This document shows positions 1-34,999 of a stretch of DNA of 34,999 bases, piece after piece. Numbering within the stretch: the first letter of the stretch is position 1; each line of letters opens with the position of its first letter. The DNA is from a virus. Taxonomy: Duplodnaviria > Heunggongvirae > Uroviricota > Caudoviricetes. The stretch spans positions 64,001 through 98,999 of IMG/VR virus record IMGVR_UViG_3300023174_000099; one strand, 5' to 3'. The notes below the pieces were generated by a model. That model was not told where the DNA came from, did not search any database, and saw only the letters and a list, made by a program, of their open reading frames with translations. The translations under genes and the position numbers were made by a program.

Positions 1-979
1 TAGCTTCATAGCTAACGGAATATTTAGCTAAAAGATTAAGCGAGGTCTCTGCGTGCATGAAGCCTTTGTCATACGCATAAATAGGCTTCAGCGTGGAAAA
101 GGGCTGAGGCACACCATTCTCATCTAGTGCTCTATGGGAGTCATCTGATGTTACTCGACCACGAACCTGAGAAAAATCGCCCCAGTGACTAGTGAGGCCC
201 CAGGACACTTTAATAGCCTGTTCTGTATCTTCAAAGCTTACGTTCTGAATGATGCCCTTGAATAGGTTAATAGGAGTGCCAAGAATCTCGTTTGTATCAG
301 CATCAAAGTATGCTCTGTAGATAAAGACTTCACGGTTAATAAACGAGGCATAATTAGTATCATTCTTGTTAAGAAGAATACTGATAACTTCTTCACTTGA
401 TAATGAGATAATCGCGGTTACTGTTCCAGTGGGAAGATCTACGTCAATCTTTGAAACTCTAAGAGTGTTGTTGCTTCTAAACGCTGTGATATTTACTGGA
501 TAGCTAGTACCAGAAATAAGTAGGGCAATCTTGTCACCCTCACGAAAGCCATCTTCAAGAACGTCATCAAGAGTTACAGGAGCCTGGAACGCAACGTCCC
601 AAACTCCTGCGGATACTACTGAAATTATAACTGATGAAGTTAGCTTTCCGCCAAGCGCGTTACCATCAACAACGACAGTTGTTTGACTGGCTGTTGCCTT
701 AGTTTGCTCCTGTACGCTTCCAACATCTAGAATCTTATTAGCTAAGTATACCTGTGTACCGTTTGCTACTCCAGATAGGCTTGTGCTACCATCATCGAAA
801 GATACGTCAATACTAGCATCTGTTAGATAAGTATAACGTTCTTTTGAGGTAGATACCAGACCCGTAATACTGTCTGGTTTGGATGGTCTTTCGAACTTAA
901 TTAGGTGTGCGTACTTAATAGGTGCGTTATTGACCAGTGCGTTTTTAAGATTTATATTAACTAATCTTTCTTCTATCAT
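1..979 (-). CDS. Baseplate hub protein (T5 pb3-like), N-terminal ~326 aa, runs off the window edge
   Basis: Not in the ORF track. ATG at 979 overlaps the Dit stop (ATGA). The frame is open to the edge: MIEERLVNINLKNALVNNAPIKYAHLIKFERP...LFKGII...VSWGLTSHWGDFSQVRGRVTSD. It sits directly after Dit, as pb3 does in T5. Confidence 0.8.
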   Translation of the reverse strand, partial: MIEERLVNINLKNALVNNAPIKYAHLIKFERPSKPDSITGLVSTSKERYTYLTDASIDVSFDDGSTSLSGVANGTQVYLANKILDVGSVQEQTKATASQTTVVVDGNALGGKLTSSVIISVVSAGVWDVAFQAPVTLDDVLEDGFREGDKIALLISGTSYPVNITAFRSNNTLRVSKIDVDLPTGTVTAIISLSSEEVISILLNKNDTNYASFINREVFIYRAYFDADTNEILGTPINLFKGIIQNVSFEDTEQAIKVSWGLTSHWGDFSQVRGRVTSDDSHRALDENGVPQPFSTLKPIYAYDKGFMHAETSLNLLAKYSVSYEA

Positions 980-1905
980 GGTAATAATTCCTCTACTGAA
1001 ACGCTAAACTGATAAAGATTATCAGTGTTTAAATCGTATTCCAAAGTATCTCCTTTTTGAATAACTCTAAATCGTGTGTCTACAAATCTAACTACAGAAG
1101 CTGCTGCAACAGATCTAGATAGAGGAGGCATCACATGGATTCTTCTCTGTGTTGTTGTAGGCTGTGTAGTCCCGCTTCTATAATCACTGTTTGTTTCAAC
1201 TCTTGTAATCTTGTAAGACTTTACATGGTTAGTGTCATTCGGATCTACTATATTAATAAAGTCCCCAGGACTTGGCTCACCCGTATACACATTATTTATC
1301 ATAATAGTTGTAGATCCAGCGGCGGTCTGGTTTGCTGTTATAACCGGAGTTATAGTTCCAGCAACTGTCATAGCTCCAGTAGTTGCAGAAGCAAAAGTAA
1401 CACTACTTAATGTACTGCTAGTTACTACGTAAGTACCATTATATCCTGCTGGAGTAGTTCCTACTACAGATATTGTTGAGTTTACTGGGTAAGGATTGAC
1501 AGCTTGCGCTGCAAAATTAAGGGTAACAGCTGATCCGGTCGTAGTTATACTAGCTATAGTAAGTCTTTTACTAAATAGAGTATTTATTGGAGCAGCGTGC
1601 TGAGGAAGAATGATAAAGAAGGGTCTTAATCTTCCTTCTCTAGACTCTAGAAATGTAGAGACTGGTTCGAACTCTGTGCGAGTTAAAGGATTATAATTAA
1701 TATCAAATTCCCAGGTATGATAACCCGGTGAAGCTGTAACTCCGCGACCTGAAATTGTACGAGACATTTGCACCTGCCTACTAGATCTAAACTTGACGCT
1801 AGCAAAGCCAGGTCCTGCGGACCCTGTGGCACTAGCAACACCAGAGGTATCGATCCTATTATTTGGATCGGGTAAAATATCTGAAAAGCTATTAAATATG
1901 GGCAT
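976..1905 (-). CDS. Distal tail protein (Dit, T5 pb9-like) with an inserted Thr-rich beta domain
   Basis: Lies between tape measure and hub. Motifs SRTISGR..., WEFDINYNPLTRTEF and the C-terminal YDLNTDNLYQFSV fit T5-type Dit. Confidence 0.8.
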   Translation of the reverse strand: MPIFNSFSDILPDPNNRIDTSGVASATGSAGPGFASVKFRSSRQVQMSRTISGRGVTASPGYHTWEFDINYNPLTRTEFEPVSTFLESREGRLRPFFIILPQHAAPINTLFSKRLTIASITTTGSAVTLNFAAQAVNPYPVNSTISVVGTTPAGYNGTYVVTSSTLSSVTFASATTGAMTVAGTITPVITANQTAAGSTTIMINNVYTGEPSPGDFINIVDPNDTNHVKSYKITRVETNSDYRSGTTQPTTTQRRIHVMPPLSRSVAAASVVRFVDTRFRVIQKGDTLEYDLNTDNLYQFSVSVEELLP

Positions 1906-2674
1906 TATTATCTACTCCTAAAATATCAATACTAAAAAGTTCAGTATTGCCATTAGAAACTAAAAAACCTGGTATAGTTACTCTGTAATTACTATAGTTT
2001 TTTAGAATTTCTTGCTCTTTTTCTTTAGCTTCAGCCCCTGTCTGAAACTGTATTTCTAAAATAGACGTTATTTTTGTAGAAGAAGGCTCTGCATCAAATC
2101 TAGATTTTACTGATTTATTTGTTACTCCTATCTTATAGTATATGTTGCAACCTTTAGTAATTTTTATATAATATAAAATAGAGGGTATTTTAGTATTAAA
2201 ACCGTACTTAGTACATTGGGGACAACCCCTACCTTGTAAAATTTTATCTGGTGTAGCCATAAAAGTGTGTCCTTTAGTACATTTATGTAATATCTTACTA
2301 TGGCTAGATATGTATTCTTGTTCTGGGGTATAAAGAATCTGTTTATTTACTAAATCCTTTATGTATTGGGCGTGTGTCTTAGTTTTAGAAAACGAAGATT
2401 TTAAGTTTAGTCTATTAGCTTTTAGTCTAACAGCCCCCTCCGAAATTCCCAATTGTTTAGCACACTCTACTGATCCTAAATTATAATAATTTTGTATTAA
2501 AAAGTGTTCCTCTTCTGTACCCCAGGTTTTGTTTTCTATTTTAAGACCTAATGCAGAAGCTTTTTTAGCTACTGATGCTACAGTTCTCCCTAAGTCCACA
2601 GAACATTTAGTACCTACCGAAGGGTAGGTTTCGATTAAAAAATTTTCTTCTTCTTTTGTCCACCTATTTACCAT
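1892..2674 (-). CDS. Putative homing endonuclease: two W(T/G)xEEE helical repeats, a C/H-CxxC zinc ribbon and a GIY-YIG-like (T5orf172/MUG113-type) C-terminus
   Basis: RWTKEEENFL and TWGTEEEHFL repeats; HKCTKGH...GRGCPQC; LYYIKI...YKIGVTNKSVKSRF. It is AT-rich and interrupts the conserved TMP-Dit junction. Confidence 0.7.
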   Translation of the reverse strand: MVNRWTKEEENFLIETYPSVGTKCSVDLGRTVASVAKKASALGLKIENKTWGTEEEHFLIQNYYNLGSVECAKQLGISEGAVRLKANRLNLKSSFSKTKTHAQYIKDLVNKQILYTPEQEYISSHSKILHKCTKGHTFMATPDKILQGRGCPQCTKYGFNTKIPSILYYIKITKGCNIYYKIGVTNKSVKSRFDAEPSSTKITSILEIQFQTGAEAKEKEQEILKNYSNYRVTIPGFLVSNGNTELFSIDILGVDNNAHI

Positions 2675-2696
2675 TTATTCCTCCGGTAATAAAGTA

Positions 2697-2721
2697 TGCT
2701 GCCGGCAGTTAGCCGGCAGCA
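2697..2721. terminator. GC-rich hairpin after the tape measure stop
   Basis: TGCTGCCGGC-agtta-GCCGGCAGCA, with only a short U-run on the minus strand. Confidence 0.5.
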
Positions 2722-2727
2722 CTTCTT

Positions 2728-5700
2728 TTACAATCTGTTTACATTAGGACGTGTATAAACATTCACGTTAACATCTTCAAGGAAGCCTTGCCCAGAGGCA
2801 TTAGCAGCTTGTCTAAGCATCTTAATGATGTTTCCCTTCTGAGACACTAGAATATTCTCTACGCCAGAAGCATCTAGGGCTTGGATGTTGATAGTGGCAT
2901 TAACAGGAGCGGATCCCATTACATCATTGGCTGGAGTTACGTTGATTGGAGTTTCAGGAGTGATTACTTCAGGTCCCTTTTCTCCAACTACGAAGCCTCT
3001 GTTACCATAGCCTCTCATTAGTTCCCCACCGTAGGCTGAGCCGATAGTGCGGAAGTTTGAGGCATTTGTGCCCATACCTTGTGAGCCTCTTAGGAATCCA
3101 ACTTCTCCACCAGCATTAGCACTTGGTCCTCTTGCTAGATCGACCGTATCGCTACGTTTGCCTATTGAGAGGGTTGAGGGTGTTGCTGCTGCAGTGGACT
3201 TAGCTCCACTATTGTATTGAGTACCAGCAATAACAGCAATCTGAGCAGCACCCATAGCTCCAATTATACCCGCAAATATGGTTTTAGACACTGGATCTAG
3301 CATTGGAGAAGCAAGTACGCTAGCAATAGCTGCTGCTGTTGACATAACAGCTTGTGCCAGCATCAACTTCTTTTGAGTATTGAAGGACTTTCTTGCAATA
3401 TCATCCTTCTTTTTCTCTAGAGCCTGAAGTTTAGATATACTCTCAGCAGATTTTCCATCACGCTTTTGCTCAGCTGCTATTTCTCTATCAATAGAAGCAA
3501 TTCTAGCATCTGAAGAAGCTTTAGTTATACTTGAAATTGTAGATAATACTGCGGAAGCAGCATTTAATCCAGCGGCAAGCATTTCTTTGTTATTGGTAGC
3601 TTTACCTAGTTCTGAGAAAGCTCCCGATAAGTTAGCTATACCATCGCCTATCGCAACTACTATAGCACCCTCGGGACCTAACTCCATTAGGCTATCTCTA
3701 ATACGAGACATATTTGCGGAGACTATATCAGCTGTTAGAGCTAGTTTTCCAGCAATAGGTAGGGCTTCCGTAGATTCTTTCCCAAACTCTTTAAGAATAT
3801 TTTCTGTAATACCACGTGTTTCACCCATTATATCTCCTGGGCCAGAAGCACGTCTTTTAAATTTAACATTCTCTAGGTTCTTTGCGGCTATTTTTACACC
3901 ATTTTCAATTACTGCTGCTGCGTCTCCAGCATATTTTACAATGCTTTCTCCAAACTTAAGCTCACCGTTTACTAGGGTACCTCCAAGATTTTCGATAGAA
4001 GCTAGAATAGTTGACCGCTGACCAGATAGTGCTAACGGATCTCCAGATCTTTTGCGCTCGTCATCTATGCCTTCAAGTCTATTTTTTAACTCGGTCAGAG
4101 ATTGCTGTCGCTTGGCTTCAAGTAGTGCAAATTCTAACTTAATTAAAGCTACTTTCATATCCTTTTCTTGCTGTGCAATTTTAAGGGCTGTTTCAGCATT
4201 GGCTATTTCTTCACCACGTGATATGGTTTCATCAGAAACACCCAGTCTACGTAACTCTAATCGTCTAGTTATATTGGCTAAGTCTGCTTGCGACCTAATA
4301 TTATCAACTATGACACTCTGTATACGTTCTTGAATAGAAAGGGACTCTCTTAATAAGTTTAAACGCTCTTCTTCAGTATTTAAACCTATCTTATCTAAAA
4401 TAGCTTGCTGATTTTTGGCTTCGGTATTTTTAGTTTCCGCGGTATTACGTTCTTTAGTAGCATTTAATAAATCAGTATAAAATTTAACCTGGCTAGTATT
4501 ATTTAGTGATCTAGCTTTTTCAAGATTAATCTCTATTTCTCTAACTCTAAACTGTTGATCTACTTTTAACTGTTTTAACTTTTCTTCATTGTTGCGCTTA
4601 ATAGCATCTAATTCAAGCTTGAGAGTATTTAGTCCTCCTACTTTAGAATCAGCAATTCTAGCTTCTATATCTTGAGTTTCTAAAGCTAGATTCTTTGACT
4701 CATTCTGTAGCTGAGTTGTGGTCTTTAAATTATTTAACTTTTGAAGACTTACTGCAGCTCTCTCTTCCGCTTTAGTAGTAGCACCAAGGCCCGCCGCCTG
4801 TACTTTAGCTCTTTGAGCGGCTGTTTGCGCCGCATTTACTTCCCTCTGTCTACGAAGTTCAGCTTTTTCTAGTTCTTTTTGTTTTCTTAGCTCTTCTGGT
4901 GTAGCTCCACTACGTACCATAGCGTCAAAAGCTGCAAGATCAGAAATTGCAGATACTTTTTCAGCTGTACCAGACTTAGCCTGAGTTACTTTAGCTAATA
5001 AACCTTGTCTTTCTTGTTGTATAGTCTGACTTTTCATTAAATCAAGAAGTCTTTCTTCTTGTTTAATCTGAAGCTCTCTAGCCTCTAATTTTCTACCCTC
5101 GGCCTCTATTAAAGCTAGATTGGCTTTTTCTTGTTTAACCTGAGCAGCTACAATAGAGTTCTGTAGAGCAATCTGCTTTTTTACATCTTCGCCAGTTACT
5201 ATACCTTGTCTTTGTAGCGCAGAAAGCCTGGCTTGAGCTAGAGTTACTTGGGCCTGTGATGATATAGTTATTAGTTGATTATCTCTTAATATGTCTGAAT
5301 AGGCCTTTAGTTCATTCGGTATAGAGCTTGCTAGCTTTTTTCTTAGCTCTACCTGTATACCTACTTGTTCAACTATCTGAGAGTCAACTATAGCTATCTG
5401 GCCTCTATTATTTCCGGGGGCTTCTTCTAATTCTTTCCTTTTGGCTTTTAGAGCAGATATACTATCAGAGACTTGATCAAAAGATGCCTTTATTCTCTGA
5501 GTATCCACACTCATAATGTTTAGTACGCTGGGACCAATGGCTGTTAGTGCTTCTTGGAATTGCTCTACAGCTTTAGCTTTTTCTGGACTCTTTTCTAATG
5601 TGTATATTACCTGATTGAAAGCGGTATTAAGTTGTTCTATGCTTTTTAGTGGCTCATCATATTGAGTGCTAGCTCTTATTGATCTAGAAAAATCAGTCTG

Positions 5701-8112
5701 AACTTGATCAGTAGCTTTAAGCTGTGACTGTAGATTTTCAAACGCCTTACCTACAGGATTCATATCCCTAGTTACTAGTTTCATTACTTCCGTAAGTCTA
5801 GTATTAGTTACAACAAAAGATTCTCCCGCTTTTGTATTATTTACGAAATCTTTGTATAACTTAGGACTTTGCTCGTTTAGAATATTTAAAGACTGAGCCA
5901 TTTGCAAAGCTTCATCACTAAAGTCTTGCATCATAGGTATAAACCCAAATGTACTTTTAGCCCCACTCAATCCAGAGACAAAATTAGCCGCCTGAGACTG
6001 TATAGGTACACCTGCTTCTTCTGCTAAAGTCTTTTGTAGTCTTAATCTCTTTTGTCTTTGTTCTAGAGCGAGCTTTTCTTCAATGGACATATCAGAGATT
6101 CTTTTACCATTCGATAGGCCTCTGGAAATATTCGAGTATTCTAGCTCATTTTTAGCTGCTAGATTCGCAGCTTCACCGGCTTTAATATAGGCATCGGCGA
6201 GTTCTACAAGAGTATTGGCTTTTATTATATTTGCCTGAATTACCCTATCCCCGACTTGCTGGTCACTAGCTACTACTCTAGCATACTCTTCTAGTTTACC
6301 TTTAGTTGAATCCACTACTCTACCAAAATCTTCGTAAGCCTTAGTTTTAGCTCTATCTGCATCAGTTACGAAGAACTTATCATAAACGTATTGTAAGACA
6401 GAAATAGCAGCAGCTATAATACCTATCCAGTTGAGTGCGGCTACTAGAGCTATAGCCATACCCTTGAGGGCCGTTGTCGTAAATAGAGCGGCTACTCGCA
6501 CACCATCTAGCGCGGCTTTAACAGCTAAAAATCTAGGTGCCGCTAGTCCAGCCGCTTCTGCGCTGGCTACTTGGGCGGCTCTCATAGCCCCTAGCTCAGC
6601 TTTATAAGCTTTACTAGCTTCTATATTTTTTACGAAGGCATCCTTAACTTTCCCTTTACTAGCAGCATCAATAGATCCAGCTATAGCAGTTTCTTTGGAG
6701 GCTTTTAATTCAGCTAAATTAGCTTCTCTTGCTAACTTAGCATTTTCTTTCTCACTTTGCTGCACTTTCTGTCTAGCAGCTTCAGTTTGATTAATACTTT
6801 CTATAATTAGAGTATTAGCTGCAATAAAATCCCTAGCTCTAGTTTTTGCTGCTTTTGCAGAGTCAGAAAAATCAGTATCTAAGTCTTTCAGAGTCTTTGA
6901 GTATCTTTTACTCGAAGCTTCTAAGGATTTAATAGTTTTATTAACTTCTTCCTCTGTTGCACTGCTATCAATAATTTTAGGTAGGTTTTCTTTAGCAATA
7001 CCTGGAAGCCTTGTAGATAAAGATGTAGCAGCTTCTAAATTATTTTTAGCTGATTCCTTAAGGTCCTTACTAGATTTTAGCGCTAATTCTGCACTTTTAC
7101 TTAAATCCTTGGCCTTATCGTTACTTGCTTTAGCTGCTGCTTCTGCTACCTTGGATAAGTTTACAATAGAGCCAAGTAGTTGACCTTTAATCGAGCTTAC
7201 AAACAAAGCTGATACAGCAATTAATCCGGCAAATCCATTATTTAAATTATCTAGTATAAACCTGAGAGTATCACTAGTAGCAACAAATCCTAGTACAGAT
7301 TGTACTAAATTCTGGAATGAGGCCGCTAATCTATCAAATTGATTAGTATCTACAGCGTTCTCGACTCCAGCGTATTTTTGAGTACCTTCTGTTAAAATAG
7401 CTTGAGTAAATGCAGCTCTCTTTTCAAAATTAGTTAAAGAAGCAGCAGACTTACCTTGCTGTCTAGCATAGGCTTCCGAAGCCTCGGTAAGTTTGGTCAT
7501 TAAACCAAGCTCGTCTAGAAGTTCCGGCTCTAGTTTAGTAACACCCTTGATAATACGATCTAGAGAGTCTGGAACATTTCTACCTAAGACTTTACTAGCA
7601 TTAGTTGCTACCTTTGTTAGGTCTTCTAGATCTTTTCCGGAAATTCCTGATGTACTGCCCTGAGCGGCTGCTCTCATAGCTTCGGAGGCACTAATACTGC
7701 CATCTGTAATTTCTTGAATGTTCTTAGCAACAGTAGTAAGAGTTCTACCGGTCTTAGCGCCCTGTATTTCAAGACCTTGCATAAGTTGTTCAACTTGGGC
7801 TGCTTCCCTCAAAGCATTAAAAGAAGCACTAACGGCGAAAGCGTTAGCAGCTAGAGTAGCATATGCCCCGACTAGCCCGCCATTCCCCTGCCCAATAGTT
7901 TGATTAAGTTTAGAAAAACTGCGTGCAGCACTGGATGCACCAGTTACTCCCTGGTTCATTCTATAGTTTAGATGGTCTGCGGCATCTCCAGCTTCCCGAG
8001 CCTTCTTGCCTGCTTTCTGTGTTTCATTGCCGAAGGCAGTTACTTGCTTCAAGCCCGTAACTAGACCGTCAGCATTAACTACAACACGAAACTCGACGCT
8101 GTTACTTGCCAT
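2728..8112 (-). CDS. Tape measure protein (1794 aa)
   Basis: Long Ala/Leu/Lys-rich helical ORF with hydrophobic segments near aa 280-310 and 540-580. C-terminal GFVVGEKGPEVITP motif. Follows the tail chaperones. Confidence 0.93.
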   Translation of the reverse strand: MASNSVEFRVVVNADGLVTGLKQVTAFGNETQKAGKKAREAGDAADHLNYRMNQGVTGASSAARSFSKLNQTIGQGNGGLVGAYATLAANAFAVSASFNALREAAQVEQLMQGLEIQGAKTGRTLTTVAKNIQEITDGSISASEAMRAAAQGSTSGISGKDLEDLTKVATNASKVLGRNVPDSLDRIIKGVTKLEPELLDELGLMTKLTEASEAYARQQGKSAASLTNFEKRAAFTQAILTEGTQKYAGVENAVDTNQFDRLAASFQNLVQSVLGFVATSDTLRFILDNLNNGFAGLIAVSALFVSSIKGQLLGSIVNLSKVAEAAAKASNDKAKDLSKSAELALKSSKDLKESAKNNLEAATSLSTRLPGIAKENLPKIIDSSATEEEVNKTIKSLEASSKRYSKTLKDLDTDFSDSAKAAKTRARDFIAANTLIIESINQTEAARQKVQQSEKENAKLAREANLAELKASKETAIAGSIDAASKGKVKDAFVKNIEASKAYKAELGAMRAAQVASAEAAGLAAPRFLAVKAALDGVRVAALFTTTALKGMAIALVAALNWIGIIAAAISVLQYVYDKFFVTDADRAKTKAYEDFGRVVDSTKGKLEEYARVVASDQQVGDRVIQANIIKANTLVELADAYIKAGEAANLAAKNELEYSNISRGLSNGKRISDMSIEEKLALEQRQKRLRLQKTLAEEAGVPIQSQAANFVSGLSGAKSTFGFIPMMQDFSDEALQMAQSLNILNEQSPKLYKDFVNNTKAGESFVVTNTRLTEVMKLVTRDMNPVGKAFENLQSQLKATDQVQTDFSRSIRASTQYDEPLKSIEQLNTAFNQVIYTLEKSPEKAKAVEQFQEALTAIGPSVLNIMSVDTQRIKASFDQVSDSISALKAKRKELEEAPGNNRGQIAIVDSQIVEQVGIQVELRKKLASSIPNELKAYSDILRDNQLITISSQAQVTLAQARLSALQRQGIVTGEDVKKQIALQNSIVAAQVKQEKANLALIEAEGRKLEARELQIKQEERLLDLMKSQTIQQERQGLLAKVTQAKSGTAEKVSAISDLAAFDAMVRSGATPEELRKQKELEKAELRRQREVNAAQTAAQRAKVQAAGLGATTKAEERAAVSLQKLNNLKTTTQLQNESKNLALETQDIEARIADSKVGGLNTLKLELDAIKRNNEEKLKQLKVDQQFRVREIEINLEKARSLNNTSQVKFYTDLLNATKERNTAETKNTEAKNQQAILDKIGLNTEEERLNLLRESLSIQERIQSVIVDNIRSQADLANITRRLELRRLGVSDETISRGEEIANAETALKIAQQEKDMKVALIKLEFALLEAKRQQSLTELKNRLEGIDDERKRSGDPLALSGQRSTILASIENLGGTLVNGELKFGESIVKYAGDAAAVIENGVKIAAKNLENVKFKRRASGPGDIMGETRGITENILKEFGKESTEALPIAGKLALTADIVSANMSRIRDSLMELGPEGAIVVAIGDGIANLSGAFSELGKATNNKEMLAAGLNAASAVLSTISSITKASSDARIASIDREIAAEQKRDGKSAESISKLQALEKKKDDIARKSFNTQKKLMLAQAVMSTAAAIASVLASPMLDPVSKTIFAGIIGAMGAAQIAVIAGTQYNSGAKSTAAATPSTLSIGKRSDTVDLARGPSANAGGEVGFLRGSQGMGTNASNFRTIGSAYGGELMRGYGNRGFVVGEKGPEVITPETPINVTPANDVMGSAPVNATINIQALDASGVENILVSQKGNIIKMLRQAANASGQGFLEDVNVNVYTRPNVNRL

Positions 8113-8138
8113 AATAGTTCTCTAGCGGTCGCCCGCGC

Positions 8139-8525
8139 TTATTTTCTCTTAATCTTGTCTCTAGCTTTCTGCATTTGGTCTGAGGACCTTTTAATCATGG
8201 AAGCATCTAGTCTCATAAGTGTATCCATAAAGGTCTCTTTATCTTCTACACCAACGACTTCCATATGTATTGGTAAACTAACGAAATCCTTTCCTAAGTA
8301 ACCTATGTCGGCTATTACTCTGTCACCCAACCTATTAAACACTTCAATAGCCTGTTGTACTGGTAAAGGAAAGTCTTCAAAATCTGGAGGGCATGTTTCC
8401 TCGGAAGGTTCCCGACCCGTCTGTTCACAGAGAGTCAGGTACCTATCCTTGGTCATCCCAACATCGAAATTATTCTGCCACTTTTCCAGTCTTCGCCACA
8501 GGAGCTCTTTCTGCTCCTGATCGAA
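8139..8525 (-). CDS. Tail assembly chaperone, second ORF; possibly expressed as a +1 frameshift extension of 8470..8916
   Basis: Contains GMTKDRYLTLCEQTGREP...DFEDFP..VQQAIEVFNRLGDR...GYLGKDF. Overlaps the upstream chaperone in the +1 frame. No convincing SD was seen before its own ATGs. Confidence 0.7.
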   Translation of the reverse strand, partial: FDQEQKELLWRRLEKWQNNFDVGMTKDRYLTLCEQTGREPSEETCPPDFEDFPLPVQQAIEVFNRLGDRVIADIGYLGKDFVSLPIHMEVVGVEDKETFMDTLMRLDASMIKRSSDQMQKARDKIKRK

Positions 8526-8916
8526 AGTTGGCGAGATCAAACACAACATCATTAACCCATGTATCGAACTCGGTCGAGTTCTTGATTAAGAGTTCTGCGT
8601 TCTCTAGTGAATAAGGTAGATCAGCTTCAGCATCTACCTCAGATAAATCGACTAGCATAAAGTCTTCTAGATACTTTAGCTTAAAACCCTTCCAGTTCTT
8701 GATAGTAGCTTTTGTGAACTCGGAAATGAACTTGTCCTCATTTAGTTCTTCTACTGGCTGGCGGGTCTTCTTATCAAACTTAGTAGTAATACAACGCTTA
8801 CGTAAAGCAGTGAGTTCGGGACGAGACAAGTTTACGACTTCGACTTCGAAGCCACTATAAACTGGATATTCTACCCAGGCACTCTTTGTATTAATCATTA
8901 GTTGACTTAAATTCAT
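8470..8916 (-). CDS. Tail assembly chaperone
   Basis: MNLSQLM...LSRPELTALRKRC...IKNWKGFK...FDTWVNDVVFDLANF, located between minor tail and TMP. Confidence 0.85.
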   Translation of the reverse strand: MNLSQLMINTKSAWVEYPVYSGFEVEVVNLSRPELTALRKRCITTKFDKKTRQPVEELNEDKFISEFTKATIKNWKGFKLKYLEDFMLVDLSEVDAEADLPYSLENAELLIKNSTEFDTWVNDVVFDLANFRSGAERAPVAKTGKVAE

Positions 8917-8917
8917 G

Positions 8918-9793
8918 TTAACTCCTTATTATTGGTATAATTGTTACTGTATTATCAGTGAGTCTAAAATCGTAGACTCGGGTTAGTAATTCCTCTACAT
9001 TTAGTCGTCTGGTATAGACTGCTTCTGCTAAATTAAATGTAAGGAACGGCGGATTTTGATTAGAATCTGTGTATAGTTTAATAACTATCGGAACAGACGC
9101 ATCGAAGTCTGGACTACTTATAGAATTCTCTAGGATAAACTCAGTGACTGATCCTGAAACTCTTCTTTCAGTTAGGGAATAACTTTCTTTATACGCTATT
9201 TGCGAGACTACGCTTTTATGTAGCGTAGAATTCTTAGTCCATTCTATAGAATTATTAACTTCAAGATTAACTGCTGCAATAGAAGGTAGTACGATTCCAT
9301 CTACTGTAACTTCTACTCCCCTAATAATTGTGTAGGGATCAGTATTAGATACTTCTGGAGTAGCTGGAAGACTAGCAACTTCTGATAGAATCGAAGCGGT
9401 GCCAGAAACAGAAGCTGTAAAGACGGCTCTTGATTCTATATTGAAAGTAATATTCTCAATGACTGAGGTAGCCAGTTTGTATATTTTATTTGAGAAATCT
9501 ACATAAATATCAATTGGAGCAATAGTACCTGTTATATAGTCCGGCCCAAATAGGCCACTAAGCGGCGCTAGTTCAGTCGCATATTTAATAGGAATCGTAA
9601 AGCTAAAATTAGCCGGATTTGCTTCTACAATAGTAGCTCCCTGATTGAGAGCTAACTGATTATGTAAAGTTTTCTTATTGTAACTCTGTTCATTAAATGT
9701 TTGAGAAAAGCTAAGATCAGGATATACATCTATAGGGTATAGAATACTATCTATGTAAAAGTATAATCGACCTTCTTTTTTAAAGTTGTACAT
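8918..9793 (-). CDS. Minor tail / baseplate tube protein (T5 p140-like)
   Basis: True start is probably ATG 9793 (MYNFKKEG), preceded by GGAGGT. The track start at 9877 runs through a promoter and terminator. It follows the tail tube gene. Confidence 0.8.
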   Translation of the reverse strand: MYNFKKEGRLYFYIDSILYPIDVYPDLSFSQTFNEQSYNKKTLHNQLALNQGATIVEANPANFSFTIPIKYATELAPLSGLFGPDYITGTIAPIDIYVDFSNKIYKLATSVIENITFNIESRAVFTASVSGTASILSEVASLPATPEVSNTDPYTIIRGVEVTVDGIVLPSIAAVNLEVNNSIEWTKNSTLHKSVVSQIAYKESYSLTERRVSGSVTEFILENSISSPDFDASVPIVIKLYTDSNQNPPFLTFNLAEAVYTRRLNVEELLTRVYDFRLTDNTVTIIPIIRS

Positions 9794-9805
9794 ACTACCT
9801 CCAAG

Positions 9806-9837
9806 AAAAAAGGGAGGCAAAAATAGCTTTGCCCCCC
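9806..9837 (-). terminator. Intrinsic terminator downstream of the tail tube gene
   Basis: Minus strand GGGGGGCAAA-gctatt-TTTGCCTCCC-TTTTTT. Confidence 0.75.
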
Positions 9838-9848
9838 TAATTTCTCCA

Positions 9849-9877
9849 ATTATAAATTTATTTGTCTTGAAAGTCAA
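9849..9877 (-). promoter_or_regulatory. Sigma70-type promoter
   Basis: TTGACT-17 nt-TATAAT on the minus strand. Confidence 0.65.
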
Positions 9878-9918
9878 GAACTATTTTTTGTTATGCTACA
9901 TAACAAATTTTAGTCTAC

Positions 9919-11373
9919 TTAGTTATCAATGTAACGAATTCTAGTTAGTTCATTTGTTCCACTAATTGTACTTGGTAGAGCAGTGAAGTTAACTTCAAAT
10001 CCAATAAGATCATCAATGTTAATGTTTGGAATCTCTAAGTGAGCTTGTCCAATATTGACCTGAACTGTTGGAGTTCCTGTGTCTCTACGACCACCGATTG
10101 CAAAATCAAGAGCAAACTTGTTTGTAATAAGTGAAGTATTAGTGATAAGATCGCTATAGAGATCAATGCTTCCATTTGTAATCTCATCTGCATAGCAAGT
10201 GAAATTGCCGCTAACAGAACGAGTTCCAGTTACGTGACCTAGAGGTACGTTAACTACACCAAGTGCTTCTGGAGTTAGATATGTCATATTATTACTAATA
10301 GTAATGCTACCTCCAGTTAGAGTGATTCCGTAGGTCTTTGCAGCGCCACCGTTAATACCTGCGTTTGTACCAACAATATCTAGAGCTGTAATTCTATTGC
10401 GAATCATATTAGTAGTAGAAGTTACGCCAGCACTATTTAGTGTGTATACTGTACTTGCTGGTTCACCTGGGTTACTGGCTGTACCAGTAAACGTAAATGT
10501 GGCTTTCTCCGAGATTCTTGTTCCCATACCAGAGAACGAGATGGTTGTAATTCCATCAATGTCAAAGTTTATAGTTGCTTCATTTACACAGCAGTTTTCA
10601 ACTTTGTATATTGTAGTAACCTCATCATCTGTGTATGTATGTGCAGTTCCACCAAATTTTGCAGCACCTAGTACGAAGTATAGATCAAATGTAGCAAGTC
10701 TTGTTTTATTTGAGGAAGCAGTAGTAAAGTCTAGTTCATTTACTGAAGATATATAAGATGCTGATACTGCCTTAGCACTTGTAGCTGTAACGACACCAGA
10801 CACTCCAGCGGGTACTATATAGCTAACTGTAGAAGCAGTAGTTGCTGTTACTACGAAAGTACCACTTGCTCCAGTAGTTCCTACTGCGGCGGATAGACCA
10901 CTTGTAGTAATGGTATCTCCAACTTTAAAGTAGGTTCCGCCTGTTGGGGCTGCAGTGGTGAAAGTAGCTGTTAGAGTATTAATTCCTCCAGCGGTTGCAA
11001 TAGTTGCTGATGTAATAGCAATACCAGCTGCTAGACCAGCTGCTGGATATAGAACTGTTTCTGCAAACATCGAGTGCCATAATAGCTCTTCTGGTGCACG
11101 AACAGTTGTAGAAAGAGTTGGGCGAGCATACATATCAAAGCTCCACTCAGCAGGTGCTAGGGAATCATTGAAGGAAGCCTGACCACGACGGCTATTTCCG
11201 GTGGCACTAGCCATCTCGTTTACGGTAACTTGGCTAGAATTTGTTGTTTGACTGAAAGAGTATCCATTTAGAACTGGGAGTTCCCAAACGTTTGCAGCCT
11301 GGTTGCCTGTGTACTGTACTGCGTATACTTTAGTATCTCTATTGAAAAATAGGTTTGTATCACCTACGGCCAT
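9919..11373 (-). CDS. Major tail tube protein (T5 pb6-like) with an inserted Thr/Ala-rich domain
   Basis: GYSFSQTTNS..VTVNEM...RG..SFND.LAPAEWSF.MY.RP; GHVTGTRSVSGNFTCY; GFEVNFTALPS. Confidence 0.92.
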   Translation of the reverse strand: MAVGDTNLFFNRDTKVYAVQYTGNQAANVWELPVLNGYSFSQTTNSSQVTVNEMASATGNSRRGQASFNDSLAPAEWSFDMYARPTLSTTVRAPEELLWHSMFAETVLYPAAGLAAGIAITSATIATAGGINTLTATFTTAAPTGGTYFKVGDTITTSGLSAAVGTTGASGTFVVTATTASTVSYIVPAGVSGVVTATSAKAVSASYISSVNELDFTTASSNKTRLATFDLYFVLGAAKFGGTAHTYTDDEVTTIYKVENCCVNEATINFDIDGITTISFSGMGTRISEKATFTFTGTASNPGEPASTVYTLNSAGVTSTTNMIRNRITALDIVGTNAGINGGAAKTYGITLTGGSITISNNMTYLTPEALGVVNVPLGHVTGTRSVSGNFTCYADEITNGSIDLYSDLITNTSLITNKFALDFAIGGRRDTGTPTVQVNIGQAHLEIPNINIDDLIGFEVNFTALPSTISGTNELTRIRYIDN

Positions 11374-11392
11374 TTATTATCTCCTAAGTACC

Positions 11393-11845
11393 TTAGTACT
11401 TGACTTGTAGGGTCATTTCTCCTACACCAAGTGGTGAAAGAGCTCCCTGATCTGTATCTATGAATGTTATGATTATGTCGCGTGTAGCACCAGATGCACC
11501 TTTAGAATCGAGGTATGCCAACCTGCCATTATTATCTAAAATGATCTCGATATCTTCAAGGAGCTTTTCTAGTGCCTCCACGGACTCTTCCTCGTTTACG
11601 TAGGCTCTGAGTGTTAGATCAAGGTATCTATCCTTGAAGCCACCACCTTGGTGAACGATCGTTTCTGGGCCAGCTACTACACATACGCAGGGAAACTCTG
11701 AGATCTCATCCCAGAACTTCATACGAGGATATGCTTGCTGTCCTAAATCTGTTGCGTATCCATTAGCTAAGCTAATAGTTTTTAGCTTAACTACGAGAGC
11801 CTCTACTATAGAACTACGCCTAGTTCTGTTTACTGGATTTGGCAT
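11393..11845 (-). CDS. Tail terminator protein (T5 p142-like)
   Basis: RRSSIVEAL..KLK.I..., FWDEISEFP.VCVVAG.E, TDQGALSPLGVGEM. Immediately upstream of the tail tube gene. Confidence 0.85.
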   Translation of the reverse strand: MPNPVNRTRRSSIVEALVVKLKTISLANGYATDLGQQAYPRMKFWDEISEFPCVCVVAGPETIVHQGGGFKDRYLDLTLRAYVNEEESVEALEKLLEDIEIILDNNGRLAYLDSKGASGATRDIIITFIDTDQGALSPLGVGEMTLQVKY

Positions 11846-13233
11846 TATGCTCTCCTTGTGAAAAATCTTCCGATAGCCATTTCACGAACTATCTCTCTTA
11901 CGGATTGGTCAACTAGTGCTCTTGGATCTCGCTGTGGAGTATTCCAAGGCTTGCGACCTAGTGTACGATCAAAAACGTCATAGGGATCTCTTTCATAATC
12001 GAATACGAATGATGGAAACCCTTCCCGTGTTTGTTCAACATTTACTACTTTAGCTGACTGCGCTAAACGACCAGTTCTAAAATTTAATCTAGGGCTTTTC
12101 ATATTTTTGGTAACAGTATCTGTTAGTTTACTATTGATTATAGGTATAAAACTAGACCAGTTTTGCTTACGAGGTGACTGCTGAGTAGGCGCTCTAGCTA
12201 CTTTACCGCCTCTGAGACTAATACCGGTATCTTTTTCTACTGTATTTGTAGAGGTTTCAGTTATTTCTTTCTTGGTTTTATAATTACTGTTTTTAATATT
12301 ACTTTGCGATACTTTTACTTTTCCACCTGATTTTTTAGCTGCATTTAAAATACTTTGTCTAGTTATTTCTATTGCAGAAGGAGAAGTTGAGAAGTTAGTC
12401 CAATCCTCACTATCTACTAGAGCCTTTATTTGTTTCTTTACAGAATTTATTAGAGCAAATTCTTTAGCACTCTGAACATTTCTATTAGAGTCTACGCCCT
12501 GTTCTCTTACTACAACATCAGCTTTAAAAGATATAGTTTTAACTTTATCTACTCTAGGATTTGTTTTTACTTCAGCAAGTATGCGTAAAAGTGGAGATTG
12601 AGTTTTAGTCTGTCTTTTGCTAGTAGCTTTTACCTTAGCTTCTAATTTTTCTAATAAGTTTTGAACACGTTTTTCTGCAATACTATAGCCTTCAACATGT
12701 CCTATATCTAGTAGGCCTCCTATTCTTTGACCATTTTTCATATAGCCTTGAATACGGGTATTGATGCCCTCGTCATCTTCTATTAGCAAATCAGTACTTA
12801 GAGTATTTCTTAGTTCAGATAAAGCAGAATATCTAGCTTTATCTATAAATGTACTAAATACAGAATTAGTTTTGTTTCCCTCTATCCTTATAGAAAAGTA
12901 ATCACCACTATTATTTAAAACTGTTGTTTTAAAACCGCTTCTAGTTTTCAACATCTCTAATTTTACTTTATCAAAGTATTTTTTACAGGCATCCCTTATT
13001 ATCTTTTCTCTATATGGATCAATAGTTATTCTAGTAGCTGATTTTTTAGCATTTAATCCAGCTACTTGGTCAATAACTTCTTTTACTAGTTCTTCATAAT
13101 TTATTTCATAAATATGCGGAGTACTATTTATAGAGGCTCTAGCTTCAGTTATTTTTTCTTTTGATCCAAGTCCTTCTCTAAGTATACCAGAGGCAAAATC
13201 ATTAAGCAGTAAATCTAGATCTTTCTTAGCCAT
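11845..13233 (-). CDS. Tail completion protein (T5 p143-like), extended to 462 aa
   Basis: C-terminal RTGRLAQSAKVVNV...YERDPYDVF...RDPRALVDQSVREI motif, and gene order. Confidence 0.7.
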   Translation of the reverse strand: MAKKDLDLLLNDFASGILREGLGSKEKITEARASINSTPHIYEINYEELVKEVIDQVAGLNAKKSATRITIDPYREKIIRDACKKYFDKVKLEMLKTRSGFKTTVLNNSGDYFSIRIEGNKTNSVFSTFIDKARYSALSELRNTLSTDLLIEDDEGINTRIQGYMKNGQRIGGLLDIGHVEGYSIAEKRVQNLLEKLEAKVKATSKRQTKTQSPLLRILAEVKTNPRVDKVKTISFKADVVVREQGVDSNRNVQSAKEFALINSVKKQIKALVDSEDWTNFSTSPSAIEITRQSILNAAKKSGGKVKVSQSNIKNSNYKTKKEITETSTNTVEKDTGISLRGGKVARAPTQQSPRKQNWSSFIPIINSKLTDTVTKNMKSPRLNFRTGRLAQSAKVVNVEQTREGFPSFVFDYERDPYDVFDRTLGRKPWNTPQRDPRALVDQSVREIVREMAIGRFFTRRA

Positions 13234-13789
13234 TTCTATACATATCCAGTACTCTGGCTATGTGAGGAGGCCATTTAGAAATTCCAAACTTGCTATAGCC
13301 ATTATCAAGAGTAGCAGAACCAAGCGTCTTGCGCTCTTTGTACTCCTCTTTAAAATAGTGATGAACTAAGTCAAGTGCCGCAATCTCAACATCTTCAGGA
13401 GTAGCTGCGTAACCGGCGGTATATGTAACCTTTACGGCACCAAAGCCCTCATCCCAATAACCCGTGTGGTTAAAAAGAGTGTCAATACTCGAATCCACAA
13501 AATAGTCAGTGCTAGGTACAACTGTATAGGCTGTCTGATAATCGGCTCTAGTCTCAACCTGTGTAACTGTTTTTACAGGCCACTCGTTGAGTAGAATAGC
13601 GTGCTGAGACTGCTTTATATTGAAGATCTCTACCTTTGGAGTAGTATAGTAATCTATAAAAGAATGTCCGCAGTAAGTCTTAATTAAATTGCTGACTGAA
13701 GTTATAATAAAACCTAGGTCTGTGTCATTATCGGTCTTGGTCAGCTTCTTGTAAAGCTTATAATCTTGTAATGTAATTAAAGCTGCCAT
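13226..13789 (-). CDS. Head completion / head-tail connector (T5 p144-like)
   Basis: LITLQDYKLY...ITSVSNLIKTYCG...VKVTYTAGYAATPEDVEIAALDLV...WPPHIARVLDMYR. Follows the capsid gene. Confidence 0.88.
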   Translation of the reverse strand: MAALITLQDYKLYKKLTKTDNDTDLGFIITSVSNLIKTYCGHSFIDYYTTPKVEIFNIKQSQHAILLNEWPVKTVTQVETRADYQTAYTVVPSTDYFVDSSIDTLFNHTGYWDEGFGAVKVTYTAGYAATPEDVEIAALDLVHHYFKEEYKERKTLGSATLDNGYSKFGISKWPPHIARVLDMYRNG

Positions 13790-13806
13790 TTAATCTGCTC
13801 CAAGTG

Positions 13807-13838
13807 AAAAGGGGGCTGCTGGTAGCAGCAACCCCCTT
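13807..13838 (-). terminator. Intrinsic terminator after the major capsid gene
   Basis: Minus strand GGGGGTTGCTG-ctac-CAGCAGCCCCC-TTTT. Confidence 0.8.
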
Positions 13839-13855
13839 CCCAGCTAATTTAATTA

Positions 13856-16800
13856 TTACGCAGCGGCGTACTTAATACCAACTACTGATGCGGCGCCTTC
13901 GATGATTTCCTTGAAACCTAGACGCTGAGTAGTTACTAGTACTCTATGCTGATTTTCTACTAGGTAGTCGCTTTCTACAGTAACACCACGTAGACGTGGA
14001 ACTACGAAGTTACGCTTGTTAAGTGCTAGGGCATTCCATGCACCGACAGCTGGAGTTGGGAACTCATCACAAACCATTACTGATGATCCGTAAATCTGAC
14101 CTACTTCACCAGTTAGCTTTGTAGCAATCTGGTTAACTGAGTTGAAGTCTTGGAAGTCTGGATCTTCTAGTAGTTCATAATACCCACGCTGAGATACAAC
14201 GTAAACTACATCGTTAGCACGTAGACCATACTTACCCATCTTCTTACGAGCAGCTAGAAGATCGTCTGCTAGTAGTTTATTAGCTGAAAAGACTCCTGAG
14301 AGAGTGTTAAAGCGTGTAGATCCGGCAGTATCTACTAGCTTTAGTAGGCCGTCAGAGGCATTGGATGTATAAGCCGATCCGGTAACGTTAAGATTACCAA
14401 GTAGGAATAGGTTTTCTACACCACGAGCATGTGCACGAATCATTGCTTCACGTAGAAGAGGAAGAATTGGAATAATTGCATCTTCTTCAGTTTCGTTACC
14501 TAGATAGCTCTTGGCTACCATCTTGAAGGTTCTTAGTGTGATTTCTGATAGAGTAACACCTGCACGATCCGTACCAGCGCGTACATCTAGTGTACCATTT
14601 GCAGCTGTTGCGTTAGTGCTGCCAGCAGATGCTGTGATTTCAGCATAACCTACGTCTGGCATGATTGGAATGATCATGCTGGCGCTGGTCATAGCAATTT
14701 CACGGAACATTGGAGCAAGGATAAGCTCGTTCTGAATGTCGCGTTCGATATTTGTAGAAACTTCGCGCTCGAAGTGGTCAGTTGAAGGAACCTGAACTGA
14801 AGAGTGAGCATTGGCCTTTTCTAGAAGATCTTTAGCAAACTTTGTGTCATATCCCTTACCTGTCACACGTCCTAGTAGGAAAGCATCGTCAATTTCCTTT
14901 CCAAAAGTCTTCTTCCAGTCTGTTGTATCGCCACGATCAGCAAACACACGCTTTGACTGGCTAATAGCCTTTAGTTCTTCGCTCTTATCAGCTAGTTCAC
15001 TACGTAGACCTTCTACAGCCTTTTCTAGGTTTACTTCCTTATCTTGGAAGCGCTTTTCTAGTTCTGCGAAAATTCTTTCTTCTGAATGAGAGATTACCTT
15101 AGCAGCTACCTCAGCAACTTGCTTTGTCATTGCTTCTTCTGCAGCTTTTTCAGCTAGAACCTTAGCAGCTTTCTCATCTGTTGCTTTTTGCGAAGCAGCA
15201 AGGGCCTCTGTAACGGCCTTGTTAATTAGATCCTGTGTTTCTTTTTCCATTTTAAATTTCCTTGACGCTTCTCGCGCGTGCTCGATGACGTTACCGTCAT
15301 TGTTAATAAACTGTTTCTTAAAATTCTGATAGTCTTCGTGACTATCGAATGACTTTGCCAATGAGAATGTGGCGTCCTGATTAGCTGGTACGGAAACTAC
15401 CGATACCTCTAAAAGCTCGGCATCCTTCACAATCAATCCATCGGCTGACTTATCATAATCTGCATCTTTAACTAAAAAGCCGACTGAGAATGTTGATAGG
15501 ATACCCTCTTTTACTAAATCATAGATTTCACCAGCGCTCTTGCTGATTACTCCCTTGATTCTTAATCCTCTCTTATCTGTAGACATTTCTATAACTTTAC
15601 CAATTGGTCTATTATAGTCATGATTAAATAGTAAGATTGGATTTATCTCGTAATTTCTTAGCCCACCTCTAGTCCATGCTGTTGGTAGGATTCTATCCGA
15701 TTGGCGATCTAGTGAATCTGTACTGGCATAACCAGCGATTCTTAGTTCGTTTCCAACCTCTTCAATCGCCTTGATGGAAGAGTCTATTTTAAATATCTTT
15801 TTCATAGCTGTTCCCCCAAAACTCTTAAGAGCTTCTTCTTGAGTTATCTTTGTTAGAGTAGAAAACTTATGTCCTACTAAAGTCTCCGTTTCAGCTCCAT
15901 CCTTATAAATACGAATTAGTGCCGCTGGATCTTCTTTAGTGGCCTCAATTGAAAATGAACTATCTGGTACACCTAGTACTCCATCTCTCATTACATGTTC
16001 GATTCTACCTTTAGCAATCCCACCAGAAGAGTTCCATTTAACAAAATCTCCTGTTTTTAAACTACTAGAAGCTGCTTTTATAAAATTGGCTTCTTCAGAA
16101 TCATCTTCTTCATCTGACATGAATTCCTGTTTATCCCACTCCGAACAAGTTCTACGAGCGGAACAAGTAATGTCAAACTTTACACAGTATCCTACAACAG
16201 GATCTACATTAGCCCAAGCAGGCTCTACTGGTAAATCTGATGCTTTAAAACTAGAAGCGGTCAAGCAATTTAAAATTTTAGGAGTATTTTTATAATATTC
16301 GCAGTTCTGACACTGACGAGCACGAGCTTCAGAATCGGATGTGCCCCATTCTTTGGCTCTAGCTGCCCAGTAATCATTTTCTGGTGCAGTTGGGTCTGCG
16401 GGACCTAAGTTAGCCTCTCTAATAGCCATTAAATGATGCTCTATGTTTAGCCCATCATCGTGAGTAACTACTGGGCAAGAAGATCCATATTCGTCTGAAT
16501 ATTCCTTTGTATAATCAAAGGATTTACCTTCTAGACGATCAAGAGTTTCGGATTTCGCCCTAGCCCATGTCTGGCCAGGATCTCCACCCCAGAGTGCCCA
16601 AGCTACTCTGCCATTAGATGGAAAACCAGGTTCACCAGGACTAAATCCTTCGCCCTGCTTATCTACCTCATGACGACTAAAAAAGCTGTGCATTCTACGA
16701 ACGGTGCTAGGAGAAAGTTCTTGTTTATTAACAAGCTGTCTGGCTCTTGCGAGTCCTACAGGGGTTCCACCATCGAAACCGTCTTTTCTCCAGTCTAACG

Positions 16801-16870
16801 CCTTCTGTGCTTCTTTAGCCATGCCATCAGTAGGAGTTAGATCGATTTCTTCTCCAGCTACTCTGGCCAT
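13856..16870 (-). CDS. Head polyprotein: three N-terminal accessory domains, HK97-type prohead protease, coiled-coil scaffold (delta) domain and major capsid protein
   Basis: Protease motifs LLFNHDYNRPIG, FSVGF and LEVSVVSVPAN at about aa 375-505. Helical scaffold from about aa 541. HK97-fold capsid motifs (ETEEDAIIPILPL, DYLVENQHRVLVTTQRLGF). Confidence 0.92.
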   Translation of the reverse strand: MARVAGEEIDLTPTDGMAKEAQKALDWRKDGFDGGTPVGLARARQLVNKQELSPSTVRRMHSFFSRHEVDKQGEGFSPGEPGFPSNGRVAWALWGGDPGQTWARAKSETLDRLEGKSFDYTKEYSDEYGSSCPVVTHDDGLNIEHHLMAIREANLGPADPTAPENDYWAARAKEWGTSDSEARARQCQNCEYYKNTPKILNCLTASSFKASDLPVEPAWANVDPVVGYCVKFDITCSARRTCSEWDKQEFMSDEEDDSEEANFIKAASSSLKTGDFVKWNSSGGIAKGRIEHVMRDGVLGVPDSSFSIEATKEDPAALIRIYKDGAETETLVGHKFSTLTKITQEEALKSFGGTAMKKIFKIDSSIKAIEEVGNELRIAGYASTDSLDRQSDRILPTAWTRGGLRNYEINPILLFNHDYNRPIGKVIEMSTDKRGLRIKGVISKSAGEIYDLVKEGILSTFSVGFLVKDADYDKSADGLIVKDAELLEVSVVSVPANQDATFSLAKSFDSHEDYQNFKKQFINNDGNVIEHAREASRKFKMEKETQDLINKAVTEALAASQKATDEKAAKVLAEKAAEEAMTKQVAEVAAKVISHSEERIFAELEKRFQDKEVNLEKAVEGLRSELADKSEELKAISQSKRVFADRGDTTDWKKTFGKEIDDAFLLGRVTGKGYDTKFAKDLLEKANAHSSVQVPSTDHFEREVSTNIERDIQNELILAPMFREIAMTSASMIIPIMPDVGYAEITASAGSTNATAANGTLDVRAGTDRAGVTLSEITLRTFKMVAKSYLGNETEEDAIIPILPLLREAMIRAHARGVENLFLLGNLNVTGSAYTSNASDGLLKLVDTAGSTRFNTLSGVFSANKLLADDLLAARKKMGKYGLRANDVVYVVSQRGYYELLEDPDFQDFNSVNQIATKLTGEVGQIYGSSVMVCDEFPTPAVGAWNALALNKRNFVVPRLRGVTVESDYLVENQHRVLVTTQRLGFKEIIEGAASVVGIKYAAA

Positions 16871-16872
16871 TA

Positions 16873-17154
16873 TTAAGCTCCTTTTGTTTTAAGTGGAGCT
16901 TTAGTTGATTTTGGTTCAACTGCTAGTTCAACTGCTGGTTCGACTACGGGTTCTACTGCTGGTTCTACAGTAACAGATACTGTAAATTCTGCTCCTGCCA
17001 TTTTTAGAATACGACCCCATGAACCAATCTTGGCCTTTAAAACATTGAGCTTAATTGGTGCATCTGTCGCATATTTATATTCTTGGAGGGTCATTGGACC
17101 CCCCTTTTCAGCAAAGTATTTTTTTACTTGCTCTATCATACCATTTCTTGTCAT
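16873..17154 (-). CDS. Small head-module protein (93 aa) with C-terminal VEP(A/V) repeats
   Basis: Fills the portal-protease gap. KKYFAEKGGPMTLQEY...IGSWGRIL, then imperfect 12-nt repeats encoding VEPA VEPV VEPA VELA VEP. Confidence 0.7.
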   Translation of the reverse strand: MTRNGMIEQVKKYFAEKGGPMTLQEYKYATDAPIKLNVLKAKIGSWGRILKMAGAEFTVSVTVEPAVEPVVEPAVELAVEPKSTKAPLKTKGA

Positions 17155-18335
17155 TGTTCTGACTCCTGTGGGGGTCTTCCCCCCTGGCTCGGATTGGCCG
17201 CACTTCCGGCAATGTTTGCTGGAACTCGTATTTGAGCACCCGCTCCATCTGGAAGTGGGTCTTTACCCATTCCAAGTCTAGCTTCATCAGGAGTAATAAT
17301 TCCTCCGTTAACTAGAGTCGAATAATATGCGGCTTCGTCTCTTAATTCTGGTTGTAACGCTGGTATACCTGCCACATCCTCATAAATCTCGAACCCAAAA
17401 AATGCTTGATAAGCAGAATTTAGTTTCTTAATAACAGGAATAATAGTTTCTAAGTAATACAGGCGGTGATTAGGACGAATATTCGCATTGTTACCACTGT
17501 CTACAAGAACTGGAGGAACACCCAATGCTTTTAAGACTATCTTCTCGTTGGAATCAATAGATGGTCCGAAGTCTAACTCTTTAAAACTGACGTTTGAGAT
17601 GGAATCGATTTCCATACCGCCATCTAGAATCATAGGGTTTCTTCCCCCAGATTGAGGTCTGTACTGTTGTTTCCAGTCCTCTTTCATTCTATCCTTGATA
17701 CGCGGGGATAGTGTATCTGGAGACTTAATTACTAATCCTGGGATAGCTCCGTTATTAAAGAAATTGTCTTGGAAGTCTCTCATTGATTTCATCAACTTCA
17801 TCGTTCTAACAGCAGGTCTTAATCTTGAAATGCCTCTGTAGATTGACTGAGAGTTGTTGTCTTTAATATGAATAATCTCATTTGGAGAATAGTCAATTCG
17901 TCCGTCAAATTCATACCTTTCTATATAAGTACTCTCATCTGCATAGATAGTCATCTTTGTAGAAGGTAGATGGTACAGATGCGCACCATCAAAATAGATA
18001 AACATATTTCCATCTAGCATTAAATCCATAAGTAGATTTCTTCTAAAAGAATGAATGTCCTGATATGGATTTGGCTGGTAGTTGAGTAGTGTATCTAGAG
18101 TCTTTCTTTTAATTCCAGGTCTCATTGGAAAACCTACTTTTTCGGTTCCAATCGAATAGTTAATCTCTGCGGCATCATCAACAATCATGTTAACGGCTCT
18201 GTTTACTATTTCGAGACTTTCGTAGAATAAAACGTACGATCTTTCCGGTTCCCTACTGGAGGCTTCTGGCTGCTCCATAGCGATATAACGCTGGGCCGGA
18301 TTTAATTTTTCAAGTAGCCAGCTTCCTAGCTTCAT
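17151..18335 (-). CDS. Portal protein (HK97 family, T5 pb7-like)
   Basis: LLNYQPNPYQ, DGNMFIY, EIIHIKD, FFNNGAIPG.VIK, GVPPVL, IITPDEAR. Confidence 0.95.
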   Translation of the reverse strand: MKLGSWLLEKLNPAQRYIAMEQPEASSREPERSYVLFYESLEIVNRAVNMIVDDAAEINYSIGTEKVGFPMRPGIKRKTLDTLLNYQPNPYQDIHSFRRNLLMDLMLDGNMFIYFDGAHLYHLPSTKMTIYADESTYIERYEFDGRIDYSPNEIIHIKDNNSQSIYRGISRLRPAVRTMKLMKSMRDFQDNFFNNGAIPGLVIKSPDTLSPRIKDRMKEDWKQQYRPQSGGRNPMILDGGMEIDSISNVSFKELDFGPSIDSNEKIVLKALGVPPVLVDSGNNANIRPNHRLYYLETIIPVIKKLNSAYQAFFGFEIYEDVAGIPALQPELRDEAAYYSTLVNGGIITPDEARLGMGKDPLPDGAGAQIRVPANIAGSAANPSQGGRPPQESEQ

Positions 18336-18711
18336 CTAGCTTCTCCTTTTGAATCCTAACCCAGTTTTTTTGCTTTTCAGCAGTAGCTAGAGCAGGGTCT
18401 TTTCCGTAAACCGAGTGAAGCTTCATATGATGACTATGACAGAGAGTTACCGTATCTTGATAGAGCTCTTTTTCGTGCTCTGCGATGAATTGGTCTCGAA
18501 TTGCTAAGACTTCCTCGTCCGTCGCTACACTGACTTTTTTGATCCTACACCATTTCTCAAAGAGTGGCGTTAGTGTGTAGTAATGGTGAAAGTCTAGCTG
18601 TTCTGTTACTCCGCAAATCTCACAGGAAGTTCCCTTGTTATAACGGGCTTTAGCTTTATCGCGAACATGCTTGATAGGAATCCGTTTCATATCCGCTGAA
18701 TGTTTTGCCAT
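18310..18711 (-). CDS. HNH endonuclease between TerL and portal (T5 nicking-endonuclease position)
   Basis: KHVRDKAKARY..CEICG..LDFHH...VTLCHSHHMKLH. Start at ATG 18711 follows AGGAG; the track start is 18720. Confidence 0.85.
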   Translation of the reverse strand: MAKHSADMKRIPIKHVRDKAKARYNKGTSCEICGVTEQLDFHHYYTLTPLFEKWCRIKKVSVATDEEVLAIRDQFIAEHEKELYQDTVTLCHSHHMKLHSVYGKDPALATAEKQKNWVRIQKEKLDEARKLAT

Positions 18712-18734
18712 ATTTCTCACTCCTATTTCATGTA

Positions 18735-18763
18735 ATTATAGTTGGTTGGGGCAAAAAAGTCAA
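18735..18763 (-). promoter_or_regulatory. Sigma70-type promoter for the HNH-portal-capsid operon
   Basis: TTGACT-17-TATAAT, then AGGAG and ATG. Confidence 0.8.
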
Positions 18764-18820
18764 GGTCCAAAATAGCGTGGTTCCCTTAAAACCCACTCCA
18801 ACTGAAAAATTCTAGTCAAA

Positions 18821-20110
18821 TTAAAATCCACCCGCGCTAATCTTATATGAATAGATAGCGTATCTGATGGCGTCGGCCATGTGACACGCCTCATTGTGAA
18901 CGGGCTTTTCTTTAGTTAGACCTTCACGGTTGTCCCACTGATACTGGTCAAAAGAGTAGAGAACATGTTTACAAGTATCCGATACTACAATTTTGTCATT
19001 ATCACAGAGGGCTGAAATATAACTGATACCCGCTAGCACGTCCTTCTTGGCGTTATTCATGCTGATACCGTATTGCTGCGCAAAGTCAAATTTCATCTGC
19101 TGGTTCGCGGAGTCGATATACGTGAAGTCTACTTTCCACTCGTCAATGAGTCTTTCGATTTCGACGGCATGACCAGCGGTAGTTTTTTCATTGTCCTGAT
19201 ACTCATCTACGATGTAGAAGGTTTCGTTAGCGGGGCAGAAAGCTACAACGACCTGCGCTGTGGGATCTCTGAAACCAACGTCTAGTCCTGAGATTTTATC
19301 CATCTTAGACGTGTCGAGATCCGACAGATCGCGAATCTGAGTCTCTTTGAGATCCCAAATCTTACCTACGAAGGTTGAGAAGTCGGCTTCATATTCCTGA
19401 CGGAATTCGGCTTCGCTCATGGAGCGACGGGCTTCGTCAACGTCCTCGGCAGTCATTCTAGGATTATCCTTCCAGGTTGACTTTACAGAAAACCACTGAG
19501 GAAACTCGTCGCTAAATCCACGATCGAAGAACTTGGAGAACCAGTTCTTCTTACCACGAGGGGTCGAAATAAAGATAGCCTTTGAGTTTGGTTTATCTAG
19601 GGTTGGACGAAGAGAGACGTTAAAGGCCTCTTCTCCATCTGTAAGCGCGGCTTCGTCAAATATGATAAGGTCGTAGGAACGACCTACGCAGCTGTCTACC
19701 TGATTTACCGAACCGATACGAATAGTCGAACCGTTTACTAGCTCAATCACACGATCCTTCGCATTGTCTTTTAGAACTTCGATACCGAAGTGCTTGATAA
19801 GACCTCGCTGTAGATCAAATGAAATACTGGACAGGTTGTAGTTCGGTGCCATAACCAGAACATTCGAACCAGGTACCAAAGATACAACCTGTCCAATGAT
19901 ATTCGCAATGTAAGTTTTACCTTGACGGCGAGATAGAGCAGCACACCCAAAACGATACTTCGGGTTATTAATTCCATTTACTAGTGCAATCTGCGAAGGT
20001 AGTGGGTTGATCTCTAACTCCTTCAAGTAGTTCGCAATCGGTACTCGCATAAATGCGCCCGGATACTGAACTATTACGTCTGTTGGTATGTCTGCTCTAC
20101 TTATAATCAT
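18821..20110 (-). CDS. terL: Terminase large subunit
   Basis: Walker A SRRQGKT, Walker B LIIFDEAA, ISTPRG, FRQEYEADF, GLDVGFRDPTA, and nuclease motif HMADAIRYA. Confidence 0.97.
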   Translation of the reverse strand: MIISRADIPTDVIVQYPGAFMRVPIANYLKELEINPLPSQIALVNGINNPKYRFGCAALSRRQGKTYIANIIGQVVSLVPGSNVLVMAPNYNLSSISFDLQRGLIKHFGIEVLKDNAKDRVIELVNGSTIRIGSVNQVDSCVGRSYDLIIFDEAALTDGEEAFNVSLRPTLDKPNSKAIFISTPRGKKNWFSKFFDRGFSDEFPQWFSVKSTWKDNPRMTAEDVDEARRSMSEAEFRQEYEADFSTFVGKIWDLKETQIRDLSDLDTSKMDKISGLDVGFRDPTAQVVVAFCPANETFYIVDEYQDNEKTTAGHAVEIERLIDEWKVDFTYIDSANQQMKFDFAQQYGISMNNAKKDVLAGISYISALCDNDKIVVSDTCKHVLYSFDQYQWDNREGLTKEKPVHNEACHMADAIRYAIYSYKISAGGF

Positions 20111-20766
20111 GTTAATAATGCCTTTGCACGCTTCGTGCGTTCCGTTCTGTCAGCCAATCCATTAGTACCACCGTTGATACGCTTTGTAAGCGCGGTGCCA
20201 TTATCTACATCAGCTAACAAGTTTAAATTCTTTGAATTCCAATACCATACAGCTAAACGAACAGCAATATCGGGATCTGCCGCTAGCTCCGGATTAGAAA
20301 CTAGTGCTATACCTGTAGCGGTTTGTGCTCTCTGGTAGTTCTCACGACCAGTTAAGTGAACTAGTCCACGTCCTCGGTACTTCCATCCATCCCCTGGCTG
20401 CACATTTCCCATTCTGTCACCATATACACTGTTCGCAAGTCCTTCTGGATTACGAACAAAAGCAACGGCTGAAGTCTTTGTAAAGCGGCTAGGCCATACA
20501 CGAGCGATCGTGTCAGCAGATGTATAGTTTAAGTTCTCAACAAGTTTCTGAAAGCCTCCACTCTCGTGGGCCATCTGACCCAGCCAGTGTGAAAGACGAA
20601 CTGGAGAAGAGGCAATAGATCCTATATACTGTGACATAGCATTTCCGAGAGCATCAGCGTGCTTAGTGGCTCCCATATGCTTCATTACAGCAGTCCAGGT
20701 TACTGGCCCCGGTTCTCCGTCGGCTGTAACTCCCAGTTTAGTTTGCACTCTTCCCCAGTCAATCAT
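20107..20766 (-). CDS. Endolysin: N-terminal peptidoglycan-binding motif plus glycoside hydrolase family 19 domain
   Basis: QTKLGVTADGEPGPVT; WLGQMAHESGGF...ENLNY; GDGWKYRGRGLVHLTGRENY; RINGGTNGLADR. Confidence 0.92.
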   Translation of the reverse strand: MIDWGRVQTKLGVTADGEPGPVTWTAVMKHMGATKHADALGNAMSQYIGSIASSPVRLSHWLGQMAHESGGFQKLVENLNYTSADTIARVWPSRFTKTSAVAFVRNPEGLANSVYGDRMGNVQPGDGWKYRGRGLVHLTGRENYQRAQTATGIALVSNPELAADPDIAVRLAVWYWNSKNLNLLADVDNGTALTKRINGGTNGLADRTERTKRAKALLT

Positions 20767-21035
20767 TAGTGGTTTTCCTGTGTAGGGTCATCCGTAATGG
20801 ACATACCCTCTTTTCCTACGGATACTCGTCTCTTTACTAGTTGAGCAATATATCCAGTCATGATAGTGAAAACTTGAGCATGTGCTATTACTGCAAGCCA
20901 AAATACGTAGAGTGCAGTGCTAGATACTAGCCATAGTCCGATAGCAGCGTAAAGTATAAAAATGATAGCACCTCCAAGCATAATCCATAAGGCTAGATTC
21001 TTACGTTCATTTGTTTCTATGTTAAGCCAGTTCAT
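20766..21035 (-). CDS. Two-TM membrane protein, holin/antiholin candidate
   Basis: 89 aa with two hydrophobic stretches and a charged C-tail. Translationally coupled to the endolysin. Confidence 0.65.
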   Translation of the reverse strand: MNWLNIETNERKNLALWIMLGGAIIFILYAAIGLWLVSSTALYVFWLAVIAHAQVFTIMTGYIAQLVKRRVSVGKEGMSITDDPTQENH

Positions 21036-21682
21036 TATAAAGGTACTGCATTTTGCAGGTATCCTACGACACTCTTAGAGATAGCGTGAGTTCGTGAAAC
21101 GATCTCTTTATCACTAGCGGTGCTCTGGGCTGGTAGTCCAACGGTAATCGTACCAATTGGATACTTAAGCGGATTTACAAGAGGGCATACTGCTACTCTG
21201 CTAAGTTCGTATTTAGAAAAATAACGACTAGTAGAAATATCTATGCCTTTTGTTATCATGATACATTGAGGATTATCAATAGAAGACCACATTTTGCGAA
21301 GGCTTCTATTAGATGCCGACAGTGGTTCTTCTATTTTAATCTCATCAACTTTTTCAGTGTAAAAGGTAGTTGTAGCTTCAGTGAACGGAATTCCCGTAAG
21401 GTCATGCCGTCCGTTATGAAACTGTCGTATAACAACACTATGAGCATCTAGATCAATCGCTAGATTTTCTATGGCTTCATTCACAAGTTCAGCGCTTTCA
21501 AGCTGAGCCTTGAATCTCTCAGATTCTTCCGTTGGACTTATAATCGAACGTTCCAACATATCGTAGCTTCTATAGCCAATATACGTCATTATAATTATAA
21601 GAACACCCGCTAGGGTTGGAAGGGGTCTTAATGCTAGGGAATTTACGAGTCTTCTTAAAGCGTCACTTATCTCCTTTATCAA
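21035..21682 (-). CDS. T4-T/T5-type holin: one N-terminal TM helix plus a GAF-like periplasmic domain
   Basis: Single TM (LPTLAGVLIIIMTYIGY). VVIRQFHNG and AVCPLVNPLKYPIGTITVGL resemble the T5 holin YTCPYFNLNNIYAGYIGIAW as I recall it. The TTG start is uncertain. Confidence 0.6.
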   Translation of the reverse strand: MIKEISDALRRLVNSLALRPLPTLAGVLIIIMTYIGYRSYDMLERSIISPTEESERFKAQLESAELVNEAIENLAIDLDAHSVVIRQFHNGRHDLTGIPFTEATTTFYTEKVDEIKIEEPLSASNRSLRKMWSSIDNPQCIMITKGIDISTSRYFSKYELSRVAVCPLVNPLKYPIGTITVGLPAQSTASDKEIVSRTHAISKSVVGYLQNAVPL

Positions 21683-22082
21683 GCAGTCTCTCCATCAACT
21701 GTCCATAGTTGCCTTGGCCAAAGTTAGCAATATTAACTGTTGGTCCAGTTTGGTCATTCTTTATCTCATCGACGCGCATCTGGTGCGCGAACTTGAGAAG
21801 TTCTAGAAGATCTTTGGAAGTATAGATGCCACTTTCTTCAGCTTCTTCCAGCTTGGACTGTATCATACGATCGAGGACTTCCCCGATCTTATGCTTGTTT
21901 CGATAGCCTCGATCGAGATAGATTCCTGTGATGTAGTCTTTAACGTCCTTGCGCTCAAGTAGCTGAACTACTTGATACTCTGGAATTTGTAGTTGCTCGG
22001 CGGTGTCTTTGGCAGAACCATAAGTAAGATAAGCATTAGCTATATCTAGAGCTTCGGGAGTTAAGGCTACATGGTTACTCAT
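21663..22082 (-). CDS. terS: Terminase small subunit (T5-like)
   Basis: LTPEALDIANAYL..G...L.R..VK.YI..IYLD.GYRN...IG.VLD.MI..KLEEAEESG..TSKD matches the T5-family TerS pattern. Confidence 0.85.
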   Translation of the reverse strand: MSNHVALTPEALDIANAYLTYGSAKDTAEQLQIPEYQVVQLLERKDVKDYITGIYLDRGYRNKHKIGEVLDRMIQSKLEEAEESGIYTSKDLLELLKFAHQMRVDEIKNDQTGPTVNIANFGQGNYGQLMERLLDKGDK

Positions 22083-22363
22083 GCCCAGACTCTTATAGGT
22101 TCACTAGGGGTTACACTTATGCTTGTTAAAGCTTGTTCCTGTTCTTCTGAGAGTTCTATTGAAGACCTCAGATTTACATGCCATTCAGGATACTTAGTTT
22201 CTACCTCATTTTCATCAAATCTAGAAAAAGGTCCGATTATATCTAGTGAGATGCCCTGTACAGGCACTAATTCATCTTCATAGTTGAGTACTACTAGACC
22301 TGAGTCTAGTAGTACCTTGTTCATTGCGGTTTCGTTTTCCGCTTTTAAATAAAAATCTATCAT
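22079..22363 (-). CDS. Small acidic protein, likely fibre assembly/chaperone partner
   Basis: 94 aa (MIDFYLKAENE...WHVNLR...P.RVWA), directly downstream of the large fibre gene. Confidence 0.55.
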   Translation of the reverse strand: MIDFYLKAENETAMNKVLLDSGLVVLNYEDELVPVQGISLDIIGPFSRFDENEVETKYPEWHVNLRSSIELSEEQEQALTSISVTPSEPIRVWA

Positions 22364-22372
22364 TATATTTCC

Positions 22373-25300
22373 TTATACTGTTAAGCCCGGAAGCTGTGTA
22401 TTATCTATACGCTGTTGGTAGTATGTCAATGTGCGGATGTGGCCGTTGAGGGACGCGGCGGCCCCAAAATCAAACTTGCCAAGAGTTGCATATGCAAGCG
22501 TCGTTGGAACTGTGCCAGACGTATCAACTGAAACGGCGGCTCCGTTGGCGCAGGCGGCAAAGTCATTTGTCTTGTAGGCATAAGCCAGTGTTGGGGATAG
22601 GTTAGCGTTTGTGCCAATGTTCGATTGTACAACGCCGCCGACAACAGTTGCCGTAAACGCTGTGTTGATCGTCATTTGATGCCGATTATTGGAAGAAGCG
22701 GCGCCGTCTTGGAACGAAATCACGTTGGAACCTGTGGACGTAACAGTGTCAACGCTTGCAACCATCGTCCCCTCGCTCTGGTTGTACCAGTTTGAGAAGT
22801 TCGTGCCGGTCATCACCGCCACGTCAGCCGCGCGGATGACCGTGGCTGTCGCAGTTGGAATAGCACTAGTAGCAAAAGCACCTTGCTCAAGCTGTGGTAA
22901 ACCAATGCGAACTGTTACATCAACAGTTGCGTTTTGCGCAACTGTAAAGCCAGCACGAGGAGATGCACCTGTTGTTCCTGCATCAGTAAATGTGCGGGTA
23001 CTGACTACTCTCTGTCTAATAAGTGGTGCATTCGTTATGTTAGTTATCGACACAGATGCGTTGTCATTGAATCCAGGAGTACCGTAAAGTAAGTTGGTGG
23101 CTGAAGTAAACCCAGTAAAGTTACCACTTATTAGGCGATAGTAGGCGCTTTGCGTCCAAGTCTGGTTTTGAGCAGCAGTAATATTTACTATATCATACGT
23201 GATATCAACATATTGCGTGCCAGCGGCAGTGTTTGTACCAAACACACGAGCATCTATATAAGGGATGCCATCTTCTGTTCCAGTTCCGACGAAGTGTATG
23301 GAAATTCCATTAACAGGTGAACCACTACCAGTGCGTGCGTAGTTTGTGGGACTAGTACCTGGTGCGCCAGCTACAGCACCTACCATAGAACTGTTGCGAA
23401 TAGAATTTGTGCGTTGTTCTTCTAGCAGCAGACCTAGTGGAGCTTGCGTGATCGGATTGTAGTCGAAGCGTGGGCCATAGTAGGCTGCCGTAGTTGTGGG
23501 AACATAAGTGCTTGGAACAGTCTGGTAAGTGACTTGCTCAAGCTGCGCTCCCCAGACGAAAATGCCAGAAGTGCCATCGCCGGTATAGGACGATGGTGAG
23601 CTTGTGTTGTTGAGGGAGAGACGGATTTGCAGGCTGCCCGAGACGGTGGTAACCACAGGAACCGCAATTGAGCAGCGATACCATCCACCACCAGCTGGCG
23701 TGATGGTGGATGTAACAGTGGCAGACGGCGTCCCTGCGGTGCCAGCAGTAAGGTCAAAGCCGGCGATGAGGTTAGCGCCGGCAGGGCCGACACCGGTGGC
23801 AATAAGTTGAAGAAACGTGCGTTCAGCCGCTTTGGCGTAGACGCTTAAAATATAAAATTGGCCAGCGGTTACAGAAAAACTAACGAAGGTGAAATGCCCC
23901 GTAGTGACAGCCGTGTTCTCGACCAACTTATCTGCCGTGGTCGTGCCATCCGGCGACGTTGTCGCGTTGGCCGTTACAGATCCGTTGGACTTCGTCCACG
24001 CCGCGTTGTCAAACTCCTCCGACCGCAGTACCAGATTGTTCGGCGCGTAGGTCAAGCGTCCAGTGCTGTCAATTAGTGTAGCATTTGAAACACGAGAAAA
24101 AGTGATACGACTATCTAGTGTTCCAGATAGGAAATCAAGATTTAGCAACGTCGACAGAGTCTGCAACTGCAAGTTAGGGATACGCTGTGGATAGTAAACG
24201 AGTGAACGGATGTGGCTGTTTATCAAGTCGCTAGTAGGAGTGTTATATCCAATATTTAACATATCTAACACTGGAACAGCGCCACTAGAATCAGTCCCGG
24301 ATAAAATACCATTGAACGCAGCAGCAAAATTATTGGTTTGATAAGCAGTGGCTACAGTCCGTGGTATTCCTGGTGTATATGCACCTCCCATAGTAATAGA
24401 TGCTTGATCGACACCATTTAAACGAACAAGATTCTGTGCAGATGCAGTAGATACGAAAAACTCATTACTATTCTGCGAAGTGTTATTCGCCTGAATGCGG
24501 GCAGCGTACACGGAAGGAAATCTGTTTGATCCGACAATCGGGTTTATATAACTTGCAACGAATGTTCCTTCCTTCTGATTATACCAGCTAGAGAAGTTTG
24601 TTCCTGTCATTGACGCGTTATCAGCTGATCTTGTAACAGTAGACGCTATAGTAGGTATATAGCTAGTAGCAAAGGATGCCGCCTCAACCTGCGCGCCCCA
24701 AATTAGAATGCCAGATGTTCCGTTTCCTACTGTGGCTACTGAATCCCTAATCGCAATCCTTGCACTTCCCGTTGCGCTAACTCCAGCAGTGGTAAAGGTC
24801 AGTGTAAATCTATACCAACCATTTCCAAAAGGAGTTGATGTTGATGATGCATTTGTAAATGTACCCCCAACAGTTGGAGCTGTAACAATAGATCCATCAA
24901 CTAGTGAATACCTAACTCTTGCGAAGTTAGTCGTTCCAGTTCCTTCTGAAAAATACAACTCAATACGGTTAAACTCTGCTTGTTTTGCAAATACACTGAA
25001 TGTTAAAGTTGCCCCAGCAGTATGCGGTATATTTTGTCGAACTACACCATGCGTAATAGCCGTTAAATCTCCGCCATTGTTGGGTATAGCTTTTTCTGCT
25101 GTAGTCGTACCATCAGGTGCCTCGGCGGAGTTCACAGTTAATGTGGTATGATCTTTAAACCACGCCCCATTGTCGAACTGCTCCGAGTGTGTAGCCAAGT
25201 TCGTCCGCTGATCCTCGATCAGCAGACCATCTGGCGCTAGGGTAACGGGATCGAAATCAAAACGCGGACCATAGTAAGCCGAAGCAGCTGTTTGATTGTA

Positions 25301-26011
25301 TGCTGATGGCTGTGTTTGATAGGTTACAAGTTCAAACTGCGCGCCCCATATGAATAGACCGCTGGTACCGTTTCCAGAGAAAGTTGCGACGCTATTTTGA
25401 TCACCGGGAAGCACAAAGGCATCAAAAATAATCGAGGCAGCTGTAGGGCCTCCGGTTCCCGTTATACCAATTCTCCACCAGCCATCTCCTACATTTGTAG
25501 CCGATACACCTCTAAAGGTTCCAGCACCCACAACTCCTCCCACAGTAGTACCTGTAGATGTATCTAAGCTTCCAAGAAATCCGTTTGATGGATTGGCGTT
25601 GTCCAGGCATCTAAGCCTGATTGATCTGTACTCAGCAGCCTTAACATAAATACTTGCGCTCACTTGCGAGCCAGCTGGAACGGCTATTATTTGCCGAACG
25701 TAATGTTCACTACTAGCCACTGAGGGAATTATCTTTTCGGCAGTAGTTGTACCGTTGGGTGCCGTAGTGGCATTAACGGTAGTAGTTACGGCCGCTTTAC
25801 CCCACCCCACATCATTAAACTCTTCTGAGCGCAGTGCCAAGTTGTTTGGCGCGTAAGTTATGCGTCCAGTTCTATCAATTATCGTAGCATTACTGCCCCG
25901 AGTGAACGTAACACGGCTGTCTAATGTTCCACTTAAGAAATTAAGGTTCAGAGACGGTATATTGGCCCTAATGGAAGTACCACTAAGTAATATTGCAATA
26001 CGTCGAAACAT
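22373..26011 (-). CDS. Virion fibre/adhesin (head-spike-fibre-like, carbohydrate-binding beta-sandwich domains), tandem duplication of a ~600-aa module
   Basis: The motif set LNL.FLSGTLDSR.TF.R.SNAT / NL.LRSEEF / YYGPRFD..P.T...GLL.E.QRTN / TGTNFS.WYNQ.EGT / HIR.L.YY occurs twice. Junction near 24150. Confidence 0.75.
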   Translation of the reverse strand: MFRRIAILLSGTSIRANIPSLNLNFLSGTLDSRVTFTRGSNATIIDRTGRITYAPNNLALRSEEFNDVGWGKAAVTTTVNATTAPNGTTTAEKIIPSVASSEHYVRQIIAVPAGSQVSASIYVKAAEYRSIRLRCLDNANPSNGFLGSLDTSTGTTVGGVVGAGTFRGVSATNVGDGWWRIGITGTGGPTAASIIFDAFVLPGDQNSVATFSGNGTSGLFIWGAQFELVTYQTQPSAYNQTAASAYYGPRFDFDPVTLAPDGLLIEDQRTNLATHSEQFDNGAWFKDHTTLTVNSAEAPDGTTTAEKAIPNNGGDLTAITHGVVRQNIPHTAGATLTFSVFAKQAEFNRIELYFSEGTGTTNFARVRYSLVDGSIVTAPTVGGTFTNASSTSTPFGNGWYRFTLTFTTAGVSATGSARIAIRDSVATVGNGTSGILIWGAQVEAASFATSYIPTIASTVTRSADNASMTGTNFSSWYNQKEGTFVASYINPIVGSNRFPSVYAARIQANNTSQNSNEFFVSTASAQNLVRLNGVDQASITMGGAYTPGIPRTVATAYQTNNFAAAFNGILSGTDSSGAVPVLDMLNIGYNTPTSDLINSHIRSLVYYPQRIPNLQLQTLSTLLNLDFLSGTLDSRITFSRVSNATLIDSTGRLTYAPNNLVLRSEEFDNAAWTKSNGSVTANATTSPDGTTTADKLVENTAVTTGHFTFVSFSVTAGQFYILSVYAKAAERTFLQLIATGVGPAGANLIAGFDLTAGTAGTPSATVTSTITPAGGGWYRCSIAVPVVTTVSGSLQIRLSLNNTSSPSSYTGDGTSGIFVWGAQLEQVTYQTVPSTYVPTTTAAYYGPRFDYNPITQAPLGLLLEEQRTNSIRNSSMVGAVAGAPGTSPTNYARTGSGSPVNGISIHFVGTGTEDGIPYIDARVFGTNTAAGTQYVDITYDIVNITAAQNQTWTQSAYYRLISGNFTGFTSATNLLYGTPGFNDNASVSITNITNAPLIRQRVVSTRTFTDAGTTGASPRAGFTVAQNATVDVTVRIGLPQLEQGAFATSAIPTATATVIRAADVAVMTGTNFSNWYNQSEGTMVASVDTVTSTGSNVISFQDGAASSNNRHQMTINTAFTATVVGGVVQSNIGTNANLSPTLAYAYKTNDFAACANGAAVSVDTSGTVPTTLAYATLGKFDFGAAASLNGHIRTLTYYQQRIDNTQLPGLTV

Positions 26012-26012
26012 A

Positions 26013-26477
26013 TTAGGCCTCCGAGATTAGTCTAATAATACGATCTGCAGCTACAGTAGTAGGAGCACCCGAAGTGCCTCCACGTACACGAAGATAGCGA
26101 ACACCATAGAAGTCGGCTGGAGCTACAATAATTCTTCTAGAAGCGGCTGAAATAACTGCTACTTCGGTACCAGCGCTAGTGAATATGTTATTCCAGTTAG
26201 TACCATCAAAGCTTGACTGGAATGTGAGTGTTGTTGGTTCTAAAGTAGTAGGCATAGAAAGACCCACTAGTCTGAATACACCTAAATCGACGCCAGCAGA
26301 GAGTGACTGTCCGCTAGTAATAGTGCAGTCCTGAATTTGTTGTTGGCCCTTAGCTACGGGTACAGGACTAGCGCGAAGCTGGGTATTAGTTAATACGCCC
26401 CCTAGACCACCTAAAGCAGTTAGGTCTTCATCGCATAAAACGACTGGTCTTGATTGGGCTGCTGGCTTACGTGACAT
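26013..26477 (-). CDS. Small beta-rich virion protein (fibre base/adapter candidate)
   Basis: TITSGQSLSAGVDLG...LVGLSMP...LTFQSSFDG.NW...RYLRVRGG. Lies between the two fibre genes and has an AAGGAG SD. Confidence 0.6.
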   Translation of the reverse strand: MSRKPAAQSRPVVLCDEDLTALGGLGGVLTNTQLRASPVPVAKGQQQIQDCTITSGQSLSAGVDLGVFRLVGLSMPTTLEPTTLTFQSSFDGTNWNNIFTSAGTEVAVISAASRRIIVAPADFYGVRYLRVRGGTSGAPTTVAADRIIRLISEA

Positions 26478-26542
26478 TTATTATTCTCCTTAGCGAATTT
26501 CTATATAGAAATTCCTTATTTGAGGAATATTCCTCTGCTTTT

Positions 26543-28393
26543 TTATACTGTTAAACTTGGTAGTTGCGCATTAGCCCAACGAACGGGGTAGTAGCTGATG
26601 CTCCTAAGGTGGCCGTTTAGATAGTTACCTGATCCACTCCAGTTGGAGCCTAAGTACATACGATTCGATGCCGTATTAACGATACCCACAGTATCCGTAC
26701 GCGCTGCCTGTCCACCTAGGCTTTCACCGAAGTTATTTACTGCATATGCAAACGCATTTTTTATTGGCACCGCGACATTGGCGACGGAAAACGTGGTTAT
26801 ATCGCCAGCTTGTCCTGTACCGCCGACAACCAAATTAGCACCACGAAATGAGTTTCCGCTAGAGTAATTGCCATACATACTGTTGTTAAACGTGTTATCA
26901 GATATGGCATAGGGCAAACTTGTACTATTCGCACCAGCAACTTGATTACATTCTACAACAACCGTCCCCTCACTCTGATTGTACCAGCTAGAGAAGTTAG
27001 TGCCGGTCATCGAAGCATTGTCGGCTGCACGCGTGGACGTGGAGGCCGCGGTGGGGATGTAGCTGGTGGCAAACGCGCCGAGTTCGGTCTGTGCACCCCA
27101 GACATAAAAACTGTCCGTTCCAGTGCCAGCGATATTGCCGTTGCCTCCGGCATCTGTCGGATAGAGTTTCAAGCCAACCGACGTAAAAGCACCCGCGCTG
27201 GTGAATGTCACGGAACACCTAAACCAGCCGTTTCCTGCCGGCGTAATCGACGCTGCCGTTGCACCTCCCGCAGTAGACGCAGTTACTGCGGTGAGGTTGA
27301 ATTGCCCCACTTGAGTGCCAAATCCGGTAGCGTCGTTCTGGATGCGTATAAAGGGAGTTGCAGCGGCCTTAAGATACGTTGTCGCAGTATAAGACACGCC
27401 AGCCGCGCCCGATGCGGGAGCGTAATATTGTAATGTGTGGAAGGTGGTGCTAGTATTCGCAACAAAGGCGTCGGCGTTGGTTGTTCCGTCAGGTGAAACT
27501 GTAGCGTTAGCCGTTATCGAAACTGCGCTCTTACTCCACGCTGCGTTATCAAACTGCTCCGAATACAGAGCCAAGTTGACCCGCTGCTCCTCGATCAGCA
27601 AACCTCTTGACGCTAGCGTGACTGGGTCGTAGTCGAATCGTGGGCCATAATAAGCCGAAGCAACTGTCTGCACGTATGTAGATGGCTGTGTCTGGTAAGT
27701 GACTTGCTCAAACTGTGCTCCCCATACGAATAGACCGCTGGTACCATCGCCCGTGTAGGATGACGGCGCGCTGGTGCTGTTGAGGGAGAGGCGAATTTGA
27801 TAGCCCCCAGTTGTTGCGGTAGAAACAGGATAAGCCATTGAACATCGATACCATCCATTACCTACATCAGTGATCGTAGACGTTACCGTGGCTGACGGTG
27901 CGCCCGCAGTACCGTTCGTAAGATCAAAACCGGCAATGTAATTGCCACTGCCAGGAGCTTGTTGCGTAACAATAAGTTGAATAAATGTGCGTTCTCCTGC
28001 CTTTGCATATACACTAAAAACGTAGATTTGTCCTAGTGCGGGGGAAGGTACAAAGGGTGTATTAGGAGAAATCCAATGCCCAGTAGTAGCCGCCGTGTTC
28101 TCGACCAACTTATCCGCAGTGGTAGTACCATTCGGTGCCACAGTGGCATTGGGCGTAATGGTAGAAGCCGTCTTTCCCCAGCTCGCGTTGTCAAATTCCT
28201 CTGATCGCAGAACAAGGTTGTTAGGCGCATAGGTAACTCGTCCAGTCGAATCGACTAGGGTAGCGTTCGAAGCGCGGCTAAAAGTGACGCGACTATCTAG
28301 GGTCGTTCCGGCTAGGAAATTAAGGCTTAACGTTTTAATTAATGGCTTGTAAGTGCTTCCAACTAGGAAGCCAAGCGATATTGGTTTTGTCAT
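26543..28393 (-). CDS. Virion fibre/adhesin, single-module paralogue of 22373..26011
   Basis: Same motif set once (616 aa), with visible DNA-level similarity to both modules of the larger gene. Confidence 0.75.
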   Translation of the reverse strand: MTKPISLGFLVGSTYKPLIKTLSLNFLAGTTLDSRVTFSRASNATLVDSTGRVTYAPNNLVLRSEEFDNASWGKTASTITPNATVAPNGTTTADKLVENTAATTGHWISPNTPFVPSPALGQIYVFSVYAKAGERTFIQLIVTQQAPGSGNYIAGFDLTNGTAGAPSATVTSTITDVGNGWYRCSMAYPVSTATTGGYQIRLSLNSTSAPSSYTGDGTSGLFVWGAQFEQVTYQTQPSTYVQTVASAYYGPRFDYDPVTLASRGLLIEEQRVNLALYSEQFDNAAWSKSAVSITANATVSPDGTTNADAFVANTSTTFHTLQYYAPASGAAGVSYTATTYLKAAATPFIRIQNDATGFGTQVGQFNLTAVTASTAGGATAASITPAGNGWFRCSVTFTSAGAFTSVGLKLYPTDAGGNGNIAGTGTDSFYVWGAQTELGAFATSYIPTAASTSTRAADNASMTGTNFSSWYNQSEGTVVVECNQVAGANSTSLPYAISDNTFNNSMYGNYSSGNSFRGANLVVGGTGQAGDITTFSVANVAVPIKNAFAYAVNNFGESLGGQAARTDTVGIVNTASNRMYLGSNWSGSGNYLNGHLRSISYYPVRWANAQLPSLTV

Positions 28394-28417
28394 AAAAATT
28401 TCTCCTCATTTGTATGA

Positions 28418-28446
28418 ATTATACCAGTGTGGGGATTCTGCGTCAA
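28418..28446 (-). promoter_or_regulatory. Sigma70-type promoter for the fibre-TerS-lysis-TerL run
   Basis: TTGACG-17-TATAAT, then GAGGAG and ATG 28393. Confidence 0.8.
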
Positions 28447-28488
28447 GCTTTTTTTGAGTGAGGTTCCTAGACAGCTTTTTCTAGCACA

Positions 28489-29217
28489 CTAGAGTCTTAG
28501 GATTTCCCATCTGCCGTCCATGTGTTCTACAAGTGCGGTCTTTGACTCTACCCAGTCTCCGTCGTTCATATAGATAATATCATTTACGGTCTTTATCTCG
28601 GCATAATGAATGTGTCCGCAGATGACTCCGTCATAACCTTTTCGCTTGGCGTAGGCTGTAATGGTTAGCTCGAACTCGAAAATGAAATTGATCGCTTTCT
28701 TGACGCGATGTTTCAGCCACTTGCTAAGAGACCAGTATCCGAAGCCGAGTCGGTGCCTTATCCAGTTGAATCGGCTGTTTAAGTCGAGAATTATGTCATA
28801 GGCTTTGTCGCCCATGAAGCTGAGCCACGGTGACAGTCTAGTGATTCCGTCAAAGAGGTCTCCGTGTACGACGAGGTATTTCTTGCCGTCTAGGCCTTCG
28901 TGAACGATCTGATTGCAGATTTTTACGTTTCCGAAGTTGGCAGCGTATCGAATCATGGGTCTGAGGAACTCGTCGTGGTTTCCTGCGACGTAGATAATCT
29001 GGGTTCCTTTGCGGGACTTCTTGAGAAGGGTTCGGACCACATCAGTGTGGCTGTTTTTCCATTTGAACTTATTCTGCTGAATCTTCCATGCGTCTATAAT
29101 ATCCCCGACTAGGTATATTTTTTCGCTTTCTACGGTTTTGAGAAACTCGTTGAGTTCTGCGGCTTTCGAGTCTTTCGAGCCAAGATGAACGTCACTAATA
29201 AAAATTGATTTGTACAT
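28489..29217 (-). CDS. Calcineurin-like metallophosphoesterase, UDP-2,3-diacylglucosamine diphosphatase (LpxH/YbbF)-like family
   Basis: SDVHLG, VGDIID, AGNHD, VHGD.FD, ICGHIH, YMNDGDWVE. Confidence 0.88.
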   Translation of the reverse strand: MYKSIFISDVHLGSKDSKAAELNEFLKTVESEKIYLVGDIIDAWKIQQNKFKWKNSHTDVVRTLLKKSRKGTQIIYVAGNHDEFLRPMIRYAANFGNVKICNQIVHEGLDGKKYLVVHGDLFDGITRLSPWLSFMGDKAYDIILDLNSRFNWIRHRLGFGYWSLSKWLKHRVKKAINFIFEFELTITAYAKRKGYDGVICGHIHYAEIKTVNDIIYMNDGDWVESKTALVEHMDGRWEILRL

Positions 29218-29237
29218 AGGTCTCCTCCTTAAGTGGC

Positions 29238-29266
29238 ATTATACTAGAGTTGGGTTTAATTGTCAA
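29238..29266 (-). promoter_or_regulatory. Consensus sigma70 promoter for the metallophosphoesterase
   Basis: TTGACA-17-TATAAT, then AAGGAGGAG and ATG 29217. Confidence 0.85.
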
Positions 29267-29338
29267 TCTTTTTTTAGGTGGGGTACTGGGAGCGACGGTT
29301 AGAATAGTTCTTGACAGTTGGGGAGAAAAATTTAGTTG

Positions 29339-29367
29339 TTGACAAAACCGCCCCTTTATGCTATAAT
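29339..29367 (+). promoter_or_regulatory. Consensus sigma70 promoter, divergent from the previous one
   Basis: TTGACA-17-TATAAT; ATG follows 6 nt later. Confidence 0.85.
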
Positions 29368-29373
29368 CATTTC

Positions 29374-29958
29374 ATGATAAAGCATTGGACAATCGAGGAA
29401 GAGCAGACATTAAAGTCTATGAAAGAAGCAGGAGCCGATTTTTACGAAATCGCCCAGGAATTAAATAGAAGTGACGAAGCTATAAGGACTAGGTGGAAGA
29501 GACTAAGGGCTCGTGAGGGTAAAATTTCGCATATTGGGTGGAGTGAAGAAGAAATTGCATTACTGCACGAGCCATTATCCTATGAAGAACTAGTTCCTAA
29601 ACTAGGGAAAAGTAAGAGATCAATTCAGTCAATCTGTGAGAAGCTGGGGATAAGCAAGAGGTACCCTGGGGCTAATAATATTGGCACAATGAATAGAAGT
29701 TTACCTACCATACTATATTTGGTAGACTTTGGAAGTTTTAAAAAAGTAGGTATTACTCAAGTAGGAATTGAGGAAAGATTAAAGCAGGACGGTAACTATA
29801 ATATACTAGACTATTGCGAGTTAGATACAGATGCTGCTGTAGAAACTGAAAAAGAAATTTTAAAAAATATGCGACCATATTTGGTGCGAGGAACTGTAAG
29901 AAAAGGCTCTACTGAGTGCTTTGACTATCCCTGCGCCCAACTATCAGATTTACTCTAA
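29374..29958 (+). CDS. Putative homing endonuclease-like protein: W(T/S)xEE helical repeats plus GIY-YIG-like C-terminus
   Basis: HWTIEEEQTL and GWSEEEIALL; LYLVDFGSFKKVGITQ..IEERL. Same architecture as 1892..2674 minus the zinc ribbon. Start reassigned from 29311 to ATG 29374. Confidence 0.65.
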   Translation: MIKHWTIEEEQTLKSMKEAGADFYEIAQELNRSDEAIRTRWKRLRAREGKISHIGWSEEEIALLHEPLSYEELVPKLGKSKRSIQSICEKLGISKRYPGANNIGTMNRSLPTILYLVDFGSFKKVGITQVGIEERLKQDGNYNILDYCELDTDAAVETEKEILKNMRPYLVRGTVRKGSTECFDYPCAQLSDLL

Positions 29959-29999
29959 GTGGTACGTACTCGGTAGTCCGAGCGCATATATGTAAGACT

Positions 30000-30101
30000 A
30001 GTCTAATAACCGGGCCTATAGGTGTCAAGCAATTTCTTTCACATTACAAATTTGTAATGCAAATTATTTTTGTTGACTTCCCTTCCTCGCCGGCCTATAA
30101 A
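30000..30101. promoter_or_regulatory. Module A: leftward promoter, palindrome, rightward promoter
   Basis: Minus TTGACA(30028-30023)-17-TAGACT; CATTACAAATTTGTAATG at 30042-30059; plus TTGACT(30073)-17-TATAAA(30096). Confidence 0.8.
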
Positions 30102-30126
30102 GGGACATCAACAGGGAGCAAGACAG

Positions 30127-30279
30127 ATGTTTAAGAAATTCATTGCCCTTCGCATGTATCGCTATTATCAGCGCAAGGTTAAGCAAGAGCCTACTCTTGC
30201 CAACTATAGCGAGATGGCCAAATGAAGCAATCGCTGGTATCGGTTGGAATATCCCAACGCAATCCAACGGGCATGGTAA
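30127..30279 (+). pseudogene. Small ORF with an in-frame TGA (32 aa, or 50 codons if read through)
   Basis: MFKKFIALRMYRYYQRKVKQEPTLANYSEMAK*SNRWYRLEYPNAIQRAW*. GGGAG SD upstream; the final TAA overlaps the next gene's AAGGAG. Confidence 0.45.
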
Positions 30280-30291
30280 GGAGAAAAGAAA

Positions 30292-30501
30292 ATGAAGATT
30301 ACTTATGAAGAATGGAATTGCGATGGTATTTGGGCCGCCCATGGGGAGGACCAAATGCTTTGCATCAAAAAGGATAGAGGGAGCATTATCGTAGGAATTG
30401 AAAACTGCGATGGCACTATTGAGAATTCATGCACATATGCCGAATCCGAATATATGGAAGCCTTTTCAGACTTCCTAAAGAGAGGCACAGACAACGAATG
30501 A
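30292..30501 (+). CDS. Hypothetical pre-early protein (69 aa)
   Basis: AAGGAG SD; the stop is followed immediately by a module hairpin. Confidence 0.75.
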   Translation: MKITYEEWNCDGIWAAHGEDQMLCIKKDRGSIIVGIENCDGTIENSCTYAESEYMEAFSDFLKRGTDNE

Positions 30502-30504
30502 TAG

Positions 30505-30639
30505 ACTTAGGGCCGATTCGGCCCTAAGTTGGCGCCGATTTTACCAGGCCCCAGCGAATTTGTCAAGCGAAAAAATGCAGATTACAAATTTGTAATGCAA
30601 ATCTTTTCTGTTGACGTGGCCAGCCTGTAAGCCTATAAA
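30505..30639. promoter_or_regulatory. Module B: hairpin, GCGCC, leftward promoter, palindrome, rightward promoter
   Basis: ACTTAGGGCCG-att-CGGCCCTAAGT at 30505-30529; minus TTGACA(30566-61)-17-TAAAAT(30543-38); palindrome 30581-30596; plus TTGACG(30611)-17-TATAAA(30634). Confidence 0.85.
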
Positions 30640-30666
30640 GGGACATAACCAAGGGAGAACGACGAA

Positions 30667-30930
30667 ATGTTTGACATTACCTCAAATAAAGGTTTTCACA
30701 TGACTTTTGCTAACGGCTGGACTGTTAGCGTGCAATGGGGCAAAGGCAACTATTGCGATAACAAATATATCGGAAAATATGGGGAGACTCCCGCACCTAG
30801 CAAGGATGCAGAAATTGCGGCATGGGATGCCAATGGCGAATGGATGGTATTTGGCAATGATGATAATATGAAGGGATATTGCAGCCCTGATGAGGTTGCG
30901 GCCTTTATCGCAAAGATTGCAGCAATGTGA
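30667..30930 (+). CDS. Hypothetical pre-early protein (87 aa)
   Basis: AAGGGAG SD downstream of the module B promoter. GFHMTFANGWTVSVQWG...AEIAAW...GY..PDEVA looks like a common phage hypothetical family. Confidence 0.8.
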   Translation: MFDITSNKGFHMTFANGWTVSVQWGKGNYCDNKYIGKYGETPAPSKDAEIAAWDANGEWMVFGNDDNMKGYCSPDEVAAFIAKIAAM

Positions 30931-30933
30931 ACA

Positions 30934-31059
30934 GAGGTGTGTTACTTCGGTAACACACCTCGCGCCGATTTTAGCAGGTCGCGCAAAATTTGTCAAGCGA
31001 AAAAATCGCACATTACAAAAAAATAAGGGATTGCCATCCTGCTAGGGATTGCCTATAAA
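30934..31059. promoter_or_regulatory. Module C: UUCG hairpin, GCGCC, leftward promoter, half-palindrome, rightward promoter
   Basis: GAGGTGTGTTAC-ttcg-GTAACACACCTC at 30934-30961; minus TTGACA(30996-91)-17-TAAAAT(30973-68); plus TTGCCA(31031)-17-TATAAA(31054). Confidence 0.85.
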
Positions 31060-31080
31060 GAGTCATCAACAACAAAGGAA

Positions 31081-31563
31081 ATGGAAATGCCCTACGTAAT
31101 CTTTGATCTTGACGGCACGGTGATTGATAGCAGCCACCGCAAGGCAACACGTATAGATGGTTCGCTTGATTTAGAACATTGGCTGGAAAACAACACGCCA
31201 GAAAAGATTGCGCTTGACAAGCTTTTGCCGCTGGCGCGCGTGATGAAAATTCTGGCCAATACTTGCCATGTTATCGTCTGCACGGCCCGTGCAATTCAAC
31301 AGGCCGATTTGGATTTCATGGCCGCTAACGGCCTGAAATACAACGCTTTTCTGTCGCGTGAACATGGCAACAATGAAAGCGACGAAAGCCTGAAAGAGCG
31401 TCTTTTGTCCAACTATTTCAAGGGCTTGGGCCTTGCCAGCGTTGCAGACGCTAAGGCAATCTTTTTCGATGACAATCTGGCGGTGCTGGATGCTATCGCA
31501 AAGCTTGGCGTTACTTGCTATGATGCAACTATCGCTAATAATCGCCTAGCAAGGAGGGTTTGA
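31081..31563 (+). CDS. dmp: HAD-family phosphatase, T5 deoxynucleoside-5'-monophosphatase homologue
   Basis: IFDLDGTVIDSSHR...DGSLDL...D.LLPL...VCTAR...FFDDN..VL parallels T5 Dmp as recalled. The start may be ATG 31087 by SD spacing. Confidence 0.85.
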   Translation: MEMPYVIFDLDGTVIDSSHRKATRIDGSLDLEHWLENNTPEKIALDKLLPLARVMKILANTCHVIVCTARAIQQADLDFMAANGLKYNAFLSREHGNNESDESLKERLLSNYFKGLGLASVADAKAIFFDDNLAVLDAIAKLGVTCYDATIANNRLARRV

Positions 31564-31566
31564 GAA

Positions 31567-31632
31567 ATGGATTTCTTCACTATCATCATGATTTTGTTGG
31601 CAATTGTCATGGTGCTGCTATTCGTTGACTAA
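31567..31632 (+). CDS. 21-aa single-TM micropeptide
   Basis: MDFFTIIMILLAIVMVLLFVD. AAGGAGG upstream; the stop abuts the module hairpin. Below the ORF-track cutoff. Confidence 0.65.
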   Translation: MDFFTIIMILLAIVMVLLFVD

Positions 31633-31633
31633 G

Positions 31634-31739
31634 ATTTAGGGCCGAAATGGCCCTAAATTTGCGCCAAAATTTTAGCAGGTTTTTTCAGGTCTGTCAAGCG
31701 TTTTTTTCGCTTGACAGAATCTTTTTTCGCTGCTACCCT
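31634..31739. promoter_or_regulatory. Module D1: hairpin, GCGCC, back-to-back promoters
   Basis: ATTTAGGGCC-gaaat-GGCCCTAAAT; minus TTGACA(31697-92)-17-TAAAAT(31674-69); plus TTGACA(31711)-17-TACCCT(31734). The two -35 boxes form CTGTCAAGCG-T7-CGCTTGACAG. Confidence 0.8.
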
Positions 31740-31743
31740 TTCA

Positions 31744-31805
31744 GGGGTGGGAGGGAGGGCCAGGCGCGCTGGCACTGTATTAGCAGGCTAATACAGTGCC
31801 AGCGC
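31744..31805 (+). ncRNA. ORF-less unit: G-quadruplex motif plus 18-bp hairpin
   Basis: GGGGTGGGAGGGAGGG at 31744-31759; GCGCTGGCACTGTATTAG-cagg-CTAATACAGTGCCAGCGC at 31766-31805; lies between convergent promoters. Confidence 0.45.
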
Positions 31806-31807
31806 CG

Positions 31808-31909
31808 ATTTTAGCAGATCGCGTAAAATTTGTCAAGCGAAAAAATGCAGATTACAAATTTGTAATGTTGAAAATATGTCTTGCGCTGCGGCCTGCCTTT
31901 CCCTATATT
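31808..31909. promoter_or_regulatory. Module D2: leftward promoter, palindrome, rightward promoter
   Basis: Minus TTGACA(31836-31)-17-TAAAAT(31813-08); palindrome 31851-31866; plus TTGCGC(31881)-17-TATATT(31904). Confidence 0.8.
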
Positions 31910-31919
31910 CAATTCATGG
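31831..31919 (+). repeat. 89-bp perfect direct repeat, copy 1
   Basis: Identical to 32454..32542 by direct comparison. Confidence 0.9.
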
Positions 31920-31959
31920 GAAGCGGATGGGCCGCCTACCATGACAAGGAAACTAGAAT

Positions 31960-32280
31960 ATGACGACTGCAACTAAGGTGACTGAAAAGAACTATACGGA
32001 AGCGCAAGAGGCAATCTTGCTTGCCGCTGGCATTATCGACAATGCGAAGGCATTGGAAATCGCCGCCAAGATTGGCAAGGACGTGAAATCGGTTCGTGCG
32101 AAGGCCGTTCGCATGGGCATTTACAAGGCCGCTGAAAAGAAAAGCAAGAGCGGTGGCGCTGTCGAAAGCAAGGAAAAGATTGCTGCCGATATTGCCTTGC
32201 TTGTGGGCAAGAACATGGAAGGCCTTGAAAAGGCTCCCAAATTGGCCTTGCAAATCATCCGGGAAAAGCTTTCGGCTTAA
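31960..32280 (+). CDS. A2: T5 A2-like DNA-binding pre-early protein
   Basis: NYTEAQ...EIAAKIGK...SVRAKAVRMGIYK.AEKKSK.GG...K...IA......LEKA.K.AL parallels T5 A2 (SVRSKL...YQKSDKPRKVGGG...LESAKLETL, recalled). AAGGA SD. Confidence 0.75.
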   Translation: MTTATKVTEKNYTEAQEAILLAAGIIDNAKALEIAAKIGKDVKSVRAKAVRMGIYKAAEKKSKSGGAVESKEKIAADIALLVGKNMEGLEKAPKLALQIIREKLSA

Positions 32281-32301
32281 CCCATTGAAAAGGAAAGAGA
32301 A

Positions 32302-32332
32302 AGGCCGGGAGAAATCCCGGCCTAACTTTTTT
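32302..32332 (+). terminator. Terminator-like GAAA hairpin after A2
   Basis: AGGCCGGGA-gaaa-TCCCGGCCT-aac-TTTTTT. The same stem recurs at 34494-34513. Confidence 0.7.
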
Positions 32333-32353
32333 GTTAGAAAATGATTTTTTCGC

Positions 32354-32382
32354 TTGACAGGCCCGCGAAAGCCTGTTATAAT
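32354..32382 (+). promoter_or_regulatory. Perfect sigma70 promoter with no downstream ORF
   Basis: TTGACA-17-TATAAT. The spacer carries the inverted repeat CAGGC...GCCTG. Paralogue at 34703..34731. Confidence 0.8.
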
Positions 32383-32453
32383 GGGACAGGCGCCGAAAAA
32401 TTGCGCCAGAAATTTTGCACGCTACTTTAAATATAACATGCGAGGTTAGGCGC

Positions 32454-32542
32454 TGTCAAGCGAAAAAATGCAGATTACAAATTTGTAATGTTGAAAATAT
32501 GTCTTGCGCTGCGGCCTGCCTTTCCCTATATTCAATTCATGG
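32454..32542 (+). repeat. 89-bp perfect direct repeat, copy 2 (leftward -35, palindrome, rightward promoter)
   Basis: Identical to 31831..31919. Palindrome 32474-32489; TTGCGC(32504)-17-TATATT(32527). Confidence 0.9.
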
Positions 32543-32559
32543 ACAAGGAAGGAAAACAA

Positions 32560-32844
32560 ATGACGGTTCTGCAAAAAATCAAGGAAATGCCCGCTCCCGA
32601 ATTGGGCGGCTGGCTGGGAATGTGCCTTATTCATGGCGCAACTATTCCGACAACTGCCGGGAATATTCTTGGCTATTCCACTACTTTGCCGCCATTGTCG
32701 ATGGTGTTGCTTGTCTGGTCTGGCCTTGCATTGTTTCTGTGGCGCGCGATTGCCCGGAATGATTTTCTCTATACTGTTAGCAATGCTGTCGGATTTGTTC
32801 TGAATAGCGTATTGCTTGCAATTATTGTTTTTCCACTAGCATAA
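32560..32844 (+). CDS. Three-helix membrane protein, SemiSWEET/PQ-loop-like
   Basis: 94 aa from ATG 32560 (AAGGAAGG SD). GWLGM.LI..ATIP...W.GL.LF...AI.RND.LY..SNAVGF.LN..LL resembles the MtN3/PQ-loop pattern but lacks the PQ. Confidence 0.6.
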   Translation: MTVLQKIKEMPAPELGGWLGMCLIHGATIPTTAGNILGYSTTLPPLSMVLLVWSGLALFLWRAIARNDFLYTVSNAVGFVLNSVLLAIIVFPLA

Positions 32845-32853
32845 GGAAAGAAT

Positions 32854-33006
32854 ATGCACAAACACTGTAAAGGCTGCAAATTCCACTGGAAGGGTGGCGC
32901 AATCCCTAAATATCAGGATTGGTGCAGCAAATTTAGCGATATTGCATCGCACAAAGTAGGGCATTGCCTGCTAATGAAAGGAAAAGAAAATGTCCCTATC
33001 AATTGA
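32854..33006 (+). CDS. 50-aa Cys/His-rich peptide, probable metal binder
   Basis: MHKHCKGCKFHWKGGAIPKYQDWCSKFSDIASHKVGHCLLMKGKENVPIN; AAGGA SD overlapping the previous stop. Confidence 0.7.
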   Translation: MHKHCKGCKFHWKGGAIPKYQDWCSKFSDIASHKVGHCLLMKGKENVPIN

Positions 33007-33052
33007 TTCGCGGCCTGACCGTCGCACTATAATTGAAAGGAAACAACAATGA
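32990..33052 (+). CDS. Possible 20-aa peptide
   Basis: MSLSIDSRPDRRTIIERKQQ; AAAGGA SD; its TGA overlaps the next ATG (ATGA). Confidence 0.4.
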   Translation: MSLSIDSRPDRRTIIERKQQ

Positions 33053-33159
33053 TTTCATGGGTGGGCTGGAAAGGGCCTTTATTTAATCGCCATGATGTGC
33101 TGCTTCATGGTTATACAAGCTTTAAGCTTGGCCCCTTCATCTATTATCATTTCTGGTAA
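33049..33159 (+). CDS. 36-aa aromatic-rich peptide
   Basis: MISWVGWKGPLFNRHDVLLHGYTSFKLGPFIYYHFW; AAAGGA SD; the stop overlaps the next SD. Confidence 0.6.
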   Translation: MISWVGWKGPLFNRHDVLLHGYTSFKLGPFIYYHFW

Positions 33160-33170
33160 AGGAAAGAACA

Positions 33171-33422
33171 ATGAACGTGACTTTCAATTCCGATACTATC
33201 GCAATGCTTATTCATGAGATTGACGATATGCTTTGCAATGCCGACATTACTGCTGGCATGTGCGATGATTTATCCAATCTTCTCAATGCCTTGATGGCGA
33301 TTGGCGAAACAGGCTCTATCGTTATTGTGCCGGATGATAATAATATTGGGGATGATTGGGATGATGAAGACGATGGGCCAGATTCTCCCACCCCTAGCGG
33401 CTGGACTCTAATCAAAGCCTAA
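33171..33422 (+). CDS. Highly acidic hypothetical protein (83 aa)
   Basis: AAAGGA SD; Asp-rich C-terminus (DDNNIGDDWDDEDDGPD); followed by a module palindrome. Confidence 0.75.
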   Translation: MNVTFNSDTIAMLIHEIDDMLCNADITAGMCDDLSNLLNALMAIGETGSIVIVPDDNNIGDDWDDEDDGPDSPTPSGWTLIKA

Positions 33423-33428
33423 AGATCC

Positions 33429-33562
33429 GGTGTGTTGCTGTATTAATACAGCAACACACCCTGGCGCCAAAATTTTAGCAGGATTCCGTTGCGCTGTCAA
33501 GCAAAAAATTTGCTCTGAATGAAAATATTTTTCTTGTTTCTGCCGAATTTTTCTGTTATAAT
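33429..33562. promoter_or_regulatory. Module F: 32-bp perfect palindrome, GGCGCC, divergent promoters
   Basis: GGTGTGTTGCTGTATT|AATACAGCAACACACC at 33429-33460; minus TTGACA(33500-495)-17-TAAAAT(33477-72); plus TTGTTT(33534)-17-TATAAT(33557). Confidence 0.8.
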
Positions 33563-33614
33563 GGATTGATGCCTGCTCGCCAAGGTGTATTAGTCAGCTA
33601 GGACACTGGCGCCG
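33563..33614 (+). ncRNA. Small-RNA-like unit 1
   Basis: GGATTGATGC...TGTATTAGTCAGCTA...CTGGCGC directly after a TATAAT; no ORF; homologous to the minus-strand unit at 34553..34638. Confidence 0.45.
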
Positions 33615-33717
33615 ATTCTAGCACGCCTGCCTAGGCGTTGTCAAGCGAAGAAAAATTCGCTTTTGGATGCAATTTGGTTCTTTCCCCTGTTGCAATGCCT
33701 GCCGGTTCTGGTAATGT
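33615..33717. promoter_or_regulatory. Module G: leftward promoter and weaker rightward promoter
   Basis: Minus TTGACA(33644-39)-18-TAGAAT(33620-15); plus TTGCAA(33690)-16-TAATGT(33712) with an extended TG. Confidence 0.6.
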
Positions 33718-33761
33718 CTCTTTGTCGGCAGCGAGTCGGCAGCAACTAGGGATTACCCAAA

Positions 33762-34481
33762 ATGGGCAAGCAAGCTACTTTCCTGATTATCGACACGGAA
33801 ACCACCGTGCGCGGCAATGTTGCCGATTTCGGCGCTATCGTGGCCAATCGCAAGGGTGAAATTCTCGCATCTTGTGGCGTGTTGGTTCGGGAATTTTATC
33901 TTGATCGGGAAAATAACCCGCTATTTCATGATGTTACGGCTGACCCACTTTGGGGCAAGGCCAATCTTCCCCGCCGTTATGCGGCATATGACGCAATGCT
34001 GCAAGATGGCCGCCGAATGCTGGCAAGTGTTGCCGCCGTCAATCGCTGGCTTGCCAAGGTAAACGCCAAGTATTCGCCTGTTGCCACCGCCTATAATAAG
34101 GCTTTTGACTGGGATAAACTGGACAAAAGCGGTATTGATTGCCATATGTTTGAACAATCGTTCTGCCTCTGGCACGCTGCCGCTGATAAGTATGTGAAAA
34201 CAAAGGCTTTTCGGGACTTCATTCTGGAAAACCATTGTTTCAATCCCCCAACTAAAAAGGGCAACATGACTTTTAAGACTGATGCTGAAGTCATGGCGCG
34301 TTTTATTACTGGCAATGCCGATATGCCGAATGAGCCGCATACTGCACTTGAAGATGCCCGTGATTACGAATTGCCTATTCTTCTTGATATTATCAAGGCC
34401 AAAGACAAGGCAAAGTATTTGCAGCCAAAGCCTTATTCTTGGCAAGGTGTTCAAGTCAAGGATTGGTTCAAGCCAAAGTAA
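33762..34481 (+). CDS. DEDDh (DnaQ-like) 3'-5' exonuclease
   Basis: ExoI LIIDTETT, ExoII AYNKAFD, ExoIII EPHTALEDA. Confidence 0.88.
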   Translation: MGKQATFLIIDTETTVRGNVADFGAIVANRKGEILASCGVLVREFYLDRENNPLFHDVTADPLWGKANLPRRYAAYDAMLQDGRRMLASVAAVNRWLAKVNAKYSPVATAYNKAFDWDKLDKSGIDCHMFEQSFCLWHAAADKYVKTKAFRDFILENHCFNPPTKKGNMTFKTDAEVMARFITGNADMPNEPHTALEDARDYELPILLDIIKAKDKAKYLQPKPYSWQGVQVKDWFKPK

Positions 34482-34493
34482 AGGCAAAGTAAA

Positions 34494-34513
34494 GGCCGGG
34501 AGAAATCCCGGCC
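34494..34513. terminator. GAAA hairpin after the exonuclease, identical to the post-A2 stem
   Basis: GGCCGGGA-gaaa-TCCCGGCC; no U-tract on the plus strand. Confidence 0.55.
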
Positions 34514-34528
34514 AATACTTGCACGCCT

Positions 34529-34549
34529 TATTGATAATGATTCTCAATA
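34529..34549. promoter_or_regulatory. Fur-box-like inverted repeat 1
   Basis: TAT-TGATAAT-G-ATTCTCA-ATA: 13 of 14 matches to the 7-1-7 Fur consensus TGATAAT-N-ATTATCA. Confidence 0.6.
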
Positions 34550-34552
34550 GCA

Positions 34553-34638
34553 CGCGCCAGCGGGTGCCTTAGCTGACTAATACAGGCCACGCGAGTGTGT
34601 TACCCCACTAGGACACCATCCCGAACGCGCATCAATCC
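34553..34638 (-). ncRNA. Small-RNA-like unit 2
   Basis: Minus strand GGATTGATGC...TGTATTAGTCAGCTA...CTGGCGC directly after TTGACA(34668-63)-18-TAAAAT(34644-39). Confidence 0.45.
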
Positions 34639-34702
34639 ATTTTACCACGTTTGCCCGGCTTTTGTCAATAGAATAAATTTGCATCGGACAAAATTTTTCC
34701 TA

Positions 34703-34799
34703 TTGACAGGCCCGCACAAGCCTGCTATAATAGGGGCGCAGGCGCCAAAAATTTGTCAAACTGCGCCAAAATTTTACCACGTCTAGCGGGACGTGTCAA
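34703..34799. promoter_or_regulatory. Convergent promoter pair with about 39 bp between the -10 boxes
   Basis: Plus TTGACA(34703)-17-TATAAT(34726); minus TTGACA(34799-94)-17-TAAAAT(34776-71); two GCGCC-AAAA copies between them. Confidence 0.8.
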
Positions 34800-34832
34800 C
34801 AGAAAAATCGCACATTACAAAAAAGAAATGGC

Positions 34833-34886
34833 TTGACGGCACGAAAAAATCCCGCTACCATATATGGGTGGGAGGGCGGGGGAGGG
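34833..34886 (+). promoter_or_regulatory. Promoter followed by a five-run G-quadruplex motif
   Basis: TTGACG-17-TACCAT(34856-61), then GGGTGGGAGGGCGGGGGAGGG at 34866-34886. Confidence 0.7.
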
Positions 34887-34897
34887 CCGAAAATCCT

Positions 34898-34918
34898 TAT
34901 TGATAATGCGTCGCAATA
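34898..34918. promoter_or_regulatory. Fur-box-like site 2
   Basis: TATTGATAATGCGTCGCAATA; shares CCTTATTGATAATG and CAATAGC with site 1. Confidence 0.5.
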
Positions 34919-34999
34919 GCAGCAATGGCTGGGCCCGATATAATGCATTATGTTCAATAGATTTATCCCAATGAATCCAATGGGTTAGGTCGCTCCCAC

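Follow-up and report, generated by a model that had tools for sequence, protein, structure and literature searches.

Organization of the early-gene array

The locus is an array of early genes in the 99-kb genome of an uncultured phage from a lake, a distant relative of T5. The array is ~9 kb long and spans the contig junction, the contig closing on itself through a 123-nt overlap. Positions refer to the window, which is the whole stretch of 34,999 nt that was analysed, unless they are given as contig positions. The conserved proteins of the array are all encoded on the plus strand and the minus-strand ORFs are weaker shadows of them, in agreement with an earlier, preliminary description of the locus, in which only plus-strand genes had been regarded as credible. 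In addition to the genes listed in Table 1, the array contains a four-gene operon (32560-33422) in which no internal leftward promoter was found. The 239-aa cassette protein has no Pfam match, and on the basis of a DxE motif it is read as a candidate DnaQ-like exonuclease. The presence of a Dmp homologue, together with a T5-like capsid and protease, fits the T5-like pre-early setting that had been proposed, although sequence searches did not detect the T5 pre-early proteins A1 and A2.

Table 1. Promoters, hairpins, transcription units and genes of the array
Feature	Position	Strand	Description
Leftward promoter 1	30000..30028	-	TTGACA-17-TAGACT; without TGn and GGCGC
12-mer GTCTAATAACCG	overlapped by leftward promoter 1		Left-edge marker of the array, shared by five phages
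Gene-proximal rightward promoter (example)	30073..30101	+	TTGACT-17-TATAAA, then GGGACATC; read directly
Hairpin	30505..30529		No U-tract; 4 nt past upstream stop codon; 5' end of predicted leftward RNA
Leftward promoter 2	30538..30566	-	TTGACA-17-TGgTAAAAT; GGCGCC at 30531-30536; hairpin 30505-30529 from ~+1
Palindrome ATTACAAATTTGTAAT	30581..30596		Perfect, 16-bp; centred between back-to-back -35 boxes, 14 nt each side
Hairpin	30934..30961		No U-tract; 3' end of gene 30667-30930
Leftward promoter 3	30968..30996	-	TTGACA-17-TGcTAAAAT, then cGGCGC
HAD phosphatase, T5 Dmp homologue	31081..31563	+	32% identity, E 3e-17
Hairpin	31634..31658		No U-tract; 3' of Dmp-like operon
Leftward promoter 4	31669..31697	-	-35 palindromic with -35 of rightward promoter 31711
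ORF-less rightward unit	31711-31805	+	Promoter, G-rich run, 16-bp hairpin
Hairpin	31766..31805		16-bp stem, -33 kcal/mol; abuts leftward promoter 5
Leftward promoter 5	31808..31836	-	Closes ORF-less rightward unit 31711-31805
Terminator	32302..32323		Canonical, bidirectional; T-runs on both strands; would stop leftward transcripts of promoters 6-8
Perfect rightward promoter	32354..32382	+	Then GGCGCC; convergent with leftward promoter 6
Leftward promoter 6	32430..32459	-	18-nt spacer, TATATT; faces perfect rightward promoter 32354
Hairpin	33429..33460		12-bp stem, no U-tract; ends four-gene operon
Leftward promoter 7	33472..33500	-	Directly beyond hairpin 33429-33460
Leftward promoter 8	33615..33644	-	18-nt spacer, TAGAAT; antisense to short rightward unit ~33545-33610
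239-aa cassette gene	33762..34481	+	52-65% identical in relatives
ORF-less leftward unit	34485..34633	-	~145 nt, from leftward promoter 9; first ~50 nt homologous to rightward unit at 33545
Terminator hairpin	34494..34513		U-tract on minus strand only; ends leftward unit, marks 3' end of candidate exonuclease gene
Leftward promoter 9	34639..34668	-	18-nt spacer, TAAAAT; heads ORF-less unit 34633-34485
Perfect rightward promoter	34703..34731	+	Then GGCGCC; convergent with leftward promoter 10
Leftward promoter 10	34771..34799	-	Faces perfect rightward promoter 34703

Sequence and frequency of the leftward promoters

All ten minus-strand TGTCAA boxes previously listed (30023, 30561, 30991, 31692, 31831, 32454, 33495, 33639, 34663 and 34794) were recovered, each corresponding to an exact TTGACA -35. 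The -10 hexamers, all of the form TAnnnT, were also as described, with seven copies of TAAAAT and one each of TAGACT, TAGAAT and TATATT, and so were the spacers, which measure 17 nt in seven sites and 18 nt in three. Nine of the ten sites carry TGn ahead of the -10. The chance level was estimated by counting TTGACA-N17/18-TAnnnT on the minus strand in 2000 dinucleotide-preserving shuffles of positions 30000-34861, which gave a mean of 0.05 sites and a maximum of 1, versus 10 observed. When only the 1.9 kb of intergenic sequence was shuffled, the mean was 0.02. The minus strand of the remaining 99-kb genome contains five sites of the same pattern, three of which are part of this array or of its left edge (contig 1205, contig 3245 and window 29266); the site at 29266 drives a phosphatase gene.

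A profile built from 42 leftward promoters on seven contigs comprises an A/T-rich upstream tract, cgCTTGACA, a variable, uninformative spacer, the extended -10 ctgCTAAAAT and then cGGCGC, and thus has the form of a sigma70 promoter. Columns outside the search pattern are conserved as well, with aatttttcgC upstream of the -35 and ctgC upstream of the -10. The GGCGC following the -10 is invariant in the class profile and 6-8x enriched in the array. The signature of selected promoters that had been noted in the window, in which boxes and spacing are fixed while spacers vary, extends to the seven contigs: 40 of the 42 spacers are distinct and their mean pairwise identity is 30%. Assuming the promoter preferences of the host, the sequence evidence makes it a well-supported conclusion that the leftward sites are genuine sigma70 promoters under selection.

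The preliminary description held that these promoters drive no gene. This is true of most of them, but the promoter at 34668 heads a terminated, ORF-less unit of ~145 nt. Outside the window, a genuine minus-strand gene (contig 3122-2800), complete with ribosome-binding site and terminator, is driven by a promoter of the same class. Given that it heads both this gene and the terminated unit 34633-34485, the class behaves as a working promoter. As the only RNA evidence, metatranscriptome contigs of a 90-95% identical variant, carries no strand information and so cannot reveal a leftward start, transcription initiation at the leftward sites is an inference.

Most of the rightward partners are weaker, agreeing with the consensus at ~7-10 of 12 positions (TAGAAG and TAATGT are among their -10 boxes), so that the earlier total of about 21 promoters is sensitive to the leniency of the count. 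Three rightward promoters are perfect (29339, 32354 and 34703). The -10 boxes of the pair formed by 32354 and leftward promoter 6 are 47 nt apart, and five phages share this pairing at the orthologous boundary. As had been proposed, a convergent pair of promoters encloses each cassette.

Architecture and conservation of the boundary module

Nearly every small cassette ends in a terminal hairpin followed directly by a near-perfect bacterial promoter aimed back into the cassette. The order of elements in the module is stop codon, hairpin lacking a U-tract, GGCGCC, leftward promoter, A/T-rich centre, weaker rightward promoter, ribosome-binding site and next gene. Short rightward units without an ORF are closed by the same layout of hairpin and leftward promoter. 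The hairpin usually begins at about +1: one with a folding energy between -14 and -33 kcal/mol starts 6-14 nt beyond the -10 in ~20 of the 33 cases, and the ATTTTA of the leftward -10 sits 8-10 nt past the hairpin stem. No T-run was found on either strand in the ~20 hairpins that abut leftward promoters, which by this measure are not intrinsic terminators. As canonical U-tract terminators also occur within these arrays, the hairpins lacking a U-tract represent a distinct device. The separation of the back-to-back -35 boxes varies from 13 to 44 nt, whereas the offset from the hairpin is kept; the geometry of the leftward promoter is therefore tied to the upstream unit and not to the downstream promoter. 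The central element between the -35 boxes varies by phage and can be a palindrome, DnaA-box-like sequences or nothing recognisable. The palindrome ATTACAAATTTGTAAT has further copies at 30043, 31851 and 32474 and is confined to the array.

Arrays of the same module were found on at least seven related viral contigs, with the leftward promoters always antisense to the cassette genes. The cassettes are mobile: their gene order is shuffled among five phages, and natural deletions end exactly in modules, which fits the comparison with the PeSL elements of T4-type phages that had been put forward. Two such deletion joints were found in other samples, one connecting 30560 to 32454, with 37 nt common to both sides, and one connecting 30551 to 30990.

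Comparison with known systems

The PeSL elements (Arbiol 2010, PMC2839356; Comeau 2014, PMC4122927) likewise combine a stem-loop and an early promoter at the borders of small, variable early genes, and both systems show shuffled gene order, with indel endpoints lying in the motifs. In contrast, PeSLs belong to T4-type myoviruses and contain a single co-oriented promoter, whereas the present phage is a distant T5 relative with a T5-like capsid, and each of its modules has a second, stronger promoter of opposite orientation fixed beside the hairpin. These two PeSL papers (PMC2839356, PMC4122927) make no mention of an antisense or bidirectional element, in line with the earlier view that a version with a conserved antisense promoter was not known to have been described.

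A synthetic part that joins a unidirectional terminator to a constitutive antisense promoter places its elements in the same order at a gene's 3' end, and its repression scales with antisense promoter strength (Brophy and Voigt 2016, PMC4731013). The likeness extends to an antisense polymerase that is free to enter the gene and to a predicted repression that follows antisense strength, mostly through collisions. However, the phage module is natural, repeated for each cassette and conserved across phages, and its hairpin, lacking a U-tract on both strands, is no conventional terminator even in the sense direction. In E. coli, convergent genes are terminated by head-on collisions positioned by a stem-loop, which lies between the converging polymerases and fixes where read-through stops (Wang, Watters, Ju, Liu 2022, bioRxiv 10.1101/2022.10.23.513370). 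There, both polymerases come from real genes, whereas in the phage the opposing polymerase would start at the hairpin, from a promoter without a gene.

Strong antisense promoters opposing a sense promoter tens of bases away are also known from coliphage 186 pR/pL and from helD/pps (PMC12802891). helD is controlled by convergent promoter pairs, its antisense promoter has an extended -10 TAAAAT, and the spacing of 45-55 nt matches the 47 nt of the 32354/32459 pair (PMC12802891). In the phage, however, only the pairs 32354/32459, 34703/34799 and ~33530/33644 are so close; the others are separated by 300-1000 nt, across a whole cassette. Finally, the pre-early (first-step-transfer) repeat of T5 shares with the array a Dmp homologue, strong sigma70 promoters and a non-coding repeat block after the genes, and the capsid and protease are T5-like, but the T5 region consists of two divergent operons and has no antisense promoters. 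T5-like terminal repeats had been suggested as a place to look for such an array, and none was found in the terminal repeat of T5.

Possible function of the leftward promoters

The explanation that we favour, with a probability of roughly one half, is that the leftward promoters are the selected half of a cassette-boundary module and oppose the rightward units by head-on interference. Every rightward unit, coding or not, would face at its 3' boundary a promoter of consensus grade directed back into it. A polymerase at or leaving this promoter would meet the polymerase traversing the cassette at the hairpin, and read-through into the next cassette would be stopped without a U-tract. Collisions, together with antisense RNA stabilised by its 5' hairpin, could also damp the expression of the cassette or limit it in time. 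With its perfect -35, GC-rich start region and extended -10, the leftward promoter is predicted to be highly occupied and slow to release polymerase, which would suit a roadblock. Nevertheless, a purely static roadblock would not explain the hairpin at +1, as the oncoming polymerase would stall before copying it. Some modules do not agree with a simple replacement of the U-tract: at contig 2698-2733 the leftward promoter comes after a canonical terminator, and at contig 1205 it comes after a stop codon without a hairpin.

It is doubtful that the cGGCGC class is instead regulated separately, silencing the pre-early cassettes by antisense transcription and feeding the minus-strand operon from 29217, with leftward promoters that fire later or only on supercoiled DNA. 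Leftward RNA is not terminated by the hairpins, transcripts from five of the ten promoters would meet no leftward terminator on the way to the minus-strand operon, and this 29-kb operon has only one consensus promoter of its own (29266). Minus-strand genes flank the array on that side in G000, G002 and G003, and the temporal promoter classes of T5 differ mainly in the discriminator (PMC7472727). Such a switch, however, leaves unexplained both the fixing of the start site to the hairpin and the presence of a promoter at every boundary, and half of the promoters are separated from the operon by two leftward terminators. In addition, no regulator is known, and the genome contains no sigma factor gene of the phage's own.

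Divergent firing of the leftward promoter might alternatively activate the weak rightward promoter on linear DNA that has just been injected and is torsionally relaxed, through negative supercoiling or through recruitment of polymerase by the A/T centre. The twin-domain supercoiling model on which this rests is established, the rightward promoters are indeed weak, and the promoters stand back to back around an A/T-rich centre, with strict symmetry in G000 (14 + 16 + 14 nt, a perfect palindrome). This becomes quite improbable given that neither the -35/-35 distance (13-44 nt) nor the central element is conserved, the conserved geometry being that with the upstream hairpin, and that several leftward promoters, e.g. 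33644 and 34668, have no adjoining cassette promoter.

The invariant GGCGC exceeds the needs of a promoter and may therefore have a further function. There is a slim chance that the site acts at the DNA level, besides or instead of being a promoter, as a site of cassette recombination, as the target of a phage protein or as a nick site of the T5 type, with GCGC as its core. Apart from the invariance and enrichment of GGCGC, the natural deletions located exactly in the modules, one with a 37-nt joint, are consistent with this, as are the T5 major-nick consensus R/GCGCRGG (PMC3517423) and the perfect palindrome adjoining the annotated T5 nick at 9748. Recombination, however, needs only homology and would not keep the hexamers, TGn and exact spacing across fully diverged spacers. 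As for nicking, no promoter adjoins the T5 nick at 9748, and the match to RGG 3' of GCGC is poor.

E. coli polymerase pulls the entering T7 genome, and polymerases at many close, strong promoters could in a similar way pull or hold the incoming phage genome. The array corresponds to the first-step-transfer region of T5 and may be located within a terminal repeat: near 30586, the depth of contigs from the likely source sample increases from 16.8 on the left to 21-28 (~25) on the right, a ratio of ~1.5 rather than 2. The 12-mer conserved at the left edge and the non-coding repeat block after the array hint in the same direction. We nevertheless regard a role in DNA entry as very improbable, as leftward polymerases would run off the free end without exerting force should the left edge be the leading end, as it is in T5, and the hairpin at +1 would be left unexplained. 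Lastly, a polymerase sink that disarms host transcription is unlikely, because one ~9-kb DNA molecule in each infected cell is too little to titrate the host polymerase.

Predicted leftward promoters of the early-gene array

This analysis revealed that a putative antisense promoter is the best conserved non-coding element of the early-gene array, in which it is present at nearly every cassette boundary. All ten TGTCAA boxes of the preliminary description were found at the coordinates given there, between positions 30000 and 34861 of the window, each with the 17- or 18-nt spacer and the minus-strand TAnnnT -10 box attributed to it, and nine of the ten also exhibit a TGn. Dinucleotide-preserving shuffles of the region (n = 2000) gave a mean of 0.05 minus-strand sites and a maximum of 1, compared with the ten observed, and shuffles of the intergenic sequence only gave a mean of 0.02, which places the motif above the shuffled background. 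In the rest of the 99-kb genome, outside the array and its continuation, only two minus-strand matches were found, both with a poor -10 box. The leftward sites are very probably selected promoters, and we infer initiation at these sites, together with its consequences, from their sequence. Bacterial and phage antisense promoters are often dismissed as noise. A search of this genome with Sigma70_r2 found no phage-encoded sigma factor, and a phage-specific sigma factor as the reader of the sites was dropped. Metatranscriptome contigs of run X20, which represent a variant and carry no strand information, span several cassettes and the phosphatase gene.

The window covers the last 35 kb of a single-contig viral record of 98,999 bp. 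Contig positions 14-136 are repeated as its last 123 nt, which indicates that the assembly closes on itself. Module copies were found past the contig junction, up to about contig 3.3 kb, and the array is thus approximately 9 kb long. The window also encodes a fused protease and capsid protein, approximately 37% identical to its counterparts in T5-like phages, and a long run of minus-strand structural genes. Several studies have yielded lake or freshwater metagenomes in which this DNA is present. In the collection of isolate phages, no DNA match to the array region or to one module was found, and the 239-aa exonuclease-like protein gave a single weak match, no cultured relative being found in that collection. 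An Rfam scan of positions 29000-34999 returned nothing near the gathering score.

Structure of the module

On the plus strand, the elements of a typical boundary are, in order, a stop codon; a perfect hairpin of 8-16 bp, separated by 4-7 nt from the stop codon and by 0-3 nt from the next element, (G)GCGCC; after another 1-3 nt, the leftward -10 box, which reads ATTTTA on this strand; gCAG, the source of the leftward TGn; a variable spacer and then TGTCAAGCG, the reverse complement of the leftward -35 box; an A/T-rich tract; a rightward promoter of lesser strength (TTGACT, TTGACG, TTGCCA or TTGCGC, a 17-nt spacer, and TATAAA or TATATT); and a ribosome-binding site followed by ATG. The predicted leftward start, 7 nt past the -10 box, coincides with the foot of the hairpin. 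Of the 33 promoters of this class in five phages, approximately 20 have a hairpin (-14 to -33 kcal/mol) that begins 6-14 nt past the -10 box. None of these hairpins has a T-run beside it on either strand, and they thus do not qualify as intrinsic terminators for transcription from either side; canonical terminators are also present within the same arrays. A terminator with a displaced U-tract, provided by ATTTTA, was rejected, as the T-run lies 8-10 nt past the stem.

The back-to-back -35 boxes are 13-44 nt apart, and the element between them varies among phages. Geometry is constant for the leftward promoter relative to the upstream unit's hairpin, not for the two back-to-back promoters relative to each other. 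In the array under study, the centre is a perfect 16-bp palindrome located exactly 14 nt from either -35 box. A fixed activator complex at this palindrome was rejected as a general explanation, given that the palindrome is missing in five of the seven arrays examined.

Conservation of the module and mobility of the cassettes

The same module was identified, by pattern scan and protein-anchored searches, in IMG/VR arrays from other samples (G001, G002, G003, G005, L032 with L037, L040 and L027). An exact 16-mer scan of IMG/VR returned 30 stretches, about the number estimated for chance, and only multi-copy contigs were retained. In every related array, on at least seven related contigs, the promoters are opposed to the cassette genes. 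Identity between phages is just 37-82% for the Dmp-like, exonuclease-like, membrane and 106-aa proteins. Across 42 aligned promoters, information is confined to the positions required by sigma70, to cgC before the -35 box, to ctgC before the -10 box and to cGGCGC after it, and spacer positions 1-12 are 30% alike, which is random; the search pattern required the hexamers and GGCGC, the remaining conserved columns and the random spacer not being pre-set. At the orthologous boundary between the 106-aa gene and the membrane gene, five phages have kept the series canonical terminator, perfect rightward promoter, GGCGCC, leftward -10 box, free spacer and TGTCAAGCGAAAAAA, the rest of the sequence being unalignable. 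At the level of sequence, this pattern of conservation is the signature of function rather than of recent duplication.

Gene order differs in all five arrays compared. In contigs from other samples, position 30560 is joined straight to 32454, with three cassettes gone and 37 nt common to both sides, and in others 30551 is joined to 30990, with one cassette gone. Shuffled gene order and deletions ending at modules are the behaviour described for PeSL motifs, the mobile promoter and stem-loop cassettes of T4-type phages (PMC2839356, PMC4122927), which upholds the comparison originally drawn. Unlike PeSLs, the present modules exhibit a conserved, mostly gene-less antisense promoter, and the PeSL description searched contains no mention of an antisense or bidirectional element.

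Each array also encodes two or three diverged copies of a family of 106-150 aa without a Pfam match, present in every phage, which is a candidate DNA-binding regulator of the module.

Units and genes associated with the promoters

The statement that the leftward promoters drive no gene holds in most cases, eight of the ten having only the 3' end of a rightward unit ahead of them, but some members of the class head units or a gene. Promoter 34668 is predicted to give a transcript of approximately 145 nt without an ORF, which ends at a hairpin with a U-tract on the minus strand and whose first 50 nt or so are homologous to the rightward unit at 33545. Another promoter of the class lies upstream of a genuine gene on the minus strand, for which both a ribosome-binding site and a canonical terminator were identified. 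Together with the perfect rightward copies, these cases suggest that the class is a working promoter type in both orientations. The conserved array proteins are all encoded on the plus strand. Coding ORFs downstream of the leftward promoters were rejected, as relatives matched only the shadows of plus-strand genes, at lower identity.

It had also been proposed that convergent promoters bracket the cassettes, and this was borne out: a leftward promoter closes every rightward unit, whether or not the unit encodes a protein. The interior of the four-gene operon contains none, and the array can thus be described as a chain of convergent promoter pairs.

Several minor features were observed in the array. 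Two rightward promoters with poor -10 boxes (TACCCT and TACCAT) show a G-quadruplex-type run with a GGGTGGGAGGG core at the start site and no following ORF; both units are closed by a leftward promoter, and none of the other arrays examined showed this motif. For the two Myb/T5orf172-type genes, the promoter is perfect or nearly so, and its -10 box precedes the ATG by just 7-8 nt, which would leave their mRNAs with little or no leader. An imperfect palindrome of approximately 27 bp, CTTATTGATAATG..TC.CAATAGCA, occurs in three copies and resembles a Fur box or operator. In a contig from another sample, its first copy is joined to sequence past the third (break at 34552).

Coordinates of features in and around the array (window positions unless marked)
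Feature	Position	Strand	Remark
Run of structural genes	ends at 29217	minus
Perfect rightward promoters	29339, 32354, 34703	plus	GGCGCC after two of the three
Promoters of Myb/T5orf172-type genes	29339-29377; contig 374-410
12-mer GTCTAATAACCG	30001-30012
Dmp-like HAD phosphatase gene	31081-31563	plus
TACCCT and TACCAT promoters	31711-31805; 34833-34886	plus
106-150 aa family	31960-32280; contig 1486-1795		also in relatives
Four-gene operon	32560-33422
239-aa exonuclease-like gene	33762-34481	plus
Hairpin ending the 34668 unit	34513-34494	minus
Copies of CTTATTGATAATG..TC.CAATAGCA	34526-34552; 34895-34922; contig 200-227
Promoter of minus-strand gene	contig 3245	minus
Block directly after the array	3650-4190 of contig L023

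Possible role in head-on closure of cassettes

An antisense promoter placed after a unidirectional terminator causes repression of the gene that scales proportionally with the strength of this promoter, mostly via collisions (PMC4731013), convergent E. coli genes are terminated by head-on collisions positioned by stem-loops (bioRxiv 10.1101/2022.10.23.513370), and a strong antisense promoter can keep a sense promoter off until polymerase supply shifts (PMC12802891). Given what convergent pairs do in this established work, the leftward promoters may be head-on closers of the cassettes, a reading to which we assign a probability of approximately 0.5. Read-through would be stopped at the hairpin lacking a U-tract by the opposing polymerase, which would keep shuffled cassettes autonomous and could also limit their expression. 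The hairpin itself would stabilize the sense RNA at its 3' end and the antisense RNA at its 5' end. If this is true, the element would be an insulator or limiter, the natural counterpart of a part designed independently in synthetic biology. It would explain the transcriptional autonomy of shuffled cassettes without conventional terminators and would offer a compact, testable model for programmed polymerase collisions.

From what is generally established on promoter escape, a perfect -35 box, an extended -10 box and a GC-rich start region would be expected to favour high occupancy and slow escape. The sites might accordingly not serve to make RNA at all: through fast capture and slow escape, the holoenzyme itself would become a sequence- and orientation-specific roadblock, which we regard as rather unlikely. 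Roadblock and hairpin would in that case replace an intrinsic terminator and insulate each mobile cassette, as a portable terminator built from a promoter and possibly released when phage or host alters polymerase supply.

Other explanations compete with head-on closure. The leftward promoters could be a class with its own timing, whose transcription would silence the cassettes and continue into the minus-strand operon at 29217; five of them have no leftward terminator in between. The temporal promoter classes of T5 differ in their discriminator (PMC7472727). They could also function on DNA, for instance as recombination or nick sites, given that the GCGC core is common to the T5 nick consensus R/GCGCRGG (PMC3517423) and that the annotated T5 nick adjoins a palindrome; this nick, however, is without a promoter. 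A motor for DNA entry is another rival. A further one, in which the leftward promoter would boost the weak rightward promoter via supercoiling or recruitment, has the variable geometry against it. The polymerase sink proposed initially is unlikely on stoichiometry. With regard to the preliminary description as a whole, the observation is confirmed and the interpretation partly supported.

Resemblance to T5 and ends of the array

The HAD phosphatase of the array is homologous (32% identity, E 3e-17) to Dmp, one of the hallmark pre-early enzymes of T5. A sequence search of this genome for T5 A1 and A2 gave no match, which is weak as negative evidence. Unlike the array, the T5 terminal repeat comprises two divergent operons and no antisense promoters: it contains only four such promoter-like matches, none of them antisense to a gene. 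The feature is thus not a general T5 trait, and the finding delimits a group of uncultured freshwater T5 relatives whose pre-early region is organised quite unlike that of T5.

In run X1, the likely source sample, contigs of the structural genes had a depth of 16.8 as far as 30586, compared with 21-28 for the array and for roughly 1.9 kb beyond the contig junction. Two possible causes of this ratio of approximately 1.5 are the collapse of a terminal repeat and the co-occurrence of strains with a common array. In five phages (the one under study, G001, G002, G005 and L040), each array has exactly one copy of the 12-mer GTCTAATAACCG, invariably at the left edge, and its flanking sequences are not alike; it is a candidate genome terminus, terminal-repeat boundary or packaging signal. 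As it overlaps the -10 box and spacer of leftward promoter 1, the latter may not be a promoter. The block that follows the array in L023 is ORF-poor or non-coding and contains four palindromic GAACTTCGTTC copies in 370 bp. It is reminiscent of the right end of the T5 terminal repeat, where an untranslated repeat and injection-stop region is located. G003 and G005 each have a single copy of GAACTTCGTTC. The back-to-back promoters of the G005 array (L021, reverse strand) have DnaA boxes between them, TGTGGATAA, which are perfect or nearly so, at the place where the array under study and G002 have a ATTACAAATTTGTAAT palindrome; the observation also concerns the G003 array. DnaA boxes are also abundant in the T5 injection-stop region (Davison, bioRxiv 10.1101/866236).

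What the first reader, a model, noticed from the sequence alone, without database searches (positions are those of the whole stretch)
30505..33477. Variable perfect hairpins are fixed at the +1 of the leftward promoters and lack U-tracts
Seen: five hairpins of different sequence end 2-11 nt from the leftward -10 and abut or overlap GCGCC (30505-29, 30934-61, 31634-58, 31766-805, 33429-60). At module C the minus strand reads TAAAAT-CGGCGC-GAGGTGTGTTAC..., so the RNA would start on the first base of the stem. Four of the five lie 1-6 nt after a stop codon. On the plus strand they are followed by GCGCC, not poly-U. Known: 5' stem-loops stabilise RNA; GC-rich discriminators mark ppGpp-sensitive promoters; U-less hairpins can terminate through RNAP collision. 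Inference: one hairpin serves as both the 3' end of the mRNA and the 5' cap of its antisense RNA.
Basis: partly seen in the sequence, partly recalled or inferred. Interest (0 to 1): 0.75.

Follow-up and report, generated by a model that had tools for sequence, protein, structure and literature searches.

The report
Host repressor sites at backward promoters
In the first-injected DNA of an uncultured T5-like phage, the 'hairpins' at the start of gene-less backward promoters are mostly copies of binding sites for the host's own gene regulators (here the envelope-stress repressor YtrA, in relatives Fur and others), so the phage may wire its earliest genes to host proteins; binding and purpose are untested.

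Summary
All five palindromes are real, lie 2-11 nt from strong leftward sigma70 promoters and lack U-tracts. They are not fixed at +1 (range -4 to +6). Three of the five (30934, 31766 and, weakly, 33429), plus three non-folding copies at 33585, 34564 and 34595, share one dyad, TGTNNTA-N6-TANNACA. In bacterial genomes this dyad sits before YtrA-type GntR repressor and ABC-transporter genes, so it is a YtrA operator. The phage encodes no GntR, and its probable alphaproteobacterial hosts carry the site. In related T5-like contigs, 139 of 338 such promoters carry a palindrome (other promoters: 3 of 497). The slot holds interchangeable host-type sites (Fur, parS, a porin-promoter motif). RNA-hairpin signatures are mostly absent, but gene-end copies are perfected and probably also protect the mRNA 3' end. 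Best reading: host-repressor-gated counter-promoters that tune pre-early genes; sign and purpose are unknown. The palindromes at 30505 and 31634 stay unassigned. This scan had already reported the cassette in other T5-like genomes (read as hairpins) and Fur boxes in other phages; the YtrA identity and operator swapping were worked out here.

The parts
30505..30529 (.). Perfect palindrome B (8-5-8 core shared with D); cognate protein not identified
   Evidence: no enrichment or consistent gene context in bacterial genomes
30532..30566 (-). Leftward sigma70-type promoter B (-35 at 30566, extended -10 at 30538-43) with GGCGC discriminator
30581..30596 (.). 16-bp AT-rich palindrome between the back-to-back promoters (also 30043, 31851, 32474); binder unknown
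   Evidence: conserved in relatives; not enriched in Sphingomonadales
30611..30639 (+). Weak rightward promoter (-10 lacks the last T), back-to-back with promoter B, ahead of ORF 30667; a like one lies at 30073-30101
   Evidence: sequence; function inferred
30934..30961 (.). Perfect palindrome C: YtrA-type operator (30937-58) plus 3 extra pairs; UUCG loop on the mRNA strand
   Evidence: score 17.1, rank 2 in the genome; fits GGTG-N16-CACC cited in PMC6746942
30962..30996 (-). Leftward promoter C with GGCGC
31634..31658 (.). Perfect palindrome D (same core as B); swapped for an unrelated hairpin in close relatives
31661..31697 (-). Leftward promoter D with GGCGC
31766..31805 (.). Perfect palindrome E: YtrA-type operator (31775-96) plus 9 extra pairs that run into GGCGC; not after a stop codon
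   Evidence: score 10.9, rank 5
31802..31836 (-). Leftward promoter E with GGCGC
33429..33460 (.). Perfect palindrome F: two overlapping, degenerate YtrA-type sites (33430-51, 33438-59), one mismatch each; weak match
   Evidence: score 0.1, ranks 7-8
33464..33500 (-). Leftward promoter F with GGCGC
33585..33606 (.). Imperfect, non-folding YtrA-type operator at the same slot of leftward promoter 33644; best match in the genome
   Evidence: score 26.8; fold z -0.3 and -1.1; kept in relative L387
33609..33644 (-). Leftward promoter with GGCGC and no perfect hairpin
34564..34616 (.). Two more imperfect YtrA-type operators (34564-85, 34595-616) downstream of leftward promoter 34668

Best explanation
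Each junction between pre-early genes holds a cassette in this order: stop codon of gene n, a host-type operator, a strong gene-less sigma70 promoter pointing back into gene n, a spacer palindrome, and a weak forward promoter for gene n+1. Shown: the anatomy, the match of C, E, F and three further sites to the bacterial YtrA operator, the lack of a phage GntR, and the use of other host-type sites in the same slot in relatives. Inferred: a host repressor (here YtrA) binds over about +3 to +28 of the backward promoter and gates it. When the repressor is off or absent, the promoter fires into gene n and competes with, or is topologically coupled to, the back-to-back promoter of gene n+1. Pre-early expression is thereby tied to host proteins before any phage protein exists. 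At gene ends the operator has been perfected into a full inverted repeat that also serves as a U-less protective 3' stem of the mRNA. Whether firing lowers or raises pre-early expression is not known.
For: The motif occurs 7 times in 3.7 kb, only with a 6-nt spacer, and once in the rest of the genome. A phage-derived pattern hits 78/80 intergenic sites in GTDB genomes; of 73 adjacent proteins, 38 are ABC ATPases and 14 GntR. No GntR is found in the phage. A permuted alphaproteobacterial tmRNA points to the host class. The site is present in 73/101 Sphingomonadales-order genomes, mostly before ytrA-like genes. Imperfect copies keep the motif but do not fold. YtrA-type sites follow GCGCC or such a promoter in other phages (L405, L408, L410, L414, L111). 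In relatives, 139/338 promoters have a palindrome against 3/497 controls, and 119/122 face a converging gene. Fur boxes follow 26, parS 17 and a porin-promoter motif 22 of them, against 0-2 in controls. The Fur pattern precedes feoB, FTR1 and a TonB receptor, and the porin motif precedes porins, in bacteria. Centres of 0-2 nt occur in 57/147 against 19/140 terminators; stable tetraloops in 5/89 against 25/40.
Against: No binding or transcription data exist. Palindromes B and D and the spacer palindrome match no host site that I could find. F is a weak match. The scoring matrix was built from sites selected with a phage-derived pattern, so its scores are partly circular; the gene-neighbour test is not. 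The signals do not form one logic: parS and IHF sites sense nothing obvious. In close relatives the slot at D is swapped for a hairpin with only a degenerate, off-centre site, so structure also matters. The loci are related phages, not independent events. The host is inferred, and the phage record is about 89% complete, so a missing phage regulator is not excluded.
Confidence: 0.38

Rival explanations
1. Protein-coat model: the identity of the signal does not matter. The phage loads any tight-binding host protein plus RNA polymerase onto the first-entering DNA, to break xenogeneic silencing, insulate neighbouring genes as roadblocks, or anchor and shield the DNA during the first-step pause.
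For: Operators are interchangeable: 32 of 78 loci carry two or more motif families, and L414 has four promoters with four different palindromes. parS and IHF sites are among them. The cassettes are confined to the terminal region. The region is 46% G+C, below typical alphaproteobacterial hosts (own knowledge). T5's injection-stop region has LexA- and Fur-like palindromes.
Against: It does not explain why the site overlaps the start of a near-consensus promoter in a fixed orientation. Low-abundance local repressors such as YtrA are a poor choice for a coat (inference).
Confidence: 0.2
2. Sponge model: the sites titrate host repressors so that host regulons (envelope ABC systems, iron uptake) switch on in a way that helps the phage. 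The promoters are secondary.
For: The phage has six to seven YtrA-type sites against one to four in host genomes. Several are symmetrised beyond host sites, which can raise affinity (own knowledge, lac O-sym).
Against: One incoming genome cannot titrate abundant Fur, IHF or ParB (inference). T5 destroys host DNA within minutes (10.64898/2026.04.02.716235). The model does not need the promoter.
Confidence: 0.12
3. One reading: the stem is the mRNA 3' end, made by collision with polymerase from the opposing promoter, and also the 5' cap of a stable antisense RNA. Operator-like sequences are only raw material for hairpins.
For: All five fold strongly on both strands. Perfection correlates with a nearby converging stop. 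The D-slot swap keeps a hairpin. C has a UUCG loop. 101/139 stems start within 5 nt of the presumed +1.
Against: The motif is conserved in non-folding copies and in non-palindromic sites (IHF, tandem repeats) at the same slot. Arms are AT-rich (36% G+C against 64% in terminators, which were selected at 50% or more) with short centres, and show no antisense-strand G-U or tetraloop bias. Neither strand is the more stable overall (32 against 29). Published collision terminators have both transcripts ending at the stem (10.1101/2022.10.23.513370).
Confidence: 0.2
4. PeSL-like shuffling cassettes: the repeats mainly serve as recombination joints for gene gain and loss. The palindromes are hitch-hikers perfected by template switching.
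For: 89-bp identical repeats; a relative's contig joins 30551 to 30990 and so lacks one gene; wholesale swaps at one slot; precedent in PMC2839356.
Against: It does not explain the backward orientation, the invariant GGCGC or the repeated use of real host operators.
Confidence: 0.1

Closest known systems
YtrA-subfamily GntR operators (PMC4494728, PMC6746942; B. subtilis ytr operon, PMC12772383)
   Same: Long dyad with GT/AC far from the centre, covering a transcription start; C fits GGTG-N16-CACC exactly; the same pattern precedes ytrA and ABC genes in bacteria.
   Different: It lies in a virulent phage with no cognate gene, occurs six to seven times, and controls no downstream ORF.
PeSL cassettes of T4-type phages RB49 and phi1 (PMC2839356)
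   Same: Repeated intergenic unit of a strong sigma70 promoter plus stem-loop after a stop codon, in a variable early region; acts as a recombination joint.
   Different: PeSL promoters drive the next ORF. Here the strong promoter points backward and is gene-less, and the stem is an operator-type sequence that varies between cassettes.
Collision-driven bidirectional terminators of E. coli (10.1101/2022.10.23.513370)
   Same: A stem-loop between convergent transcription units that terminates poorly by itself.
   Different: There both RNAs end at the stem. Here the opposing RNA would begin at it, and promoter-bound polymerase would cover it.
Injection-stop region of phage T5 (NC_005859, 9140-10149)
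   Same: Non-coding, palindrome-rich first-step DNA with LexA- and Fur-like dyads.
   Different: The GGCGC backward promoter is absent from T5 and eight other cultured phage records searched.
Host-regulator sites in phage genomes (LexA in prophages, CtrA in alphaproteobacterial phages; own knowledge)
   Same: A phage uses a host transcription factor on its own promoters.
   Different: Those control coding promoters with one factor. Here a gene-less promoter slot accepts many factors' sites.

Membership tests
YtrA-subfamily operator | Long (about 22-24 bp) palindrome with GT/AC far from the centre and fixed spacing | tested here: met
   met for C, E, 33585, 34564, 34595; weak for F; not for B and D
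YtrA-subfamily operator | Same motif precedes ytrA and ABC genes in bacteria, including the likely host group | tested here: met
YtrA-subfamily operator | Adjacent cognate regulator gene (autoregulated operon) | tested here: not met
   no GntR match in the phage record; the protein would have to come from the host
YtrA-subfamily operator | Binds YtrA and represses the overlapping promoter | not testable with these tools
   needs EMSA, ChIP or reporter assay
PeSL cassette | Strong promoter drives the downstream ORF through an SD and start codon | tested here: not met
   119/122 face a converging gene
PeSL cassette | Repeated promoter plus stem-loop acting as a recombination joint | tested here: inconclusive
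   repeats, one deletion joint in a relative's contig, slot swap
Intrinsic terminator | Stem followed by a U-tract | tested here: not met
   2/139 on the mRNA strand in relatives
Collision-type bidirectional terminator | Both convergent transcripts overlap and end at the stem | tested here: not met
   by anatomy the opposing start lies at the stem; RNA ends were not measured
5'-terminal stabilising stem-loop | Stem begins within a few unpaired bases of the real 5' end of an RNA | tested here: inconclusive
   geometry fits with an assumed +1; no start-site data (one search is contigs only)
T5 programmed nick site | Consensus R-GCGC-R-GG on the minus strand (own knowledge; matches the annotated nick at 9749) | tested here: not met
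   none of the five GGCGC boxes fits

The most novel reading that the evidence does not exclude
A large uncultured branch of T5-like phages carries, on its first-injected DNA, a modular panel of gene-less promoters, each plugged with a captured host operator (YtrA, Fur, porin regulator, parS and others). The panel reads the state of the cell during the first-step pause and sets pre-early output, and perhaps the decision to inject the rest of the genome.
Probability: 0.25. Interest if true: 0.9.

Novelty: new variant of a known kind. Interest (0 to 1): 0.7.

Why it matters
Why T5-like phages pause after injecting about 8% of their DNA, and what the palindromes in that DNA do, are old open questions. 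Identifying the palindromes as named host operators turns an unexplained repeat into a direct experiment: host regulator knock-outs, half-site versus pairing mutants, and reporters. If the sites gate transcription, strictly lytic phages sense envelope or iron status before committing. The operator vocabulary could also help assign hosts to uncultured phages.

Tried and rejected
No similar DNA was found among cultured phages. The promoter pattern is absent from T5, My1, AhSzq-1, Ceto, PM135, D386, ValDsh2, FZ41 and RHph_TM16, so no cultured model was found. Rfam gave only sub-threshold matches in 28000-34999. The T5 nick consensus does not fit the GGCGC boxes. The B/D core was not assigned: it is not above the reversed control in Sphingomonadales or Alphaproteobacteria, near-matches have no common neighbour, and metagenome and viral hits were close relatives or unrelated hairpins. 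The spacer palindrome was not enriched in Sphingomonadales. A Pho-box-like reading of the L001/L014 palindrome was inconclusive. My first label 'HexR' for one motif family was dropped, because in bacteria it precedes porins and HU rather than sugar genes. An apparent G-U bias toward the mRNA strand (13 against 3) comes largely from one motif family and vanishes in folding energies, so I do not count it as general evidence. T-tracts after the repeat on the promoter strand (22/139 against a 5.5% baseline) may reflect T-ending arms. A test of whether Fur-box flanks are more paired than in hosts had only four host sites. The one RNA run holds only contigs of a 90-95% relative and cannot show strand, starts or ends. 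Paper searches for host-operator decoys or YtrA sites in phage termini found nothing relevant; the library lacks most subscription papers.
Full report
Setting. The window is the right end of a 98,999-base virus contig. It encodes a T5-type terminase, portal, head, tail and tape-measure set; the terminase is 47% identical to T5-like Vibrio phages. By position relative to T5, the stretch from about 29.3 kb is the probable terminal-repeat, pre-early region; this is inferred, since the ends were not mapped. The phage carries 20 tRNAs and a permuted tmRNA that passes Rfam's alphaproteobacterial family. An alphaproteobacterial host is therefore likely. The tag peptide resembles Sphingomonadales tags (own knowledge).

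Observation. The five palindromes, their gaps to the leftward -10 boxes (8, 6, 10, 2, 11 nt), the four nearby stop codons and the missing U-tracts are as described. The chance of five such repeats at ten promoters is about 1e-8. Taking +1 as the seventh base after the -10, the stems begin between -4 and +6, so only module C starts exactly at +1. Half of the leftward promoters have no perfect hairpin.

The cassette is a family trait. A pattern for the promoter with its GGCGC box hit more than 119 viral stretches. Among 338 distinct such promoters in 124 loci, 139 have a perfect inverted repeat starting within 25 nt of the -10. The same holds for 3 of 497 other strong promoters in the same loci and for 15 of 333 windows further downstream. 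Of the 65 loci with such a repeat, 60 encode a relative of a window protein, 49 the terminase. With simple gene calls, 119 of 122 repeat-bearing promoters face a converging gene, whereas other promoters face a sense gene 265 times against 50. These loci are related, so the counts show conservation and not independent origins. The element was not found in T5 or eight other cultured records.

The palindromes read as DNA operators. Compared with terminator-like hairpins in the same loci they have short centres (0-2 nt in 57/147 against 19/140) and almost no GNRA/UNCG loops (5/89 over both strands against 25/40). They have few G-U pairs on the antisense strand (3 of 41 mismatches against 21 of 48). 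Their sequences fall into recurring families. Fur boxes follow 26 promoters in 16 loci, parS follows 17 (consensus as in PMC7022226), a further dyad follows 22, and single NtrC-like and several IHF-like sites occur; controls give 0-2. The Fur pattern precedes feoB, an FTR1 permease and a TonB receptor in bacteria, and the further dyad precedes porins. One contig, L414, has four such promoters with four different palindromes.

In this window the operator is YtrA's. The dyad TGTNNTA-N6-TANNACA occurs seven times between 30938 and 34615 with at most one mismatch. Other spacers give one hit in total in the terminal region, and the rest of the genome has one copy. It underlies C, E and F (F as two overlapping degenerate copies) and three imperfect sites. 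A pattern made from the phage copies hit 80 listed GTDB loci, 78 of them intergenic. Of 73 adjacent proteins, 38 are ABC ATPases and 14 GntR regulators, which is the standard YtrA regulon (PMC4494728). Module C matches the Xanthomonas YtrA motif GGTG-N16-CACC quoted in PMC6746942. The site is present in 73 of 101 genomes of the order Sphingomonadales against about nine for the reversed control. All 20 inspected were intergenic, and at least half lie directly before a GntR gene. The phage record has no GntR gene. A host-derived matrix ranks five window sites as the top five of the genome and F as seventh and eighth; this score is partly circular. The best site, 33585, occupies the same slot behind leftward promoter 33644 and does not fold better than shuffles, nor do the two at 34564 and 34595. 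That is the internal control: motif kept, hairpin lost. YtrA-type sites also follow GCGCC or such a promoter in L405, L408, L410, L414 and L111, with different centres but the same spacing. B and D share a different core that I could not assign.

Structure still matters at gene ends. C and E carry 3 and 9 paired bases beyond the operator, more than host sites usually do. Perfect repeats are found at 74% of promoters within 60 nt of a converging stop and at 26% of those beyond 150 nt. In two close relatives the hairpin after the small gene at 31568-31632 is replaced by an unrelated one with G-U pairs that favour the mRNA strand, and in L384 the promoter is unchanged. The simplest reading is a U-less stem that shields the mRNA 3' end from exonucleases (own knowledge of REP-type stems). 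A 5' cap on an antisense RNA is geometrically possible but has no support of its own.

Mechanism. Shown: anatomy, conservation, operator identity by sequence and gene context, and exchange of operators. Inferred: a host repressor bound over about +3 to +28 keeps the backward promoter quiet. Release of the repressor (in B. subtilis the YtrA operon responds to lipid II cycle stress, cold and stationary phase; PMC12772383) lets it fire into gene n and alters use of the weak back-to-back promoter of gene n+1. The GC-rich discriminator would add sensitivity to ppGpp and supercoiling (own knowledge). The sign of the effect is open: interference would lower pre-early expression, while divergent supercoiling could raise it. 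I give this reading 0.38, a signal-blind protein coat 0.2, the RNA-only model 0.2, a repressor sponge 0.12 and passive shuffling cassettes 0.1.

Comparison and novelty. The unit resembles PeSL cassettes (PMC2839356) in layout and mobility but fails their defining forward-driving promoter. It fails the intrinsic terminator and published collision-terminator definitions. Host operators in phages are known; a gene-less backward promoter with a swappable host operator was not found in the papers I could search. Earlier notes of this scan describe the same cassette in three other T5-like genomes as promoter-hairpin units, and Fur boxes behind promoters in rV5-like phages; they are unchecked notes, not support. 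Verdict: a real, conserved element whose palindromes are better read as host operators with a secondary RNA role; new variant of a known kind; interest 0.7.

Noticed in passing
L429:258-522 (G000:C1 about 21460-21720): The phage encodes a two-piece (permuted) tmRNA of alphaproteobacterial type, plus 20 tRNAs.
   Followed up: partly
L016:9409-9428 and 9552-9576 (phage T5 injection-stop region): A near-perfect LexA-box-like palindrome and Fur-box-like palindromes lie inside T5's iss; identification by consensus from memory.
   Followed up: no
L055, L097, L116, L119, L121, L031 and others: parS consensus sites sit within 60 nt downstream of 17 backward promoters in 12 viral loci, often behind a Fur box or another dyad.
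   Followed up: partly
window:34526-34552 and 34895-34921; genome 38 and 206: Fur-like boxes in the non-coding end of the region, so this phage may use a second host regulator.
   Followed up: no
window:33557-33606 and 34555-34644: A second promoter class whose -10 is followed by GGATTGA; the same leader occurs in L011, L013 and L015, where it precedes CtrA-box-like dyads.
   Followed up: partly
window:32354-32459 and 34703-34799: Pairs of strong promoters face each other head-on over about 45 nt with GGCGC boxes between them; the same layout occurs in L001 and L014.
   Followed up: no
window:30551-30990 and 29323-30041: Contigs of a 90-95% relative in a freshwater RNA library skip these stretches, consistent with gene loss by recombination between cassettes and absence of the HTH-endonuclease gene.
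   Followed up: partly
window:13856-16870: The head protease and major capsid domains appear in one 1004-aa ORF, unlike T5.
   Followed up: no
L008:215-250, 2756-2791, 5890-5925: In this relative the promoter spacer is complementary to the -10 and discriminator, so the promoter itself is a palindrome.
   Followed up: no
L419, L421, L423, L424, L427: An apparently unnamed dyad lies upstream of porin and outer-membrane genes in diverse gammaproteobacteria; its regulator was not identified.
   Followed up: partly
window:31740-31765 and 34865-34890: G-run clusters behind weak rightward promoters, noted by the first stage as G-quadruplex motifs; one lies directly before palindrome E.
   Followed up: no

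Follow-up and report, generated by a model that had tools for sequence, protein, structure and literature searches.

Two homologous units lie in inverted orientation on either side of an exonuclease gene in the window (the whole 34,999-nt stretch of DNA analyzed), and are interpreted here, with moderate confidence, as two diverged copies of a convergent-promoter regulatory module giving short transcripts. Each unit opens with a strong extended -10 promoter of the host (sigma-70) type, and the first of its three sequence blocks is the discriminator together with the predicted first transcribed bases. The second block corresponds to the left arm plus loop of the phage's generic gene-end hairpin (GGTGTG...CACACC), in a degenerate copy, and the third is a generic GGCGCC box that in unit 1 doubles as the predicted start region of an opposing strong promoter. 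Unit 2 would comprise one old full copy and one recent partial copy, placed behind the exonuclease gene in the opposite orientation to unit 1, and its transcription would run into the hairpin terminator that it shares with that gene. At unit 1, the module may act by promoter competition or collision, since two polymerases could not both hold and clear promoters with predicted start sites about 40 bp apart; if the promoters fire as predicted, interference would presumably be their purpose. Such a module might insulate or time the neighboring gene cassettes, the exonuclease included, and release short transcripts of about 40-140 nt beginning with AUG.

Two units around an exonuclease gene

Unit 1 (33563..33612, +) directly follows TGTTATAAT at 33554-33562 and consists of block 1 GGATTGATGC (33563-33572), 12 nt and a G, block 2 TGTATTAGTCAGCTA (33586-33600), GGACA, and block 3 CTGGCGC (33606-33612); behind block 1, its body is a hairpin of the GGTGT...ACAC family (33578-33611) with the GGCGCC box. 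Unit 2, on the minus strand, directly follows TGGTAAAAT at 34647-34639 and has block 1 GGATTGATGC (34638-34629), 43 nt and a C, block 2 TGTATTAGTCAGCTA (34584-34570), AGGCACCCG, and block 3 CTGGCGC (34560-34554). The preliminary description of two homologous, inverted units around the exonuclease gene is borne out by the sequence, and nhmmer, run against the record plus 13 loci, aligned unit 1 with unit 2 at an E of 0.0026. The exact 10-mer of block 1 and the exact 15-mer of block 2 each occur only at the two units in the whole 98,999-bp record, and a pair sharing a 15-mer with a 10-mer at most 70 nt upstream was obtained in 2 of 200 first-order Markov simulations of the window; the likeness of the units exceeds chance. 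Their reported placement at the same offset behind different promoters also holds, as both directly follow the extended -10 of a strong sigma-70-type promoter.

The constant ends and variable insert attributed to the units are a product of alignment choice: the first ~56 nt of unit 2 are collinear with unit 1 without a gap. The 43-nt "insert" belongs to a diverged full copy of the unit body (copy A, 34590..34638, -), which is identical to that of unit 1 at 32 of 46 positions, gap-free, and is followed by a partial, near-exact copy of the unit 1 3' part, blocks 2 and 3 (copy B, 34554..34589, -). Copy B holds the exact 15-mer of unit 2 and forms an inverted repeat with unit 1 (21 nt, 90%). The statement that neither unit has an ORF is true of long conserved ORFs, but an ORF of 10 codons begins 7 nt behind the -10 in each. 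The units are also overlapped by mechanical ORFs of 35, 63, 73, and 96 aa, none with a Pfam or PHROG match. Short-RNA transcription is plausible because the units are homologous, stand at the same offset behind strong promoters, and contain no long conserved ORF, and because unit 1 is conserved.

The gene between the units (33762..34481, +; 239 aa) appears, from its fold only, to encode a DEDDh-type 3'-5' exonuclease. The protein had no match among Pfam, NCBIfam, and PDB sequences and its PHROGs match was only to a family of unknown function; its AlphaFold model (pLDDT 82) gave a DnaQ-like DEDDh match, with 25 PDB chains at E <= 0.001, and D11, E13, D116, H193, and D198 are invariant across eight homologues.

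The promoter pair at unit 1 and the insertion of unit 2

The promoter of unit 1 (33534..33562, +) has a weak -35 (TTGTTT), a 17-nt spacer, and TATAAT with a TG extension, and a conserved A/T-rich stretch lies just 5' of it at 33510-33533. A head-on promoter (33615..33644, -; TTGACA, 18 nt, TAGAAT with TG) is directed back into unit 1, with the GGCGCC of block 3 as its start region. The -10 hexamers are face to face at 33557-33562 (+) and 33620-33615 (-), and unit 1 lies between these two predicted head-on promoters, whose start sites are a few tens of bp apart. A weak terminator-like hairpin (33643..33662, +; AAGCGAA / TTCGCTT with a short T run) was not called by the terminator scan; it is identical in the relatives L181 and L182 (33/33 for 33648-33680), while the 7.5-kb contig of run X7 is diverged from 33647 on.

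L181 and L182 count as one lineage, since their exonuclease genes show no difference (0 of 720). Compared with L181, fourfold sites in the window differ at 23 of 97 positions (24%), whereas unit 1 is identical at 49 of 50 positions and the head-on promoter at 31 of 35, the changes falling in the spacer and one in the -10; in the flanks of this island, identity drops to 6 of 21 and 34 of 82 positions. The hexamers of the head-on promoter are kept in L181 and L182 (TAAAAT there), with three spacer changes. In place of the unit 1 promoter these relatives have another promoter, different in sequence (TTGACC, 18 nt, TAGAAT), and the listed differences of X7, three of which fall in the unit 1 body, rebuild the TTGACC version, with TATAAT, before unit 1. 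The replacement promoters of L181, L182, and X7 all stand at an unchanged distance from block 1. Unit 1 is the resident, conserved copy of the module, although the low divergence of the island could reflect recent module exchange rather than selection.

Unit 2 is transcribed, by prediction, from 34639..34668 (-; TTGACA, 18 nt, TAAAAT with TG) and lies within a stretch (34520..34685) that L181 and L182 do not have (140 + 18 alignment columns), apart from a shared TTTTGTCA. The more distant relative G001 also has the insert-free layout, and the alignments indicate that unit 2 is a lineage-specific insertion of ~160 bp; unit 1 is kept in close relatives. No target-site duplication was seen at the insertion edges in the alignment with L181 and L182. 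A head-on partner promoter for unit 2 was not detected in the sequence or the promoter scan, so unit 2 cannot work by the type of interference suggested for unit 1. Between unit 2 and the G+C-rich hairpin that it has in common with the exonuclease gene (34494..34513, with a T-rich tail only on the - strand) is a palindromic element, CCTTATTGATAATGATTCTCAATAGCA (34526..34552), which has a second copy at 34895-34921 and two more at the record start, is conserved in G001 and G003, and is like the GAGAATCATTATCA repeats of the T5 injection-stop region.

The inverted orientation of the units around a single gene would suit an invertible or mobile cassette in which the units, as terminal inverted repeats or sites of recombination, would let the exonuclease gene be inverted or moved; inversion had been proposed. 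This is extremely improbable. Neither Resolvase (PF00239) nor Phage_integrase (PF00589) was matched in the 98,999-bp record, estimated by its collection at 89% completeness, while control genomes were matched. Inverted joints were sought in contigs of four runs, which can miss rare orientation forms: of the four joints, two skip a diverged part, two return to repeats, and none changes strand. The exonuclease gene keeps the same neighborhood in L028, G001, and G003, which have no unit at all, and L181 and L182 keep the gene with unit 1 and without unit 2; the missing target-site duplication also argues against mobility.

The units could instead be neutral relics, in which recombination mediated by the modules removed a gene and joined a promoter directly to a gene-end module, an "empty cassette" that was later copied once and had no function of its own. 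Consistent with this, the region is mosaic with breaks at hairpin/GGCGCC modules (in L182, all sequence separating the phosphatase gene from the exonuclease module is missing), close relatives differ in whether they have unit 2, and the unit-specific 5' part in X7, with 3 changes in 21 nt, is not below the contig average of 88 in 1,141. However, the promoter before unit 1 has been kept or rebuilt in three lineages, and 33563-33680 has only 5 changes in 118 nt against the 24% at fourfold sites, which makes a relic decidedly improbable.

Recurrence of the module and comparison with known systems

The promoter scan found 23 promoter-like sites in 29200-34999 compared to 10.4 +/- 3.3 in shuffles. 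On both strands they include sites with TG that match at 12/12 or 11/12, 33644-33615 and 34668-34639 being two of these. Nine (-)-strand promoters of the form TAWAAT, 1-3 nt, GGCGC are confined to the first 5-kb bin of the record and its last two, and most of those listed run directly into the hairpin that ends an upstream + strand gene. Blocks 2 and 3 are a degenerate member of this generic combination of gene-end hairpin and GGCGCC box, which has many occurrences in the early-gene-like region; one such gene-end module, in G003, can be aligned with the 3' part of unit 1 at 77%. Block 1 is the motif GGNNTGATGC, attached to promoters and likewise present behind the -10 of like modules in the distant relative G001; the three G001 modules begin GGGCTGATGCCC, GGGGTGATGCGC, and GGGTTTGATAGC after TATAAT, an older form of block 1.

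The early-gene-like region of the window contains at least three face-to-face promoter pairs, that of unit 1 among them; further pairs are at 32354..32459, with two GCGCC boxes between the -10 hexamers, and at 34703..34799, with 39 nt between the hexamers and conserved in L181. Pairs were found in the window and in seven of the eight related loci scanned (G000, L181, L182, L178 or G001 with three pairs, L028 with two, and L180; weaker in L183 and L185), with the -10 hexamers 26-55 nt apart and mostly two GCGCC boxes. A like module is used repeatedly by a group of T5-like lake phages. The layout in these uncultured relatives of T5 is unusual: the + strand early-region genes examined end at a hairpin facing a strong back-pointing promoter, and several promoters are head-on in the same region. 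If the modules control the timing or insulation of the first-expressed genes, then they offer a handle on infection staging in such phages, with practical value that is modest until host or expression data exist. The head-on promoters have no obvious product or partner gene, which is a point against the module as an explanation.

No homologue of the units was found in IMG/VR or the genome collection. The exact block 2 was present at 23 IMG/VR loci, none with the other blocks, and the -10 with block 1 at 67, none with block 2 or 3 in place; the neighboring promoter pattern had no IMG/VR match, the pattern of blocks 2 and 3 had no locus in the genome collection, and blastn with 31000-34999 had no match among GenBank phages. 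One IMG/VR locus, L017, has the 15-mer in a hairpin loop and is from an unrelated G+C-rich phage. The pattern of blocks 1 and 2 was found at 10 loci of the genome collection, all unrelated and four of them one mobile gene. A possible link to T5 by promoter motif was dropped, as the T5 left repeat had no match at <=2 mismatches. No description of such units was found in the literature on T5 early regions and phage non-coding RNAs.

Several known systems share features with the units. In coliphages 186 (pR-pL) and P2 (Pe-Pc), face-to-face lytic and lysogenic promoters show transcriptional interference. Unit 1 resembles 186 pR-pL in its strong head-on promoters a few tens of bp apart and its overlapping transcripts (here predicted), but the 186 and P2 promoters are a repressor-controlled switch of two gene sets, whereas the pairs here are without evident gene sets of their own, recur several times, and belong to a phage that shows no integrase. 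The cis-antisense pairs of IS10 (RNA-IN/RNA-OUT) and the P22 sar type have stable antisense RNAs that are terminated stem-loops; the convergent transcripts predicted for unit 1 similarly overlap by ~35-40 nt, including the 5' AUG of the sense RNA, while the predicted antisense transcript is neither stable nor terminated. Lambda nut and HK022 put are promoter-proximal antitermination elements of divergent operons, located before terminators and genes. The units, too, form a homologous pair, each a fixed short distance past an early promoter, the two promoters being of opposite orientation; however, unit 2 has no downstream gene and no conserved two-hairpin fold was seen.

The first-step-transfer DNA of T5 has inverted repeats arranged as IRC-spacer-IRD and IRD'-spacer-IRC' (Davison 2020, bioRxiv 10.1101/866236), which are, like the units, homologous, non-coding, inverted, and bracketing genes beside a repeat-rich injection-stop region. 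The T5 repeats are 131 bp long, have paired DnaA boxes, and are conserved across T5-like phages (Davison 2020, bioRxiv 10.1101/866236), while the units are 50-86 nt, confined to one lineage, and without a consensus DnaA box. The DnaA consensus TTWTNCACA has six matches in the record, is not enriched, and is absent from the region; only three one-mismatch boxes are in the region, none in a unit.

In the PeSL motifs of T4-like phages, the promoter points forward to the next gene, whereas the generic promoter here is directed backward, at the hairpin behind the previous gene, and at three sites it opposes a forward promoter head-on. PeSL and the modules here are not similar in sequence, and the phage here is T5-like rather than T4-like. 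PeSL, reportedly also described by Arbiol et al. in 2010, are composite terminator/promoter motifs and resemble the present modules in being short, combining a stem-loop with a promoter, and recurring between early genes (Comeau, Arbiol and Krisch 2014, PMC4122927). Both mark points of insertion, deletion, or replacement between relatives, here seen in L182 versus the window and in the unit 2 indel.

Candidate products of the units

An RNA of ~140 nt from promoter to terminator would be expected from unit 2 and one of ~100 nt from unit 1, and these could be functional small RNAs acting by base pairing, for example with a sense/antisense pair at unit 1 and the unit 2 RNA as a second sense copy titrating the antisense transcript. 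Unit 2 has a strong promoter, no conserved ORF, and a (-)-strand terminator (34513-34494, T-rich tail); as a whole, its RNA is predicted to fold better than shuffled sequence (z -3.26 and -2.51), and copy B is complementary at ~19 of 21 positions (90%) to the transcript of the unit 1 head-on promoter. However, the z-score of unit 2 stems from the palindrome and terminator, the unit cores are not more stable than shuffled sequence (z -0.06 and +0.84), the antisense RNA of unit 1 lacks stability and a terminator (z -0.71), and copy B has five indels in X7. Both a promoter and a terminator are predicted for unit 2; unit 1 has a promoter and only the weak hairpin, uncalled by the scan and not kept in X7. 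In the alignment of unit 1 with unit 2, one compensatory change keeps the outer stem (CGCCA/UGGCG to CGGGA/UCGCG) and one pair of that stem is broken, so that between these two units alone a stable fold kept by compensation was not found.

Rfam had no match at gathering score in the whole window or at the record start; with E up to 5, only two microRNA models matched in 33400-34999, far below thresholds and neither on a unit. A tRNA/tmRNA search found none. The small-RNA family that had been proposed does not hold up, the three blocks being generic promoter and gene-end motifs rather than specific to an RNA family, and there is no sign of a guide-like RNA in what are diverged copies of a promoter-plus-hairpin control module; functional small RNAs are accordingly considered unlikely. 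The case illustrates that what looks like a family of small RNAs can resolve into promoter and gene-end motifs when it is compared across relatives. The sole RNA run (X20) contained 0.06 of the sampled words and gave contigs at 34214-34384 and 34407-34585; the latter crosses the hairpin, and both carry no strand, end, or level information and could be DNA carry-over.

The 10-codon ORFs raise another explanation, that the units are a pair of tiny leaderless genes whose transcripts start at the A of AUG and encode a decapeptide M-x-x-R-x-G-V-L-V-x, with either the peptide being the product or its translation regulating in cis. In unit 1 the ORF is MPARQGVLVS (33569..33601, +), with the ATG at the predicted first transcribed base, and in copy A of unit 2 it is MRVRDGVLVG (34632-34600, -); the ATG is 7 nt after the -10 in both. 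Of the 12 nucleotide differences between the ORFs, seven are at third positions and six are silent (stop counted), and the single L181 change in the unit 1 ORF is silent. Equal length with at least 5 of 9 identical residues arose in 0.8% of 200,000 random-substitution trials (P 0.008), although the ORF had been noticed before this test was made. Across the record and 11 loci, an extended -10 with an ATG at 6-8 nt and a short ORF is found only in the units, plus a 2-codon case in L178/L169 (G001/G002).

On the other hand, the ATG belongs to the older motif GGNNTGATGC, and of the G001 modules, one has two codons after it, another has a far longer open frame, and the third lacks the ATG. X7 has an Ala to Asp replacement at codon 3, and other phage genes examined have what were read as Shine-Dalgarno-like sites. 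Beyond the units, the degenerate peptide pattern was not found in G000, G001, G003, G004, or G005, and its only two IMG/VR matches are chance ones inside unrelated coding sequence. Leaderless genes are therefore regarded as quite unlikely, and it is just as doubtful that strong early promoters with the predicted starts would have the peptide made in the first minutes of infection; if true, the decapeptide genes would be among the smallest phage genes known. The kept length of the ORFs and their 5 of 9 shared residues are a constraint that the convergent-promoter module does not need.

Anatomy of the two units

Unit 1 (33563-33612, plus strand) and unit 2 (34554-34638, minus strand) flank an exonuclease gene in inverted orientation, and the sequence and layout assigned to both in the preliminary description are exact on re-reading of the window. 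Each begins directly after an extended -10, which bears out a shared offset behind the promoter (TTGTTT, 17 nt, and TATAAT with TG for unit 1; TTGACA, 18 nt, and TAAAAT with TG for unit 2). The exact 10-mer after the -10 (block 1) and the exact 15-mer (block 2) are each confined to the two units across the whole record. Among 200 simulated windows, only 2 contained two stretches with a common 15-mer shortly behind a common 10-mer. Homology of the units is supported by their alignment (E 0.0026, nhmmer). The 43 nt once taken for a variable insert is the diverged unit body itself, as a gap-free collinear alignment fits best: the unit 1 body and the first ~56 nt of unit 2 are identical at 32 of 46 positions after the -10, with no gaps. 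The exact 15-mer farther along unit 2 is a second, partial copy. Unit 2 consists of copy A, which is old (70% identical to the unit 1 body), and copy B, which is recent (21 nt at 90%, plus CTGGCGC, which is block 3).

The units are real, and would be a new variant among repeated phage regulatory cassettes. The proposed family of guide-like small RNAs is rejected: the blocks are not peculiar to the units, the unit cores fold no better than shuffled sequence, and Rfam returned zero matches for the units. The good folding score of the whole unit 2 RNA is due to its palindrome and terminator. The statement that neither unit has an ORF holds only if 10-codon ORFs are set aside, for both units have one, with its ATG 7 nt past the -10. 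That the units encode the leaderless product of this ORF is unlikely, although 7 of the 12 differences between the two ORFs fall at third positions, and equal length with five of nine identical residues arose in 0.8% of random-substitution trials. The likeness was spotted post hoc; moreover, the ATG is part of a promoter motif that predates the units, and the related genome G001 has different frames after it, so the decapeptide is kept as a rival only.

The gene between the units (33762-34481, plus strand) encodes a 239-aa protein with zero matches in Pfam, NCBIfam, and PDB sequences. A structure model from eight homologues has a pLDDT of 82 and resembles the domains of oligoribonuclease, 3'hExo/ERI, RNase T, and DnaQ, and the DEDDh residues are invariant in these homologues; the name exonuclease therefore stands as a prediction from fold.

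Promoter and hairpin modules shared with the units

Promoter-like sites between 29.2 and 35 kb number 23, against 10.4 expected, and nine are near-consensus minus-strand promoters, though the genes of this region are all on the plus strand. These nine (30538-30566, 30968-30996, 31669-31697, 31808-31836, 32430-32459, 33472-33500, 33615-33644, 34639-34668, and 34771-34799) have TTGACA, 17-18 nt, TAAAAT or a close variant, and TG. The pattern TAWAAT, 1-3 nt, GGCGC marks nine minus-strand promoters, only in the first 5-kb bin of the record and its last two. Most of the listed promoters have GGCGC directly after the -10 and are directed straight at the hairpin terminating the upstream plus-strand gene, and many of these opposing hairpins belong to a GGTGTG...CACACC family. 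A perfect 89-nt direct repeat (31831-31919 and 32454-32542) includes a perfect 16-bp palindrome (ATTACAAATTTGTAAT) shortly before a promoter-like site; this palindrome also precedes the exonuclease gene in the related locus L028, and looks like an operator.

The blocks of the units recur in such modules. The stretch of unit 1 that starts at GGTGT, takes in CTGGCGCC, and reaches the next -10 gives a 77% alignment with a gene-end module of the related genome G003, so block 2 is the arm and loop of a hairpin, also predicted by folding, that is a degenerate member of the family. Block 3 is the generic GGCGCC box, which in unit 1 is the start region of a head-on promoter (33644-33615). In G001, whose terminase is 76% identical to that of the window, three face-to-face modules open with GGGCTGATGCCC, GGGGTGATGCGC, and GGGTTTGATAGC immediately after TATAAT, indicating that block 1 predates the units.

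A pattern search for forward promoters with a reverse promoter 8-75 nt further on recovers two pairs in the window (32354/32459 and 34703/34799), three in the related locus L181, three in G001, two in L028, one in G004, at least the unit 1 pair in L182, and weaker pairs in L183 and L185. In most pairs, two GCGCC boxes separate the -10 hexamers. The unit 1 pair of the window falls outside the pattern solely through its -35 (TTGTTT); with TTGACC as the -35, it is recovered in both L181 and L182.

Conservation, origin, and possible function

Contigs containing the window stretch or close relatives occur in two public runs labelled freshwater (X2 and X6) and in X7, labelled "metagenome" only. The exonuclease has 91% amino-acid identity in two metagenome contigs, L181 and L182, which are the same across the gene and therefore one lineage. 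Between the window and L181, 74 of 97 fourfold-degenerate sites of the exonuclease gene are identical (24% differ), compared with 49/50 positions in unit 1, 31/35 in the head-on promoter, 33/33 in the hairpin and tail after it, 6/21 in the forward promoter's spacer, and 34/82 in the exonuclease promoter and leader. The head-on promoter differs in its spacer and at one -10 position. The replaced forward spacer of L181 still belongs to a promoter (TTGACC, 18 nt, TAGAAT) at unchanged distance from block 1. In X7, a 7.5-kb DNA contig has the promoter version of L181; its unit 1 carries three changes within the initial 14 nt, 33577-33647 is free of changes, and the sequence diverges beyond 33647. 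No unit was found in 11 further loci of more distant gene-carrying relatives (nhmmer), in five whole records, which have generic modules only (blastn), or on direct reading of L028, G001, G003, and L183-L185. In L182 (2080-2210), the phosphatase gene together with a hydrophobic ORF of 21 codons (window 31567-31632) is followed directly by the module before unit 1; compared with window 31563-33470, ~1.8 kb of genes is thus missing from L182. Hairpins at the ends of genes show paired differences (TT/AA vs GG/CC) among the window, L181, and L182.

In L181 and L182 the exonuclease hairpin and a T run are followed directly by the next promoter, while the window has 140 + 18 additional alignment columns behind the hairpin, containing the palindrome, a GCGCCAG box, copies B and A, and the -10. 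The insertion of unit 2 is the derived state, because G001 has the short layout. It parted the hairpin from its plus-strand T run, leaving a T-rich tail on the minus strand only. Unit 2 is unchanged in X2 contigs and has five indels in copy B in an X7 contig.

Inversion of the exonuclease cassette by way of the two units had been suggested; that the units invert or move it is very improbable. Resolvase and Phage_integrase have zero matches in the record, none of the four listed contig joints changes strand, and distant relatives have the exonuclease gene in the same neighbourhood without units; on these grounds an invertible cassette was dropped. Close relatives also carry one unit without the other, and no target duplication was seen at the unit 2 insertion.

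The favoured reading, held with about even confidence, makes both units copies of a control module built on convergent promoters. Phages 186 and P2 and IS10 have well-established face-to-face promoters. In unit 1, the predicted start sites face each other ~40 bp apart, so two polymerases could not both hold and clear them; judging from this anatomy and from known facing promoters, both would fire, with interference as the purpose, and competition or collision might insulate or time the neighbouring cassettes. Unit 2 has no partner promoter, and may be a by-product of module shuffling now yielding a short, predicted terminated transcript. The nearest described counterpart is PeSL, reported (PMC4122927) as a composite terminator/promoter motif of T4-like phages marking sites of modular exchange; here, however, the promoter is directed backwards, and some are paired head-on. 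In T5 itself (bioRxiv 10.1101/866236), inverted non-coding repeats with paired DnaA boxes bracket genes beside the injection-stop region. The present region lacks any consensus DnaA box. A narrow literature search found no description of head-on modules of this kind in T5-like phages.

Genome setting

The window (34,999 bases) is the terminal part of a virus record of 98,999 bp, labelled linear by its collection. The final 126 bases (window 34874-34999) copy record positions 11-136 and are preceded by a G run, so either the assembly is circularly closed or the genome is terminally redundant, with its repeats collapsed. Structural genes (terminase, protease-capsid fusion, tape measure, and tail proteins) occupy 1-29217 on the minus strand. 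Small plus-strand genes run from 29.3 kb to the window end and continue through the initial 3.3 kb of the record; among them are a Myb-like gene that includes an endonuclease part, a HAD phosphatase of polynucleotide-kinase type (31081-31563), D5-like regulators, and the 239-aa exonuclease gene. The genome is probably T5-like, and the PHROG matches to the D5-like regulators agree.

The first-entering DNA of T5 has a 5'-deoxynucleotidase gene, a repeat-rich injection-stop region, and a nick. The core GAGAATCATTATCA is common to the injection-stop repeats and the palindrome at 34526-34552, and also resembles the iron-regulator (Fur) box consensus. The palindrome (TTATTGATAATG...CAATAGCA) recurs at 34895-34921 and at record positions 33-58 and 201-226, so that four copies cluster around the junction of the record ends, and it is retained in G001 and G003. 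The T5 record annotates strand nicks with the consensus 5'-NPu pGCGCN-3'; two nick contexts read A^GCGCAGGG, and one adjoins a hairpin. GGCGC boxes at 33461-33468, 33606-33613, and elsewhere have G^GCGCCAGGG or a similar sequence on one strand, beside hairpins, and might be nick sites, which is no more than a lead. Outside the window, L187 (record ~2080-2700) has zero Rfam matches and comprises ~600 hairpin-rich bases behind a strong promoter, with no evident ORF, opening with a GATTGATGG...CCATCAATC stem. The adjacent genes at 22373-26011 and 26543-28393 have the same tail-protein PHROG matches (5939, 34853, and 11600), and seem to be paralogues encoding a tail fibre or spike.
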